In this document: positions 1 to 12,535 of the stretch, one piece after another
How positions within the stretch are numbered: the stretch's first letter is position 1
How the letters are laid out: every line of letters begins with the position of its first letter
Origin: a virus
Lineage: Duplodnaviria > Heunggongvirae > Uroviricota > Caudoviricetes
Virus record (IMG/VR): IMGVR_UViG_2563366903_000018
Reading direction: 5' to 3' (one strand)
DNA length: 12,535 nucleotides
The notes under the pieces: generated by a model
Told to the model about the DNA's origin: nothing
What the model saw: the letters and a program-made list of their open reading frames with translations, nothing else
The model's database searches: none
Position numbers and translations under genes: made by a program

Positions 1-567
1 ATGCTTATTGGCTATGTACGCGTGTCAACAAATGACCAGAACACCGATTTGCAACGTAATGCACTGAACTGCGCGGGATGTGAGCAGATTTTTGAGGACA
101 AAATCAGTGGCACTAAGTCCGACAGACCGGGGCTGAAAAAACTACTCAGGACACTATCGGCAGGAGACACGCTGGTTGTCTGGAAGCTGGACAGGTTGGG
201 GCGCAGTATGCGGCATCTTGTTACGCTGATAGAAGAGTTGCGCCAGCGTGGTGTGAATTTCAGAAGCCTGACTGACAGTATTGATACCAGTACCCCAATG
301 GGCCGTTTCTTTTTTCATGTCATGGGTGCCCTGGCTGAAATGGAACGCGAACTGATAGTTGAACGTACCAGGGCAGGGCTGGCTGCAGCTCGTGCCAAAG
401 GCAGAGTAGGTGGACGCCGTCCTAAGTTGACCACCGAACAGTGGGCACAGATTGGGCGTTTACTCGAGGCCGGAGAATCAATACAGCGTATTGCACTGAT
501 TTTTGATGTAGGCGTTTCTACCATTTATAGAAAATTTCCGGCAAATAAGATCAATGAATCCCCCTGA
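1..567 (+). CDS. Serine DNA invertase (Gin/Pin/Hin family site-specific recombinase)
   Basis: 188-aa ORF starting at window position 1. N-terminus MLIGYVRVSTNDQNTDLQ matches the catalytic-serine motif of small serine invertases, with a C-terminal helix-turn-helix region; remembered similarity to phage Mu Gin along most of its length. Sits where P2-like phages carry the region next to tail fibre genes. Confidence 0.9.
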   Translation: MLIGYVRVSTNDQNTDLQRNALNCAGCEQIFEDKISGTKSDRPGLKKLLRTLSAGDTLVVWKLDRLGRSMRHLVTLIEELRQRGVNFRSLTDSIDTSTPMGRFFFHVMGALAEMERELIVERTRAGLAAARAKGRVGGRRPKLTTEQWAQIGRLLEAGESIQRIALIFDVGVSTIYRKFPANKINESP

Positions 568-599
568 ATCAGCATTATGTTGATTATCCCTGCAAGCAG

Positions 600-709
600 A
601 CAAATACCGTTATTTTGTGTGAATAACGACACAACTGCGCTTAGCTGTTTGTCAGGCACAATCACTTCAACATAGGGCGAAGCCTAATCCAATCAGGAGG
701 TTCGCCACT
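600..709 (+). promoter_or_regulatory. Predicted P2-type late promoter upstream of FI, with a TGT-N12-ACA activator site (Ogr class) at 616..633
   Basis: TGTgtgaataacgacACA at 616..633 fits the TGT-N12-ACA dyad recognised by Ogr/Delta-type activators at P2 late promoters. It lies about 55 nt upstream of where a transcription start would be expected (around 675-685). RBS-like caggagg at 693..699 precedes the FI ATG at 710. No clear -35, as is typical for activator-dependent late promoters. Confidence 0.5.
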
Positions 710-1882
710 ATGGCTCAGGATTACCACCACGGGGTGCGCGTTGTTGAAGTCAACGAAGGCACCCGATCTATTACCACGGTGAGCACCGCCATCGTGGGTA
801 TGGTCTGCACGGGCGATGATGCCGATGCAAAAATGTTTCCTCTTAATAAACCCGTGCTGATCACTGATGTGCTGACTGCCAGCGGTAAAGCGGGTGAGTC
901 AGGTACTCTGGCCCGTTCGCTGGATGCCATCGCTGACCAGGCAAAACCCGTGACCATTGTTGTGCGTGTGCCGCAGGGTGAAACGGAAGACGAAACCACG
1001 ACCAATATCATCGGCGCAGTGACTGCTGAAGGTAAAAAAACAGGTATGAAAGCCCTGTTATCTGCCCAGTCACAGCTCGGCGTTAAACCGCGCATTCTCG
1101 GCGTGCCAGGCCACGACACCAAGGCGGTAGCTACTGAGTTGCTGAGCGTGGCGCAAAGCCTGCGTGGATTTGCTTACCTGTCAGCGTATGGCTGCAAGAC
1201 AGTGCAGGAGGCGATCACTTACCGCGAAAACTTCAGCCAGCGCGAAGGGATGCTGATCTGGCCTGACTTTACTGGCTGGGACACGGTGCTGAATGCCGAA
1301 GCAACGGCATATGCCACCGCCCGTGCGCTTGGTCTGCGCGCCAAAATTGACGAGCAGACCGGATGGCACAAAAGCCTGTCCAACGTGGGCGTGAACGGTG
1401 TCACCGGAATTTCTGCAGATGTGTTCTGGGATCTGCAGAACCCGGCAACCGATGCAGGTCTGCTGAACCAGAACGACGTCACCACGCTTGTGCGTAAAGA
1501 CGGTTTCCGCTTCTGGGGTTCCCGTTGCCTGAGTGATGACCCGCTCTTTGCCTTCGAAAACTACACCCGCACGGCGCAGGTGCTGATGGACACGATGGCA
1601 GAAGCACACATGTGGGCGGTGGATAAACCGCTTAACCCGTCGCTGGCCCGCGACATTATCGAAGGTATCCGCGCCAAAATGCGCAGCCTGGTCAGTCAGG
1701 GCTATCTCATTGGTGGTGATTGCTGGCTGGATGAGTCGGTGAACGACAAAGACACGCTGAAAGCCGGAAAACTCACCATCGACTACGACTACACGCCAGT
1801 GCCGCCACTTGAAAACCTGATGCTGCGTCAGCGCATCACCGATCAGTACCTGGTGAATTTCGCCAGCCAGGTCAGCGCGTAA
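710..1882 (+). CDS. FI: Contractile tail sheath protein (P2 gpFI homolog)
   Basis: 390-aa ORF with a good RBS; length and sequence character match P2 gpFI (about 396 aa); position immediately upstream of the tail tube gene. Confidence 0.9.
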
Positions 1883-1891
1883 GGGGACAAC

Positions 1892-2407
1892 ATGGCTTTA
1901 CCACGCAAATTAAAACACCTGAACCTGTTTAACGACGGGAACAACTGGCAGGGGATCGTTGAGTCGCTGACGCTGCCGAAATTTACCCGCAAATATGAGA
2001 AGTATCGCGGCGGCGGAATGCCGGGTGCGGTGGATGTGGATCTGGGGCTTGATGACAGTGCGCTGGACACAGAATTTTCCATTGGTGGTACTGAATTGCT
2101 GCTGTTTAAACAGATGGGTAAAACCACGGTGGATGGCATCCAGCTGCGCTTTACCGGCTCTATTCAGCGTGACGATACCGGGGAAGTGCAGGCCGTGGAG
2201 CTTGTCGTGCGTGGACGTCACAAAGAAGTGGATTCCGGCGAGTGGAAGACGGGCGAAAGCAACACCACCAAAGTGACCAGTACCAACAGCTACGCGAAGC
2301 TGACCATCAATGGTGAGGTGCTCTATGAAGTGGACCTTATCAACATGGTGGAAATTGTGGACGGTGTGGACCTGATGGAAGCGCACCGCAACGCCCTCGG
2401 CCTCTGA
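1892..2407 (+). CDS. FII: Tail tube protein (P2 gpFII homolog)
   Basis: 171-aa ORF directly after FI, starting MALPRKLKHLNLFNDG; size and synteny match P2 gpFII (about 172 aa). Confidence 0.9.
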   Translation: MALPRKLKHLNLFNDGNNWQGIVESLTLPKFTRKYEKYRGGGMPGAVDVDLGLDDSALDTEFSIGGTELLLFKQMGKTTVDGIQLRFTGSIQRDDTGEVQAVELVVRGRHKEVDSGEWKTGESNTTKVTSTNSYAKLTINGEVLYEVDLINMVEIVDGVDLMEAHRNALGL

Positions 2408-2418
2408 TATATCTGAAC

Positions 2419-2436
2419 GGCGCGGGATACCGCGCC
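2419..2436 (+). other. GC-rich stem-loop between FII and E (GGCGCGG-GATA-CCGCGCC)
   Basis: Perfect 7-bp GC inverted repeat with a 4-nt loop, read directly from the sequence. No U-tract follows, so it is not a canonical intrinsic terminator; it could be a partial terminator or RNA stability element. Confidence 0.3.
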
Positions 2437-2461
2437 AGAACCCAATTGACAGGACAGCAAA

Positions 2462-2764
2462 ATGAGCGATAAGCAGACTGAAAAGACCATTCAACTGGAT
2501 ACCCCCATCAAGCGCGGTAAAACAGAAATCACCGAAATTGTGCTGCGTAAACCGCAGTCCGGTGCGCTGCGCGGTACACGCCTGCAGGCCATTATGGATA
2601 TGGATGTAAACGCGATGATGACCGTGATCCCCCGCATCTCCAGTCCGGCACTGACTGCACAGGAAATTGCAGAGATGGACCCGGCAGATCTCACTGCCAT
2701 GTCGGTTGAGGTTGTCACTTTTTTGTTGAAGAAGTCGGTGCTTGCCGGTTTACCGACAGCCTGA
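2462..2764 (+). CDS. E: Tail assembly chaperone gpE (zero-frame product)
   Basis: 100-aa ORF between the tail tube and tape measure genes; contains the slippery heptamer near its 3' end, as in P2 gene E. Confidence 0.8.
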   Translation: MSDKQTEKTIQLDTPIKRGKTEITEIVLRKPQSGALRGTRLQAIMDMDVNAMMTVIPRISSPALTAQEIAEMDPADLTAMSVEVVTFLLKKSVLAGLPTA

Positions 2765-2898
2765 CGGTTGACGATCTGGTGGCAGATATCGCCACCATTT
2801 TTCACTGGCCGCCATCCGTTACTGACGTTATGCCGCTGACCGAAGTGCTGGAATGGCGGTATAAAGCGATTCAGAGAAGCGGGGCCAACGATGAGTGA
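2462..2898 (+). CDS. E+E': gpE+E' frameshift fusion protein (E frame 2462..2725, then -1 frame re-reading 2725 through stop at 2896..2898)
   Basis: Manual translation of the -1 frame from 2725 gives VEEVGACRFTDSLTVDDLVADIATIFHWPPSVTDVMPLTEVLEWRYKAIQRSGANDE, ending at TGA 2896..2898, which overlaps the T start codon at 2891. This is the conserved G/GT-like chaperone frameshift arrangement known for P2 E/E'. Confidence 0.65.
2719..2725 (+). promoter_or_regulatory. Programmed -1 ribosomal frameshift slippery site T_TTT_TTG (E to E')
   Basis: Heptamer TTTTTTG lies in the zero frame of E as T TTT TTG (codons Phe-Leu at 2720..2725). The -1 frame is open from here to a stop at 2896..2898. Confidence 0.7.
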
Positions 2899-3204
2899 TA
2901 ACAACCTGCGTCTGCAGGTCATTCTTAATGCGGTTGACAAGCTCACCCGCCCATTTCGATCTGCGCAGGCCAGTTCAAGAGAACTGGCTGCTGCTGTCAA
3001 AAAATCCCGCGATGCAATAAAGCAGCTTGATCAGGCCGGGAGCAGTCTGGACAGCTTCCGAAAGCTGCAGGCAGAAAATCAGAAATTAGGCGACAGGCTG
3101 AACTATGCCCGCCAGCGTGCAAATTTGCTCAGTCAGGAACTGGGAGCGATGGGGCCGCCTTCGCAACGTCAGGTTGTTGCTCTGGGCCGTCAACGGCTGG
3201 CTGT
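2891..3204 (+). CDS. T: Tail tape measure protein gpT, exon 1 (5' part; predicted 5' splice site after 3204)
   Basis: ORF starts MSDNNLRLQVILNAVDKL directly after E'. The reading frame runs into a stop at 3224..3226 only 7 codons after a GTGTG motif at 3205. The tape measure frame resumes about 1.8 kb downstream in the same frame. Confidence 0.55.
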
Positions 3205-3715
3205 GTGTGTCACGAAGGAGAACTGATAGCGGCAATATGAAAATTGCAGCATAAGTTATCCATGCTCTGAGGTGGGTGGAGGTGGGCCCTCCGGTCAGGG
3301 TTTGCAGGAACACTGACCAAACGACCCGGTGCTGCTTCATTCTAAGGAATGTAGTGGTGAGCGACTCGGGAAAAGGCAGAGATCTACTGTCACGTGGGGT
3401 TCGGGAAGCTGAACGAAAGTAAACTGTCCGATGAAGCATCGAAATCTTAGATGATGTCAAAATGGGGCCGTACAGCCGTCCTCTGATAAGCGCAGAAGAC
3501 ACCTGCTTACTGACTGCGCGGCATCCGGTGTTAAGGCAGCAGGATCCCGGGCCAGACCATCTCAGGGAACGTGAGAACCTGTTTCCGGCACGTATCGGGA
3601 AACAGGGGCGGACCCATTCGTAGTAGTGATGAAAGATCTGTAATGGGTCTGGAGCGAAGGGATGGGGATCACATTCATTGCAAAAGACACAACCCATAAG
3701 GGGATGATGTAACTG

Positions 3716-4948
3716 ATGCAACGAAAATCATTCGAAATACCAAAAGCACTGGTCTGGGCATCATATCTGGATGTGCGTCGCAACAAGGGAGCCCCCGGAT
3801 GCGACGGACAGACTTTGAAAATGTTCGACCAGCAACGTGATGGCAATCTATACAAGATCTGGAACCGGCTATGTTCGGGAACATGGTTTCCGCCACCTGT
3901 GCTGGAAAAACGGATCCCGAAGCCGAATGGCAAGGAGCGCATTCTGGGGATCCCAACAGTATCCGATCGAATTGCTCAGGGAGCGATAAAACTTTTTATG
4001 GAAGAAAAGCTTGACCCGATTTTCCATGCTGATTCTTATGGTTACCGACCAGGCAAATCAGCTCATGACGCTCTGAAACAATGTGCCATCCGGTGCTGGC
4101 GTTATAGCTGGATACTGGAAGTGGACATCAGTGCGTTTTTCGACCATGTGAGACATGATCTGGTGCTCAAAGCACTGGAACACCACGGGATGCCTAAATG
4201 GGTCATCCTGTACTGTCGACGCTGGATGGAAGCACCAATGCAGAGTTGTGAAAATGGAGAATTAATAACCCGAACACGAGGCACTCCGCAGGGCGGGGTC
4301 ATTAGTCCGCTACTTGCTAACTTGTTCCTTCACTATGCATTTGATTTGTGGATGGAAAGAGAATATCGGGGGGTACCGTTTGAGAGGTACGCTGATGATA
4401 TTGTAGTACATTGTTCACGAATGAGTGATGCAACAAGGCTGAAGAACAGGTTATCGGAGCGCTTCTCGGAAGTCGGGCTGGTCCTGAATGCAGGGAAAAC
4501 GAATATCGCCTACATTGACACGTTTAAAAGGAGAAACGTCGCAACGAGTTTCACCTTTCTCGGATATGACTTCAAAGTGCGTACGCTGAAGAATTTCAAA
4601 GGCGAACTGTACCGAAAATGCATGCCGGGTGCGTCAAATGCAGCAATGCGCAAAATAACAGAAACAATCAAGAAGTGGCGTATACATCGCTCAACAGCTG
4701 AGAGTTTGCTGGATTTTGCGAGGCGCTACAATGCGATAGTGAGAGGCTGGATCGAGTACTACGGAAAGTTCTGGTCCAGAAATTTCAACTATCGACTGTG
4801 GAGTGCAATGCAGTCACGTCTGCTCAAGTGGATGCAGTCTAAATACAGACTTTCGAACCGGAGGGCTCAGCGAAAGCTGACGCTGGTAAGGAAGGAGTAT
4901 CCGAAGCTATTTGTCCACTGGTATTTACTACGTGCATCGAATGAGTGA
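3716..4948 (+). CDS. Group II intron-encoded reverse transcriptase/maturase (En-minus type)
   Basis: 410-aa ORF with RT motifs: IPKPNGKERILGIPTVSDR (RT1/2), YGYRPGKSAHDAL, LEVDISAFFDHVRHD (RT3), GTPQGGVISPLLANLFLH (RT4), YADDIVV (RT5 catalytic), FLGYDF (RT7), and maturase domain X RGWIEYYG. No Cys/His-rich HNH endonuclease region after domain X. RBS-like aagggga about 11 nt upstream of the ATG. Confidence 0.9.
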   Translation: MQRKSFEIPKALVWASYLDVRRNKGAPGCDGQTLKMFDQQRDGNLYKIWNRLCSGTWFPPPVLEKRIPKPNGKERILGIPTVSDRIAQGAIKLFMEEKLDPIFHADSYGYRPGKSAHDALKQCAIRCWRYSWILEVDISAFFDHVRHDLVLKALEHHGMPKWVILYCRRWMEAPMQSCENGELITRTRGTPQGGVISPLLANLFLHYAFDLWMEREYRGVPFERYADDIVVHCSRMSDATRLKNRLSERFSEVGLVLNAGKTNIAYIDTFKRRNVATSFTFLGYDFKVRTLKNFKGELYRKCMPGASNAAMRKITETIKKWRIHRSTAESLLDFARRYNAIVRGWIEYYGKFWSRNFNYRLWSAMQSRLLKWMQSKYRLSNRRAQRKLTLVRKEYPKLFVHWYLLRASNE

Positions 4949-4952
4949 TCAA

Positions 4953-5028
4953 GAGCCGTATGACGCGAGAGTGTCACGTACGGTTCCGTGAGCAGCCGGG
5001 GAGTGAAATTCTCTCCGGCTGACTCGAC
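4953..5028 (+). ncRNA. Group II intron ribozyme domains V and VI (catalytic hairpin plus branch-point hairpin)
   Basis: Domain V GAGCCGUAUGACGCGAGAGUGUCACGUACGGUUC (4953..4986): 10-bp lower stem, AGC catalytic triad at 4954..4956, 2-nt CA bulge on the 3' strand, 4-bp upper stem, GAGA (GNRA) tetraloop. Domain VI: 11-bp stem 4993..5003 with 5011..5021, bulged A at 5022, short basal helix, intron ending ...GAC at 5028. Confidence 0.75.
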
Positions 5029-7792
5029 TCAGCGCCTGGAAGAACGCCAGAAAAAGCTGCAGCAGCAGACGGCGCTTGTGCGTGCTGAACTGTACCGGGC
5101 GGGAATTTCTGCGAAAGACGATGCGGGAGCAACTGCCCGTTTAGCCCGTGAAACATCACGTTATAACCAGGAACTTTCGAAACAGGAGGCGCGGCTGAAG
5201 CGACTGGGGGAAGCTCAGCGCAGGATGAATGCAGCGCGTGCCAGTTATGCCCGTTCGCTGGAGGTGCGTGATCGTATTGCAGGTGCCGGAGCCACCACCA
5301 CGGCTGCAGGGCTGGCAATGGGTGCGCCAGTGATGGCGGCAGTAAAAAGCTATACCAGCATGGAAGATGCCATGAAAGGTGTGGCAAAGCAGGTCAATGG
5401 TCTGCGTGACGATAATGGCAACCGCACTGCACGTTTTTATGAAATGCAGGATGCCATCAAGGCTGCCAGCGAACAGTTGCCGATGGAAAACGGTGCGGTG
5501 GACTTCGCTGCACTGGTTGAAGGTGGTGCGCGCATGAACGTCGCAAACCCTGACGACAGCTGGGAAGATCAGAAACGTGACCTGCTGGCCTTCGCCAGTA
5601 CGGCAGCAAAGGCGGCAACAGCCTTTGAGCTGCCAGCGGATGAACTGTCAGAAAGTCTGGGGAAAATCGCCCAGCTCTACAAAATCCCCACCCGCAATAT
5701 TGAACAGCTCGGTGATGCGCTGAACTATCTGGATGATAACGCCATGTCGAAAGGGGCAGACATCATTGATGTGATGCAACGTCTGGGCGGTGTGGCTGAC
5801 CGTCTGGATTATCGTAAAGCGGCGGCGCTGGGTTCCACCTTCCTGACACTGGGCGCTGCGCCAGAGGTTGCAGCCAGTGCAGCAAACGCGATGGTGCGTG
5901 AATTGTCCATTGCCACCATGCAAAGCAAGAGTTTCTTTGAAGGGATGAATCTGCTGAAACTCAATCCTGAAGTGATTGAAAAGCAGATGACGAAGGATGC
6001 GATGGGAACCATCCAGCGCGTGCTGGAGAAGGTAAACGCGCTGCCGCAGGACAAGCGCCTGTCTGCCATGACTATGTTGTTTGGTAAAGAGTTTGGCGAT
6101 GACGCGGCGAAACTGGCAAACAACCTGCCGGAACTGCAGCGTCAGTTAAAACTGACAGCGGGCAATGATGCGCTTGGCTCCATGCAGAAAGAATCCGACA
6201 TTAACAAGGATTCACTTTCTGCGCAGTGGTTGCTGGTCAAAACCGGAGCGCAGAACACCTTCAGCAGCCTGGGCGAAACGCTGCGCCAGCCGCTGATGGA
6301 TATTCTGTACACGGTGAAAAGCGTCACGGGGGCGTTGCGTCGCTGGGTGGAAGCTAACCCGGAACTGACAGGCACACTGATGAAAGCATCGGCTGTTGTG
6401 GCTGCGGTTACCGTCGGCCTCGGCACCTTAGCGGTGGCGCTGGCTGCAGTGCTGGGGCCGCTGGCAGTGATCCGTCTGGGATTCTCTGTGTTGGGTATCA
6501 AAACGTTATCTTCCGTTACGGCAGCAGTAACTCGAACCAGCAGCGCGTTGTCCTGGCTGGCTGGCGCACCACTGGCACTGCTGCGACGCGGGCTTGCTTC
6601 ATCGGGCAACGCCGCAGGTTTACTTACTGCGCCGTTGTCGTCTTTGCGCCGCACGGCATCACTGACGGGAAATGTCCTGAAAACTGTAGCAGGTGCGCCG
6701 GTTGCACTTTTGCGGTCTGGATTATCCGGTTTACGTGCTGTTGCTGTGATGTTTATGAATCCTCTGGCGGTACTGCGCGGTGGACTGGCCGCCGCAGGCA
6801 CGGTGCTGCGAGTACTGGCATCTGGTCCACTGGCGATGCTGCGCGTTGCCCTGTATGCCATATCTGGTCTGTTAGGTGCTCTGCTCAGTCCGATAGGTCT
6901 TGTGGTTACTGCACTGGCGGGCGTGGCGCTGGTTGTCTGGAAATACTGGCAACCCATCACCGCATTTCTCGGTGGCGTGGTGGAAGGATTCAAAGCGGCG
7001 GCAGGTCCCATCAGTGCAGCGTTCGAACCGCTTAAGCCCGTGTTCCAGTGGATTGGCGACAAAGTGCAGGCGCTGTGGGGCTGGTTTACTGATCTGCTGA
7101 CGCCCGTTAAGTCGACCTCTGCCGAACTGCAGAGCGCAGCGGCAATGGGGCGGCGATTCGGGGAGGCACTGGCGGAAGGGCTGAATATGGTCATGCATCC
7201 GCTGGACTCCCTGAAATCCGGAGTTTCCTGGTTGCTGGAGAAGCTCGGCATTGTCAGTAAAGAGGCCGCAAAGGCAAAACTGCCGGAAAGCGTGACGCGT
7301 CAGCAACCTGCGACGGTGAATGCAGACGGTAAAGTGATGATGCCATCGGGTGGTTTTCCATCATGGGGATATGGCTTTGCGGGGATGTATGACAGCGGCG
7401 GGTATATCCCGCGCGGGCAGTTTGGCATCGTCGGTGAAAACGGGCCGGAAATTGTTAACGGCCCGGCAAATGTGACCAGCCGGAGAAATACAGCTGCACT
7501 GGCTGCCGTTGTTGCCGGAATGATGGGCGTTGCTGCCGCGCCAGCAGAGCTTCCACCGTTGCACCCCTTGGCACTTCCCGCGAAAGGTGGAGAAGCAATT
7601 GTGAGTCGCGCAGCCACTGTGCCGCTCGTTCAACGGATTGAGGCACCGACGCAGATCATCATTCAGACGCAGCCAGGACAAAGTGCGCAGGATATTGCGC
7701 GGGAGGTGGCACGCCAACTTGATGAACGTGAACGCAGGCTGAAGGCAAAAGCCAGGAGTAACTACAGCGATCAGGGGGGATACGACGCATGA
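5029..7792 (+). CDS. T: Tail tape measure protein gpT, exon 2 (predicted 3' splice site before 5029; stop at 7790..7792)
   Basis: 934-codon open frame (the ORF track starts it at an internal GTG at 4988, inside the intron). Ala/Gly/Leu-rich with a repeat-bearing central region and a C-terminal region typical of tape measure proteins. Same frame as exon 1; predicted junction codon gt|t gives ...ALGRQRLAV-QRLEERQKKLQQQ.... Stop overlaps the U start (ATGA). Confidence 0.6.
6566..6940 (+). repeat. Tandem degenerate repeats of about 20-22 aa within the tape measure protein (PLAxLRxGL-type units)
   Basis: The translation shows consecutive units: APLALLRRGLASSGNAAGLLT / APLSSLRRTASLTGNVLKTVAG / APVALLRSGLSGLRAVAVMFMN / PLAVLRGGLAAAGTVLRVLASG / PLAMLRVALYAISGLLGALLS / PIGLVVTALAGVALVV. 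Confidence 0.6.
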
Positions 7793-8274
7793 TGATGGTG
7801 CTGGGATTGTACGTGTTTATGCTGCGCACCGTTCCGTATCAGGAACTGCAGTATCAACGCAGCTGGCGACATGCGGCAAACAGTCGGGTAAACCGACGTC
7901 CGTCCACGCAGTTTCTGGGACCGGAAAACGACATGCTGACGCTTTCCGGTGTTCTTATGCCGGAGATAACAGGCGGCAGGCTGTCGTTGCTGGCACTGGA
8001 GCAGATGGCAGAACAGGGGAAAGCATGGCCCCTGATTGAAGGCAGTGGCACGATTTACGGTATGTATGTGATTGAGGGACTGAATCAGACTAAAACGGAG
8101 TTTTTCCGCGATGGTATGCCGCGCCGGATTGAGTTTACCCTGTCGCTCAAACGGGTGGATGAATCCCTGTCCGATATGTTCGGTGATCTCAGTGCGCAGC
8201 TGAATAATTTGCAGGATACGGCAACGTCTGCCTTAAGCGATATCAGTAAAACGGTGGGAGGGCTGCTGTCGTGA
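7789..8274 (+). CDS. U: Tail protein gpU homolog
   Basis: 161-aa ORF whose start overlaps the T stop (ATGA); size and position match P2 gpU (about 159 aa). Confidence 0.85.
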   Translation: MMMVLGLYVFMLRTVPYQELQYQRSWRHAANSRVNRRPSTQFLGPENDMLTLSGVLMPEITGGRLSLLALEQMAEQGKAWPLIEGSGTIYGMYVIEGLNQTKTEFFRDGMPRRIEFTLSLKRVDESLSDMFGDLSAQLNNLQDTATSALSDISKTVGGLLS

Positions 8275-9371
8275 ATTTCAGCTCTGAACTGCTTAACAAA
8301 GGCAACAAAACTCCGGCATTCAGCATCAGTATTGAAGGCAGGGATATCACTACTGTGCTGGACAACCGCCTGATGGGGCTTACGCTGACGGATAACCGGG
8401 GCTTTGAAGCGGACCAGCTTGATCTGGAGCTGGACGACGCCGATGGAAAAATCGTGCTGCCGCGCCGTGGTGCGGTCATTACGCTGGCGCTGGGCTGGAA
8501 GGGGCAGCCGCTTTTCCCGAAAGGGGCATTCACGGTGGACGAGATTGAACACACTGGCGCACCGGACCGCCTGACTATCCGGGCGCGAAGTGCTGATTTT
8601 CGTGAAACACTGAATACCCGCCGTGAAAAGTCGTGGCACAAGACCACCGTTGGGGAAGTGGTGAAGGAAATAGCTGCGCGGCACAAACTGAAGATGGCAT
8701 TGGGTAAAGACCTGTCAGATAAACCCGTGGAACATATAGATCAGACCAATGAGAGTGACGGCAGTTTTCTGATGCGGCTGGCGCGCCAGTACGGTGCTAT
8801 TGCGTCGGTGAAAAATGGCAATCTGTTATTCATCCGACAGGGGCAGGGTAAAAGCGCCAGTGGTAAACCACTACCGGTTATCACTATCACACGTAAGGAC
8901 GGCGACAGTCACCGCTTTACCCTGGCAGATCGCGGAGCTTACACGGGCGTAATTGCCAGCTGGTTGCATACCCGCGAACCCGCGAAGAAAGAAAGCACCG
9001 CGGTGAAGCGTAAGCGCAGGACTAAGAAGCAGAAGAAAGAGCCGGAAACGAAGCAGGGCGATTATCTGGTGGGTACGGATGAAAACGTGCTGGTACTTAA
9101 TCGCACCTATGCTAATCGGAGTAACGCCGAACGGGCAGCGAAAATGCAGTGGGAACGCCTGCAACGCGGCGTTGCGTCATTCTCGCTACAACTGGCGGAA
9201 GGGCGGGCAGATCTCTACACGGAAATGCCAGTGAAAGTCAGTGGCTTTAAACAGCCGATAGATGATGCGGAATGGACCATTACGACTCTGACGCATACCG
9301 TCAGCCCCGATAACGGTTTTACAACCAGTCTGGAGCTTGAAGTGAGGATTGATGATTTCGAAATGGAATGA
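8271..9371 (+). CDS. D: Tail protein gpD homolog (late control gene D product)
   Basis: 366-aa ORF with a GTG start overlapping the U stop (GTGA); position before ogr and length match P2 gpD (about 387 aa). Confidence 0.85.
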   Translation: MNFSSELLNKGNKTPAFSISIEGRDITTVLDNRLMGLTLTDNRGFEADQLDLELDDADGKIVLPRRGAVITLALGWKGQPLFPKGAFTVDEIEHTGAPDRLTIRARSADFRETLNTRREKSWHKTTVGEVVKEIAARHKLKMALGKDLSDKPVEHIDQTNESDGSFLMRLARQYGAIASVKNGNLLFIRQGQGKSASGKPLPVITITRKDGDSHRFTLADRGAYTGVIASWLHTREPAKKESTAVKRKRRTKKQKKEPETKQGDYLVGTDENVLVLNRTYANRSNAERAAKMQWERLQRGVASFSLQLAEGRADLYTEMPVKVSGFKQPIDDAEWTITTLTHTVSPDNGFTTSLELEVRIDDFEME

Positions 9372-9397
9372 TTCTTCGCAATGGAGAACTTTTAAGT

Positions 9398-9427
9398 TTG
9401 CAAAATGGAATAATGCGGTATCATTAT
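9398..9427 (+). promoter_or_regulatory. Candidate sigma70 promoter for ogr (-35 TTGCAA 9398..9403, 18-bp spacer, -10 CATTAT 9422..9427)
   Basis: Hexamers read directly from the sequence upstream of ogr; RBS-like ggggaga precedes the ATG at 9462. Confidence 0.35.
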
Positions 9428-9461
9428 TGTGAATTTAGCAAAAATGGGGAGAACTCGAAAA

Positions 9462-9680
9462 ATGATGATTTGCCCACTGTGTGGAAGTGCCGCCCATACT
9501 CGCAGCAGTTTTCAGGTATCTTCATTGACCAAAGAGCGTTACAACCAGTGCCAGAACATTAACTGCAGCCATACTTTTGTTACCCATGAAACTTTTGTTC
9601 GTTCGATTGCAACGCCAAAAGAGTCAAATCCGGTTCAGCCACATCCAATGAAATCAGGACAGGTGGCGCTCTCTCTTTGA
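9462..9680 (+). CDS. ogr: Late gene transcriptional activator Ogr (zinc-finger protein)
   Basis: The ORF track starts it at 9429, but the ATG at 9462 has the better RBS and gives a 72-aa protein MMICPLCGSAAHTRSS...YNQCQNINCSHTF with the CxxC...CxxxxC zinc-binding pattern and the length of P2 Ogr. It is the last phage gene before host DNA, as expected for the right end of a P2 prophage. Confidence 0.85.
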   Translation: MMICPLCGSAAHTRSSFQVSSLTKERYNQCQNINCSHTFVTHETFVRSIATPKESNPVQPHPMKSGQVALSL

Positions 9681-9750
9681 CGCTGCCGCCATTTTGTCGC
9701 CATCGTTAAAAAACAGTGTTTCTAACATCATGATTTTAAACAGTTTAAAT
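9681..9750. other. Predicted prophage right end / host junction (attR expected in this interval)
   Basis: In P2 the attachment site lies immediately downstream of ogr. Here ogr is followed within about 240 bp by a chromosomal gene (ybjL) and its terminator. The exact core cannot be identified without the other prophage end or an unoccupied site. Confidence 0.3.
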
Positions 9751-9793
9751 TTCAGGCAACAAAAAACCCATCAACCTTGAACCGAAATGGCGG
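9751..9793 (-). terminator. Rho-independent terminator for ybjL (minus strand)
   Basis: Perfect 10-bp inverted repeat CCCATCAACC (9757..9766) / GGTTGATGGG (9784..9793) with a 17-nt loop. On the minus strand it is followed by a U-tract (plus-strand AAAAAA at 9751..9756). It lies about 120-165 nt downstream of the ybjL stop. Confidence 0.6.
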
Positions 9794-9915
9794 GGTTGAT
9801 GGGCTCCACAAAATGGGGACATCAAAGAAAAGCAGTGGCACTAATTAAGACTGATGCCCTGCGGAAAAGTTCTGCGGTTGTGCAAAAAAATTTCATTTTC
9901 AGGGCAACTTCAGTT

Positions 9916-11601
9916 TTATCCTAATCCTGGCCATACCATGACGATGATTGTCCCTGCCAGCGTCAGCAGGACGTTGGCGATTGCATAGGTGCCCGCATAG
10001 CCCAGCGCCGGGATGTTACTGCGAGCTGTATCACTGATGATCTCCATTGCCGGCGCGCAGGTGCGTGCGCCCATCATTGCGCCGAACAACAGTGCGCGGT
10101 TCATTCGCAATACATAAGCACCGAACAAGAAACAGATAACCACTGGCACAAGACTGACAATCAATCCGGCAATCAACATCTGACCGCCAATCGCGCCCAG
10201 GCCGTTATTAATACCGCTACCGGCGCTCAGACCAACGCCTGCCATAAACACCATTAAGCCGAACTCTTTCACCATGCTTAATGCACCCTGCGGAATGTAA
10301 CCGAAGGTCGGGTGGTTAGCGCGCATAAATCCCAGCATAATTCCGGCGAATAACAACCCGGCAGCGTTCCCCATGCCGAAACTGAATGTGCTGAACTGGA
10401 AGGTGATCATCCCGATCATCAGCCCAATAACAAAGAAGGCGCAGAATGCCAGCAAGTCAGTGACCTGGCTGTGAATCGAGATAAAGCCGATGCGATCGGC
10501 GATGGTTTTTACGCGACGGGCATCGCCGCTGACTTGTAAAACGTCACCTTTGTTAAGCACGACGTTGTCATCTATCGGCATCTCAATCTGGCTACGAATG
10601 ACGCGGTTAAGGAAGCAACCGTGATCGGTCAACTTCAGTTGTGCGAGACGTTTGCCCACGGCGTTATGGTTTTTAACGACCACTTCTTCAGTGACGATAC
10701 GCATGTCGAGAAGGTCACGATCGAAAACTTCTTTGCCGTTACGGAAGCTGGGATCGAGTCGTGCGTGGGCGTCGGGATAGCCTACCAACGCTATTTCATC
10801 TCCCATTTGTAGCACAGCATCACCGTCTGGATTCGCCAGAATCCCGTTACGTCGAATACGTTCAATGTAGCAGCCAGTTTGTCGATAAATACCCAGTTCA
10901 CGCAGATTTTTGCCGTCGGTCCAGGCCACCAGCTCCGGGCCGACGCGGTAGGCGCGGATCACCGGTAAATAAACCTTACGGTTGGCATCAGTGTCCAGGC
11001 CACGTTCGCGGGCGATTTGCTGGGCGCTGGTCTGTAAGTCCTGATGCTGCAATTTCGGCAAGTAACGCGCACCAACAATCAAACTCACCAGACCGATTAA
11101 ATAGGTTAAGGCATACCCGAGGCTCAGATTATCCAGTGCCAGTGAGAGCTGCCTGCTTTCCATGCCGGAATGACGCAGTGTATCGCCAGCACCGACCAGA
11201 ACCGGTGTCGACGTCATAGAGCCAGCTAACATACCGGCCGTCAGGCCAATATCCCAGCCAAACAGCTTACCTAACCCTAAGGCGATCACCAGCGCACTGC
11301 CAACCATCACCAGTGCTAACATTAGGTAATTTTTCCCATCGCGAAAAAAAATGGAAAAAAAGTTCGGTCCGGCTTCGACTCCGACGCAGAAAATAAACAG
11401 CATAAAGCCAAGATTAAGCGCGTCGGTGTTAATGCTGAAATGTTGTTGGCCTAATAACAGCGATACGACTAAAACGCCAATGGAATTACCCAGTTGGATC
11501 GAACCAAGTCGTAATTTCCCGAGACATAGCCCAAGCGCGAGGACCACAAATAATAACAGAATGTAATTCCCATTTAACAATTCGGCGACGTTTATATTCA
11601 C
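9916..11601 (-). CDS. ybjL: Putative transport protein YbjL (AAE-family membrane transporter with internal TrkA-C-like domains)
   Basis: 561-aa ORF starting [20 protein letters not shown]; hydrophobic N- and C-terminal halves flank a soluble central region; matches E. coli YbjL in length and remembered sequence. Confidence 0.9.
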
Positions 11602-11870
11602 GGAGGCTAACTTCTTGTTTACTAGTAAGCTGTTGAAAGAAATGGTAATTTACGATAATGTTTTTTACCAGAATTCAGGGCGCAGATTCATTCAGCGCAC
11701 CTAAACGATAGTAAAGTAACAATATATTTTACTAGTGTAATCACATTAGGTATCAACGGCTATATGAATTGCGTTGGCCTATATTAGCATGGAATGCGAA
11801 GCGGCTTTATCTTACTGAACGCCACACTGGCGAAAAATGTGTTCGATAGACGCAGTGTCAGGAGGAACGA

Positions 11871-12248
11871 GTGAAACATAAACAACGTTGGGCGGGGGCA
11901 ATCTGCTGTTTTGTCCTCTTCATTGTGGTGTGTCTTTTTCTGGCGACGCACATGAAAGGCGCTTTTCGGGCTGCCGGGCATCCTGAAATCGGTTTGCTAT
12001 TTTTCATTCTTCCTGGTGCAGTTGCCAGCTTCTTTTCACATCGTAGAGAAGTCCTGAAACCTCTGTTTGGCGCAATGCTGGCGGCACCCTGTTCGATGCT
12101 CATTATGCGGCTGTTTTTTTCACCGACGCGCTCATTCTGGCAAGAGCTGGCATGGTTATTAAGTGCGGTGTTCTGGTGTGCGCTGGGGGCATTGTGTTTC
12201 TTATTTATCAGTAGTTTGTTTAAACCACAGCACAGAAAAAATCAATAA
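11871..12248 (+). CDS. ybjM: Inner membrane protein YbjM
   Basis: 125-aa hydrophobic ORF with a GTG start at 11871 preceded by RBS aggagg (11860..11865); conserved ybjL-ybjM-grxA neighbourhood of E. coli. Confidence 0.85.
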   Translation: MKHKQRWAGAICCFVLFIVVCLFLATHMKGAFRAAGHPEIGLLFFILPGAVASFFSHRREVLKPLFGAMLAAPCSMLIMRLFFSPTRSFWQELAWLLSAVFWCALGALCFLFISSLFKPQHRKNQ

Positions 12249-12268
12249 AGCCCTCAACGCGAGGGCTT
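12248..12268. terminator. Stem-loop terminator between convergent ybjM and grxA (likely bidirectional, stronger for grxA)
   Basis: Inverted repeat AAGCCCTC-aacgc-GAGGGCTT (12248..12268). On the minus strand it is followed by a T-rich run (complement of ATCAATAAA). Confidence 0.5.
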
Positions 12269-12277
12269 GTCAGACGA

Positions 12278-12535
12278 TCAGGCGTCCAGATTCTCTTTCA
12301 CCCATGCAGCAAAATCGGTATAGCCGCCGATATGTTGCTGATCGACAAAAATCTGCGGCACGGTTTCTACGGGTTTACCTGCCTTTTGTTGTAGATCTTC
12401 TTTAGTGATCCCTTCCGCACGAATATCTACATACTGATACTGGAAATCATCGCGCTCATTGCTCAATTTCTCGGCCAGATCTTTTGCACGCACACAGTAA
12501 GGGCAACCCGGACGACCAAAAATAACGGTTTGCAT
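12278..12535 (-). CDS. grxA: Glutaredoxin 1
   Basis: 85-aa ORF MQTVIFGRPGCPYCVRAKDLAEKL with the CPYC active site; the start codon is the last three bases of the window. Confidence 0.9.
   Translation of the reverse strand: MQTVIFGRPGCPYCVRAKDLAEKLSNERDDFQYQYVDIRAEGITKEDLQQKAGKPVETVPQIFVDQQHIGGYTDFAAWVKENLDA

Follow-up and report, generated by a model that had tools for sequence, protein, structure and literature searches.

Stable intercistronic stem-loops shield upstream mRNA from 3' exonucleases, as at the malE-malF REP of Escherichia coli and in the Rhodobacter puf operon. In the malEFG operon, where the REP follows malE, and in the puf operon of Rhodobacter capsulatus, a stable stem-loop that has no U-tract lies in an untranslated gap past the high-copy cistron or cistrons, and differential stability of the mRNA segments has been proposed to set the stoichiometry of the subunits. 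Leaky termination is known from phage T7, where the terminator T-phi is situated after gene 10. The rho-independent terminator annotated at the tube-chaperone junction in the record of Mannheimia phage 1127AP1, and the intrinsic termination site located by ONT-cappable-seq 3' of the tail tube gene of the Listeria myophage CKA15 (PMC12282133), have the same arrangement as T-phi, in that each directly follows a gene whose product is abundant in the virion and precedes essential low-copy genes. Positional homologues of the hairpin described below occur in P2 and other Peduoviridae, which carry a GC stem of 7-12 bp, 5-13 nt past the tube stop codon, in a tube-chaperone gap of 52-62 nt within the same operon; in the records of P2 and of Escherichia phage 500465-1 this hairpin is without annotation.

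The hairpin described here lies at the FII-E junction, between the tail tube and tail assembly chaperone genes, of a P2-family prophage. It resembles the malEFG REP and the puf hairpins in its stable stem-loop, in its position in an untranslated gap past high-copy cistrons and in the absence of a U-tract. REP sequences are genome-wide repeats of ~35 nt with a consensus, whereas the hairpin described here is a single-copy element of 18 nt that has no common sequence, and its stabilising effect is predicted. T-phi and the CKA15 and 1127AP1 terminators have a U-run after the stem, in contrast to the present hairpin, which has none. It differs from that of P2 in a stem of unrelated sequence (CCGGTCAGC/GCTGGCCGG in P2) and in the size of the loop, which in P2 is 3 nt.

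Results

Gene context of the junction

The window, by which we mean the whole 12,535-nt stretch of DNA that was analysed, corresponds to the end of a P2-family prophage that holds the tail genes, with 99% identity across the common parts to Escherichia phage 500465-1 (NC_049342; Peduoviridae, Wadgaonvirus) and ~95-96% identity to Klebsiella phages such as 4LV2017. Pfam domains (Table 1) bear out the gene calls of the original prediction, with the sheath gene followed by those for tube and chaperone and then by tape measure, GpU and GPD, and place the hairpin between tube and chaperone genes as had been claimed. The distal low-copy genes T, U and D abut or overlap each other, and in phage 500465-1 the FII-E junction is the sole gap of more than 9 nt within the FI-to-D operon. 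The P2 virion contains 192 copies of gpFI, as against 3 of gpD, 6 of gpU and a tape measure of three-fold (C3) symmetry (bioRxiv 10.64898/2026.09.14.750843). The helical lattice of the tube is the same as that of the sheath, and with 192 copies on one side and 3-6 on the other, the junction therefore divides products that are needed in ~30- to 60-fold different amounts.

Upstream of FI lies a TGT-N12-ACA dyad, the motif of Ogr/Delta-activated P2 late promoters; it is a putative activator site, and the hairpin-bearing transcript of the operon probably begins in this region. The dyad overlaps a 7-bp AT-rich palindrome at 608-628. A promoter scan of the + strand from 2408 to the D stop called no promoter. 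The TTGACA at 2446-2451, a perfect -35-like hexamer that overlaps the E leader, was considered as an internal promoter for E and rejected as probably a chance match, as relatives have TTTACA or TTAACA in its place, no usable -10 accompanies it and the start would fall inside E.

Table 1. Features of the window, with their positions and the basis for each assignment
Feature	Position	Strand	Basis and remarks
Invertase gene	1-567		Pfam
TGT-N12-ACA dyad TGTGTGAATAACGACACA	616..633	+	Pattern match; ~80-90 nt 5' of FI start
FI, tail sheath, high-copy product	710..1882	+	Pfam Phage_sheath_1 and Phage_sheath_1C; tail sheath in NC_049342
FII, tail tube, high-copy product	1892..2407	+	Pfam Phage_tube, 201 bits; 52% identity to P2 gpFII
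FII stop codon TGA	2405-2407	+	Sequence
FII-E intergenic region	2408-2461 (54 nt)	+	Sequence
Spacer, FII stop codon to hairpin	2408..2418 (11 nt)	+	Sequence; freely variable in relatives
Hairpin: GGCGCGG 2419-2425, GATA loop 2426-2429, CCGCGCC 2430-2436	2419..2436	+	Sequence and folding
E leader, unpaired	2437..2461 (25 nt)	+	Sequence; centroid fold
E Shine-Dalgarno AGGA	2451-2454 (7 nt 5' of ATG)	+	Sequence
E, tail assembly chaperone, first of the low-copy genes 3' of the hairpin	2462..2764 (ATG at 2462)	+	Pfam Phage_TAC_7
E' frameshift extension	~2779-2898	+	Homology to NC_049342 layout
Tape-measure T start	2891	+	Homology to NC_049342 layout
group-II-D1D4-2	3278-3394	sense	Rfam, 93 bits
Intron RT-maturase ORF	3716-4948	sense	RVT_1 and GIIM maturase domain
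Intron_gpII (D5/D6)	4951-5028	sense	Rfam, 57 bits
Tape measure T, second exon ORF	4988..7792	+	Pfam PhageMin_Tail
U	7789-8274	+	Pfam Phage_P2_GpU
D	8271-9371	+	Pfam Phage_GPD
Ogr/Delta-type activator, last phage gene	9429-9680		Pfam
rybB sRNA gene	9758-9836	-	Rfam, 105 bits; past last phage gene
ybjL-like Asp-Al_Ex permease gene	9916-11601	-	Beside rybB

Several other features of the prophage were recorded. A group II intron at ~3205-5015 lies in sense orientation within the tape-measure gene T and is absent from the 99%-identical 500465-1; T is split into ORFs at 2891-3226 and 4988-7792, and a functional T would need the intron to be spliced. The rybB gene lies past the last phage gene and beside the permease gene, and the right attachment site of the prophage is therefore probably at or beside the rybB 3' end. 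Insertions of the IS21/IS100 family are present in the replication region of 500465-1 (NC_049342.1, 2249-3481) and beside a truncated sheath gene in phage 520873 (locus L103, 1-473), and several of the related 'phage' records therefore look like decaying prophages.

The hairpin of the window

The hairpin is a perfect stem of 7 bp, all of them G-C or C-G pairs, and with its tetraloop comes to 18 nt in total. The stem, loop and position that had been predicted read true in the sequence, as does the absence of a U-tract, since the bases 3' of the stem are AGAACCCAATTG and the 8-nt tail AGAACCCA contains no T. In RNAfold predictions the MFE and centroid structures alike contain the hairpin, with a centroid energy of -16.6 kcal/mol in its 81-nt context and -15.1 kcal/mol for the isolated 18-mer, and it dominates the predicted ensemble. 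The E Shine-Dalgarno (SD) sequence is unpaired in the centroid fold, and its AGGA is weaker than the AGGAGG of FI. Against chance the fold of the 81-nt context does not stand out (z = -0.8). All-GC perfect hairpins of at least 7 bp, of which this is the only one in the window, arise at 0.17 per dinucleotide shuffle of the 12.5-kb sequence and are found at least once in 13% of shuffles. The sequence of the single window is weakly unusual and suggestive at most; the case for more than chance comes from the relatives.

For 2300-2600, searches against Rfam 15 returned no match above chance level (E of at least 5.9) and none that reached the gathering score, and there was nothing at the hairpin when the whole window was scanned. 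A REP or other mobile repeat was rejected on the grounds that the hairpin is single-copy: one copy was found in the window, and one in the 39-kb phage record together with an unrelated partial match inside a gene. An RNase III site was rejected, as a 7-bp stem would be too short to serve as a substrate for this enzyme. A terminator for the opposite strand was also rejected, there being no T-run on that side (GTTCAGAT) and no support for the antisense ORFs there.

Two further places in the late genes were considered beside the FII-E junction. A hairpin past the capsid gene was rejected as a parallel, given that the capsid gene of 500465-1 ends only 3 nt ahead of the small terminase gene. Among adjacent late genes on one strand, phages of the 500465-1 type have one more sizeable gap, between M (small terminase) and L (head completion), at NC_049342.1 12911-13005; it is GC-rich and strongly structured (-33 kcal/mol over 95 nt) and is possibly another junction element like the hairpin.

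Conservation across relatives

Tube-chaperone junctions were collected from 13 reference P2-like phages, 80 IMG/VR contigs, 12 distant phages (including phiCTX and phages of Ralstonia, Burkholderia, Stenotrophomonas, Mannheimia, Vibrio, Xanthomonas and Achromobacter) and 80 prophages drawn from GTDB species representatives, which together yielded 185 loci and 138 distinct junctions. Each of the 13 reference phages, from 9 genera, has a GC hairpin in the FII-E gap, and their stems are mutually unrelated, as illustrated by P2 (given above), ENT90 (GCCAGCGC) and 3LV2017 (GGCGGCC). Most of the 138 distinct junctions have a compact GC hairpin ~8 nt past the tube stop, and hairpins at -10 kcal/mol or better fall into 44 distinct stem classes. 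Position is shared where sequence is not: over 42 stem classes the median gap is 8 nt from stop codon to hairpin and 28 nt from hairpin to the next start, and in 38 of the 42 the hairpin is nearer the stop than the start. The hairpin of the window fits this positional class, that is a compact GC hairpin 5-13 nt after a Phage_tube stop and ~25-30 nt before a Phage_TAC_7 start. Its exact junction is found, at 90% identity or above, in 965 of 5,426 complete E. coli genomes, always located under tube and assembly genes.

Hairpin-less short gaps are seen in Burkholderia KS5 (32 nt), in Salmonella SEN5 (14 nt) and in a Providencia prophage (15 nt), and most loci of Xenorhabdus and Photorhabdus have a gap of 26-46 nt that is free of a hairpin; the element, although widespread, can therefore be dispensed with in some lineages. 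P2-type tube genes that are followed by such short gaps (14-46 nt) without a hairpin were recorded at loci L153-L171 and L177 (Xenorhabdus/Photorhabdus) and at L096, L104 and L168. Xenorhabdus/Photorhabdus loci, which may be tailocin clusters, account for many of them.

Selection on pairing

When 94 distinct close-clade junctions were aligned with MAFFT, without structural guidance, the stems still fell in register. Across a nine-pair helix, 83% of cells pair, versus 27-44% after a shift of the 3' partners by 1-3 columns, and 55 cells carry double changes (GC to AU, CG to GC and GC to CG) versus 16.5 in shuffles, none of 500 shuffles reaching 55. RNAalifold recovers the core of the same helix. 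The covarying cells of the close clade probably go back to a small number of events in evolution, and the unrelated stems of other genera are therefore the stronger evidence of covariation.

Within the stem class of the window (74 sequences) the column entropy is 0.14 for each arm, while the loop reaches 1.47, the spacer 1.22 and the bases after the stem 1.30; the neighbouring codons, at 0.37-0.48, are also above the arms. The loop occurs in 27 different variants. Several of the single changes in the arms are C to T with a G.U pair kept, and a double change in one sequence (GGTGCGG/CCGCACC) is fully compensatory.

Coding windows of equal length from the same loci served as controls. Best-hairpin energy has a median of -14.0 for junctions versus -9.3 for coding windows, and 8 of 62 junctions beat every control; this energy-only comparison separates poorly because long imperfect hairpins also form in GC-rich coding sequence, and it was replaced by a criterion of compact perfect stems. 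A perfect stem of at least 7 bp with at least 6 GC pairs is found in 31% of junction classes versus 0.67% of coding windows, an enrichment of ~45-fold. These comparisons show that purifying selection acts on the pairing of the hairpin and does not extend to the sequence of its loop or flanks.

Relation to intrinsic terminators

An intrinsic terminator combines a GC-rich stem-loop with a U-run of about four or more in 8 nt. The hairpin of the window has the former (7 G/C pairs, -15.1 kcal/mol) and lacks the latter; its d'Aubenton-Carafa score is -35.5 with a T-weight of 0.02, and it is missing from the calls of the terminator scan. Judged by its sequence, the window copy is not an intrinsic terminator. 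The score exceeds 0 in 4 of the 44 hairpin classes, namely those of phiCTX (CCGCCGGC...GCCGGCGG TTTCTCTC), Vibrio MAR (GCGCCC...GGGCGC TTTTTTAT), Xanthomonas M29 (...CCGCCGCC TTTTTAC) and locus L091. At least four T are found in the 8-nt tail of 16 of the 44 stem classes, while at least four A in the mirror position are found in 5; with a threshold of at least five, 8 classes have the T downstream versus 1 with the A upstream. Tails with one T or none occur in 15 of the 44 classes, and the means of T downstream and A upstream, 2.57 and 2.41, are not different (p = 0.34). With few classes terminator-like, the stem and not the U-tract is the common selected feature, the U-run being an optional addition on the mRNA-sense side. 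The side taken by the U-run, together with the selection on the stem, points to a role where the sheath-tube segment of the RNA ends rather than at the DNA level.

The terminator scan lists a different hairpin, TGGTGGCAGATATCGCCACCA followed by TTTTTCAC, at 2777-2797, 13 nt past the E stop. It lies inside the frame of the E' extension, is kept in close relatives and not in P2 or PSP3, and may be a palindrome of the coding sequence rather than a signal.

Discussion

We propose a model for the FII-E hairpin in the context of the decaying late mRNA, to which we would give an even chance of being correct. The hairpin sits in the polycistronic FI-FII-E-T-U-D transcript, just 3' of the tube stop codon, and would form there an exonuclease barrier at the 3' end of the sheath-tube segment. 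Endonucleolytic cleavage or premature transcript ends downstream would expose the E-T-U-D RNA to 3'-to-5' exonucleases such as PNPase and RNase II, which would digest back until they stall at the G/C stem. Sheath and tube mRNA would thereby outlast the E-T-U-D segment, the one persisting and continuing to be translated while the other decays, and this would help to supply sheath and tube in far greater amounts than the chaperone, tape measure, tube initiator and hub. A stem-loop located 11 nt past the stop codon in an untranslated 54-nt gap, clear of the terminating ribosome, a conserved layout, an unconstrained loop and a pairing that is kept without its sequence across 44 unrelated stem classes are what we would look for in a stabilising hairpin. 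Counting against the barrier is the ability of poly(A)-assisted decay in E. coli to get past a stem of 7 bp. Full-text literature searches on the F operon of P2-like phages returned no transcript mapping, 3'-end or half-life data. We infer each of the three parts of the model, namely that the hairpin acts in RNA, that it blocks exonucleases and that it changes the ratio of expression.

The original prediction held that the hairpin could give higher expression of sheath and tube than of chaperone and tape measure. This idea is favoured indirectly by the purifying selection on pairing, by the location of the hairpin in the sole sizeable gap of the operon and by the boundary between 192 and 3-6 copies, and further by the canonical terminators that stand at the junction in some relatives and by the site mapped past the tube gene in an unrelated myophage. 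Of the two means that it offered, an RNA-stabilising hairpin fits better, whereas a partial terminator is weakened by the lack of U's, the strongly negative score and the silence of the terminator scan.

The same data fit a decay barrier, a translational insulator and a weak pause or termination site. In a leaky terminator or attenuator, part of the RNA polymerases would stop at or just past the hairpin and fewer transcripts would reach E-T-U-D. We consider this unlikely, even with the hairpin-plus-T-run at the junction in phiCTX, Vibrio MAR, Xanthomonas M29 and L091, the annotation of the Mannheimia record, the surplus of T-rich tails over their A-rich mirror and the CKA15 termination site (PMC12282133) on its side, because the window copy has no T in its tail, scores far below zero and is missing from the terminator scan, 15 of the 44 classes have at most one T, and mean T and mean A are alike. 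Moreover, no + strand promoter was called between 2408 and the D stop, and E, T, U and D are essential in P2, so that any termination must be partial. U-less hairpins are not known to terminate E. coli RNA polymerase efficiently. The satellite P4 protein Psu suppresses Rho in P2 late operons, and the U-less hairpin might be a family-wide factor-dependent 3'-end signal instead of a passive barrier, for example a pause or termination site assisted by Rho and NusG or modulated by Psu; this seems improbable, and if it were true the ratio of sheath and tube to tape measure would be under active control during infection or when the satellite takes over. Somewhat better placed, and still rather doubtful, is a translational insulator, in which the stem past the FII stop would bar ribosomes that have completed the heavily translated tube gene from sliding on and re-initiating at E and leave E to rely on its own modest SD sequence. 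The hairpin does adjoin the stop (median 8 nt) rather than the start in 38 of 42 classes and never covers the SD, that of E being the weaker of the two compared, and elsewhere the low-copy genes adjoin or overlap each other, in keeping with coupling of genes that are to have equal output. This layout would be expected, however, of any element at the 3' end of an upstream cistron, and the insulator leaves unexplained why several lineages have added a T-run to the hairpin.

A role in DNA, as a palindromic protein site or as a single-stranded hairpin for rolling-circle replication or packaging that has been placed in the one free gap, is very improbable. GGCGCGG-N4-CCGCGCC does look like an operator for a dimer, its half-sites being conserved and its centre free, and the gap is the only non-coding space inside the operon. 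The arms are wholly different across genera and yet complementary, however, and the C to T changes that give G.U pairs in loci L034, L038, L050 and L079 are sensible only in RNA; the phage genome has no second copy, the hairpin matches no Rfam or known motif, and the T-runs are on the mRNA-sense side. Least credible of all is a functionless GC palindrome that arose by chance in a spacer. The unremarkable z-score and the appearance of an all-GC 7-bp hairpin somewhere in 13% of the window shuffles would permit it, but arm entropy is ~10 times below that of the adjacent non-coding bases and below that of the neighbouring codons, and to this are added the covariation, the ~45-fold enrichment over coding windows and the recurrence in 44 stem classes.

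By analogy, the hairpin would be of an ordinary operon-tuning kind, akin to known intercistronic hairpins and attenuators, and it opens no new biological question. For annotation, most P2-like tube-chaperone hairpins are not intrinsic terminators and should not carry that label. Providing the proposed exonuclease barrier is confirmed, the hairpin would offer a compact and portable insulator for engineered tailocin and phage-tail operons, and would explain in part how a very common prophage family obtains a ~30- to 60-fold ratio of proteins from one promoter.

Follow-up and report, generated by a model that had tools for sequence, protein, structure and literature searches.

How a complete group II intron has come to lie within the tape measure gene of a phage, and what its presence would mean for the tail, is the question raised by a locus in the P2-like prophage of Escherichia coli KTE186. 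P2 represents a well-studied phage type, its gene T (tape measure) is indispensable for tail assembly, and group II introns are nearly always confined to other mobile DNA. The first-pass annotation of the window (the whole stretch of DNA analysed, 12,535 nucleotides) had proposed that an intron of this kind splits T, and the Rfam models support the intron, with the alignment to intron-less T genes placing its boundaries exactly where they had been drawn.

On the + strand, exon 1 of T (2891..3204) consists of 104 codons plus 2 nt, and its last 8 nt, CTGGCTGT, occupy positions 3197-3204. The complete intron (3205..5028, + strand) follows in sense orientation, and exon 2 (5029..7792, + strand) starts with TC. 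The inserted DNA, estimated beforehand at about 1.8 kb, measures exactly 1824 nt, appears as a clean gap against intron-less T and carries the group II termini GUGYG and AY (GUGUG at 3205-3209, AC at 5027-5028). Intron-less T defines these edges precisely: the in silico join of 2891-3204 with 5029-5400 is 100% identical across 686 nt to intact E. coli T genes, such as that of CFT073. At least 80% of this join is covered in 779 genomes, and the empty T site is common, with 355 records matching the spliced junction at an identity of at least 99%. The junction itself, GGCTGGCTGT followed directly by TCAGCGCCTG, had been predicted correctly, as judged by the intron-less genes. When the intron is read through, the frame that opens with MSDNNLRLQ (2891-3226) meets GTGTG at 3205 and continues for the split codon and six more codons before an in-frame TGA (3224..3226, + strand), 20 nt inside the intron; this is the stop seven codons past the motif that had been noted at the outset, and the unspliced product has 111 aa (EOX25434.1). 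As the intron length of 1824 nt equals 3 x 608, the T frame is preserved, and the anticipated resumption of the tape measure frame is borne out by the full in silico join, an open frame encoding a gpT-like protein of 1025 aa. Genes carrying the annotation phage tail tape measure protein match the spliced 5′ part of T at 100% identity, and PF10145 (PhageMin_Tail) is recorded on a 934-aa product on the exon 2 side. Around the gene, the synteny FI-FII-E-E'-T-U-D-ogr equals that of the CFT073 prophage in order and lengths, including the tail genes adjoining T, and all visible late genes are intact; on the intron-bearing contig L006 the head genes also appear intact. An antisense ORF of 211 aa (3086-3721) over domains I-IV has no Pfam match on record and was treated as spurious.

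The ribozyme can be followed from one end of the intron to the other. A domain I segment (3278..3394, + strand) matches the full model (1-118) of RF01999, group-II-D1D4-2, at 93.4 bits (E = 1.9e-18; gathering cut-off 36 bits), and RF00029 (domain V/VI) scores 57.1 bits on 4951-5028 (cut-off 40 bits), so that the Rfam comparison proposed for this locus returned both models above their gathering scores. The hairpin initially read as domain V (4953..4986, + strand; 34 nt) shows the AGC catalytic triad, a GAGA tetraloop and a 2-nt bulge. Domain VI (4989..5026, + strand) contains a bulged A at 5022, the 7th nucleotide from the 3′ splice site, which is the presumed branch point. The domain V/VI fold reaches z = -6.4, and the whole 5′ part of the intron folds at z = -3.2. 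A candidate EBS1 (3472..3478, + strand), 5'-ACAGCCG-3', can form 7 bp with exon positions -7..-1 (UGGCUGU), including one G.U pair at -7; by sequence inspection and scanning, ACAGCC occurs just once in intron positions 1-520. This candidate would sit in a terminal loop, a placement that the MFE fold does not show. With regard to EBS2, no stretch of 5-7 nt in intron positions 101-267 is complementary to the IS66 site at -7..-18, and no EBS2 pairing with the 5′ exon of T emerged. A 6-mer at intron positions 378-383 was rejected, because it forms part of a perfect hairpin stem and is located downstream of EBS1.

The intron-encoded protein (IEP; 3716..4948, + strand) has 410 aa, its ORF being limited upstream by a TAA at 3710-3712. 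The early description of a reverse transcriptase with YADD and a maturase-like domain X is upheld by matches to RVT_1 (2.4e-41) and GIIM (1.5e-14), by the context RYADDIVV and by TIGR04416, whose cut-off of 300 bits the protein exceeds with 394.7 bits; a DNA-binding/endonuclease extension is missing. PGAP labels every E.c.I3 copy (see below for the name) 'ltrA incomplete, missing N-terminus'. The idea that this label betrays a defective IEP was rejected, because TIGR04416 spans model positions 2-352 of 353 and the translation contains what we take to be the RT0/RT1 motifs. The exact 410-aa sequence is present on 732 contigs. Judging from the sequence, both the ribozyme and the reverse transcriptase of the T intron look intact.

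This element is already known from E. coli. Over its 1824 nt, the T intron is 100.0% identical to the copies on plasmids pSCU-106-1 and E02 p2, and over the same full length it is 98.0% identical to the single copy of E. coli 536, which as listed in Table 2 of Leclercq & Cordaux 2012 (PMC3522654) has E.c.I3 as its sole intron. By sequence, the T intron is a copy of E.c.I3, the name being based on that table and on the identity to the 536 copy. E.c.I3 belongs to group IIB (PMC8283771), and its target is given as IS679, of the IS66 family (PMC3522654, citing Dai & Zimmerly 2002). Consistently, the best 30 full-length matches of the intron are mostly within IS66 tnpC. The copies in E. coli 536 and on plasmids have the same length, IEP and domains V and VI as the T copy, but whereas the home of E.c.I3 is the tnpC of an IS66-family element, the T copy interrupts a phage structural gene. 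As to earlier description, on which the first-pass annotation had not pronounced, the intron itself is not new and, its position in T aside, is already published as E.c.I3; what is new is its location in a phage tail gene. The presence of identical copies at several sites argues for recent activity. The case also shows that sites outside insertion sequences (T, tssK and one on a plasmid) are current targets of E.c.I3 retrotransposition.

Alignment of four target sites indicates how this might occur. The IS66, T and tssK sites all read CTGGCTGT upstream and TC downstream of the insertion point, and the E02 p2 site reads TTGGCTTT and TT. The T site shares with the IS66 home site just positions -8..+2, including the same +1/+2, and from -9 upstream the two differ. 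The sequence common to both, together with the pairing of seven bases of CTGGCTGT with the candidate EBS1, argues for target mimicry as the route of an ectopic retrotransposition. In the right replichore, the + strand carries both the T and the tssK insertion; in our own reading of E. coli replication geometry, this is presumably the lagging-strand template, the strand favoured by introns that lack the endonuclease (En-less introns). RmInt1 of Sinorhizobium meliloti is an En-less IIB intron; introns of its type share with E.c.I3 an IEP without endonuclease domain and a home site in an insertion sequence, and the two insertions have the orientation expected of a lagging-strand template, although RmInt1 belongs to another lineage. 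The best explanation, which we hold to be very probably correct, is that an active E.c.I3 copy moved by retrotransposition into a site in T of the KTE186 P2-like prophage that resembles its homing site by chance. In this process, the intron RNP would recognise the T site chiefly via the 7-bp EBS1-IBS1 pairing and the +1 U, and would reverse splice into the lagging-strand template, with subsequent copying that would dispense with an endonuclease.

Until recently, group II introns were believed to be absent from phages, and a 2025 survey has now found them in about 0.07% of genomes. Like the T intron, the cases of this survey combine a group II intron in a conserved phage gene with Rfam D1-D4 and D5/D6 matches and an intron-less homologue, and for two of them the authors proposed that a prophage had acquired the intron from its host by retroposition. 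In contrast to the T intron, the 20 curated cases involve neither P2-like phages nor tape measure genes; the single E. coli phage case is intergenic and matches D1D4-6, whereas the T intron matches D1D4-2. The T case also differs from the survey cases in having an explicit donor family and target mimicry. It is unusually clear, too, in that the spliced product has intron-less counterparts of 100% identity and in that its host is E. coli. A parallel of another kind is provided by the group I introns in prophages of the Bacillus cereus group (Tourasse & Kolsto 2008, PMC2504315), which also reside in the tape measure gene with a stop soon after the 5′ splice site; these differ in having a group I ribozyme and in moving by means of a homing endonuclease rather than by retrotransposition, and that study found no group II introns in prophages. 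The T intron does not reveal a new mechanism.

The consequences of the insertion would depend on how well the intron leaves the transcript. Upon induction, the late FI-FII-E-T-U-D transcript would need splicing, with the IEP maturase aiding, to yield the 1025-aa T, while unspliced RNA would give only the 111-aa stub. Because the 1025-aa protein requires a spliced transcript, tail assembly would depend on splicing. T output is probably lowered by the intron. Host-gene expression can drop with group II introns even when they are spliced (PMC6003770). A harsher outcome, amounting to a knock-out, is that splicing from the foreign exons is poor or does not occur at all, so that no tails are formed and the intron would be one more transposable-element insertion in a decaying prophage. 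We regard this as a realistic scenario, though one that we lean away from. The divergence of the T site from the home site at -9 and beyond, together with the EBS2-IBS2 pairing not found for T in the intron scan, suggests that splicing there may be less efficient; in addition, bacterial group II introns hardly ever occur in essential genes and may ligate their exons inefficiently (PMC3522654). In tssK, the sister copy runs antisense to the gene, which it must disrupt, and given that sense orientation has a chance of 50%, the orientation in T provides no evidence of selection for splicing. Neither 5,426 complete E. coli genomes nor 50,697 phage records contain the T insertion, from which it follows that the occupied allele is not widely spread. 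On the other hand, the 7-bp candidate EBS1-IBS1 match, the +1/+2 positions equal to the home site and the intactness of the visible late genes speak for a functional locus, the 100% identity to copies elsewhere implies a recently active ribozyme and IEP, and the occupied T is carried by at least three tail-module haplotypes, unlike a dead-end lesion in one clone. The intron-bearing phage might even be fully viable, splicing enough T, packaging the extra 1.8 kb and donating the intron through the occupied allele among P2-like phages, a prospect that falls slightly short of an even balance in our assessment of the sequences. If so, it would be the first worked case of a coliphage relying on a retroelement-type intron for an essential structural gene, and a tractable E. 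coli system for investigating the rarity of group II introns in phages. The T case could also act as a natural test of the cost of a group II intron to an essential phage gene.

The same haplotypes bear on whether the target mimicry was exploited once or many times. The occupied allele is linked to at least three of them, with 13-30 differing sites in 3.4 kb, and the same junction is found on KTE186-type, L006 (97% in baseplate genes) and L013 (98.6%) backbones, with SNPs that approach it to within 290-580 nt. Together with the many empty sites available, this might suggest that T is a true secondary homing site, entered repeatedly in different P2-like prophages rather than once with later recombination. 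Such repeated entry is unlikely in our view: P2-like prophages are mosaic and recombination is able to explain the haplotypes, five SNPs are common to L006 and L013, L013 may be chimeric like L007 and L009, and none of the 56 complete genomes with a full-length intron copy has an occupied T. Another reading is an assembly artefact, with a repeated intron misplaced between the T halves. Assemblies from short reads do contain breaks and mis-joins at this intron, as in the chimeras L007 and L009, and most contigs stop inside it; an artefact is scarcely credible, however, as two independent data sets (KTE186 L008 and Logan ERR14060890 L016) each have one contig that spans both junctions with the T exons, the 5′ junction by itself turns up again in many samples, the insert is bordered by the target motif of the intron and removal of the insert restores T exactly. 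The contig L013 derives from a metagenome. The genome contigs scanned for the junction gave no match, and other members of the 111-aa cluster, considered as further intron-bearing alleles, were set aside as merely T fragments cut at contig ends. The diagnostic 111-aa ORF of the occupied site is present in exact form on 68 contigs.

In the window, the tape measure gene T of a P2-like prophage opens at 2891, reaches a GTGTG motif at 3205 and meets a TGA stop codon at 3224-3226. Joining exon 1 (2891-3204) to exon 2 (5029-7792) in silico yields an open frame of 1025 aa, and the first 686 nt of this join are 100% identical to uninterrupted genes of many complete E. coli genomes, where the annotation is phage tail tape measure protein. 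When these 686 nt are used as query, intact T sequence gives at least 80% query coverage in 779 genomes. Since the edge bases leave no ambiguity, the insert corresponds exactly to 3205-5028 and measures 1824 nt, a length divisible by three. The first-pass annotation had proposed a group II intron interrupting T between precisely these coordinates, and the gap against identical uninterrupted genes bears it out; the splice junction that it predicted is the one reproduced by the 686-nt match, and its finding proves real and correctly interpreted.

Judged on its sequence, the insert is a complete group II intron. Matches at gathering score were obtained for domain I (3278-3394; Rfam RF01999, 93.4 bits) and for domains V/VI (4951-5028; RF00029, 57.1 bits). 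Domain V (4953-4986) carries the AGC triad, a GAGA loop and a 2-nt bulge, while domain VI (4989-5026) presents a bulged A at 5022, seven nt from the 3′ end; the fold of the segment comprising both is far more stable than those of shuffled sequences (z = -6.4). The intron-encoded protein (IEP) is a 410-aa ORF (3716-4948) with RVT_1 and GIIM domains and without an endonuclease extension, which passes the NCBI equivalog model for group II reverse transcriptases (RTs)/maturases (TIGR04416) across its whole length with 394.7 bits (cut-off, 300 bits). Among solved structures, its nearest relatives are group II RTs, including that of GsI-IIC.

The element is a known, catalogued intron, E.c.I3, whose sequence is found here at a new insertion site. 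Over all 1824 nt it is identical (100.0%) to the intron carried by plasmids pSCU-106-1 and E02 p2; E. coli 536 has a single copy, with which it shares 98.0% identity. Of the best 30 full-length matches in complete genomes, most are located within tnpC of an IS66-family element; IS679 belongs to this family. In strain 536, E.c.I3 is the only full-length group II intron listed, and its target is IS679 (Leclercq & Cordaux, PMC3522654); it has been placed in group IIB (PMC8283771). The presence of identical copies at several different sites implies that the element moved very recently, and such movement requires a working ribozyme and IEP. In RefSeq/PGAP annotation, all E.c.I3 copies have their RT flagged as a pseudogene with a "missing N-terminus" (3806-4948 in the window; also in the loci L001, L003, L004 and L005), and the same annotation places a frameshifted antisense hypothetical protein across the ribozyme (3086-3721, minus strand, in the window). 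As the 410-aa ORF spans the whole TIGR04416 model, the pseudogene call is probably a systematic annotation error.

Four occupied sites were aligned, which read, with a slash at the insertion point, ggaaaaaCTGGCTGT/TCgcgg for the IS66 home site, caacggCTGGCTGT/TCagcg for T, accgaCTGGCTGT/TCgtcg for the type VI secretion gene tssK and ggaaaaaTTGGCTTT/TTgacg for plasmid E02 p2. The T site has the same +1/+2 bases as the home site and differs from it in the upstream exon beyond -8. The second ectopic insertion, in tssK, lies antisense to the gene between positions 1500 and 1501 of L018 (E. coli ATCC 11775), a site inferred from the 3′ junction only, in the chimeric metagenome contig L007 (ERZ773208), together with the uninterrupted ATCC 11775 locus. 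The 100%-identical E02 p2 copy (L004, 2501-4324) lies in a stretch that carries no annotation, with a relE/parE toxin gene on one side and a rep gene on the other; its site, TTGGCTTT/TT, deviates at -8, -2 and +2 from the home motif. The first 520 nt of the intron contain a single ACAGCC (3472-3477), and the extended ACAGCCG (3472-3478) is complementary to exon positions -7 to -1; we take it as a candidate EBS1. A scan of intron positions 101-267 for 5-7-nt complementarity to -7 to -18 of the IS66 site found no EBS2. By arithmetic estimate rather than measurement, a 10-nt motif is expected by chance about ten times per 5-Mb genome, counting both strands, which makes ectopic insertions of this kind plausible; T and tssK each contain one such motif. 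In K-12 numbering (strain MS8345), both insertions are on the + strand, at ~0.9 and 0.26 Mb. By our reading of E. coli replication geometry in these two cases, this would be the lagging-strand template of the right replichore; the lagging-strand template is the strand expected for introns lacking an endonuclease.

The intron lies in T in the sense orientation and its candidate EBS1 pairs perfectly with IBS1; given also the home-like +1/+2 bases, an intact T message is expected to arise by splicing of the late transcript. The stop codon met soon after the 5′ splice site, in frame, would shield the ribozyme from ribosomes. With exon bases that diverge beyond -8, splicing may be less efficient here than at home. 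Group II introns can also depress host-gene expression (PMC6003770), and the additional 1.8 kb of DNA may affect packaging. The insertion in T constitutes a neat natural experiment.

E. coli KTE186 scaffold KE136876.1 (GCA_000408105.1) contains a stretch identical to the window, which comprises the right arm of the prophage: a DNA invertase (1-567), sheath FI (710-1882), tube FII (1892-2407), E (2462-2764), T, U (7789-8274), D (8271-9371) and ogr (ending at 9680). The RybB sRNA gene rybB (9758-9836, minus strand; 105 bits, full length) follows 78 nt past the end of ogr, and then come ybjL, ybjM and grxA; the right end of the prophage thus abuts rybB/ybjL. E. coli CFT073 harbors the same prophage type, intron-less, at the same locus, and the remaining late genes visible in the window have CFT073 lengths. 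In L006, an intron-bearing IMG/VR prophage contig reaching further upstream, ORF sizes are as expected for P2 head genes. Altogether, the prophage does not look decayed.

In KTE186 (L008), as in an independent assembly from Logan (L016), one contig spans both junctions, and the exact 5′-junction 30-mer also occurs in L006 and in the ENA metagenome contig L007. The 111-aa "hypothetical protein" EOX25434.1, formed by exon 1 and the first intron codons, is diagnostic for the insertion and is recorded on 68 contigs and in 149 index blocks; most of these contigs are 99.9-100% matches to the KTE186 prophage. Over the 3.4 kb preceding the intron, L006 and the contig L013 differ from KTE186 at 30 and 13 positions, and in the baseplate genes by 3% and 1.4%, respectively, which links the intron-bearing allele to at least three haplotypes. 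A search of 5,426 complete E. coli genomes did not find the 5′ junction, and no copy of the intron turned up among 50,697 phage genome records. Most short-read contigs terminate inside the intron. In the metagenome contigs L007 and L009, T exon 1 and the intron run on into sequence that flanks a different intron copy on its 3′ side (tssK and IS66, respectively); both contigs look chimeric, as though assembly had crossed between copies within the repeated intron.

Group I introns, unlike the group II intron of KTE186 T, have been described in the tape measure genes of Bacillus prophages by authors who remarked that group II introns had not been found in phages (Tourasse & Kolsto, PMC2504315). 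More recently, ~0.06-0.07% of phage genomes have been reported to carry group II introns, and host-to-prophage retroposition has been suggested (Merk, Jones & Eddy 2025, PMC12350094); none of their 20 curated cases involves a P2-like phage or a tape measure gene, in which KTE186 T differs. By tblastn, group-II-like RTs appear in only 34 phage records, none exceeding 45% identity to the E.c.I3 RT in T. Our literature search found no published description of E.c.I3 in a P2-like T gene. The insertion falls into an already described category rather than representing a new type of system.

Two further features of the prophage were observed. Upstream of the intron and left untouched by it, a 39-aa GpE-family ORF (PF06528; 2779-2898) overlaps the start of T; it corresponds to the downstream frame that P2 uses in its programmed E/E+E′ frameshift. 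In addition, the Hin/Gin-type invertase (1-567) adjoins tail-fibre genes upstream (L008, 4671-7029; also the contigs L010-L014), where the KTE186 scaffold has a gap of 2359 N. Among assemblies, the fibre segment occurs in both orientations (465 aa and 145 aa forward versus 514 aa and 200 aa forward), which suggests that an invertible switch of host range is active here.

Follow-up and report, generated by a model that had tools for sequence, protein, structure and literature searches.

A full-length, apparently intact copy of the group II intron E.c.I3 in the tape-measure gene of a P2-like Escherichia coli prophage

E.c.I3 is an 1824-nt group II intron described from PAI I of E. coli 536/ED1a and, as truncated copies, from Shigella virulence plasmids. 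It is classed as bacterial class D (PMC3522654 Table S2), and its copies, in publications and in databases, sit in IS679/IS66-family transposase genes (PMC3522654). The class D prototype, RmInt1 of Sinorhizobium meliloti, shares with it an IIB-type ribozyme and a protein with reverse transcriptase and maturase domains but without an endonuclease domain; RmInt1 uses EBS1, EBS2, and a one-nucleotide EBS3, has an insertion sequence as its natural target, and favors the lagging-strand template (PMC4075523). It differs from E.c.I3 in sequence and target, and its EBS3/IBS3 pair is G-C (PMC4075523), whereas the tentative pair in the copy described here would be A-U. Group II introns may also retrotranspose ectopically, which as a general pattern needs only IBS motifs, sometimes imperfect (PMC3522654). 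Group I introns of Bacillus cereus-group prophages (PMC2504315) are likewise self-splicing introns in a tape-measure gene, although of another intron class and mechanism and in a Gram-positive host. Judging mostly from titles and the openings of abstracts, no paper was found that reports a tape-measure gene interrupted by a group II intron.

The window, that is, the whole 12,535-nt stretch of viral DNA analyzed here, carries such an insertion (Table 1). The intron is 98.0% identical over 1824/1824 nt to NC_008253 4007952-4009775 of E. coli 536, which is listed as E.c.I3-2b (PMC3522654 Table S3), and thus lies above the naming threshold for E.c.I3, which is >90% nucleotide identity with the reference copy across the whole element (PMC3522654 Table S2). 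The class D assignment is that of the same Table S2; the rhizobial relatives of the intron-encoded protein (44-49% identity) are consistent with this class, and the 410-aa protein lacks an endonuclease domain, as class D requires. Two plasmid copies (H1 and H2, on pSCU-106-1 and E02 p2) that lie at other sites are 100% identical to the intron, which argues for recent mobility, and E.c.I3 copies elsewhere start and end at the same nucleotides as the window copy. On sequence comparison, 3205..5028 is a full-length, apparently intact copy of E.c.I3, which differs from the known copies only in its location, a phage structural gene instead of an IS679/IS66-family transposase gene. The element is already catalogued, and the insertion is otherwise ordinary, with no new kind of biology. 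In our main reading, to which we give a probability of roughly 0.9, an intact mobile E.c.I3 lies in the sense orientation in gene T, splices at 3205/5028 by means of EBS1 and A5022, and arrived ectopically.

Cutting out 3205..5028 restored an uninterrupted E. coli prophage tape-measure gene at 100% identity and in a single piece. When the joined exons (300 + 300 nt) were compared by BLAST with uninterrupted tape-measure genes, hundreds of genes matched, again at 100% and in one piece; the exon flanks are also contiguous in phage records 500465-1 and KP12, and without the 1824 nt, the window can be aligned colinearly to E. coli chromosomes across 10,711 nt. Among the boundary shifts compared, shift 0 was the sole one yielding the joined sequence of the empty allele. 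Moreover, the end of the Rfam D5-D6 model coincides exactly with 5028, and the termini, 5' GUGUG and 3' ...GAC (5026-5028), are GUGYG/AY as for group II introns. The intron boundaries are therefore exact, and the 5' end at 3205 and 3' end at 5028 proposed in an earlier note on this DNA are confirmed by the identity of the empty sites. The joined frame reads ...ALGRQRLAV-QRLEERQKKLQQQ..., and the 1025-aa product has 0 mismatches against the annotated 'phage tail tape measure protein' of a colinear locus (L005), so the claim that the junction is in frame and interrupts a P2-type T also holds. That locus is annotated with sheath, tube, E, E', T, U, D, ogr in this order, so that T, coding for a long tail-length protein, follows the chaperone genes E/E+E' and precedes U and D, as gpT does in P2-like tail clusters; the host gene is the T (tape-measure) gene of a P2-like prophage adjoining rybB/ybjL in E. 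coli. The same note had offered the intron length, 1824 = 3 x 608, as support for the boundaries. Its arithmetic and coordinates are correct, but the multiple of 3 is a fixed trait of the element, every full-length copy being 1824 nt, and it can serve as a boundary check only because the exons share one frame in window coordinates. The coordinates of GGCTGT (3199-3204), GTGTG (3205-3209), ACAGCC (3472-3477), and A5022 were rechecked; reverse-complementing 3199-3204 gives exactly ACAGCC.

Table 1. Features of the intron-bearing tape-measure gene T in the window
Feature	Position	Strand	Basis and remarks
Exon 1, P2-type tape-measure gene T	2891..3204	+	Codons 1-104 and first two bases of Val105; ORF list, colinearity with L005
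IBS1	3198..3204	+	GGCUGU (-6..-1), six Watson-Crick pairs with EBS1; U3198 (-7) could add U.G with G3478
Group II intron E.c.I3 (bacterial class D, IIB-type RNA)	3205..5028	+	1824 nt, sense orientation of T
5' splice-site consensus GUGUG (GUGYG)	3205..3209	+	Sequence; start conserved among relatives
Domain I sub-structure, Rfam RF01999 (group-II-D1D4-2)	3278..3394	+	93.4 bits against gathering score 36, E = 1.9e-18
EBS2-homologous loop (GAAAUCUUAGAUGA)	3441..3454	+	Family scan; exon -13..-8 covaries best here, z = 6.4
ID3 hairpin	3464..3483	+	Pairs 3464-3483, 3465-3482, 3466-3481, 3467-3480, 3469-3478; 3468/3479 is a C/U mismatch here
EBS1 (ACAGCC)	3472..3477	+	Loop-exon complementarity and covariation across relatives
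Candidate EBS3 (A)	3494	+	Would pair with IBS3 = U5029
Domain II hairpin, short	3578..3606	+	MFE fold; compensatory changes relative to Pseudomonas relatives
Domain III	3609..3651	+	MFE fold; conserved in alignment of relatives
Intron-encoded protein, domain IV	3716..4948	+	410 aa; reverse transcriptase and maturase (X) domains, without endonuclease domain
Domain V	4953..4986	+	Catalytic hairpin, AGC triad, GAGA loop; Rfam RF00029 57.1 bits (gathering score 40); fold z = -7.6
Domain VI	4989..5026	+	Single bulged branch-point A at 5022; intron end ...CUCGAC (3' AY)
Exon 2 of T	5029..7792	+	First base T5029 = IBS3; ORF list, empty-site match, joined-protein identity
Ligated-exon junction predicted for T mRNA (slash, junction)	...CGGCTGGCTGT/TCAGCGCCTGG...	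+	Short form ...GGCTGT/TCAGCG...

The closing stem of domain I and the ID3 hairpin covary among relatives, in keeping with a conserved domain-I architecture, and the compensation in domain II is seen as CCUGUUUCC with GGAAACAGG in the window and CCUAUCCUC with GGGGAUAGG in the Pseudomonas relatives. The intron-encoded protein matches Pfam RVT_1 (residues 67-285, 2.4e-41) and GIIM (residues 311-385, 1.5e-14), with no further Pfam match, and its closest solved structure is the GsI-IIC RT (2e-44). In the fold of 4951-5028, A5022 is the only bulge of domain VI, and since 4 bp and 2 nt lie 3' of it, it is the 7th nucleotide from the 3' end; the arrangement is the same in 60 relatives whose 3' ends were found by a loosened pattern. 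The single bulged A predicted at this position thus reappears in the domain VI fold, and as modeled, domains V and VI with the bulged A5022 are canonical.

The earlier note had paired EBS1 at 3472-3477 with the last six exon nucleotides, while warning that a 6-mer match alone is not significant. The warning was apt, as the window contains 9 copies of ACAGCC where 7.6 are expected, and the pairing itself was borne out by family covariation with the 5' exon. The homologous loop is complementary at 6/6 positions to its own exon -6..-1 in 43/56 distinct relatives, and over all 56 the mean complementarity is 5.61, compared to 4.10 +/- 0.10 with permuted exons. In an unbiased scan of domain I, the EBS1 loop was the sole region covarying with the exon (z = 17.2); overall, permutation and scan give a z of about 15-17. 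One relative (L013), for example, pairs exon GGCTAT with loop GTAGCC. A comparative fold placed 3472-3477 where an EBS1 belongs, inside the terminal loop, 8 nt long (3470-3477, GUACAGCC), that caps the ID3 hairpin. The RNAalifold consensus of 36 relatives showed double (compensatory) changes in 7/7 pairs of this hairpin, and 92.1% of its cells are paired, versus 67.9 +/- 1.9 when shuffled and at most 67.9% when the partners were slid. A single-sequence MFE fold of 3205-3720 drew part of ACAGCC into a long-range helix, and the comparative fold was preferred. Since the empty sites, the Rfam D5-D6 and domain-I matches, and the covariation over 56 relatives are independent lines, we regard the splice boundaries and EBS1 as settled. 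Empty alleles and family covariation thus allowed the 5' and 3' splice sites, EBS1, and the branch A, all predicted from sequence alone, to be checked to the nucleotide.

A search for an IBS2-EBS2 pair, also proposed in the earlier note, came out negative at the T site: exon -8..-14 forms no convincing EBS2 helix with the 3441-3454 loop, and the only helix of at least 4 bp joins exon -17..-13 to stem nucleotides. A convincing helix over -8..-14 is likewise absent from the canonical IS66 sites, where the pairing is weak; EBS2-IBS2 is clear in the rhizobial relatives (e.g., AUGAA with TTCAT) but not in E.c.I3. The missing IBS2 fits an ectopic insertion and has no bearing on the boundaries. As for the third pairing, of all domain-I columns, that of 3494 shares the most mutual information with the first nucleotide of the 3' exon, and it is pairable with +1 in 48/50 relatives (G-C, 28; A-U, 13; G.U, 7). 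The +1 nucleotide is T at every E.c.I3 site examined. We tentatively designate A3494 as EBS3, on a single alignment column in which the phylogenetic background is high.

Splicing of the T intron is inferred from these features as follows. Once the late tail operon has been transcribed, the ribozyme would fold, with its own maturase assisting; the 2'-OH of A5022 would attack the 3204/3205 bond, positioned by IBS1-EBS1; and the freed exon 1 would attack 5028/5029, positioned by IBS3 (U5029) and probably also by A3494. The exons would then be ligated as GT/T (Val105) and the lariat released. It is unlikely that, with the boundaries right, no useful splicing takes place here and the insertion is a disruptive mutation in a defective or decaying prophage. 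Unspliced read-through would reach a stop at 3226, leaving a tape-measure protein of 105 residues extended by 6 read-through codons; yet T is otherwise intact, as are the tail genes on either side, and these sequences show about 99.5% identity with the prophages of other strains. With no evident EBS2-IBS2 pairing here and a weak one at IS66 sites, splicing or mobility may be inefficient, and an alternative register overlooked in the earlier note, ACGGCTG (3193-3199) against CAGCCGT (3473-3479), 7/7 complementary but out of register with the junction, might reduce splicing efficiency further; on the other hand, no flaw is seen in domain V, domain VI, IBS1, or IBS3, and copies at other sites have an RNA 100% identical to this one. 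The allele is also rare, as the T insertion was found in 0/5,426 complete E. coli genomes, 0/50,697 phage records, and 0/72,556 plasmids, and the literature searched yielded no experiment on E.c.I3 splicing at any site. RefSeq flags identical ltrA copies as pseudogenes ('missing N-terminus'), but this flag is contradicted by the family alignment, in which the matches to 80 relatives begin at residue 1-4 and run to about 402-409; measured against these, the open reading frame is full length, and the YADD at residue 225 is intact. We favor an intron that splices.

The usual target of E.c.I3 is an RKNWLF-coding stretch of IS66-family transposase genes, ...GGAAAAACTGGCTGT/TC... (sites L001 and L003), at both of which, as at T, TGGCTGT lies directly 5' of the intron. 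The T site has only CTGGCTGT/TC (-8..+2), a 10-nt core, in common with this target. Judged by its sequence, the T insertion is ectopic, with IBS1 and IBS3 kept and the distal target absent, and a rare natural ectopic site is thereby documented for E.c.I3, which elsewhere keeps to IS66-family transposase genes. Another candidate, L002, was rejected as an independent non-IS66 site because its 5' flank codes for RKNWLF and is a diverged IS66-type target. The critical target positions of RmInt1 are T-15 and G+4. Both are present at the T site and absent from E.c.I3's own IS66 sites, and we treat their presence as coincidence.

The same T exon 1-intron junction occurs in three records: the window, an IMG/VR contig (L086), and a metagenome contig (L088). 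This recurrence, together with a 10-nt core identical to that of the homing site, would be expected if T were a genuine second homing site that is hit repeatedly. Such a site is very improbable, as the three records are 99.8-99.9% identical near the intron, which fits one event inherited with the prophage; the window and L086 differ mostly >2.5 kb from the intron, within the first 611 nt; and an identical empty site is present in about 360 genomes and occupied in 0. L088 has a foreign 3' flank, supports the 5' junction only, and is probably a repeat-induced chimera. A single chance event remains our preferred account of the T insertion.

It is hardly credible, and refuted by the empty-site comparison, that the intron starts at 3203 or 3207 within the GU repeat, or that EBS1 is CAGCCGU (3473-3479) paired with 3193-3199: GTGTG does occur at 3203 as well and the alternative complementarity is complete, but shifts of +/-2 fail to reproduce the empty allele, copies elsewhere share the same end nucleotides, the family register pairing with -6..-1 is the homolog of 3472-3477, and G3478 and U3479 belong to the stem of the hairpin.

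Gene order and strands of the window are those of K-12 at 0.888 Mb, a region that, from the positions of oriC and ter, we take to belong to the clockwise replichore. In this replichore, the T sense strand would be the lagging-strand template, the one that RmInt1 favors (PMC4075523). An endonuclease-less class D intron would prefer this template because nascent lagging-strand DNA can be used as a primer. The combination of IBS1 and IBS3 kept, distal target lost, and a lagging-strand template is the pattern expected for endonuclease-independent retrotransposition, and we propose that the E.c.I3 copy reached T by ectopic reverse splicing. What the T insertion shares with described ectopic group II retrotransposition is a non-cognate site at which IBS1 and the first nucleotide of the 3' exon are retained but the distal target is not; the difference is that here the route, like the replication-strand argument, is drawn from the family and the shape of the site and not from this copy.

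A bolder proposal, which we consider improbable, is that E.c.I3 splices from the late tail transcript in such a way that tape-measure protein and the yield of tails and phage depend on the maturase, with the prophage serving as a new vehicle. Were this so, nature would offer an example of a phage structural gene in which a class D group II intron is domesticated or on which it hitch-hikes, and an intron lacking an endonuclease and restricted to IS targets would gain in the P2-like prophage a new means of moving between hosts. Finally, annotation pipelines would label T a split pseudogene and the intron open reading frame a pseudogene; both labels are probably wrong.

The ORFs flanking the proposed intron (2891..3226 and 4988..7792) share one frame, and therefore only lengths divisible by three are possible for a true intron separating them. 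The earlier note placed an in-frame intron of 1824 nt at 3205..5028, and we recovered both this length and the features from which it argued: GGCTGT at 3199-3204, GTGTG at 3205-3209, an A at 5022, GAC ending at 5028, and ACAGCC at 3472-3477 as the exact reverse complement of the six terminal exon bases. The joined exons (300 nt up to 3204 plus 300 nt from 5029) matched E. coli 'phage tail tape measure protein' genes at 100% identity in a single BLAST piece, and about 360 records were at least 99% identical to this query. Moreover, the window minus the 1824 nt was colinear with E. coli chromosomes across 10,711 nt, and the flanks were contiguous in the phage records 500465-1 and KP12. Among shifts from -6 to +6, only shift 0 reproduced the empty allele, although the 5' end carries a GU repeat. 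Over its 1025 aa, the joined protein agreed at every residue with the tape-measure protein annotated in L005, an uninterrupted locus; there, in a P2-like prophage, the gene has E/E' on one side and U, D, and ogr on the other. Altogether, the empty-allele matches, the end of the Rfam hit, the sole permissible shift, and the identical joined protein show that the junction GT/T (Val105) is exact, and the empty-site comparison bears out both predicted ends.

Features of the intron and its surroundings in the window
Feature	Coordinates	Strand	Details
Group II domain-I motif (RF01999)	3278-3394		Rfam, 93 bits
Hairpin terminal loop	3470-3477		GUACAGCC
Intron ORF	3716-4948		410 aa; RVT_1 and GIIM domains, none other
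D5-D6 model (RF00029)	4951-5028		Rfam, 57 bits; end exactly at 5028
Domain V	4953-4986		folded together with domain VI, z = -7.6
Domain VI	4989-5026		sole bulge A5022; 4 bp and 2 nt on 3' side of A5022
ogr	9368-9562		
RybB sRNA gene, full length	9758-9836	-	105 bits

The caution attached to the 6-mer proposed as EBS1, the intron partner of exon site IBS1, was justified: the match alone is not significant, with 9 copies of ACAGCC in the window versus 7.6 expected. We used 80 loci encoding relatives (44-96% protein identity), whose 5' parts were aligned to an HMM from close relatives with the 5' ends set by the GUGYG motif. The counterpart of 3464-3483 in the alignment folds into a hairpin of 7 bp, and each of these pairs shows double compensatory changes; 92% of the hairpin cells were paired, compared to 68 ± 2% after columns were shuffled and no more than 68% with partners slid. 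The loop 6-mer was fully complementary to its own exon (-6..-1) in 43 of 56 distinct intron/exon combinations, and loop-exon pairs averaged 5.61, compared to 4.10 ± 0.10 when exons were permuted among introns (maximum 4.45 in 2000 permutations). A scan of domain I in 14-nt steps picked the EBS1 loop alone (z = 17.2; next unrelated region, z ~3.5). In the close relative L013, exon GGCTAT and loop GTAGCC represent a compensatory change. Thus, because the hairpin covaries and its loop matches the exon across the family, comparative analysis identifies 3472-3477, in the terminal loop of the hairpin, as EBS1; the predicted distance of about 270 nt into domain I holds as well. The end of exon 1 (3193-3204) is itself an overlapping repeat, GGCTGGCTGT. 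In a second register, ACGGCTG (3193-3199) is complementary 7/7 to CAGCCGT (3473-3479), and ACGGCT is also complementary to GGCCGT (3466-3471); such out-of-register pairings could compete with IBS1-EBS1.

For EBS2 of the family, the domain I scan pointed to the loop that corresponds to 3441-3454 (z = 6.4), and EBS2 pairs were clear in rhizobial and other relatives (GCGUAG/CTACGC and AUGAA/TTCAT). An IBS2/EBS2 pair, which the earlier note proposed to look for, was not found here: no convincing IBS2 lies at -8..-14 of the T site or of the usual sites. When 60 intron 3' ends were located, the domain-I column homologous to A3494 had the highest mutual information with the first 3'-exon nucleotide, with which it can pair in 48/50 relatives. 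Since the phylogenetic background is high, A3494 is a tentative candidate for EBS3, with U5029 as its partner. In the fold of domains V and VI, the predicted branch point A5022 emerged as the only bulge of domain VI.

Within the set of complete E. coli genomes, 173 records match the intron sequence, and 57 records have copies spanning at least 80% of it; start and end nucleotides are identical in every full-length copy among those listed. It is 100% identical to two plasmid copies and 98.0% identical to the E. coli 536 copy (NC_008253 4007952-4009775), coordinates that Table S3 of PMC3522654 gives for E.c.I3-2b; Table S2 of the same paper places E.c.I3 in class D. By sequence, the element is the known intron E.c.I3. 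Its ORF retains an intact YADD and is judged complete because 80 relatives align from residue 1-4 through about 402-409. RefSeq labels identical copies N-terminally truncated pseudogenes; at three E.c.I3 loci (L001, L002, and L003), PGAP gives the ORF pseudogene status ('missing N-terminus') and places an antisense 'hypothetical protein, frameshifted' within domain I. Given the complete ORF in the family alignment, both annotations look like artefacts.

In E. coli, full-length copies interrupt transposase genes of the IS66 family at ...GGAAAAACTGGCTGT/TC... (slash, insertion point), which codes for an RKNWLF motif and agrees with the published IS679 target (PMC3522654); the L002 site is a diverged form of this target. 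In the plasmid search, Shigella virulence-plasmid copies lacked the first 36-37 nt, as published (PMC3522654). The T site has only CTGGCTGT/TC (-8..+2) in common with the usual target. This 10-mer occurs once in the intron-less window, the shorter GGCTGTT five times, and no other site is occupied. The T insertion was absent from 5,426 complete E. coli genomes, 50,697 phage records, and 72,556 plasmids. The same 5' junction was present in one IMG/VR contig (L086) and one metagenome contig (L088), with flanks 99.3-99.9% identical, which fits a single insertion event inherited with the prophage. L088 (ERZ773208 NODE-10297) carries T exon 1 and the intron at 99.9% identity followed by an unrelated 3' flank, TCGTCGCCTTCG..., and is probably a chimera; the foreign flank reflects either a repeat-induced assembly chimera or a further E.c.I3 copy elsewhere in the sample.

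The copy would have entered T by ectopic reverse splicing, with EBS1 and EBS3 as guides, and maturase-assisted branching at A5022 would drive its splicing. The main rival explanation is that the copy splices inefficiently and merely inactivates T, and translation of unspliced T does end at 3226. As to splicing, none of the RNA elements required for the two transesterifications is missing or damaged, the T site matches at IBS1 and IBS3, and excision of 3205..5028 in sequence restores T. For the proposed reverse splicing, gene order and strands in the window are those of K-12 at 0.888 Mb, which, from the oriC and ter positions, we take to lie in the clockwise replichore; with such placement, the T sense strand would be the lagging-strand template. 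This insertion strand is the one favoured by RmInt1, an endonuclease-less class D intron (PMC4075523).

Ectopic insertion relying on IBS motifs only is a known kind of event (PMC3522654), and prophage tape-measure genes with group I introns have been described (PMC2504315). A literature search, mostly of titles and abstract openings, returned no group II intron inside a tape-measure gene; in the one match checked, the intron sits between regulatory genes. Since the element and the kind of event are known and no such case was found, the location in T adds a minor new detail, and the remainder is ordinary. The initial observation is confirmed and its interpretation supported, for an element already known.

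Among the relatives, distant class D introns at six loci (L034, L049, L059, L066, L018, and L035) are inserted after GCTAYGCNGAYGAC/T, the YADD-coding sequence of another reverse transcriptase gene, and their EBS1 loops (AGUCGU) match this target; as read from these sites, they home into reverse transcriptase genes. The 3' flanks of two other relatives, L041 and L084, hold a second intron copy (GTGTGTCACGAACGC... and GTGTGCTGCAGAGGCACG...) in tandem with a 1-nt spacer. Tandem insertions of RmInt1 have been reported and explained by pairing between EBS3 and the first G of the intron (PMC4075523).

The RybB gene lies ~200 nt past the last prophage gene, and thus the P2-like prophage abuts the rybB 3' end. 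Because K-12 has rcdA-rybB-ybjL without a prophage, attachment probably occurs at the rybB terminator or within it. Between the window and L086, 17 of 22 differences fall in the first 611 nt (recombinase/invertase gene, 1-567), whereas the tail genes adjoining the intron are nearly identical, a distribution suggesting that the invertase end underwent local recombination or is mosaic.

Follow-up and report, generated by a model that had tools for sequence, protein, structure and literature searches.

Our results strongly support a model whereby an intact copy of the group II intron E.c.I3 was inserted, most likely from a home in an IS66-type element, into the tape-measure gene of a P2-like prophage. 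By analogy, this intron, an endonuclease-lacking (En-minus) member of class D, would move in the manner described for its relative RmInt1. The ORF at 3716-4948 within the intron encodes a group II reverse transcriptase (RT)/maturase without an endonuclease domain, confirming what a preliminary description of this DNA had proposed. By its sequence, the element is E.c.I3, a class D intron that is already known and that is En-minus by the nature of its class.

A complete group II intron in a prophage tape-measure gene

The stretch of DNA analysed here (the window, 12,535 nt) is 100% identical to contig KE136876.1 of assembly GCA_000408105.1 and, as its ORF list and a comparison with CFT073 indicate, covers the end of a P2-like prophage with the tail genes and then runs into host DNA. 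Genes for a Hin-type invertase (1-567), the tail sheath (710-1882), the tail tube (1892-2407), gpE (2462-2764) and E' (2779-2898) lead up to the 5' exon of the tape-measure gene, a homologue of the P2-type gpT gene (2891-3204, + strand); the 3' exon (5029-7792, + strand), which encodes a PhageMin_Tail domain, is followed by the genes for gpU (7789-8274) and gpD (8271-9371), by an Ogr-like zinc-finger gene (9429-9680) and by host rybB (9758-9836, - strand), together with host ybjL, ybjM and grxA. The prophage adjoins rybB/ybjL, and the tape-measure gene of CFT073 lies at the same chromosomal locus.

Between the two exons lies a complete group II intron of 1,824 nt (3205-5028, + strand), class D and type IIB3, which starts with GUGUG, ends with GAC and corresponds to E.c.I3 (= Sh.dy.I1). 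Joining 2891-3204 to 5029-7792 creates a single open frame of 1,025 codons, and this frame is lost when the junction is moved by two bases. In a search with 600 nt of joined exon sequence, CFT073, E2348/69 and many further genomes had uninterrupted, colinear tape-measure genes of 100% identity (362 records reach at least 99%), the tape-measure gene of CFT073 has exactly the length of the joined exons (3,078 nt), and Escherichia phage 500465-1 also carries an uninterrupted tape-measure sequence that matches them colinearly at 100%. Because excision restores the uninterrupted gene exactly, the limits of the intron are 3205 and 5028.

The ribozyme parts flank the ORF on both sides. Upstream of it, a domain I segment (3278-3394, + strand) matches the Rfam model group-II-D1D4-2 (RF01999; 93.4 bits, E 1.9e-18), and downstream of it, domains V and VI (4951-5028, + strand) match RF00029 with 57.1 bits. 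Within the latter match, domain V is a 34-nt hairpin (4953-4986, + strand; fold z = -6.4) with the AGC triad at 4954-4956, while domain VI (4989-5026, + strand), supported by both the Rfam match and the fold, has a bulged branch-point A at 5022, 7 nt from the 3' splice site. The sequence and structural features by which a mobile group II intron is recognized were found, namely the conserved ends, exact excision, the ribozyme domains, and an RT and maturase ORF located in domain IV.

The intron-encoded protein

The intron-encoded protein (IEP) has 410 residues (3716-4948, + strand), with ATG 3716 as the first start because an in-frame TAA is found at 3710-3712. In a Pfam search of the protein, RVT_1 was matched at residues 67-285 (nt 3914-4570; E 2.4e-41), including the YADD motif at nt 4388-4399, and the GIIM (maturase/X) profile was matched at residues 311-385 (nt 4646-4870; E 1.5e-14), while no HNH or other nuclease profile was matched at E<=1, the only additional match being a weak one to Intron_maturas2. 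In NCBIfam, the protein scored 394.7 bits against TIGR04416 (group_II_RT_mat; cut-off 300), aligning over positions 2-352 of the 353 in the profile. The profile search that the preliminary description had suggested for RT, maturase and HNH domains therefore revealed no HNH domain, and neither did it place the protein among the retron RTs; the domain assignments are not attributable to chance.

That the protein might be a retron or defence-associated RT carried by the prophage is suggested by scores of 77 bits against Drt3a (cut-off 200) and 66 bits against the retron St85 RT (cut-off 235), and by the annotation as 'retron-type' of some of the related RTs, which occur in 42 of 50,697 phage records. 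However, the scores of all retron and DRT models in the NCBIfam search were far below their own cut-offs, whereas that of TIGR04416 was well above; moreover, the protein has a GIIM domain, the ORF lies between ribozyme domains, and excision of the intron restores the host gene exactly. We consider this reading refuted.

The absence of an endonuclease domain is also evident from the C-terminus. The motif RGWIEYYG occupies residues 343-350 and is followed by 60 residues, somewhat fewer than the approximately 70 counted in the preliminary description, which was correct in characterizing this tail as basic and devoid of Cys-His motifs: the tail contains 15 K/R, two acidic residues, one His and no Cys. 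Consistently, the closest solved structure in a PDB search is that of the En-minus GsI-IIC RT (PDB 6AR1; E 2e-44, residues 20-388), while the En+ T.el4h protein (562 aa) aligns only over its own residues 81-409, and the long C-terminal regions of T.el4h and LtrA (599 aa) have no counterpart in the 410-aa protein. The stop codon lies 4 nt ahead of the domain V helix and 2 nt ahead of the Rfam domain V-VI match. Because it nearly abuts domain V, there is no room in the ORF for a further domain or coding sequence.

In every inspected RefSeq copy with an uninterrupted ORF, RefSeq/PGAP labels the identical ORF as a pseudogene that is 'incomplete; missing N-terminus'. We think that this label is an annotation artefact, since the alignment to RmInt1-family proteins begins at residue 4 of the ORF and that to TIGR04416 at position 2 of the profile. 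The exact 410-aa protein is indexed in 1,519 sample blocks.

Relation to E.c.I3 and other group II introns

The intron matches the E. coli ED1a copy without a mismatch and a plasmid copy at 100% identity, and shares 98.0% identity with the strain 536 copy. ED1a and 536 are among the reported carriers of E.c.I3, the target of which is IS679, and fragments of E.c.I3 have been reported on Shigella virulence plasmids (Leclercq and Cordaux, PMC3522654). With Sh.dy.I1 from plasmid pSD1_197 (NC_007607), an intron that has been placed in class D (Toro and Martinez-Abarca, PMC3552965, Table S1), the intron at 3205-5028 shares 98.4% identity across 1,788 nt. E.c.I3 and Sh.dy.I1 are the same element, with the same 410-aa IEP carrying five to six substitutions in the Shigella copies. 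These identities lie above the species threshold of at least 95% nucleotide identity for E.c.I3. The present copy differs in location only, residing in a phage tape-measure gene rather than in the IS679/IS66 tnpC site of an IS66-family transposase gene, a difference that concerns the location and not the element itself.

Pairwise identity and bit scores, rather than a tree, also group the IEP with class D: it is 46% identical end to end (residues 4-405; 381 bits) to a 419-aa RmInt1-family IEP from S. meliloti pSymA, versus 155 bits for the best solved RT from outside class D, and its length lies in the usual range of full-length class D proteins (401-420 aa; PMC3552965). In the tail, LTLVRKEYPKLFVHW (residues 388-402, nt 4877-4921) agrees with seven of the eight specified positions of the class D C-terminal motif LX3AX3PXLF[V/A]HW (quoted in PMC4615759), the A position being R. 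The preliminary description had listed D among the En-minus bacterial classes, and class D is where the similarity to Sh.dy.I1 and the tail motif place the intron. A S. meliloti RmInt1-family intron matches the Rfam D1D4-2 model as well. The pSymA loci used for comparison (L004 and L014) were initially taken as RmInt1 itself, an assignment that we rejected; because neither their flanks nor their EBS1 agree with the published GAUGAGA site, they are referred to as RmInt1-family only. At L004, the intron interrupts another RT gene within its YADD motif.

E.c.I3 shares with RmInt1 (Sr.me.I1), RmInt2 and Sr.md.I1 an RT-X protein of ~410-419 aa without a D/En region, the class D motif and the D1D4-2 match, and it has the same IIB-type layout of EBS1, EBS2 and EBS3 at homologous positions as the Sinorhizobium class D introns. 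Sr.md.I1 likewise resides in an IS66 transposase gene. Moreover, KLDPIF in the 410-aa protein sits at the place of the beta-clamp-binding LDSLFL of RmInt1, which is a resemblance only. E.c.I3 differs from the RmInt1 family in its protein (~46% identity), its EBS sequences and its targets.

The RT and X domains are homologous to those of the Ll.LtrB (LtrA) and T.el4h proteins, but these have their own C-terminal DNA-binding and HNH endonuclease region, in the place of which the 410-aa protein has no Cys/His motif. In such En+ introns, a cut in the bottom strand primes cDNA synthesis. The En-minus GsI-IIC RT of class C, similarly to the 410-aa protein, consists of RT and X only; however, GsI-IIC has a IIC ribozyme, while the intron at 3205-5028 has IIB features and sits within coding sequence. 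Class C introns insert after transcription terminators.

Taken by itself, the short C-terminus might suggest that an endonuclease domain was lost from this copy by a recent C-terminal truncation. We find this extremely improbable, as the stop codon lies only 4 nt before the domain V helix, class D relatives share both the position of the C-terminus and the tail motif, and the copies in Shigella, ED1a, 536 and plasmids have a length of 410 aa throughout.

Target recognition and the insertion site

The usual site of the intron, as defined by 17 other copies, is in tnpC of IS66 elements and reads GGCCGGAA[A/G]AAC TGG[C/T/A]T[G/C]T, also written AA[A/G]AACTGG[C/T/A]T[G/C]T, followed across the insertion point by TC; its codons specify GRKNWLF, a motif of the transposase. 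In the tape-measure gene, the site is GGCCGTCAACGGC TGGCTGT, followed by TC, and its reading frame differs from that of the tnpC site. Only positions -8 to +2 are common to the two sites (CTGGCTGT followed by TC; 10 bases), comprising the eight bases of C(-8) and IBS1 (3197-3204, + strand; IBS1 TGGCTGT at 3198-3204), which are identical to the IS66 tnpC homing site, and the +1/+2 bases TC of the 3' exon.

EBS1 of the intron (ACAGCCG, 3472-3478, + strand), which has the same alignment position as the EBS1 sequences that in two S. meliloti introns complement their own 5' exons, pairs with IBS1 through six Watson-Crick pairs and one G-U pair. The IIB-type feature of 3' exon recognition via EBS3 is present: EBS3 (A at 3533, + strand), in the coordination loop, pairs with U+1 of the 3' exon (IBS3, T at 5029), and EBS3 covaries with the exon +1 base across three introns (G:C in L014, A:U in L004 and A:U here). 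A putative EBS2 (UCUU, 3445-3448, + strand) is suggested in the loop AAAUCUUAGA (3442-3451), which aligns with the exon-complementary EBS2 loops of two class D introns from S. meliloti. Pairing of this EBS2 is complete only with AAGA at -13 to -10 of the ED1a-type IS66 site (the AAGAAC variant), and covers three of four positions both with the AAAAA-type IS66 sites and with the tape-measure site; a UUUUU EBS2 that would fit the AAAAA of most IS66 sites was sought in the intron and not found. At the tape-measure site, IBS1 and IBS3 are perfect and IBS2 is no worse than in most natural sites. Because a 5-Mb genome should contain a handful of matches of 10 nt, the tape-measure insertion, judged from these alignments, is at a chance near-cognate (ectopic) site.

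Distribution of the intron and probable recent movement

The intron occurs frequently in E. coli and Shigella: among 5,426 complete E. coli genomes, 167 contain it (173 records, mostly plasmids), and it also matches 271 plasmid records. It usually resides in tnpC of IS66-family elements, carried by plasmids and genomic islands: all of the 17 other copies inspected lie in sequence of the IS66 tnpC type, 16 of them with IS66 or tnpC genes called and one (L026) with matching flanking sequence only, and most of the chromosomal copies represent one and the same island locus. The insertion in the tape-measure gene is absent from all genomes of the 5,426-genome set, and the intron at 3205-5028 was found in 0 of the 50,697 phage records.

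Contig KE136876.1 contains three copies that agree at all 1,824 nt: two lie in IS66 elements, at 2.34 and 3.05 Mb, and the third is the one in the tape-measure gene, at 3.56 Mb. Because three copies without a mismatch occupy three sites on one contig, the comparison points to recent movement of the intron within the source lineage. Translation of the unspliced message would stop six codons into the intron, giving a 111-aa product (2891-3226), and this junction product, which ends in LAVCVTKEN, is indexed in 149 sample blocks of a larger assembly collection. The junction was found once on a prophage backbone with 13 scattered differences in 2.6 kb, and the history of the insertion may therefore be older or recurrent rather than consist of one recent event. 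In an exact look-up, the 934-aa downstream ORF matched the source contig alone, because other assemblies break at the repeated intron.

These data also bear on whether the present copy is a dead relic with a pseudogene for an IEP that neither splices nor moves any more. Some copies elsewhere have decayed: at L011 and L012, an 11-nt deletion leaves an ORF of 236 aa, and the Shigella plasmid copies lack the first 36 nt while keeping the 410-aa frame. Together with the PGAP flag of a missing N-terminus on identical ORFs, such copies would fit a relic. However, the ORF examined here is uninterrupted, has a length within the class D range, retains YADD and matches TIGR04416 as well as RmInt1-family IEPs along its full length; the ribozyme has the GUGUG start, the domain V AGC and the bulged A of domain VI; and three identical copies are present at three sites in one genome, with the protein itself being indexed in more than a thousand sample blocks. 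We therefore regard a dead relic as very unlikely.

A model for insertion at the replication fork

RmInt1, RmInt2 and Sr.md.I1 retrohome without target cleavage and with a bias for the lagging-strand template, and in the RmInt1 group nascent lagging strands are the probable primers and the protein binds DnaN (PMC5010178, PMC4615759, PMC6698660). This fork-dependent lagging-strand pathway, including DnaN binding, has been demonstrated for RmInt1 and would apply to E.c.I3 by homology. In our model of E.c.I3 movement, which follows RmInt1 and its relatives, the IEP would aid splicing of the intron RNA and remain bound to the lariat, and the resulting particle would find its DNA site mainly via RNA-DNA pairing (EBS1-IBS1, EBS2-IBS2 and EBS3-IBS3). 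The intron RNA would then reverse splice into the transiently single-stranded lagging-strand template at a replication fork where, because the protein cannot cut the opposite strand, the end of the nascent lagging strand would serve as the primer. The normal target would be the GRKNWLF codons in tnpC of IS66-family elements, and the tape-measure gene would have been hit as an ectopic 10-base look-alike. The most probable donor is either of the two identical copies that the same chromosome carries in IS66 elements, and insertion would have occurred during passive replication of the prophage with the host chromosome.

The predicted insertion strand would agree with this model. By synteny, the window is in the same orientation as in K-12 and CFT073, where this locus lies at ~0.9 Mb in the clockwise replichore, so that the + strand, which is the sense strand of both the tape-measure gene and the intron, is predicted to be the lagging-strand template. 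The other two copies on KE136876.1 are probably co-oriented, as judged by synteny and not from a mapped origin, an agreement that for n=3 is expected in 1 of 4 cases by chance. GC skew is positive in the prophage parts and slightly negative in the 2.8-kb host part, but these parts are too short and too gene-biased for skew to serve as a check of the strand. The phage origin and gene A are both absent from the window.

The preliminary description had linked mobility of the intron to a phage that replicates after induction or infection. Accordingly, the intron could have been inserted during phage replication, with its mobility being tuned to this replication. The intron is in the sense orientation in the late operon without a promoter-like site of its own, and the tape-measure copy would therefore be expressed mainly during lytic growth, the phase of phage DNA replication; also, the presence of the junction peptide in the 149 sample blocks, once with the 13 differences, would fit spread or recurrent insertion among related phages. 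On the other hand, the intron is absent from the 50,697 phage records, of which only 42 have any related RT, all other copies examined are in IS66 tnpC-type sequence, two identical donors were already present in the same chromosome, and the insertion strand already fits replication of the host chromosome. Because the insertion strand would be the host lagging-strand template, phage replication need not be invoked, and we consider this origin unlikely. Overall, the interpretation given in the preliminary description is partly supported, its link to phage replication not being favoured by our data.

Consequences for the prophage

No sigma-70-like promoter was found within the intron upstream of the ORF, and the tape-measure copy of the intron is therefore probably expressed together with the late operon. 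A phage tail needs few tape-measure molecules. It could be envisioned that splicing from the late transcript keeps the tape-measure gene working, that assembly of a viable phage tail depends on the intron, and that the phage carries E.c.I3 between strains, with the intron being expressed as phage DNA replicates and homing into intron-less tape-measure alleles of related prophages; we deem this scenario quite improbable. Compatible with it are the occurrence of the junction in many sample blocks, once on the diverged backbone, and the perfect EBS1-IBS1 match. Exon ligation by RmInt1 in vivo is poor (0.07%; quoted in PMC3123198), and by analogy the prophage with the interrupted tape-measure gene is most likely tail-defective.

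Lack of an endonuclease in the RT/maturase defines class D, is well studied and in itself adds little new biology; some novelty resides only in the consequence for the prophage tape-measure gene. The pseudogene label that RefSeq attaches to the ORF in many genomes hides potentially active copies of E.c.I3. A 10-nt look-alike of the homing site lets an intron that dwells in IS elements enter an essential phage tail gene and probably cripples the prophage. The tape-measure copy of E.c.I3 may therefore provide a natural test of whether splicing by a class D intron suffices to spare its host gene.

Intron copies in the source genome and in other replicons

The source-assembly contig KE136876.1 carries three copies of the intron, at 2.34, 3.05 and 3.56 Mb, with no mismatches across 1,824 nt; two of them reside in IS66 tnpC, and the third occupies the tape-measure gene (5' exon, window 2891-3204; intron, 3205-5028, + strand). 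The tape-measure/intron junction of the window recurs in L020, a human gut metagenome contig, but the prophage backbone there differs by 13 substitutions, which are scattered across the 2.6 kb from the invertase to gpE. From window position 2622 to 3323, where the alignment of this contig ends, the two sequences have no substitutions, a stretch that takes in the 5' exon together with 119 nt at the start of the intron. L020 could represent an older insertion, a recombination event, or the same site struck independently. A second metagenome contig (NODE_3275) has the 5' exon of the tape-measure gene and then the intron, but downstream of the intron plasmid genes (PilI, relaxase, NikA-like) take the place of the 3' exon, an arrangement that reflects either an assembly chimera via the repeated intron or genuine recombination between intron copies.

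On Shigella virulence plasmids, the intron copies begin at intron position 37 (L005, L006 and most Shigella pINV matches), and unrelated sequence stands in place of the first 36 nt, GUGUG included. Because of this replacement, these 5'-truncated copies are unable to splice despite an unbroken frame for the intron-encoded protein (IEP). In S. meliloti pSymA (L004, about 700-2574), an RmInt1-family class D intron splits the YADD-coding motif of a second RT gene (RYADD|FVMG) and is therefore nested in an RT gene.

Features of the prophage

An Ogr-like gene (window 9429-9680) ends 78 nt from the RybB sRNA gene (window 9758-9836, - strand; Rfam, 105 bits), and the right end of the prophage therefore adjoins the 3' end of rybB. 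CFT073 has an identical arrangement. This layout suggests that rybB is the attachment site for the P2-like phage group to which the window prophage belongs.

The Hin-type invertase (window 1-567) adjoins a tail-fibre/fibre-assembly segment in related loci (L015, 4671-7029; L017-L021, upstream of the invertase). This segment is found in both opposite orientations among assemblies; the fibre encoded by one form is 465 aa long and carries Gp53-like_C, and that of the other form is 514 aa long and carries Collar. A run of N at the segment in the NCBI scaffold suggests that invertase and fibre segment make up a host-range switch that is actively inverting.

The interval separating gpE from the E' frame contains a G+C-rich hairpin with a T run after it (TGGTGGCAGATATCGCCACCATTTTT; window 2777-2797, + strand), near the place where P2-type phages produce the E+E' frameshift product. 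This hairpin may serve to stimulate frameshifting and not as a terminator.

Annotation of the IEP

In RefSeq records of intron copies identical or near-identical to that of the window (L001-L003, L008-L010, L013), PGAP treats the intact gene for the 410-aa IEP (window 3716-4948, + strand) as a pseudogene that begins at codon 31 and is 'incomplete; missing N-terminus'. On the strand opposite to domain I, it places a frameshifted 'hypothetical protein'. This treatment is probably an annotation artefact, one that conceals potentially active introns.

Follow-up and report, generated by a model that had tools for sequence, protein, structure and literature searches.

A copy of the group II intron E.c.I3 with canonical domains V and VI in the tape-measure gene of a P2-like prophage of Escherichia coli

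Positions 4953-5028 of the analysed window (the whole 12,535-nt stretch of the IMG/VR virus record IMGVR_UViG_2563366903_000018) resemble the two 3'-terminal domains of a group II intron, which raises the question whether this phage DNA harbors a working ribozyme and, if so, which intron it is and how it affects the gene that it interrupts. An earlier note, made from the sequence letters, had described these domains as fully canonical and the intron as probably active. The elements of the region are listed here by window position.

4953-4986, plus strand: domain V, the catalytic hairpin, 34 nt (Rfam, fold, covariation)
4954-4956, plus strand: AGC triad of domain V
4967-4970, plus strand: GNRA loop of domain V, GAGA
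4976-4977, plus strand: 2-nt bulge of domain V, A4976 and C4977 (register from covariation)
4989-5026, plus strand: domain VI, the branch-point hairpin (Rfam, fold, covariation)
5022, plus strand: branch-point adenosine, bulged, the seventh nucleotide from the last base of the intron (5028)

The region is composed, in this order, of GAGCCGUAUGACGCGAGAGUGUCACGUACGGUUC, CG, UGAGCAGCCGGGGAGUGAAAUUCUCUCCGGCUGACUCG and AC. Domain V has the layout GAGCCGUAU-GACGC-GAGA-GUGUC-AC-GUACGGUUC and includes three G-U wobbles (G4955-U4984, U4961-G4978 and G4965-U4972); in domain VI, an upper helix of 11 bp (4993-5003 with 5011-5021) stands above the bulged A5022, with 3-4 bp below it. The triad, the GAGA tetraloop, the 34-nt length and the wobbles that the earlier note had listed for domain V are all present at these positions, as is the 11-bp domain VI helix with a bulged A near its base, which is A5022; this nucleotide is unpaired in both the minimum free energy (MFE) fold and the Rfam alignment. 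A search with RF00029, the Rfam model of group II domain V/VI (gathering score, 40), produces an end-to-end match to 4951-5028 on the plus strand with a score of 57.1 bits (E = 2.8e-9), so that a covariance-model search, the failure of which had been named as a possible refutation, places the two domains exactly at the flagged region. This 78-nt region folds into exactly two hairpins with an MFE of -45.3 kcal/mol, compared to -23.1 +/- 2.9 kcal/mol for its dinucleotide shuffles (z = -7.6 for the native sequence). By the Rfam score, the comparison of the MFE with shuffled sequences and the covariation described below, the domain V/VI structure exceeds chance expectation. In the yeast intron ai5-gamma, domain V is also 34 nt long, with an AC bulge and a GNRA loop, GAAA; the yeast and window sequences have identical lower helices (GAGCCGUAU paired with GUACGGUUC) and the same AC bulge, whereas the upper helices differ and the loop is GAAA in yeast but GAGA in the window.

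A search of one-genome-per-species contigs with the intron protein yielded 80 relatives with 44-96% protein identity. In a MAFFT alignment of 22 domain V/VI regions, 95.8% of the cells contain standard pairs, compared to 29-47% in slid controls with the 3' partners moved by 1-3 columns, and both-side changes are found in 16 of the 29 pairs. A covariance model derived from this alignment locates domain V/VI directly 3' of the protein gene in essentially every locus. Among 75 distinct relatives, 96.0% of the cells pair and 21 of the 28 pairs show compensatory changes, although this larger alignment was fitted to the model and hence is structure-biased, whereas the MAFFT alignment is free of such bias. 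In the same 75 sequences, the 14 pairs of domain V are 98.5% paired and nine of them have compensatory changes, as do 12 of the 14 pairs of domain VI. Among the relatives, there is almost no variation in the triad, in the U-G pair adjacent to the bulge (74 of 75) or in the branch A; in the 22-sequence MAFFT alignment, A5022 (column 72) does not vary at all. The alignments also set the register of the bulge. The presence of a 2-nt bulge in domain V, noticed previously, stands, but its reading as CA had to be dropped: G4962-C4975 (alignment columns 12-25) covaries between GC and AU and, because this pair switches to A-U in some relatives, the bulge consists of A4976 and C4977. Judging from these alignments, both hairpins are canonical and have been maintained through compensatory evolution.

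The limits of the intron and of the interrupted gene are best defined by comparison with uninterrupted alleles.

3205-5028, plus strand: group II intron E.c.I3, 1824 nt, 5' GUGUG ... GAC 3' (boundaries from uninterrupted alleles)
2891-3204, plus strand: exon 1 of a P2-like tail tape-measure gene (gpT-like), 104 codons and 2 nt (ORF list; match of the joined sequence)
5029-7792, plus strand: exon 2 of the tape-measure gene, with T5029 as IBS3 (spliced ORF; Pfam PhageMin_Tail)

When 3204 and 5029 are joined in silico (...GGCTGGCTGT followed by TCAGCGCC), the resulting sequence is 100% identical over 400 nt to uninterrupted genes from hundreds of E. coli genomes, annotated as "phage tail tape measure protein", with 371 records matching the joined exons at 99% identity or higher. 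Because a slide of the junction by one base in either direction breaks the exon match, the intron occupies exactly 3205-5028. Its ends (GUGUG at 3205-3209 and GAC at 5026-5028) fit the 5' GUGYG and 3' AY consensus, and the matching copies in E. coli genomes cover window positions 3197-5030 or 3197-5034. The intron lies in codon 105, in the sense orientation of the tape-measure gene. The spliced frame is open over 1025 codons and, compared to the tape-measure gene of strain 503440, has two synonymous nucleotide changes and no amino acid replacements. In the unspliced message, the exon-1 frame reaches a stop codon at 3224-3226, 20-22 nt into the intron, yielding a product of 111 amino acids; with the stop this close to the 5' end, ribosomes would be kept off the ribozyme. 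No convincing sense-strand terminator was detected within the intron, and the outcome of a promoter scan was the same. For annotation, these observations imply that the tape-measure gene should be represented as a join across 3204 and 5029 rather than as two fragments. The intron begins 314 nt downstream of the start of the tape-measure gene and leaves untouched a small GpE-family ORF (2779-2898), a frameshift extension of the tail chaperone gene that, as in P2, reaches into the first bases of the tape-measure gene (from 2891). The earlier note saw an active intron as in keeping with a functional tail gene in the phage, but this argument has no force: the exons are 100% identical to intact alleles across 400 nt, and after so recent an insertion no decay would be expected with or without splicing, so that intact exons prove nothing about splicing.

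The interrupted gene belongs to a P2-like prophage that is integrated next to rybB/ybjL. With the intron removed, the window aligns gaplessly over 10,711 nt, at 99.0% identity, with a P2-like prophage in the same ybjL/rybB locus of strain ERP001. The right end of the prophage carries ogr (9462-9680). A gap of 77 nt separates it from the 3' end of rybB, an sRNA gene on the minus strand (9758-9836; 105.3 bits in Rfam), which is followed by the host genes ybjL, ybjM and grxA. Given this proximity of the ogr end, the attachment site of the prophage seems to be located at or adjoining rybB. Other complete genomes also contain a prophage in this place.

The E. coli 536 genome contains a single copy of the same intron, which differs from the window copy in 36 of the 1824 positions (98.0% identity). 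The 536 copy, located in PAI I, is E.c.I3, an intron that homes into IS679, a member of the IS66 family (PMC3522654). Under the rule of the intron database, sequences that are more than 95% identical receive one name (as quoted in PMC3552965) and, because the identity to the 536 copy exceeds this threshold, the intron in the window is E.c.I3, an identification that relies on PMC3522654 together with the sequence comparison. The 536 and window copies share identical domains V and VI and a 410-aa IEP. E.c.I3 is said to have been first described in two papers by Dai and Zimmerly in 2002. The usual site of this intron is the transposase gene of IS679 and other IS66-family elements, whereas the copy in the window resides in a phage tape-measure gene, and these two sites have only 10 nt in common, CTGGCTGT/TC (here and below, the slash marks the insertion point). 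Thus, the window copy is an ectopic insertion and not a different intron, and the IS66 location is characteristic rather than defining.

The features that determine the choice of the target and the protein encoded within the intron are as follows.

3278-3394, plus strand: conserved part of domain I (RF01999, group-II-D1D4-2; 93.4 bits, E = 1.9e-18, gathering score 36)
3192-3196, plus strand: IBS2, AACGG, exon positions -13 to -9 (analogy with RmInt1, PMC4075523, and family-wide complementarity)
3198-3204, plus strand: IBS1, UGGCUGU, exon positions -7 to -1 (7/7 with EBS1, including one G-U)
3445-3449, plus strand: EBS2, UCUUA, in an internal loop 23 nt upstream of EBS1 (homologous loop in relatives; alifold)
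3472-3478, plus strand: EBS1, ACAGCCG, in a hairpin loop (compensatory changes between copies)
3533, plus strand: EBS3, one A, the partner of T5029 at the start of exon 2 (column complementarity)
3716-4948, plus strand: reverse transcriptase/maturase (IEP), 410 aa, YADD motif, RT and X domains (Pfam, TIGR04416)

The 7 nt of IBS1 are also found at the IS66 home site. The second base of EBS1 tracks exon position -2: it is C opposite G in the window, G opposite C in strain 536 (C3473G), so that each copy fits its own exon, and U opposite A in a relative from a Syntrophaceae metagenome-assembled genome (L011). In most relatives, EBS1 is complementary to the exon at 7/7 positions. Throughout the family, 29-31 nt upstream of EBS1, there is a 5-mer that complements exon positions -13 to -9 in full; in E.c.I3, EBS2 pairs at 3/5 positions with AACGG of the phage exon and, likewise, at 3/5 with AAAAA of the IS66 site. 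Earlier EBS2 candidates (GUUC around 3399, GUUUCC around 3581 and a UCUU register with AAGA) were dropped after the family-wide scan. The EBS3 column is Watson-Crick complementary to exon position +1 in 33 of 35 introns (A-T in 16, G-C in 10 and T-A in 7). Relatives with doubtful 5' ends, probably internal GUGCG matches (e.g., L051 and L065), are omitted from all these EBS comparisons. As predicted from complementarity, the phage site pairs as well as the IS66 home site (EBS1 7/7, EBS2 3/5 and an A-U pair for EBS3) and, the three pairings being equal, should be as good a substrate.

The closest relatives of E.c.I3 in other genera (L006-L012, from Pseudomonas spp. except for the Syntrophaceae sequence) are all inserted in IS66-family transposase genes, within one conserved run of codons, R-K-N-W-L/F-A-G. 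In three of the Pseudomonas copies, EBS1 is mismatched at exon position -2 and the EBS2 pairing is weak, so that this clade may depend on IBS1 and IBS3 for the choice of its targets.

The protein is encoded within domain IV of the intron and matches RVT_1 (2.4e-41) and GIIM (1.5e-14) in Pfam. The GIIM match ends at residue 385 and nothing further is detected by Pfam, i.e., the protein has no DNA-binding/endonuclease domain. The profile TIGR04416 yields 394.7 bits (cut-off, 300) over model positions 2-352 of 353, and relatives align with residues 1-409. In every inspected copy (L001-L003), PGAP labels the maturase gene (ltrA; the equivalent of window positions 3806-4948) "incomplete; missing N-terminus". 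This label looks artefactual because the 410-aa ORF that starts from the ATG at 3716 fits the whole of TIGR04416 and aligns with its relatives end to end; the PGAP pseudogene assignment is likely a systematic mis-annotation, and the maturase gene should not carry it. The RT-X architecture without D/En, together with the IIB-type single base pair between EBS3 (A3533) and IBS3, is characteristic of class D (IIB3) introns, to which E.c.I3 appears to be related, RmInt1 being one example; this relationship is judged from 44-49% IEP identity to the relative set. E.c.I3 is absent from the one class D intron table that was consulted.

Further evidence of activity comes from other copies of the same intron. 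The window copy shows 0/1824 differences from the intron in an IS66 tnpC gene on pSCU-106-1 (L001) and from the one at a non-IS66 plasmid site in strain E02 (L003), and the identical intron sequence at three sites indicates recent mobility. Movement of group II introns requires lariat formation. Mutations that disrupt domain V, which the earlier note had singled out as potentially damaging to its case, are absent from the window copy, in which no pair is broken and domains V and VI are the same as in strain 536 throughout; broken pairs do occur in several other E. coli copies. Specifically, the copy in strain D8 has a 1-nt insertion in domain VI and a split protein gene; two E. coli copies have A-C mismatches in domain VI, one of them with a frameshifted protein gene; and the ETEC-2264 copy has G4983A, which breaks the pair of C4956 of the triad. 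In the more divergent copy from strain M10, all differences in domain V are compensatory.

Several of these copies point to additional insertion sites. In L003 (plasmid p2 of strain E02; 1468-1520 and 3325-3350), the identical intron is inserted at GGAAAAATTGGCTTT/TTGACG, with a RelE/ParE toxin gene on one side and a replication gene on the other, and EBS1 is mismatched at exon position -2. In a metagenome contig (L093, ERZ773208), exon 1 of the tape-measure gene and the identical intron are joined to tssK/tssJ in antisense orientation. At the insertion point (L094:41-70), native tssK reads GACTGGCTGT/TCGTCG, with the same 10-nt motif as in the IS66 and tape-measure sites. In another contig (L096, ENA contig ERZ8155881; 261-6596), exon 1 and the intron are joined to a plasmid region with genes for PilI, a TolA-like protein and a relaxase, so that L096 is either a chimera or a further intron copy on a conjugative plasmid. 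Most simply, both contigs are assembly chimeras across two intron copies and expose a further insertion site; L093 then probably reveals an E.c.I3 site in the type VI secretion gene tssK.

The main explanation of these observations is that the window contains a complete, recently mobile copy of E.c.I3 that is very probably a competent ribozyme, inserted in a prophage tape-measure gene. As far as sequence comparison can tell, the earlier proposal of an active intron gains from the zero-difference copies, the complete maturase, the exact boundaries and the three EBS pairings. Several observations count against this explanation: the low exon ligation of the related intron RmInt1 (see below), the PGAP label on the maturase gene, albeit an apparent artefact, and the EBS2-IBS2 pairing of just 3/5, which the home site does not surpass. 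Another is the distribution of the interrupted allele, which was found in 0/5,426 complete E. coli genomes and 0/50,697 phage records, so that there is no sign of circulating intron-bearing phage particles.

Competence of the ribozyme leaves room for an alternative that also accepts working domains V and VI, and which we consider a real prospect, if somewhat short of an even one: E.c.I3 may be a good retroelement and a poor intron, forming lariats and moving while ligating exons inefficiently, in which case the tape-measure gene is in effect knocked down and the prophage, tail-defective or low-yield, persists by vertical inheritance alone. The precedent is RmInt1, in which high mobility is combined with an in vivo yield of ligated exons of just 0.07% (PMC3035460), despite domains as canonical as those of the window intron; its IEP belongs to the same family (44-49% identity) and has the same RT-X architecture. 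The genomic distribution fits as well. The readable flanks of intron-bearing prophages from many samples are nearly clonal (99.3-100% identity over ~3.3 kb), which suggests that a single insertion took place in a single prophage lineage. The allele is missing from sequenced phages and, apart from one contig end, from IMG/VR: a search for viral relatives of the IEP in IMG/VR returned none, the exact 3' junction and domain V have no match in viral contigs, and the 5' junction has one match, in a contig whose sequence stops after 74 nt of the intron. Moreover, the intron sits antisense in tssK and, as this copy cannot splice from the tssK mRNA, E.c.I3 does not spare host genes. Against inefficient ligation, the exon-binding pairings match those at the home site in quality, and the early stop codon would shield the folding of the ribozyme from ribosomes. 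The exact 111-aa truncated product of exon 1 is indexed for public assemblies in 149 blocks, of which most come from gut metagenomes or from draft genomes with contigs that break in the intron; hence the allele is not strongly counter-selected, although a silent prophage would be likewise exempt.

A decayed relic, with right-looking hairpins in a dead element, is very improbable. Many E. coli copies of E.c.I3 are indeed fragmented or mutated (PMC3522654) and PGAP marks ltrA as a pseudogene in other copies, but this reading is contradicted by the lack of any difference from the copies at two other sites, by the complete 410-aa IEP with its YADD motif and full TIGR04416 match, and by domains V/VI with no broken pair and intact EBS/IBS pairings, and was rejected. 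The least credible reading, rejected as well, is that an assembler misplaced a repeated intron into the phage gene: short-read chimeras across E.c.I3 do occur, with tssK or plasmid flanks (L093 and L096), but in the window the sequences on either side of the intron both belong to the tape-measure gene and join with no base lost or gained, the window without the intron is collinear with the intron-less prophage of this locus, many independent assemblies contain the same 5' junction, and one contig (L104) covers both junctions.

For a competent, recently mobile E.c.I3 copy, the following course of events can be proposed. The intron would have entered the tape-measure gene by reverse splicing into a look-alike site. 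According to PMC8914252, the RmInt1 particle, which has no endonuclease, invades single-stranded DNA at the lagging-strand template. Since the IEP of E.c.I3 also lacks an endonuclease, priming would probably have come from the nascent lagging strand, as in RmInt1. On the E. coli map, ybjL lies at ~0.9 Mb in the right replichore, which makes the plus strand of the window the lagging-strand template; the plus-strand insertion fits this template, a weak point because the insertion may have occurred elsewhere. During transcription of the late tail operon, maturase made from domain IV would aid the folding of the RNA. The 2'-OH of A5022 would then attack the junction between 3204 and 3205, with domain V as the metal-binding centre, and the freed exon 1 would attack the junction between 5028 and 5029, releasing the lariat and rejoining an intact tape-measure message of 1025 codons. 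The resulting particle of lariat and protein would be able to invade further sites.

Whether such splicing is efficient bears on the phage itself. It is possible, albeit unlikely, that the intron-bearing P2-like prophage is still infectious, with E.c.I3 splicing efficiently from an ectopic site in an essential late gene. If so, E.c.I3 must splice efficiently in vivo, unlike RmInt1; it would be a natural bacterial group II intron selected to act as a true intron, and a temperate phage would be a vector for E.c.I3 among E. coli. A lysogen would provide a simple read-out of splicing efficiency in vivo, in the form of phage tail production.

Comparison with known systems places this insertion among familiar elements. 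RmInt1 (Sr.me.I1 from Sinorhizobium meliloti, class D or IIB3) resembles E.c.I3 in its RT-X protein without endonuclease, in its size (1884 nt), in its exon recognition (IBS2 at -13 to -9, IBS1 at -7 to -1 and a one-base IBS3; PMC4075523) and in having a transposase gene as the homing target; it differs in the target itself, the IS630-family element ISRm2011-2, and in the EBS sequences. RmInt1-like introns of Mesorhizobium (1884 nt), with 46-47% IEP identity, are part of the relative set. The intron Ll.LtrB, in the relaxase gene of a lactococcal conjugative plasmid, is likewise a sense-strand intron in a gene that the host element needs, and its splicing sets the transmissibility of that element (PMC6003770). 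However, Ll.LtrB is a IIA/ML intron with an endonuclease domain at its natural homing site, whereas the window intron is ectopic and has no endonuclease. Self-splicing introns also interrupt tape-measure genes in prophages of the Bacillus cereus group (PMC2504315), but these are group I introns, a different ribozyme class with another mobility mechanism. A non-exhaustive literature search found no report of a group II intron in a prophage tape-measure gene. Overall, this is a known intron at an unusual site and the novelty is low: E.c.I3 is a named, previously described intron with textbook catalytic domains, which makes the finding ordinary. What the locus adds is that an endonuclease-less intron of IS66 transposase genes entered an essential phage structural gene via 10 nt that mimic its usual target; at least two other sites, in tssK and on a plasmid, carry this motif. 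These insertions form a natural series of retrotransposition events that can be used to study how loosely such introns pick their targets.

Some additional ORFs and the fibre region of the prophage deserve mention. An antisense ORF of 211 aa (3086-3721, minus strand) runs across ribozyme domains I-III; it is called by gene callers, and annotated by PGAP as "hypothetical protein, frameshifted", but is almost certainly spurious. A 934-aa ORF that starts in domain VI matches, in a look-up, only the window's own assembly; the window matches GCA_000408105.1 at 100%. At the left end of the window (1-567), the neighbour of the tail-fibre genes is a gene for a Hin/Gin-type invertase of 188 aa with a Resolvase domain. 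The contigs with the intron allele (L097-L102) contain two arrangements of the fibre and assembly genes, with a fibre of either 465 aa or 514 aa, as expected of an invertible host-range segment that is still flipping.

What the first reader, a model, noticed from the sequence alone, without database searches (positions are those of the whole stretch)
7789..8274. Overlapping stop/start codons linking T-U (ATGA) and U-D (GTGA)
Seen in sequence: the T stop TGA (7790..7792) overlaps the U start ATG (7789..7791), and the U stop TGA (8272..8274) overlaps the D start GTG (8271..8273). Established knowledge: such overlaps usually indicate translational coupling. Inference: U and D synthesis would depend on ribosomes completing exon 2 of T, and therefore indirectly on intron splicing.
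Basis: partly seen in the sequence, partly recalled or inferred. Interest (0 to 1): 0.2.

Follow-up and report, generated by a model that had tools for sequence, protein, structure and literature searches.

The report
Ordinary overlapping stop/start codons, P2-like tail operon
The two four-base stop/start overlaps are real, but they are the commonest gene junction in bacteria, here in a P2-like prophage tail operon, and strong ribosome-binding sites upstream of both genes make partial rather than strict translational coupling most likely.

Summary
Observation confirmed. T ends TGA 7790-7792 over ATG 7789-7791 of U. U ends TGA 8272-8274 over GTG 8271-8273 of D.

The genes are real: U is Pfam GpU, D is the GPD baseplate hub, and PGAP annotates identical overlaps in an intronless allele. 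The setting is a P2-type late tail operon (FI-FII-E-E'-T-U-D-ogr) beside rybB/ybjL. T is split by a group II intron (3205-5028).

Interpretation partly supported. -4 overlaps are the class in which termination-reinitiation coupling was shown for 4 of 5 native E. coli pairs. The U/D overlap (-4 or -1) is kept in 14 of 16 U-protein lineages that have D adjacent.

Against strict dependence:
- U and D carry the strongest Shine-Dalgarno matches of the operon after FI (-10.2 and -10.7 kcal/mol, top ~1% of positions).
- No structure more stable than shuffled sequence hides either start.
- The T/U overlap is lineage-specific; P2 itself has a +14 spacer.
- P2 late-operon polarity is described as Rho-dependent.

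The intron is 1824/1824 identical to an IS66-borne plasmid copy and is absent from all 629 complete E. coli genomes holding this operon. The overlaps therefore predate it.

Verdict: ordinary, already known, low interest.

The parts
616..633 (+). P2-type late-promoter dyad (TGT-N12-ACA: TGTGTGAATAACGACACA) upstream of FI; probable start region of the single operon transcript
   Evidence: Pattern match and sequence. This is a consensus match only: 5 matches in the window against 3.6 expected.
710..2407 (+). Tail sheath FI (710-1882) and tail tube FII (1892-2407)
   Evidence: Pfam Phage_sheath_1 and Phage_tube. PGAP annotation of the intronless allele.
2462..2898 (+). Tail assembly chaperone E (2462-2764) and GpE-family E' segment (2779-2898). 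E' overlaps the T start by 8 nt.
   Evidence: Pfam Phage_TAC_7. E' coordinates transferred from L001 3279-3398 through an ungapped 99.97% alignment.
2891..3204 (+). Tape measure gene T, exon 1 (314 nt). In unspliced RNA this frame runs 19 nt into the intron and then meets stop codon 3224-3226.
   Evidence: Alignment to the intronless allele and translation.
3205..5028 (+). Group II intron (5' GTGTG ... 3' GAC) with RT/maturase ORF 3716-4948 and candidate EBS1 ACAGCC at 3472-3477
   Evidence: Rfam group-II-D1D4-2 (93 bits) and Intron_gpII (57 bits), the latter ending exactly at 5028. Pfam RVT_1 and GIIM. 1824/1824 identity to the copy in IS66 tnpC of pSCU-106-1. EBS1 candidate.
5029..7792 (+). 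Tape measure gene T, exon 2, ending with TGA 7790-7792. Exons 1 and 2 joined give 1025 aa, identical to the intronless allele.
   Evidence: 0 differences in 1026 codons. Pfam PhageMin_Tail.
7772..7780 (+). Shine-Dalgarno-like G-run (CAGGGGGGA) inside the 3' end of T, with G-run end 9 nt upstream of ATG 7789
   Evidence: Anti-SD duplex -10.2 kcal/mol; only 1.3% of positions 700-9700 are as strong. The Klebsiella relatives keep an equivalent run.
7789..7792 (+). ATGA: T stop overlapping U start. It is part of ATGATGATG (7789-7797), which offers three in-frame AUGs.
7789..8274 (+). Gene U (161 aa), P2 GpU family. Residues 8-127 match the C-terminal part of pyocin R2 'ripcord' PA0626.
   Evidence: Pfam PF06995, E = 2.8e-44. 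PDB 6u5b chain h, E = 1.3e-6.
8257..8263 (+). Shine-Dalgarno GGGAGGG inside the 3' end of U, 7 nt upstream of GTG 8271
   Evidence: Anti-SD duplex -10.7 kcal/mol; only 0.6% of positions are as strong. The motif recurs in relatives.
8271..8274 (+). GTGA: U stop overlapping D start
8271..9371 (+). Gene D (366 aa), baseplate hub (GPD family)
   Evidence: Pfam PF05954. PDB 6u5h chain C, pyocin R2 protein, E = 3.4e-53.
9462..9680 (+). ogr/Delta-type late activator gene, 90 nt downstream of D
   Evidence: Coordinates transferred from the PGAP annotation of L001 8138-8356. SD -8.6 kcal/mol.

Best explanation
The two 4-nt overlaps are standard compact junctions of a P2-type late tail operon (FI-FII-E-E'-T-U-D), probably read from one Ogr-dependent transcript.

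Proposed mechanism (inferred): a ribosome terminating at the UGA of T, or of U, sits directly on the AUG, or GUG, of the next gene. A strong Shine-Dalgarno element lies 7-9 nt upstream, inside the gene being finished. That element retains the ribosome or its 30S subunit, so part of U and D synthesis arises by termination-reinitiation. The same SD elements are exposed enough to recruit free ribosomes. Coupling is therefore partial and proportional, not obligatory. The effect would be to tie the output of three proteins that probably assemble together at the tail/baseplate core (tape measure, GpU, hub GpD).

The group II intron in T is a recent, unrelated insertion. Splicing is needed to make T itself. 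Failure to splice would also leave about 2.8 kb of exon 2 without ribosomes in the T frame, which would lower U and D mainly through Rho-dependent polarity or mRNA decay and only secondarily through lost reinitiation.

Shown here: the overlaps, the gene identities, SD strength, absence of unusual structure, conservation patterns, intron boundaries and intron recency. Inferred: every statement about ribosome behaviour, Rho and assembly partners.
For: - Overlaps and start-codon assignments. Identical PGAP gene models in the intronless allele.
- Junction spacings in the operon are +9, +54, -8, -4, -4 and +90. No sigma-70-like promoter was found on the + strand between 2400 and 9396, and the count of terminator-like sites matches shuffled sequence. 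A P2-type late-promoter dyad lies upstream of FI.
- SD strength: U -10.2 and D -10.7 kcal/mol against a background mean of -2.9. These are top 1.3% and 0.6% of positions, and both pass the -8.4 kcal/mol 'strong SD' threshold of PMC6728339.
- Start-region opening energy: U at the 16th percentile and D at the 45th percentile of the transcript. 100-nt folds give z = +0.37 and -0.01.
- Conservation, from 262 loci in 19 U-protein clusters of about 80% identity. U/D is -4 or -1 in 14 of the 16 clusters that have D adjacent; the other two have +5 and +86. T/U ranges from -4 to +17, with one P2-cluster locus at +28. T/U is -4 only in the window's cluster and in 11 of 38 loci of the Burkholderia KS5-like cluster.
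- Literature: 4 of 5 native E. coli -4 pairs were coupled, and the SD was usually important (PMC6728339). Short overlaps are enriched 4.5-fold for heteromeric complex subunits in E. coli (PMC10666635).
- Structure matches: U to pyocin R2 ripcord PA0626 (6 chains in 6u5b) and D to a pyocin R2 protein in entry 6u5h (3 chains).
- Rho-dependent polarity in P2 morphogenetic operons, relieved by P4 Psu: PMC11718236.
- Intron: exact boundaries, spliced T identical to the intronless T, and 1824/1824 identity to an IS66-borne copy. It is absent from all 629 complete genomes that hold at least 80% of the window.
Against: - No expression data exist for this locus, so the balance between reinitiation and de novo initiation is unknown.
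- One of the five E. coli -4 pairs tested (bioBF) showed no coupling at all, so overlap does not guarantee coupling.
- In the minimum-free-energy fold of the U/D junction, the D SD pairs partly with upstream U coding sequence. That could make D more dependent on U translation than the average opening energy suggests.
- The C/G composition of exon 2 is G-rich. Only 12% of 78-nt windows have C/G above 1, so Rho loading there is not obviously favoured.
- Several in-frame internal starts with moderate SDs exist in exon 2. They could deliver ribosomes to the T/U junction even from unspliced RNA.
Confidence: 0.55

Rival explanations
1. Strict translational coupling. U is made only by ribosomes that have completed T exon 2, and D only by ribosomes that have completed U. 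Intron splicing would then gate all three proteins through translation alone.
For: -4 overlaps with an intragenic SD are the configuration in which 4 of 5 native E. coli pairs were coupled; strict dependence was the finding for 9 of 9 H. volcanii pairs (PMC6728339). The U/D overlap is conserved in 14 of 16 lineages. The D SD is partly paired in the minimum-free-energy fold.
Against: - Strong SDs at optimal spacing and start regions no more structured than shuffles.
- The T/U overlap is evolutionarily labile. P2 uses a +14 spacer with a -13.4 kcal/mol SD, and +13 and -4 variants coexist within one Burkholderia cluster.
- P2 polarity is attributed to Rho.
- Internal in-frame starts exist in exon 2.
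Confidence: 0.15
2. No functional coupling. The overlaps are by-products of genome compaction and of the NTGA sequence bias at stops. U and D are initiated essentially de novo from their own SDs.
For: - SDs of U and D are the strongest in the operon after FI.
- The start regions are accessible.
- T/U spacing varies freely among relatives.
- NTGA overlaps arise by chance, as at the unannotated ORF at 9368.
- bioBF is a precedent for an uncoupled -4 pair.
Against: U/D is kept at -4 or -1 in 14 of 16 divergent lineages although the junction sequence differs between them. That suggests selection on the arrangement itself. Four of five tested E. coli -4 pairs were coupled.
Confidence: 0.27
3. The G-run at the end of T is a -1 frameshift site (G GGG GGA, 7774-7780 in the T frame). 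It would move some ribosomes into the U frame, which is open from 7762, and so produce a T-U fusion protein in addition to the separate proteins.
For: The heptamer fits the X XXY YYZ pattern in the T frame. The -1 frame is the U frame, with no stop between 7762 and the U stop (sequence; in-frame stop at 7759).
Against: - The Klebsiella relatives with the same -4 overlap have CAA GGG GGG TAC, which is not a slippery heptamer in frame.
- No stimulatory structure is present.
- The G-run is fully explained as an SD.
- No T-U fusion is annotated in any of the records examined.
Confidence: 0.03

Closest known systems
[quoted passage not shown] 2019, PMC6728339; 2023, PMC10666635)
   Same: Co-directional genes with ATGA/GTGA overlap and an SD inside the 3' end of the upstream gene. 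The products probably belong to one multiprotein assembly.
   Different: Coupling has not been measured here. Both SDs are stronger than -8.4 kcal/mol and are not sequestered, so de novo initiation may contribute more than in the tested pairs.
Bacteriophage P2 FETUD late tail operon (Peduovirus P2, NC_070906)
   Same: Same gene order, same Pfam families, ogr downstream of D, a U/D stop-start overlap (TAATG, -1) and a U protein beginning with consecutive Met codons.
   Different: P2 has a 14-nt T/U spacer with a canonical AAGGAGGTGA SD instead of an overlap. U is only 47.8% identical. P2 has no invertase upstream of FI in this arrangement (from my knowledge, not tested here), and the P2 T segment examined (last ~1.5 kb) shows no intron.
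Klebsiella and Escherichia P2-like phages of the Kapieceevirus/Dagavirus type (ST258-KPC3phi16.2, ST13-OXA48phi12.1, Escherichia phage 500465-1)
   Same: Identical -4/-4 junction geometry and near-identical SD motifs. U is 79-91% identical and the operon DNA is 95-99% identical.
   Different: These records lack the group II intron in T; they cover 76-79% of window 600-9700 in two pieces.
Ll.LtrB group II intron in the ltrB relaxase gene of pRS01 (PMC6003770)
   Same: A mobile group II intron with an RT/maturase sits inside a protein-coding gene of a mobile element, so host-gene expression requires splicing.
   Different: The host gene here is a phage tape measure gene followed by overlapping downstream genes. 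The intron-encoded protein here has RT and maturase matches only. No splicing or expression data exist for this copy.

Membership tests
Translationally coupled overlapping gene pair (termination-reinitiation class) | Two co-directional genes whose stop and start codons overlap by 4 or 1 nt | tested here: met
   ATGA at 7789-7792 and GTGA at 8271-8274. The start assignments are supported by homology.
Translationally coupled overlapping gene pair (termination-reinitiation class) | Both genes lie on one mRNA, with no promoter or terminator between them | tested here: inconclusive
   No sigma-70-like promoter was found on the + strand between 2400 and 9396, and terminator-like sites are at the chance level. 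This is a consensus scan only; there are no transcript data.
Translationally coupled overlapping gene pair (termination-reinitiation class) | SD motif within the 3' end of the upstream gene at functional spacing | tested here: met
   -10.2 kcal/mol for U (9 nt spacing) and -10.7 kcal/mol for D (7 nt spacing), both in the top ~1% of positions.
Translationally coupled overlapping gene pair (termination-reinitiation class) | Translation of the downstream gene falls when upstream translation is stopped early, at constant mRNA level | not testable with these tools
   This needs reporter fusions or ribosome profiling.
RNA-unfolding type of coupling (downstream RBS masked by structure that the upstream ribosome melts) | Stable local structure sequestering the SD or start of the downstream gene | tested here: not met
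   Opening energy of the -18..+7 segment is at the 16th percentile for U and the 45th for D. 100-nt folds give z = +0.37 and -0.01 against shuffles.
P2-type (Peduoviridae) late tail operon F-E-T-U-D | Gene order sheath, tube, E/E' chaperone, tape measure, GpU, GpD, followed by ogr | tested here: met
   Pfam assignments, PGAP annotation of the intronless allele and synteny with P2 and 13 other phages.
P2-type (Peduoviridae) late tail operon F-E-T-U-D | Ogr-dependent late promoter with a TGT-N12-ACA dyad upstream of FI | tested here: inconclusive
   The dyad TGTGTGAATAACGACACA lies at 616-633, 77 nt before the FI ATG. The pattern occurs 5 times in the window against 3.6 expected, so this is a consensus match only.
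Bacterial mobile group II intron | Ribozyme domains, 5' GUGYG and 3' AY ends, and an intron-encoded RT/maturase | tested here: met
   Rfam RF01999 (93.4 bits) and RF00029 (57.1 bits), the latter ending at 5028. Ends are GTGTG...GAC. Pfam RVT_1 and GIIM.
Bacterial mobile group II intron | EBS1-IBS1 pairing with the 5' exon, and precise restoration of the host ORF on splicing | tested here: met
   A unique ACAGCC at 3472-3477 is complementary to the last 6 nt of exon 1, GGCTGT. The in-silico spliced T is identical to the intronless T. Actual splicing was not tested.

The most novel reading that the evidence does not exclude
A recently inserted group II intron in the tape measure gene may make three interacting tail/baseplate-core proteins (T directly; U and D through reinitiation and/or Rho polarity) depend on splicing efficiency. 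This allele would then be a natural case in which a bacterial intron throttles a whole translationally chained operon segment, and with it phage tail production. A matched intronless allele exists in hundreds of strains for comparison.
Probability: 0.3. Interest if true: 0.35.

Novelty: already known. Interest (0 to 1): 0.12.

Why it matters
It matters little by itself. ATGA/GTGA junctions are the commonest gene spacing in prokaryotes and are already annotated identically in hundreds of copies of this prophage.

Two modest points have value.
1. The comparative result: the U/D junction is almost always overlapped across P2-like phages, whereas the T/U junction drifts between -4 and +17. This suggests selection for linked synthesis of GpU and hub GpD in particular.
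2. The intron-bearing allele and the intronless allele form a natural pair. They could be used to separate translational coupling from Rho polarity downstream of a bacterial group II intron.

Tried and rejected
1. Looked for a masking RNA structure at either junction, using an RNAplfold-type opening energy and 100-nt folds against shuffles. Nothing beyond chance was found, so the RNA-unfolding model has no support.
2. Looked for internal promoters or terminators that would uncouple U and D transcriptionally, and for extra P2-type late-promoter dyads. None was convincing. The dyad at 5745 is at the chance level.
3. The first IMG/VR scan with the window's U returned only 99-100% identical loci, which say nothing about conservation. 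I rescanned with P2, KS5 and Mannheimia U proteins and fetched 14 phage records.
4. Tried to read the Christie and Calendar P2 review (PMC4836473) for T/U/D polarity data; it is not held. The full-text search for P2 polarity gave only indirect statements.
5. Searched for the exon 1-intron junction in species-representative genomes and found 0 hits. IMG/VR gave 1 contig. The source of the window was not identified further.
6. Considered a -1 frameshift T-U fusion at G GGG GGA. I rate it very unlikely because the heptamer is not conserved in frame in the Klebsiella relatives.
7. A C/G-ratio scan for Rho-loading sites in exon 2 gave weak, inconclusive support for polarity.
Full report
**What is there.** The window is the right-hand end of a P2-like prophage next to host genes. 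On the + strand it holds:
- a DNA invertase (1-567);
- tail sheath FI (710-1882) and tail tube FII (1892-2407);
- chaperone E (2462-2764) with the E' segment (2779-2898);
- tape measure T, then U (7789-8274), D (8271-9371) and ogr (9462-9680).

On the - strand follow the sRNA gene rybB (9758-9836, Rfam 105 bits) and ybjL (9916-11601).

T is split by a group II intron. Alignment with an intronless E. coli allele (L001, NZ_CM141449) places exon 1 at 2891-3204, the intron at 3205-5028 (GTGTG...GAC) and exon 2 at 5029-7792. Joining the exons gives a 1025-aa protein identical to the intronless T. The 934-aa 'GTG 4988..7792' ORF in the mechanical list is an artefact that starts inside intron domains V-VI.

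**The observation.** It is correct to the base. 7789-7792 reads ATGA and 8271-8274 reads GTGA.

The start codons are well founded.
- For U, the in-frame upstream stop is at 7759 and 7789 is the first start. The sequence is ATGATGATG, so AUGs at -4, -1 and +2 relative to the T stop are all available.
- U proteins of nearly all relatives begin with two or three Met codons.
- For D, 8271 is the first start after the in-frame stop at 8247, and the next in-frame start is codon 29.
- Similarity of D to the solved pyocin R2 hub begins at residue 15, so 8271 is the only start that keeps the conserved N-terminus.
- PGAP annotates the same two 4-nt overlaps in the intronless allele.

**Is it more than chance?** The NTGA motif alone is not. 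Three of the four possible bases before a TGA stop create a potential start. The window holds a counter-example: an unannotated ORF at 9368 starts ATGA over the D stop, with no SD (+0.1 kcal/mol).

The junctions are meaningful only because the downstream frames are real genes. As a gene arrangement they are the most ordinary one known.
- -4 is by far the commonest spacing among 2.66 million co-directional prokaryotic gene pairs, followed by -1 and -8 (PMC10666635).
- About 15% of co-directional pairs overlap in most prokaryotic groups (PMC6728339).
- Within this operon the spacings are +9, +54, -8, -4, -4 and +90.

**Evidence bearing on coupling.**

In favour:
- -4 pairs with an intragenic SD are the class for which termination-reinitiation was shown in 4 of 5 native E. 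coli pairs, with the SD usually contributing.
- Short overlaps are enriched 4.5-fold for subunits of heteromeric complexes in E. coli.
- U matches the C-terminal part of pyocin R2 'ripcord' PA0626 (6u5b, six chains). D matches a pyocin R2 protein in 6u5h (three chains), which I take to be the hub. T, U and D are therefore probably neighbours at the tail/baseplate core. That they assemble together is my inference.

Against an obligatory dependence:
- The SDs of U (CAGGGGGGA, -10.2 kcal/mol) and D (GGGAGGG, -10.7 kcal/mol) lie in the top 1.3% and 0.6% of all positions. With FI they are the strongest in the operon.
- The -18..+7 segment is easier to open than average for U (16th percentile) and about average for D (45th percentile).
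- 100-nt folds around each junction are no more stable than shuffles (z = +0.37 and -0.01).

From sequence it is plausible.

**Comparative evidence.** I fetched 14 annotated phage records spanning Peduoviridae genera, plus Foxunavirus FoX3. I added 247 IMG/VR loci recovered with four different U queries. Junctions were scored with a script, and U proteins were clustered at about 80% identity into 19 lineages.
- U/D junction: -4 or -1 in 14 of the 16 lineages where D is adjacent. The other two have +5 and +86. The surrounding sequence differs between lineages.
- T/U junction: labile. It is -4 in the window's lineage, which includes the Klebsiella Kapieceevirus/Dagavirus phages, and in 11 of 38 loci of the Burkholderia KS5-like cluster, whose other members have +12 or +13.
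- FoX3 has T/U at -1. For P88 the script's -4 came from picking a later ATG; the record's own annotation gives +6.
- Elsewhere T/U is +2 to +17, and P2 itself has +14 with a -13.4 kcal/mol SD.

Any selection for an overlap therefore applies to U/D, not to T/U.

**The link to splicing.** The intron looks competent.
- Rfam matches cover the D1-D4 region and domains V-VI, the latter ending exactly at the 3' splice site.
- The RT/maturase ORF is intact.
- A unique ACAGCC at 3472-3477 is complementary to the last six bases of exon 1.

It is also very recent.
- It is 1824/1824 identical to a copy inside an IS66 tnpC on plasmid pSCU-106-1. The two insertion sites share CTGGCTGT upstream and TC downstream.
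- None of the 629 complete E. coli genomes holding at least 80% of the window has the intron at this site; best coverage is 86%, in two pieces.
- The junction was found in one IMG/VR contig and in no species-representative genome.

The overlaps therefore long predate the intron.

In an unspliced transcript the exon 1 frame stops at 3224-3226. Exon 2, 2.8 kb long, would then lack ribosomes in the T frame, apart from possible internal starts at 5225, 5534 and 6347. Polarity in P2 morphogenetic operons is described as Rho-dependent and relieved by P4 Psu (PMC11718236). Ll.LtrB is reported to inhibit expression of its host gene (PMC6003770).

The route is probably transcript-level polarity or decay at least as much as lost reinitiation. 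Exon 2 is G-rich, so even Rho loading there is uncertain.

**Verdict.** The feature is an ordinary, already annotated property of P2-like tail operons. The only mildly interesting by-products are the contrast between conserved U/D and labile T/U junctions, and the existence of matched intron-plus and intronless alleles for an experimental test.

Noticed in passing
window 3205-5028: The group II intron in tape measure gene T is 1824/1824 identical to a copy inside an IS66 tnpC on E. coli plasmid pSCU-106-1. The two target sites share CTGGCTGT|...|TC. None of the 629 complete E. coli genomes carrying this operon has the intron here, and one IMG/VR contig (L264) has the junction. It looks like a very recent ectopic retrohoming event into a phage structural gene.
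   Followed up: partly
window 9758-9836 (- strand): A full-length RybB sRNA gene (Rfam 105 bits) lies 78 nt beyond ogr, with its 3' end facing the prophage. The prophage appears to be integrated at or next to the 3' end of rybB, between rybB and the rest of the chromosome. The att site was not mapped.
   Followed up: no
window 4988-7792: The 934-aa ORF listed as starting with GTG 4988 begins inside intron domains V-VI and has no SD (-2.7 kcal/mol). It is an artefact of reading exon 2 backwards into the intron, not a gene start.
   Followed up: yes
window 9368-9562: A 64-aa ORF starts with ATGA overlapping the D stop but has no SD (+0.1 kcal/mol) and is not annotated in the intronless allele. 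It serves as an internal control showing that NTGA overlaps arise by chance.
   Followed up: partly
window 7774-7780: G GGG GGA in the T frame fits the X XXY YYZ -1 slippery pattern, and the -1 frame is the U frame, open from 7762. A T-U fusion is formally possible. The heptamer is not in frame in the Klebsiella relatives, and the run is better explained as the U SD.
   Followed up: partly
window 1-567; L001 1-473: A DNA invertase (Resolvase plus HTH_7) sits directly upstream of FI. In the intronless allele, oppositely oriented tail-fibre and fibre-assembly gene fragments lie upstream of it, which suggests an invertible tail-fibre (host-range) segment.
   Followed up: no
window 616-633: A near-perfect dyad, TGTGTGAATAACGACACA (TGT-N12-ACA), lies 77 nt upstream of the FI start codon. 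It fits the Ogr-dependent late-promoter element of P2-like phages.
   Followed up: partly
L090 920-1498; L087 2025-2612; L091 1134-1481: Gene content around U varies in relatives. A Rha-family regulator gene lies between T and U in Aeromonas phage LPM4. An invertase gene follows U instead of D in phage P88. A small ORF29, not a tape measure gene, precedes U in the Mannheimia phage record.
   Followed up: no
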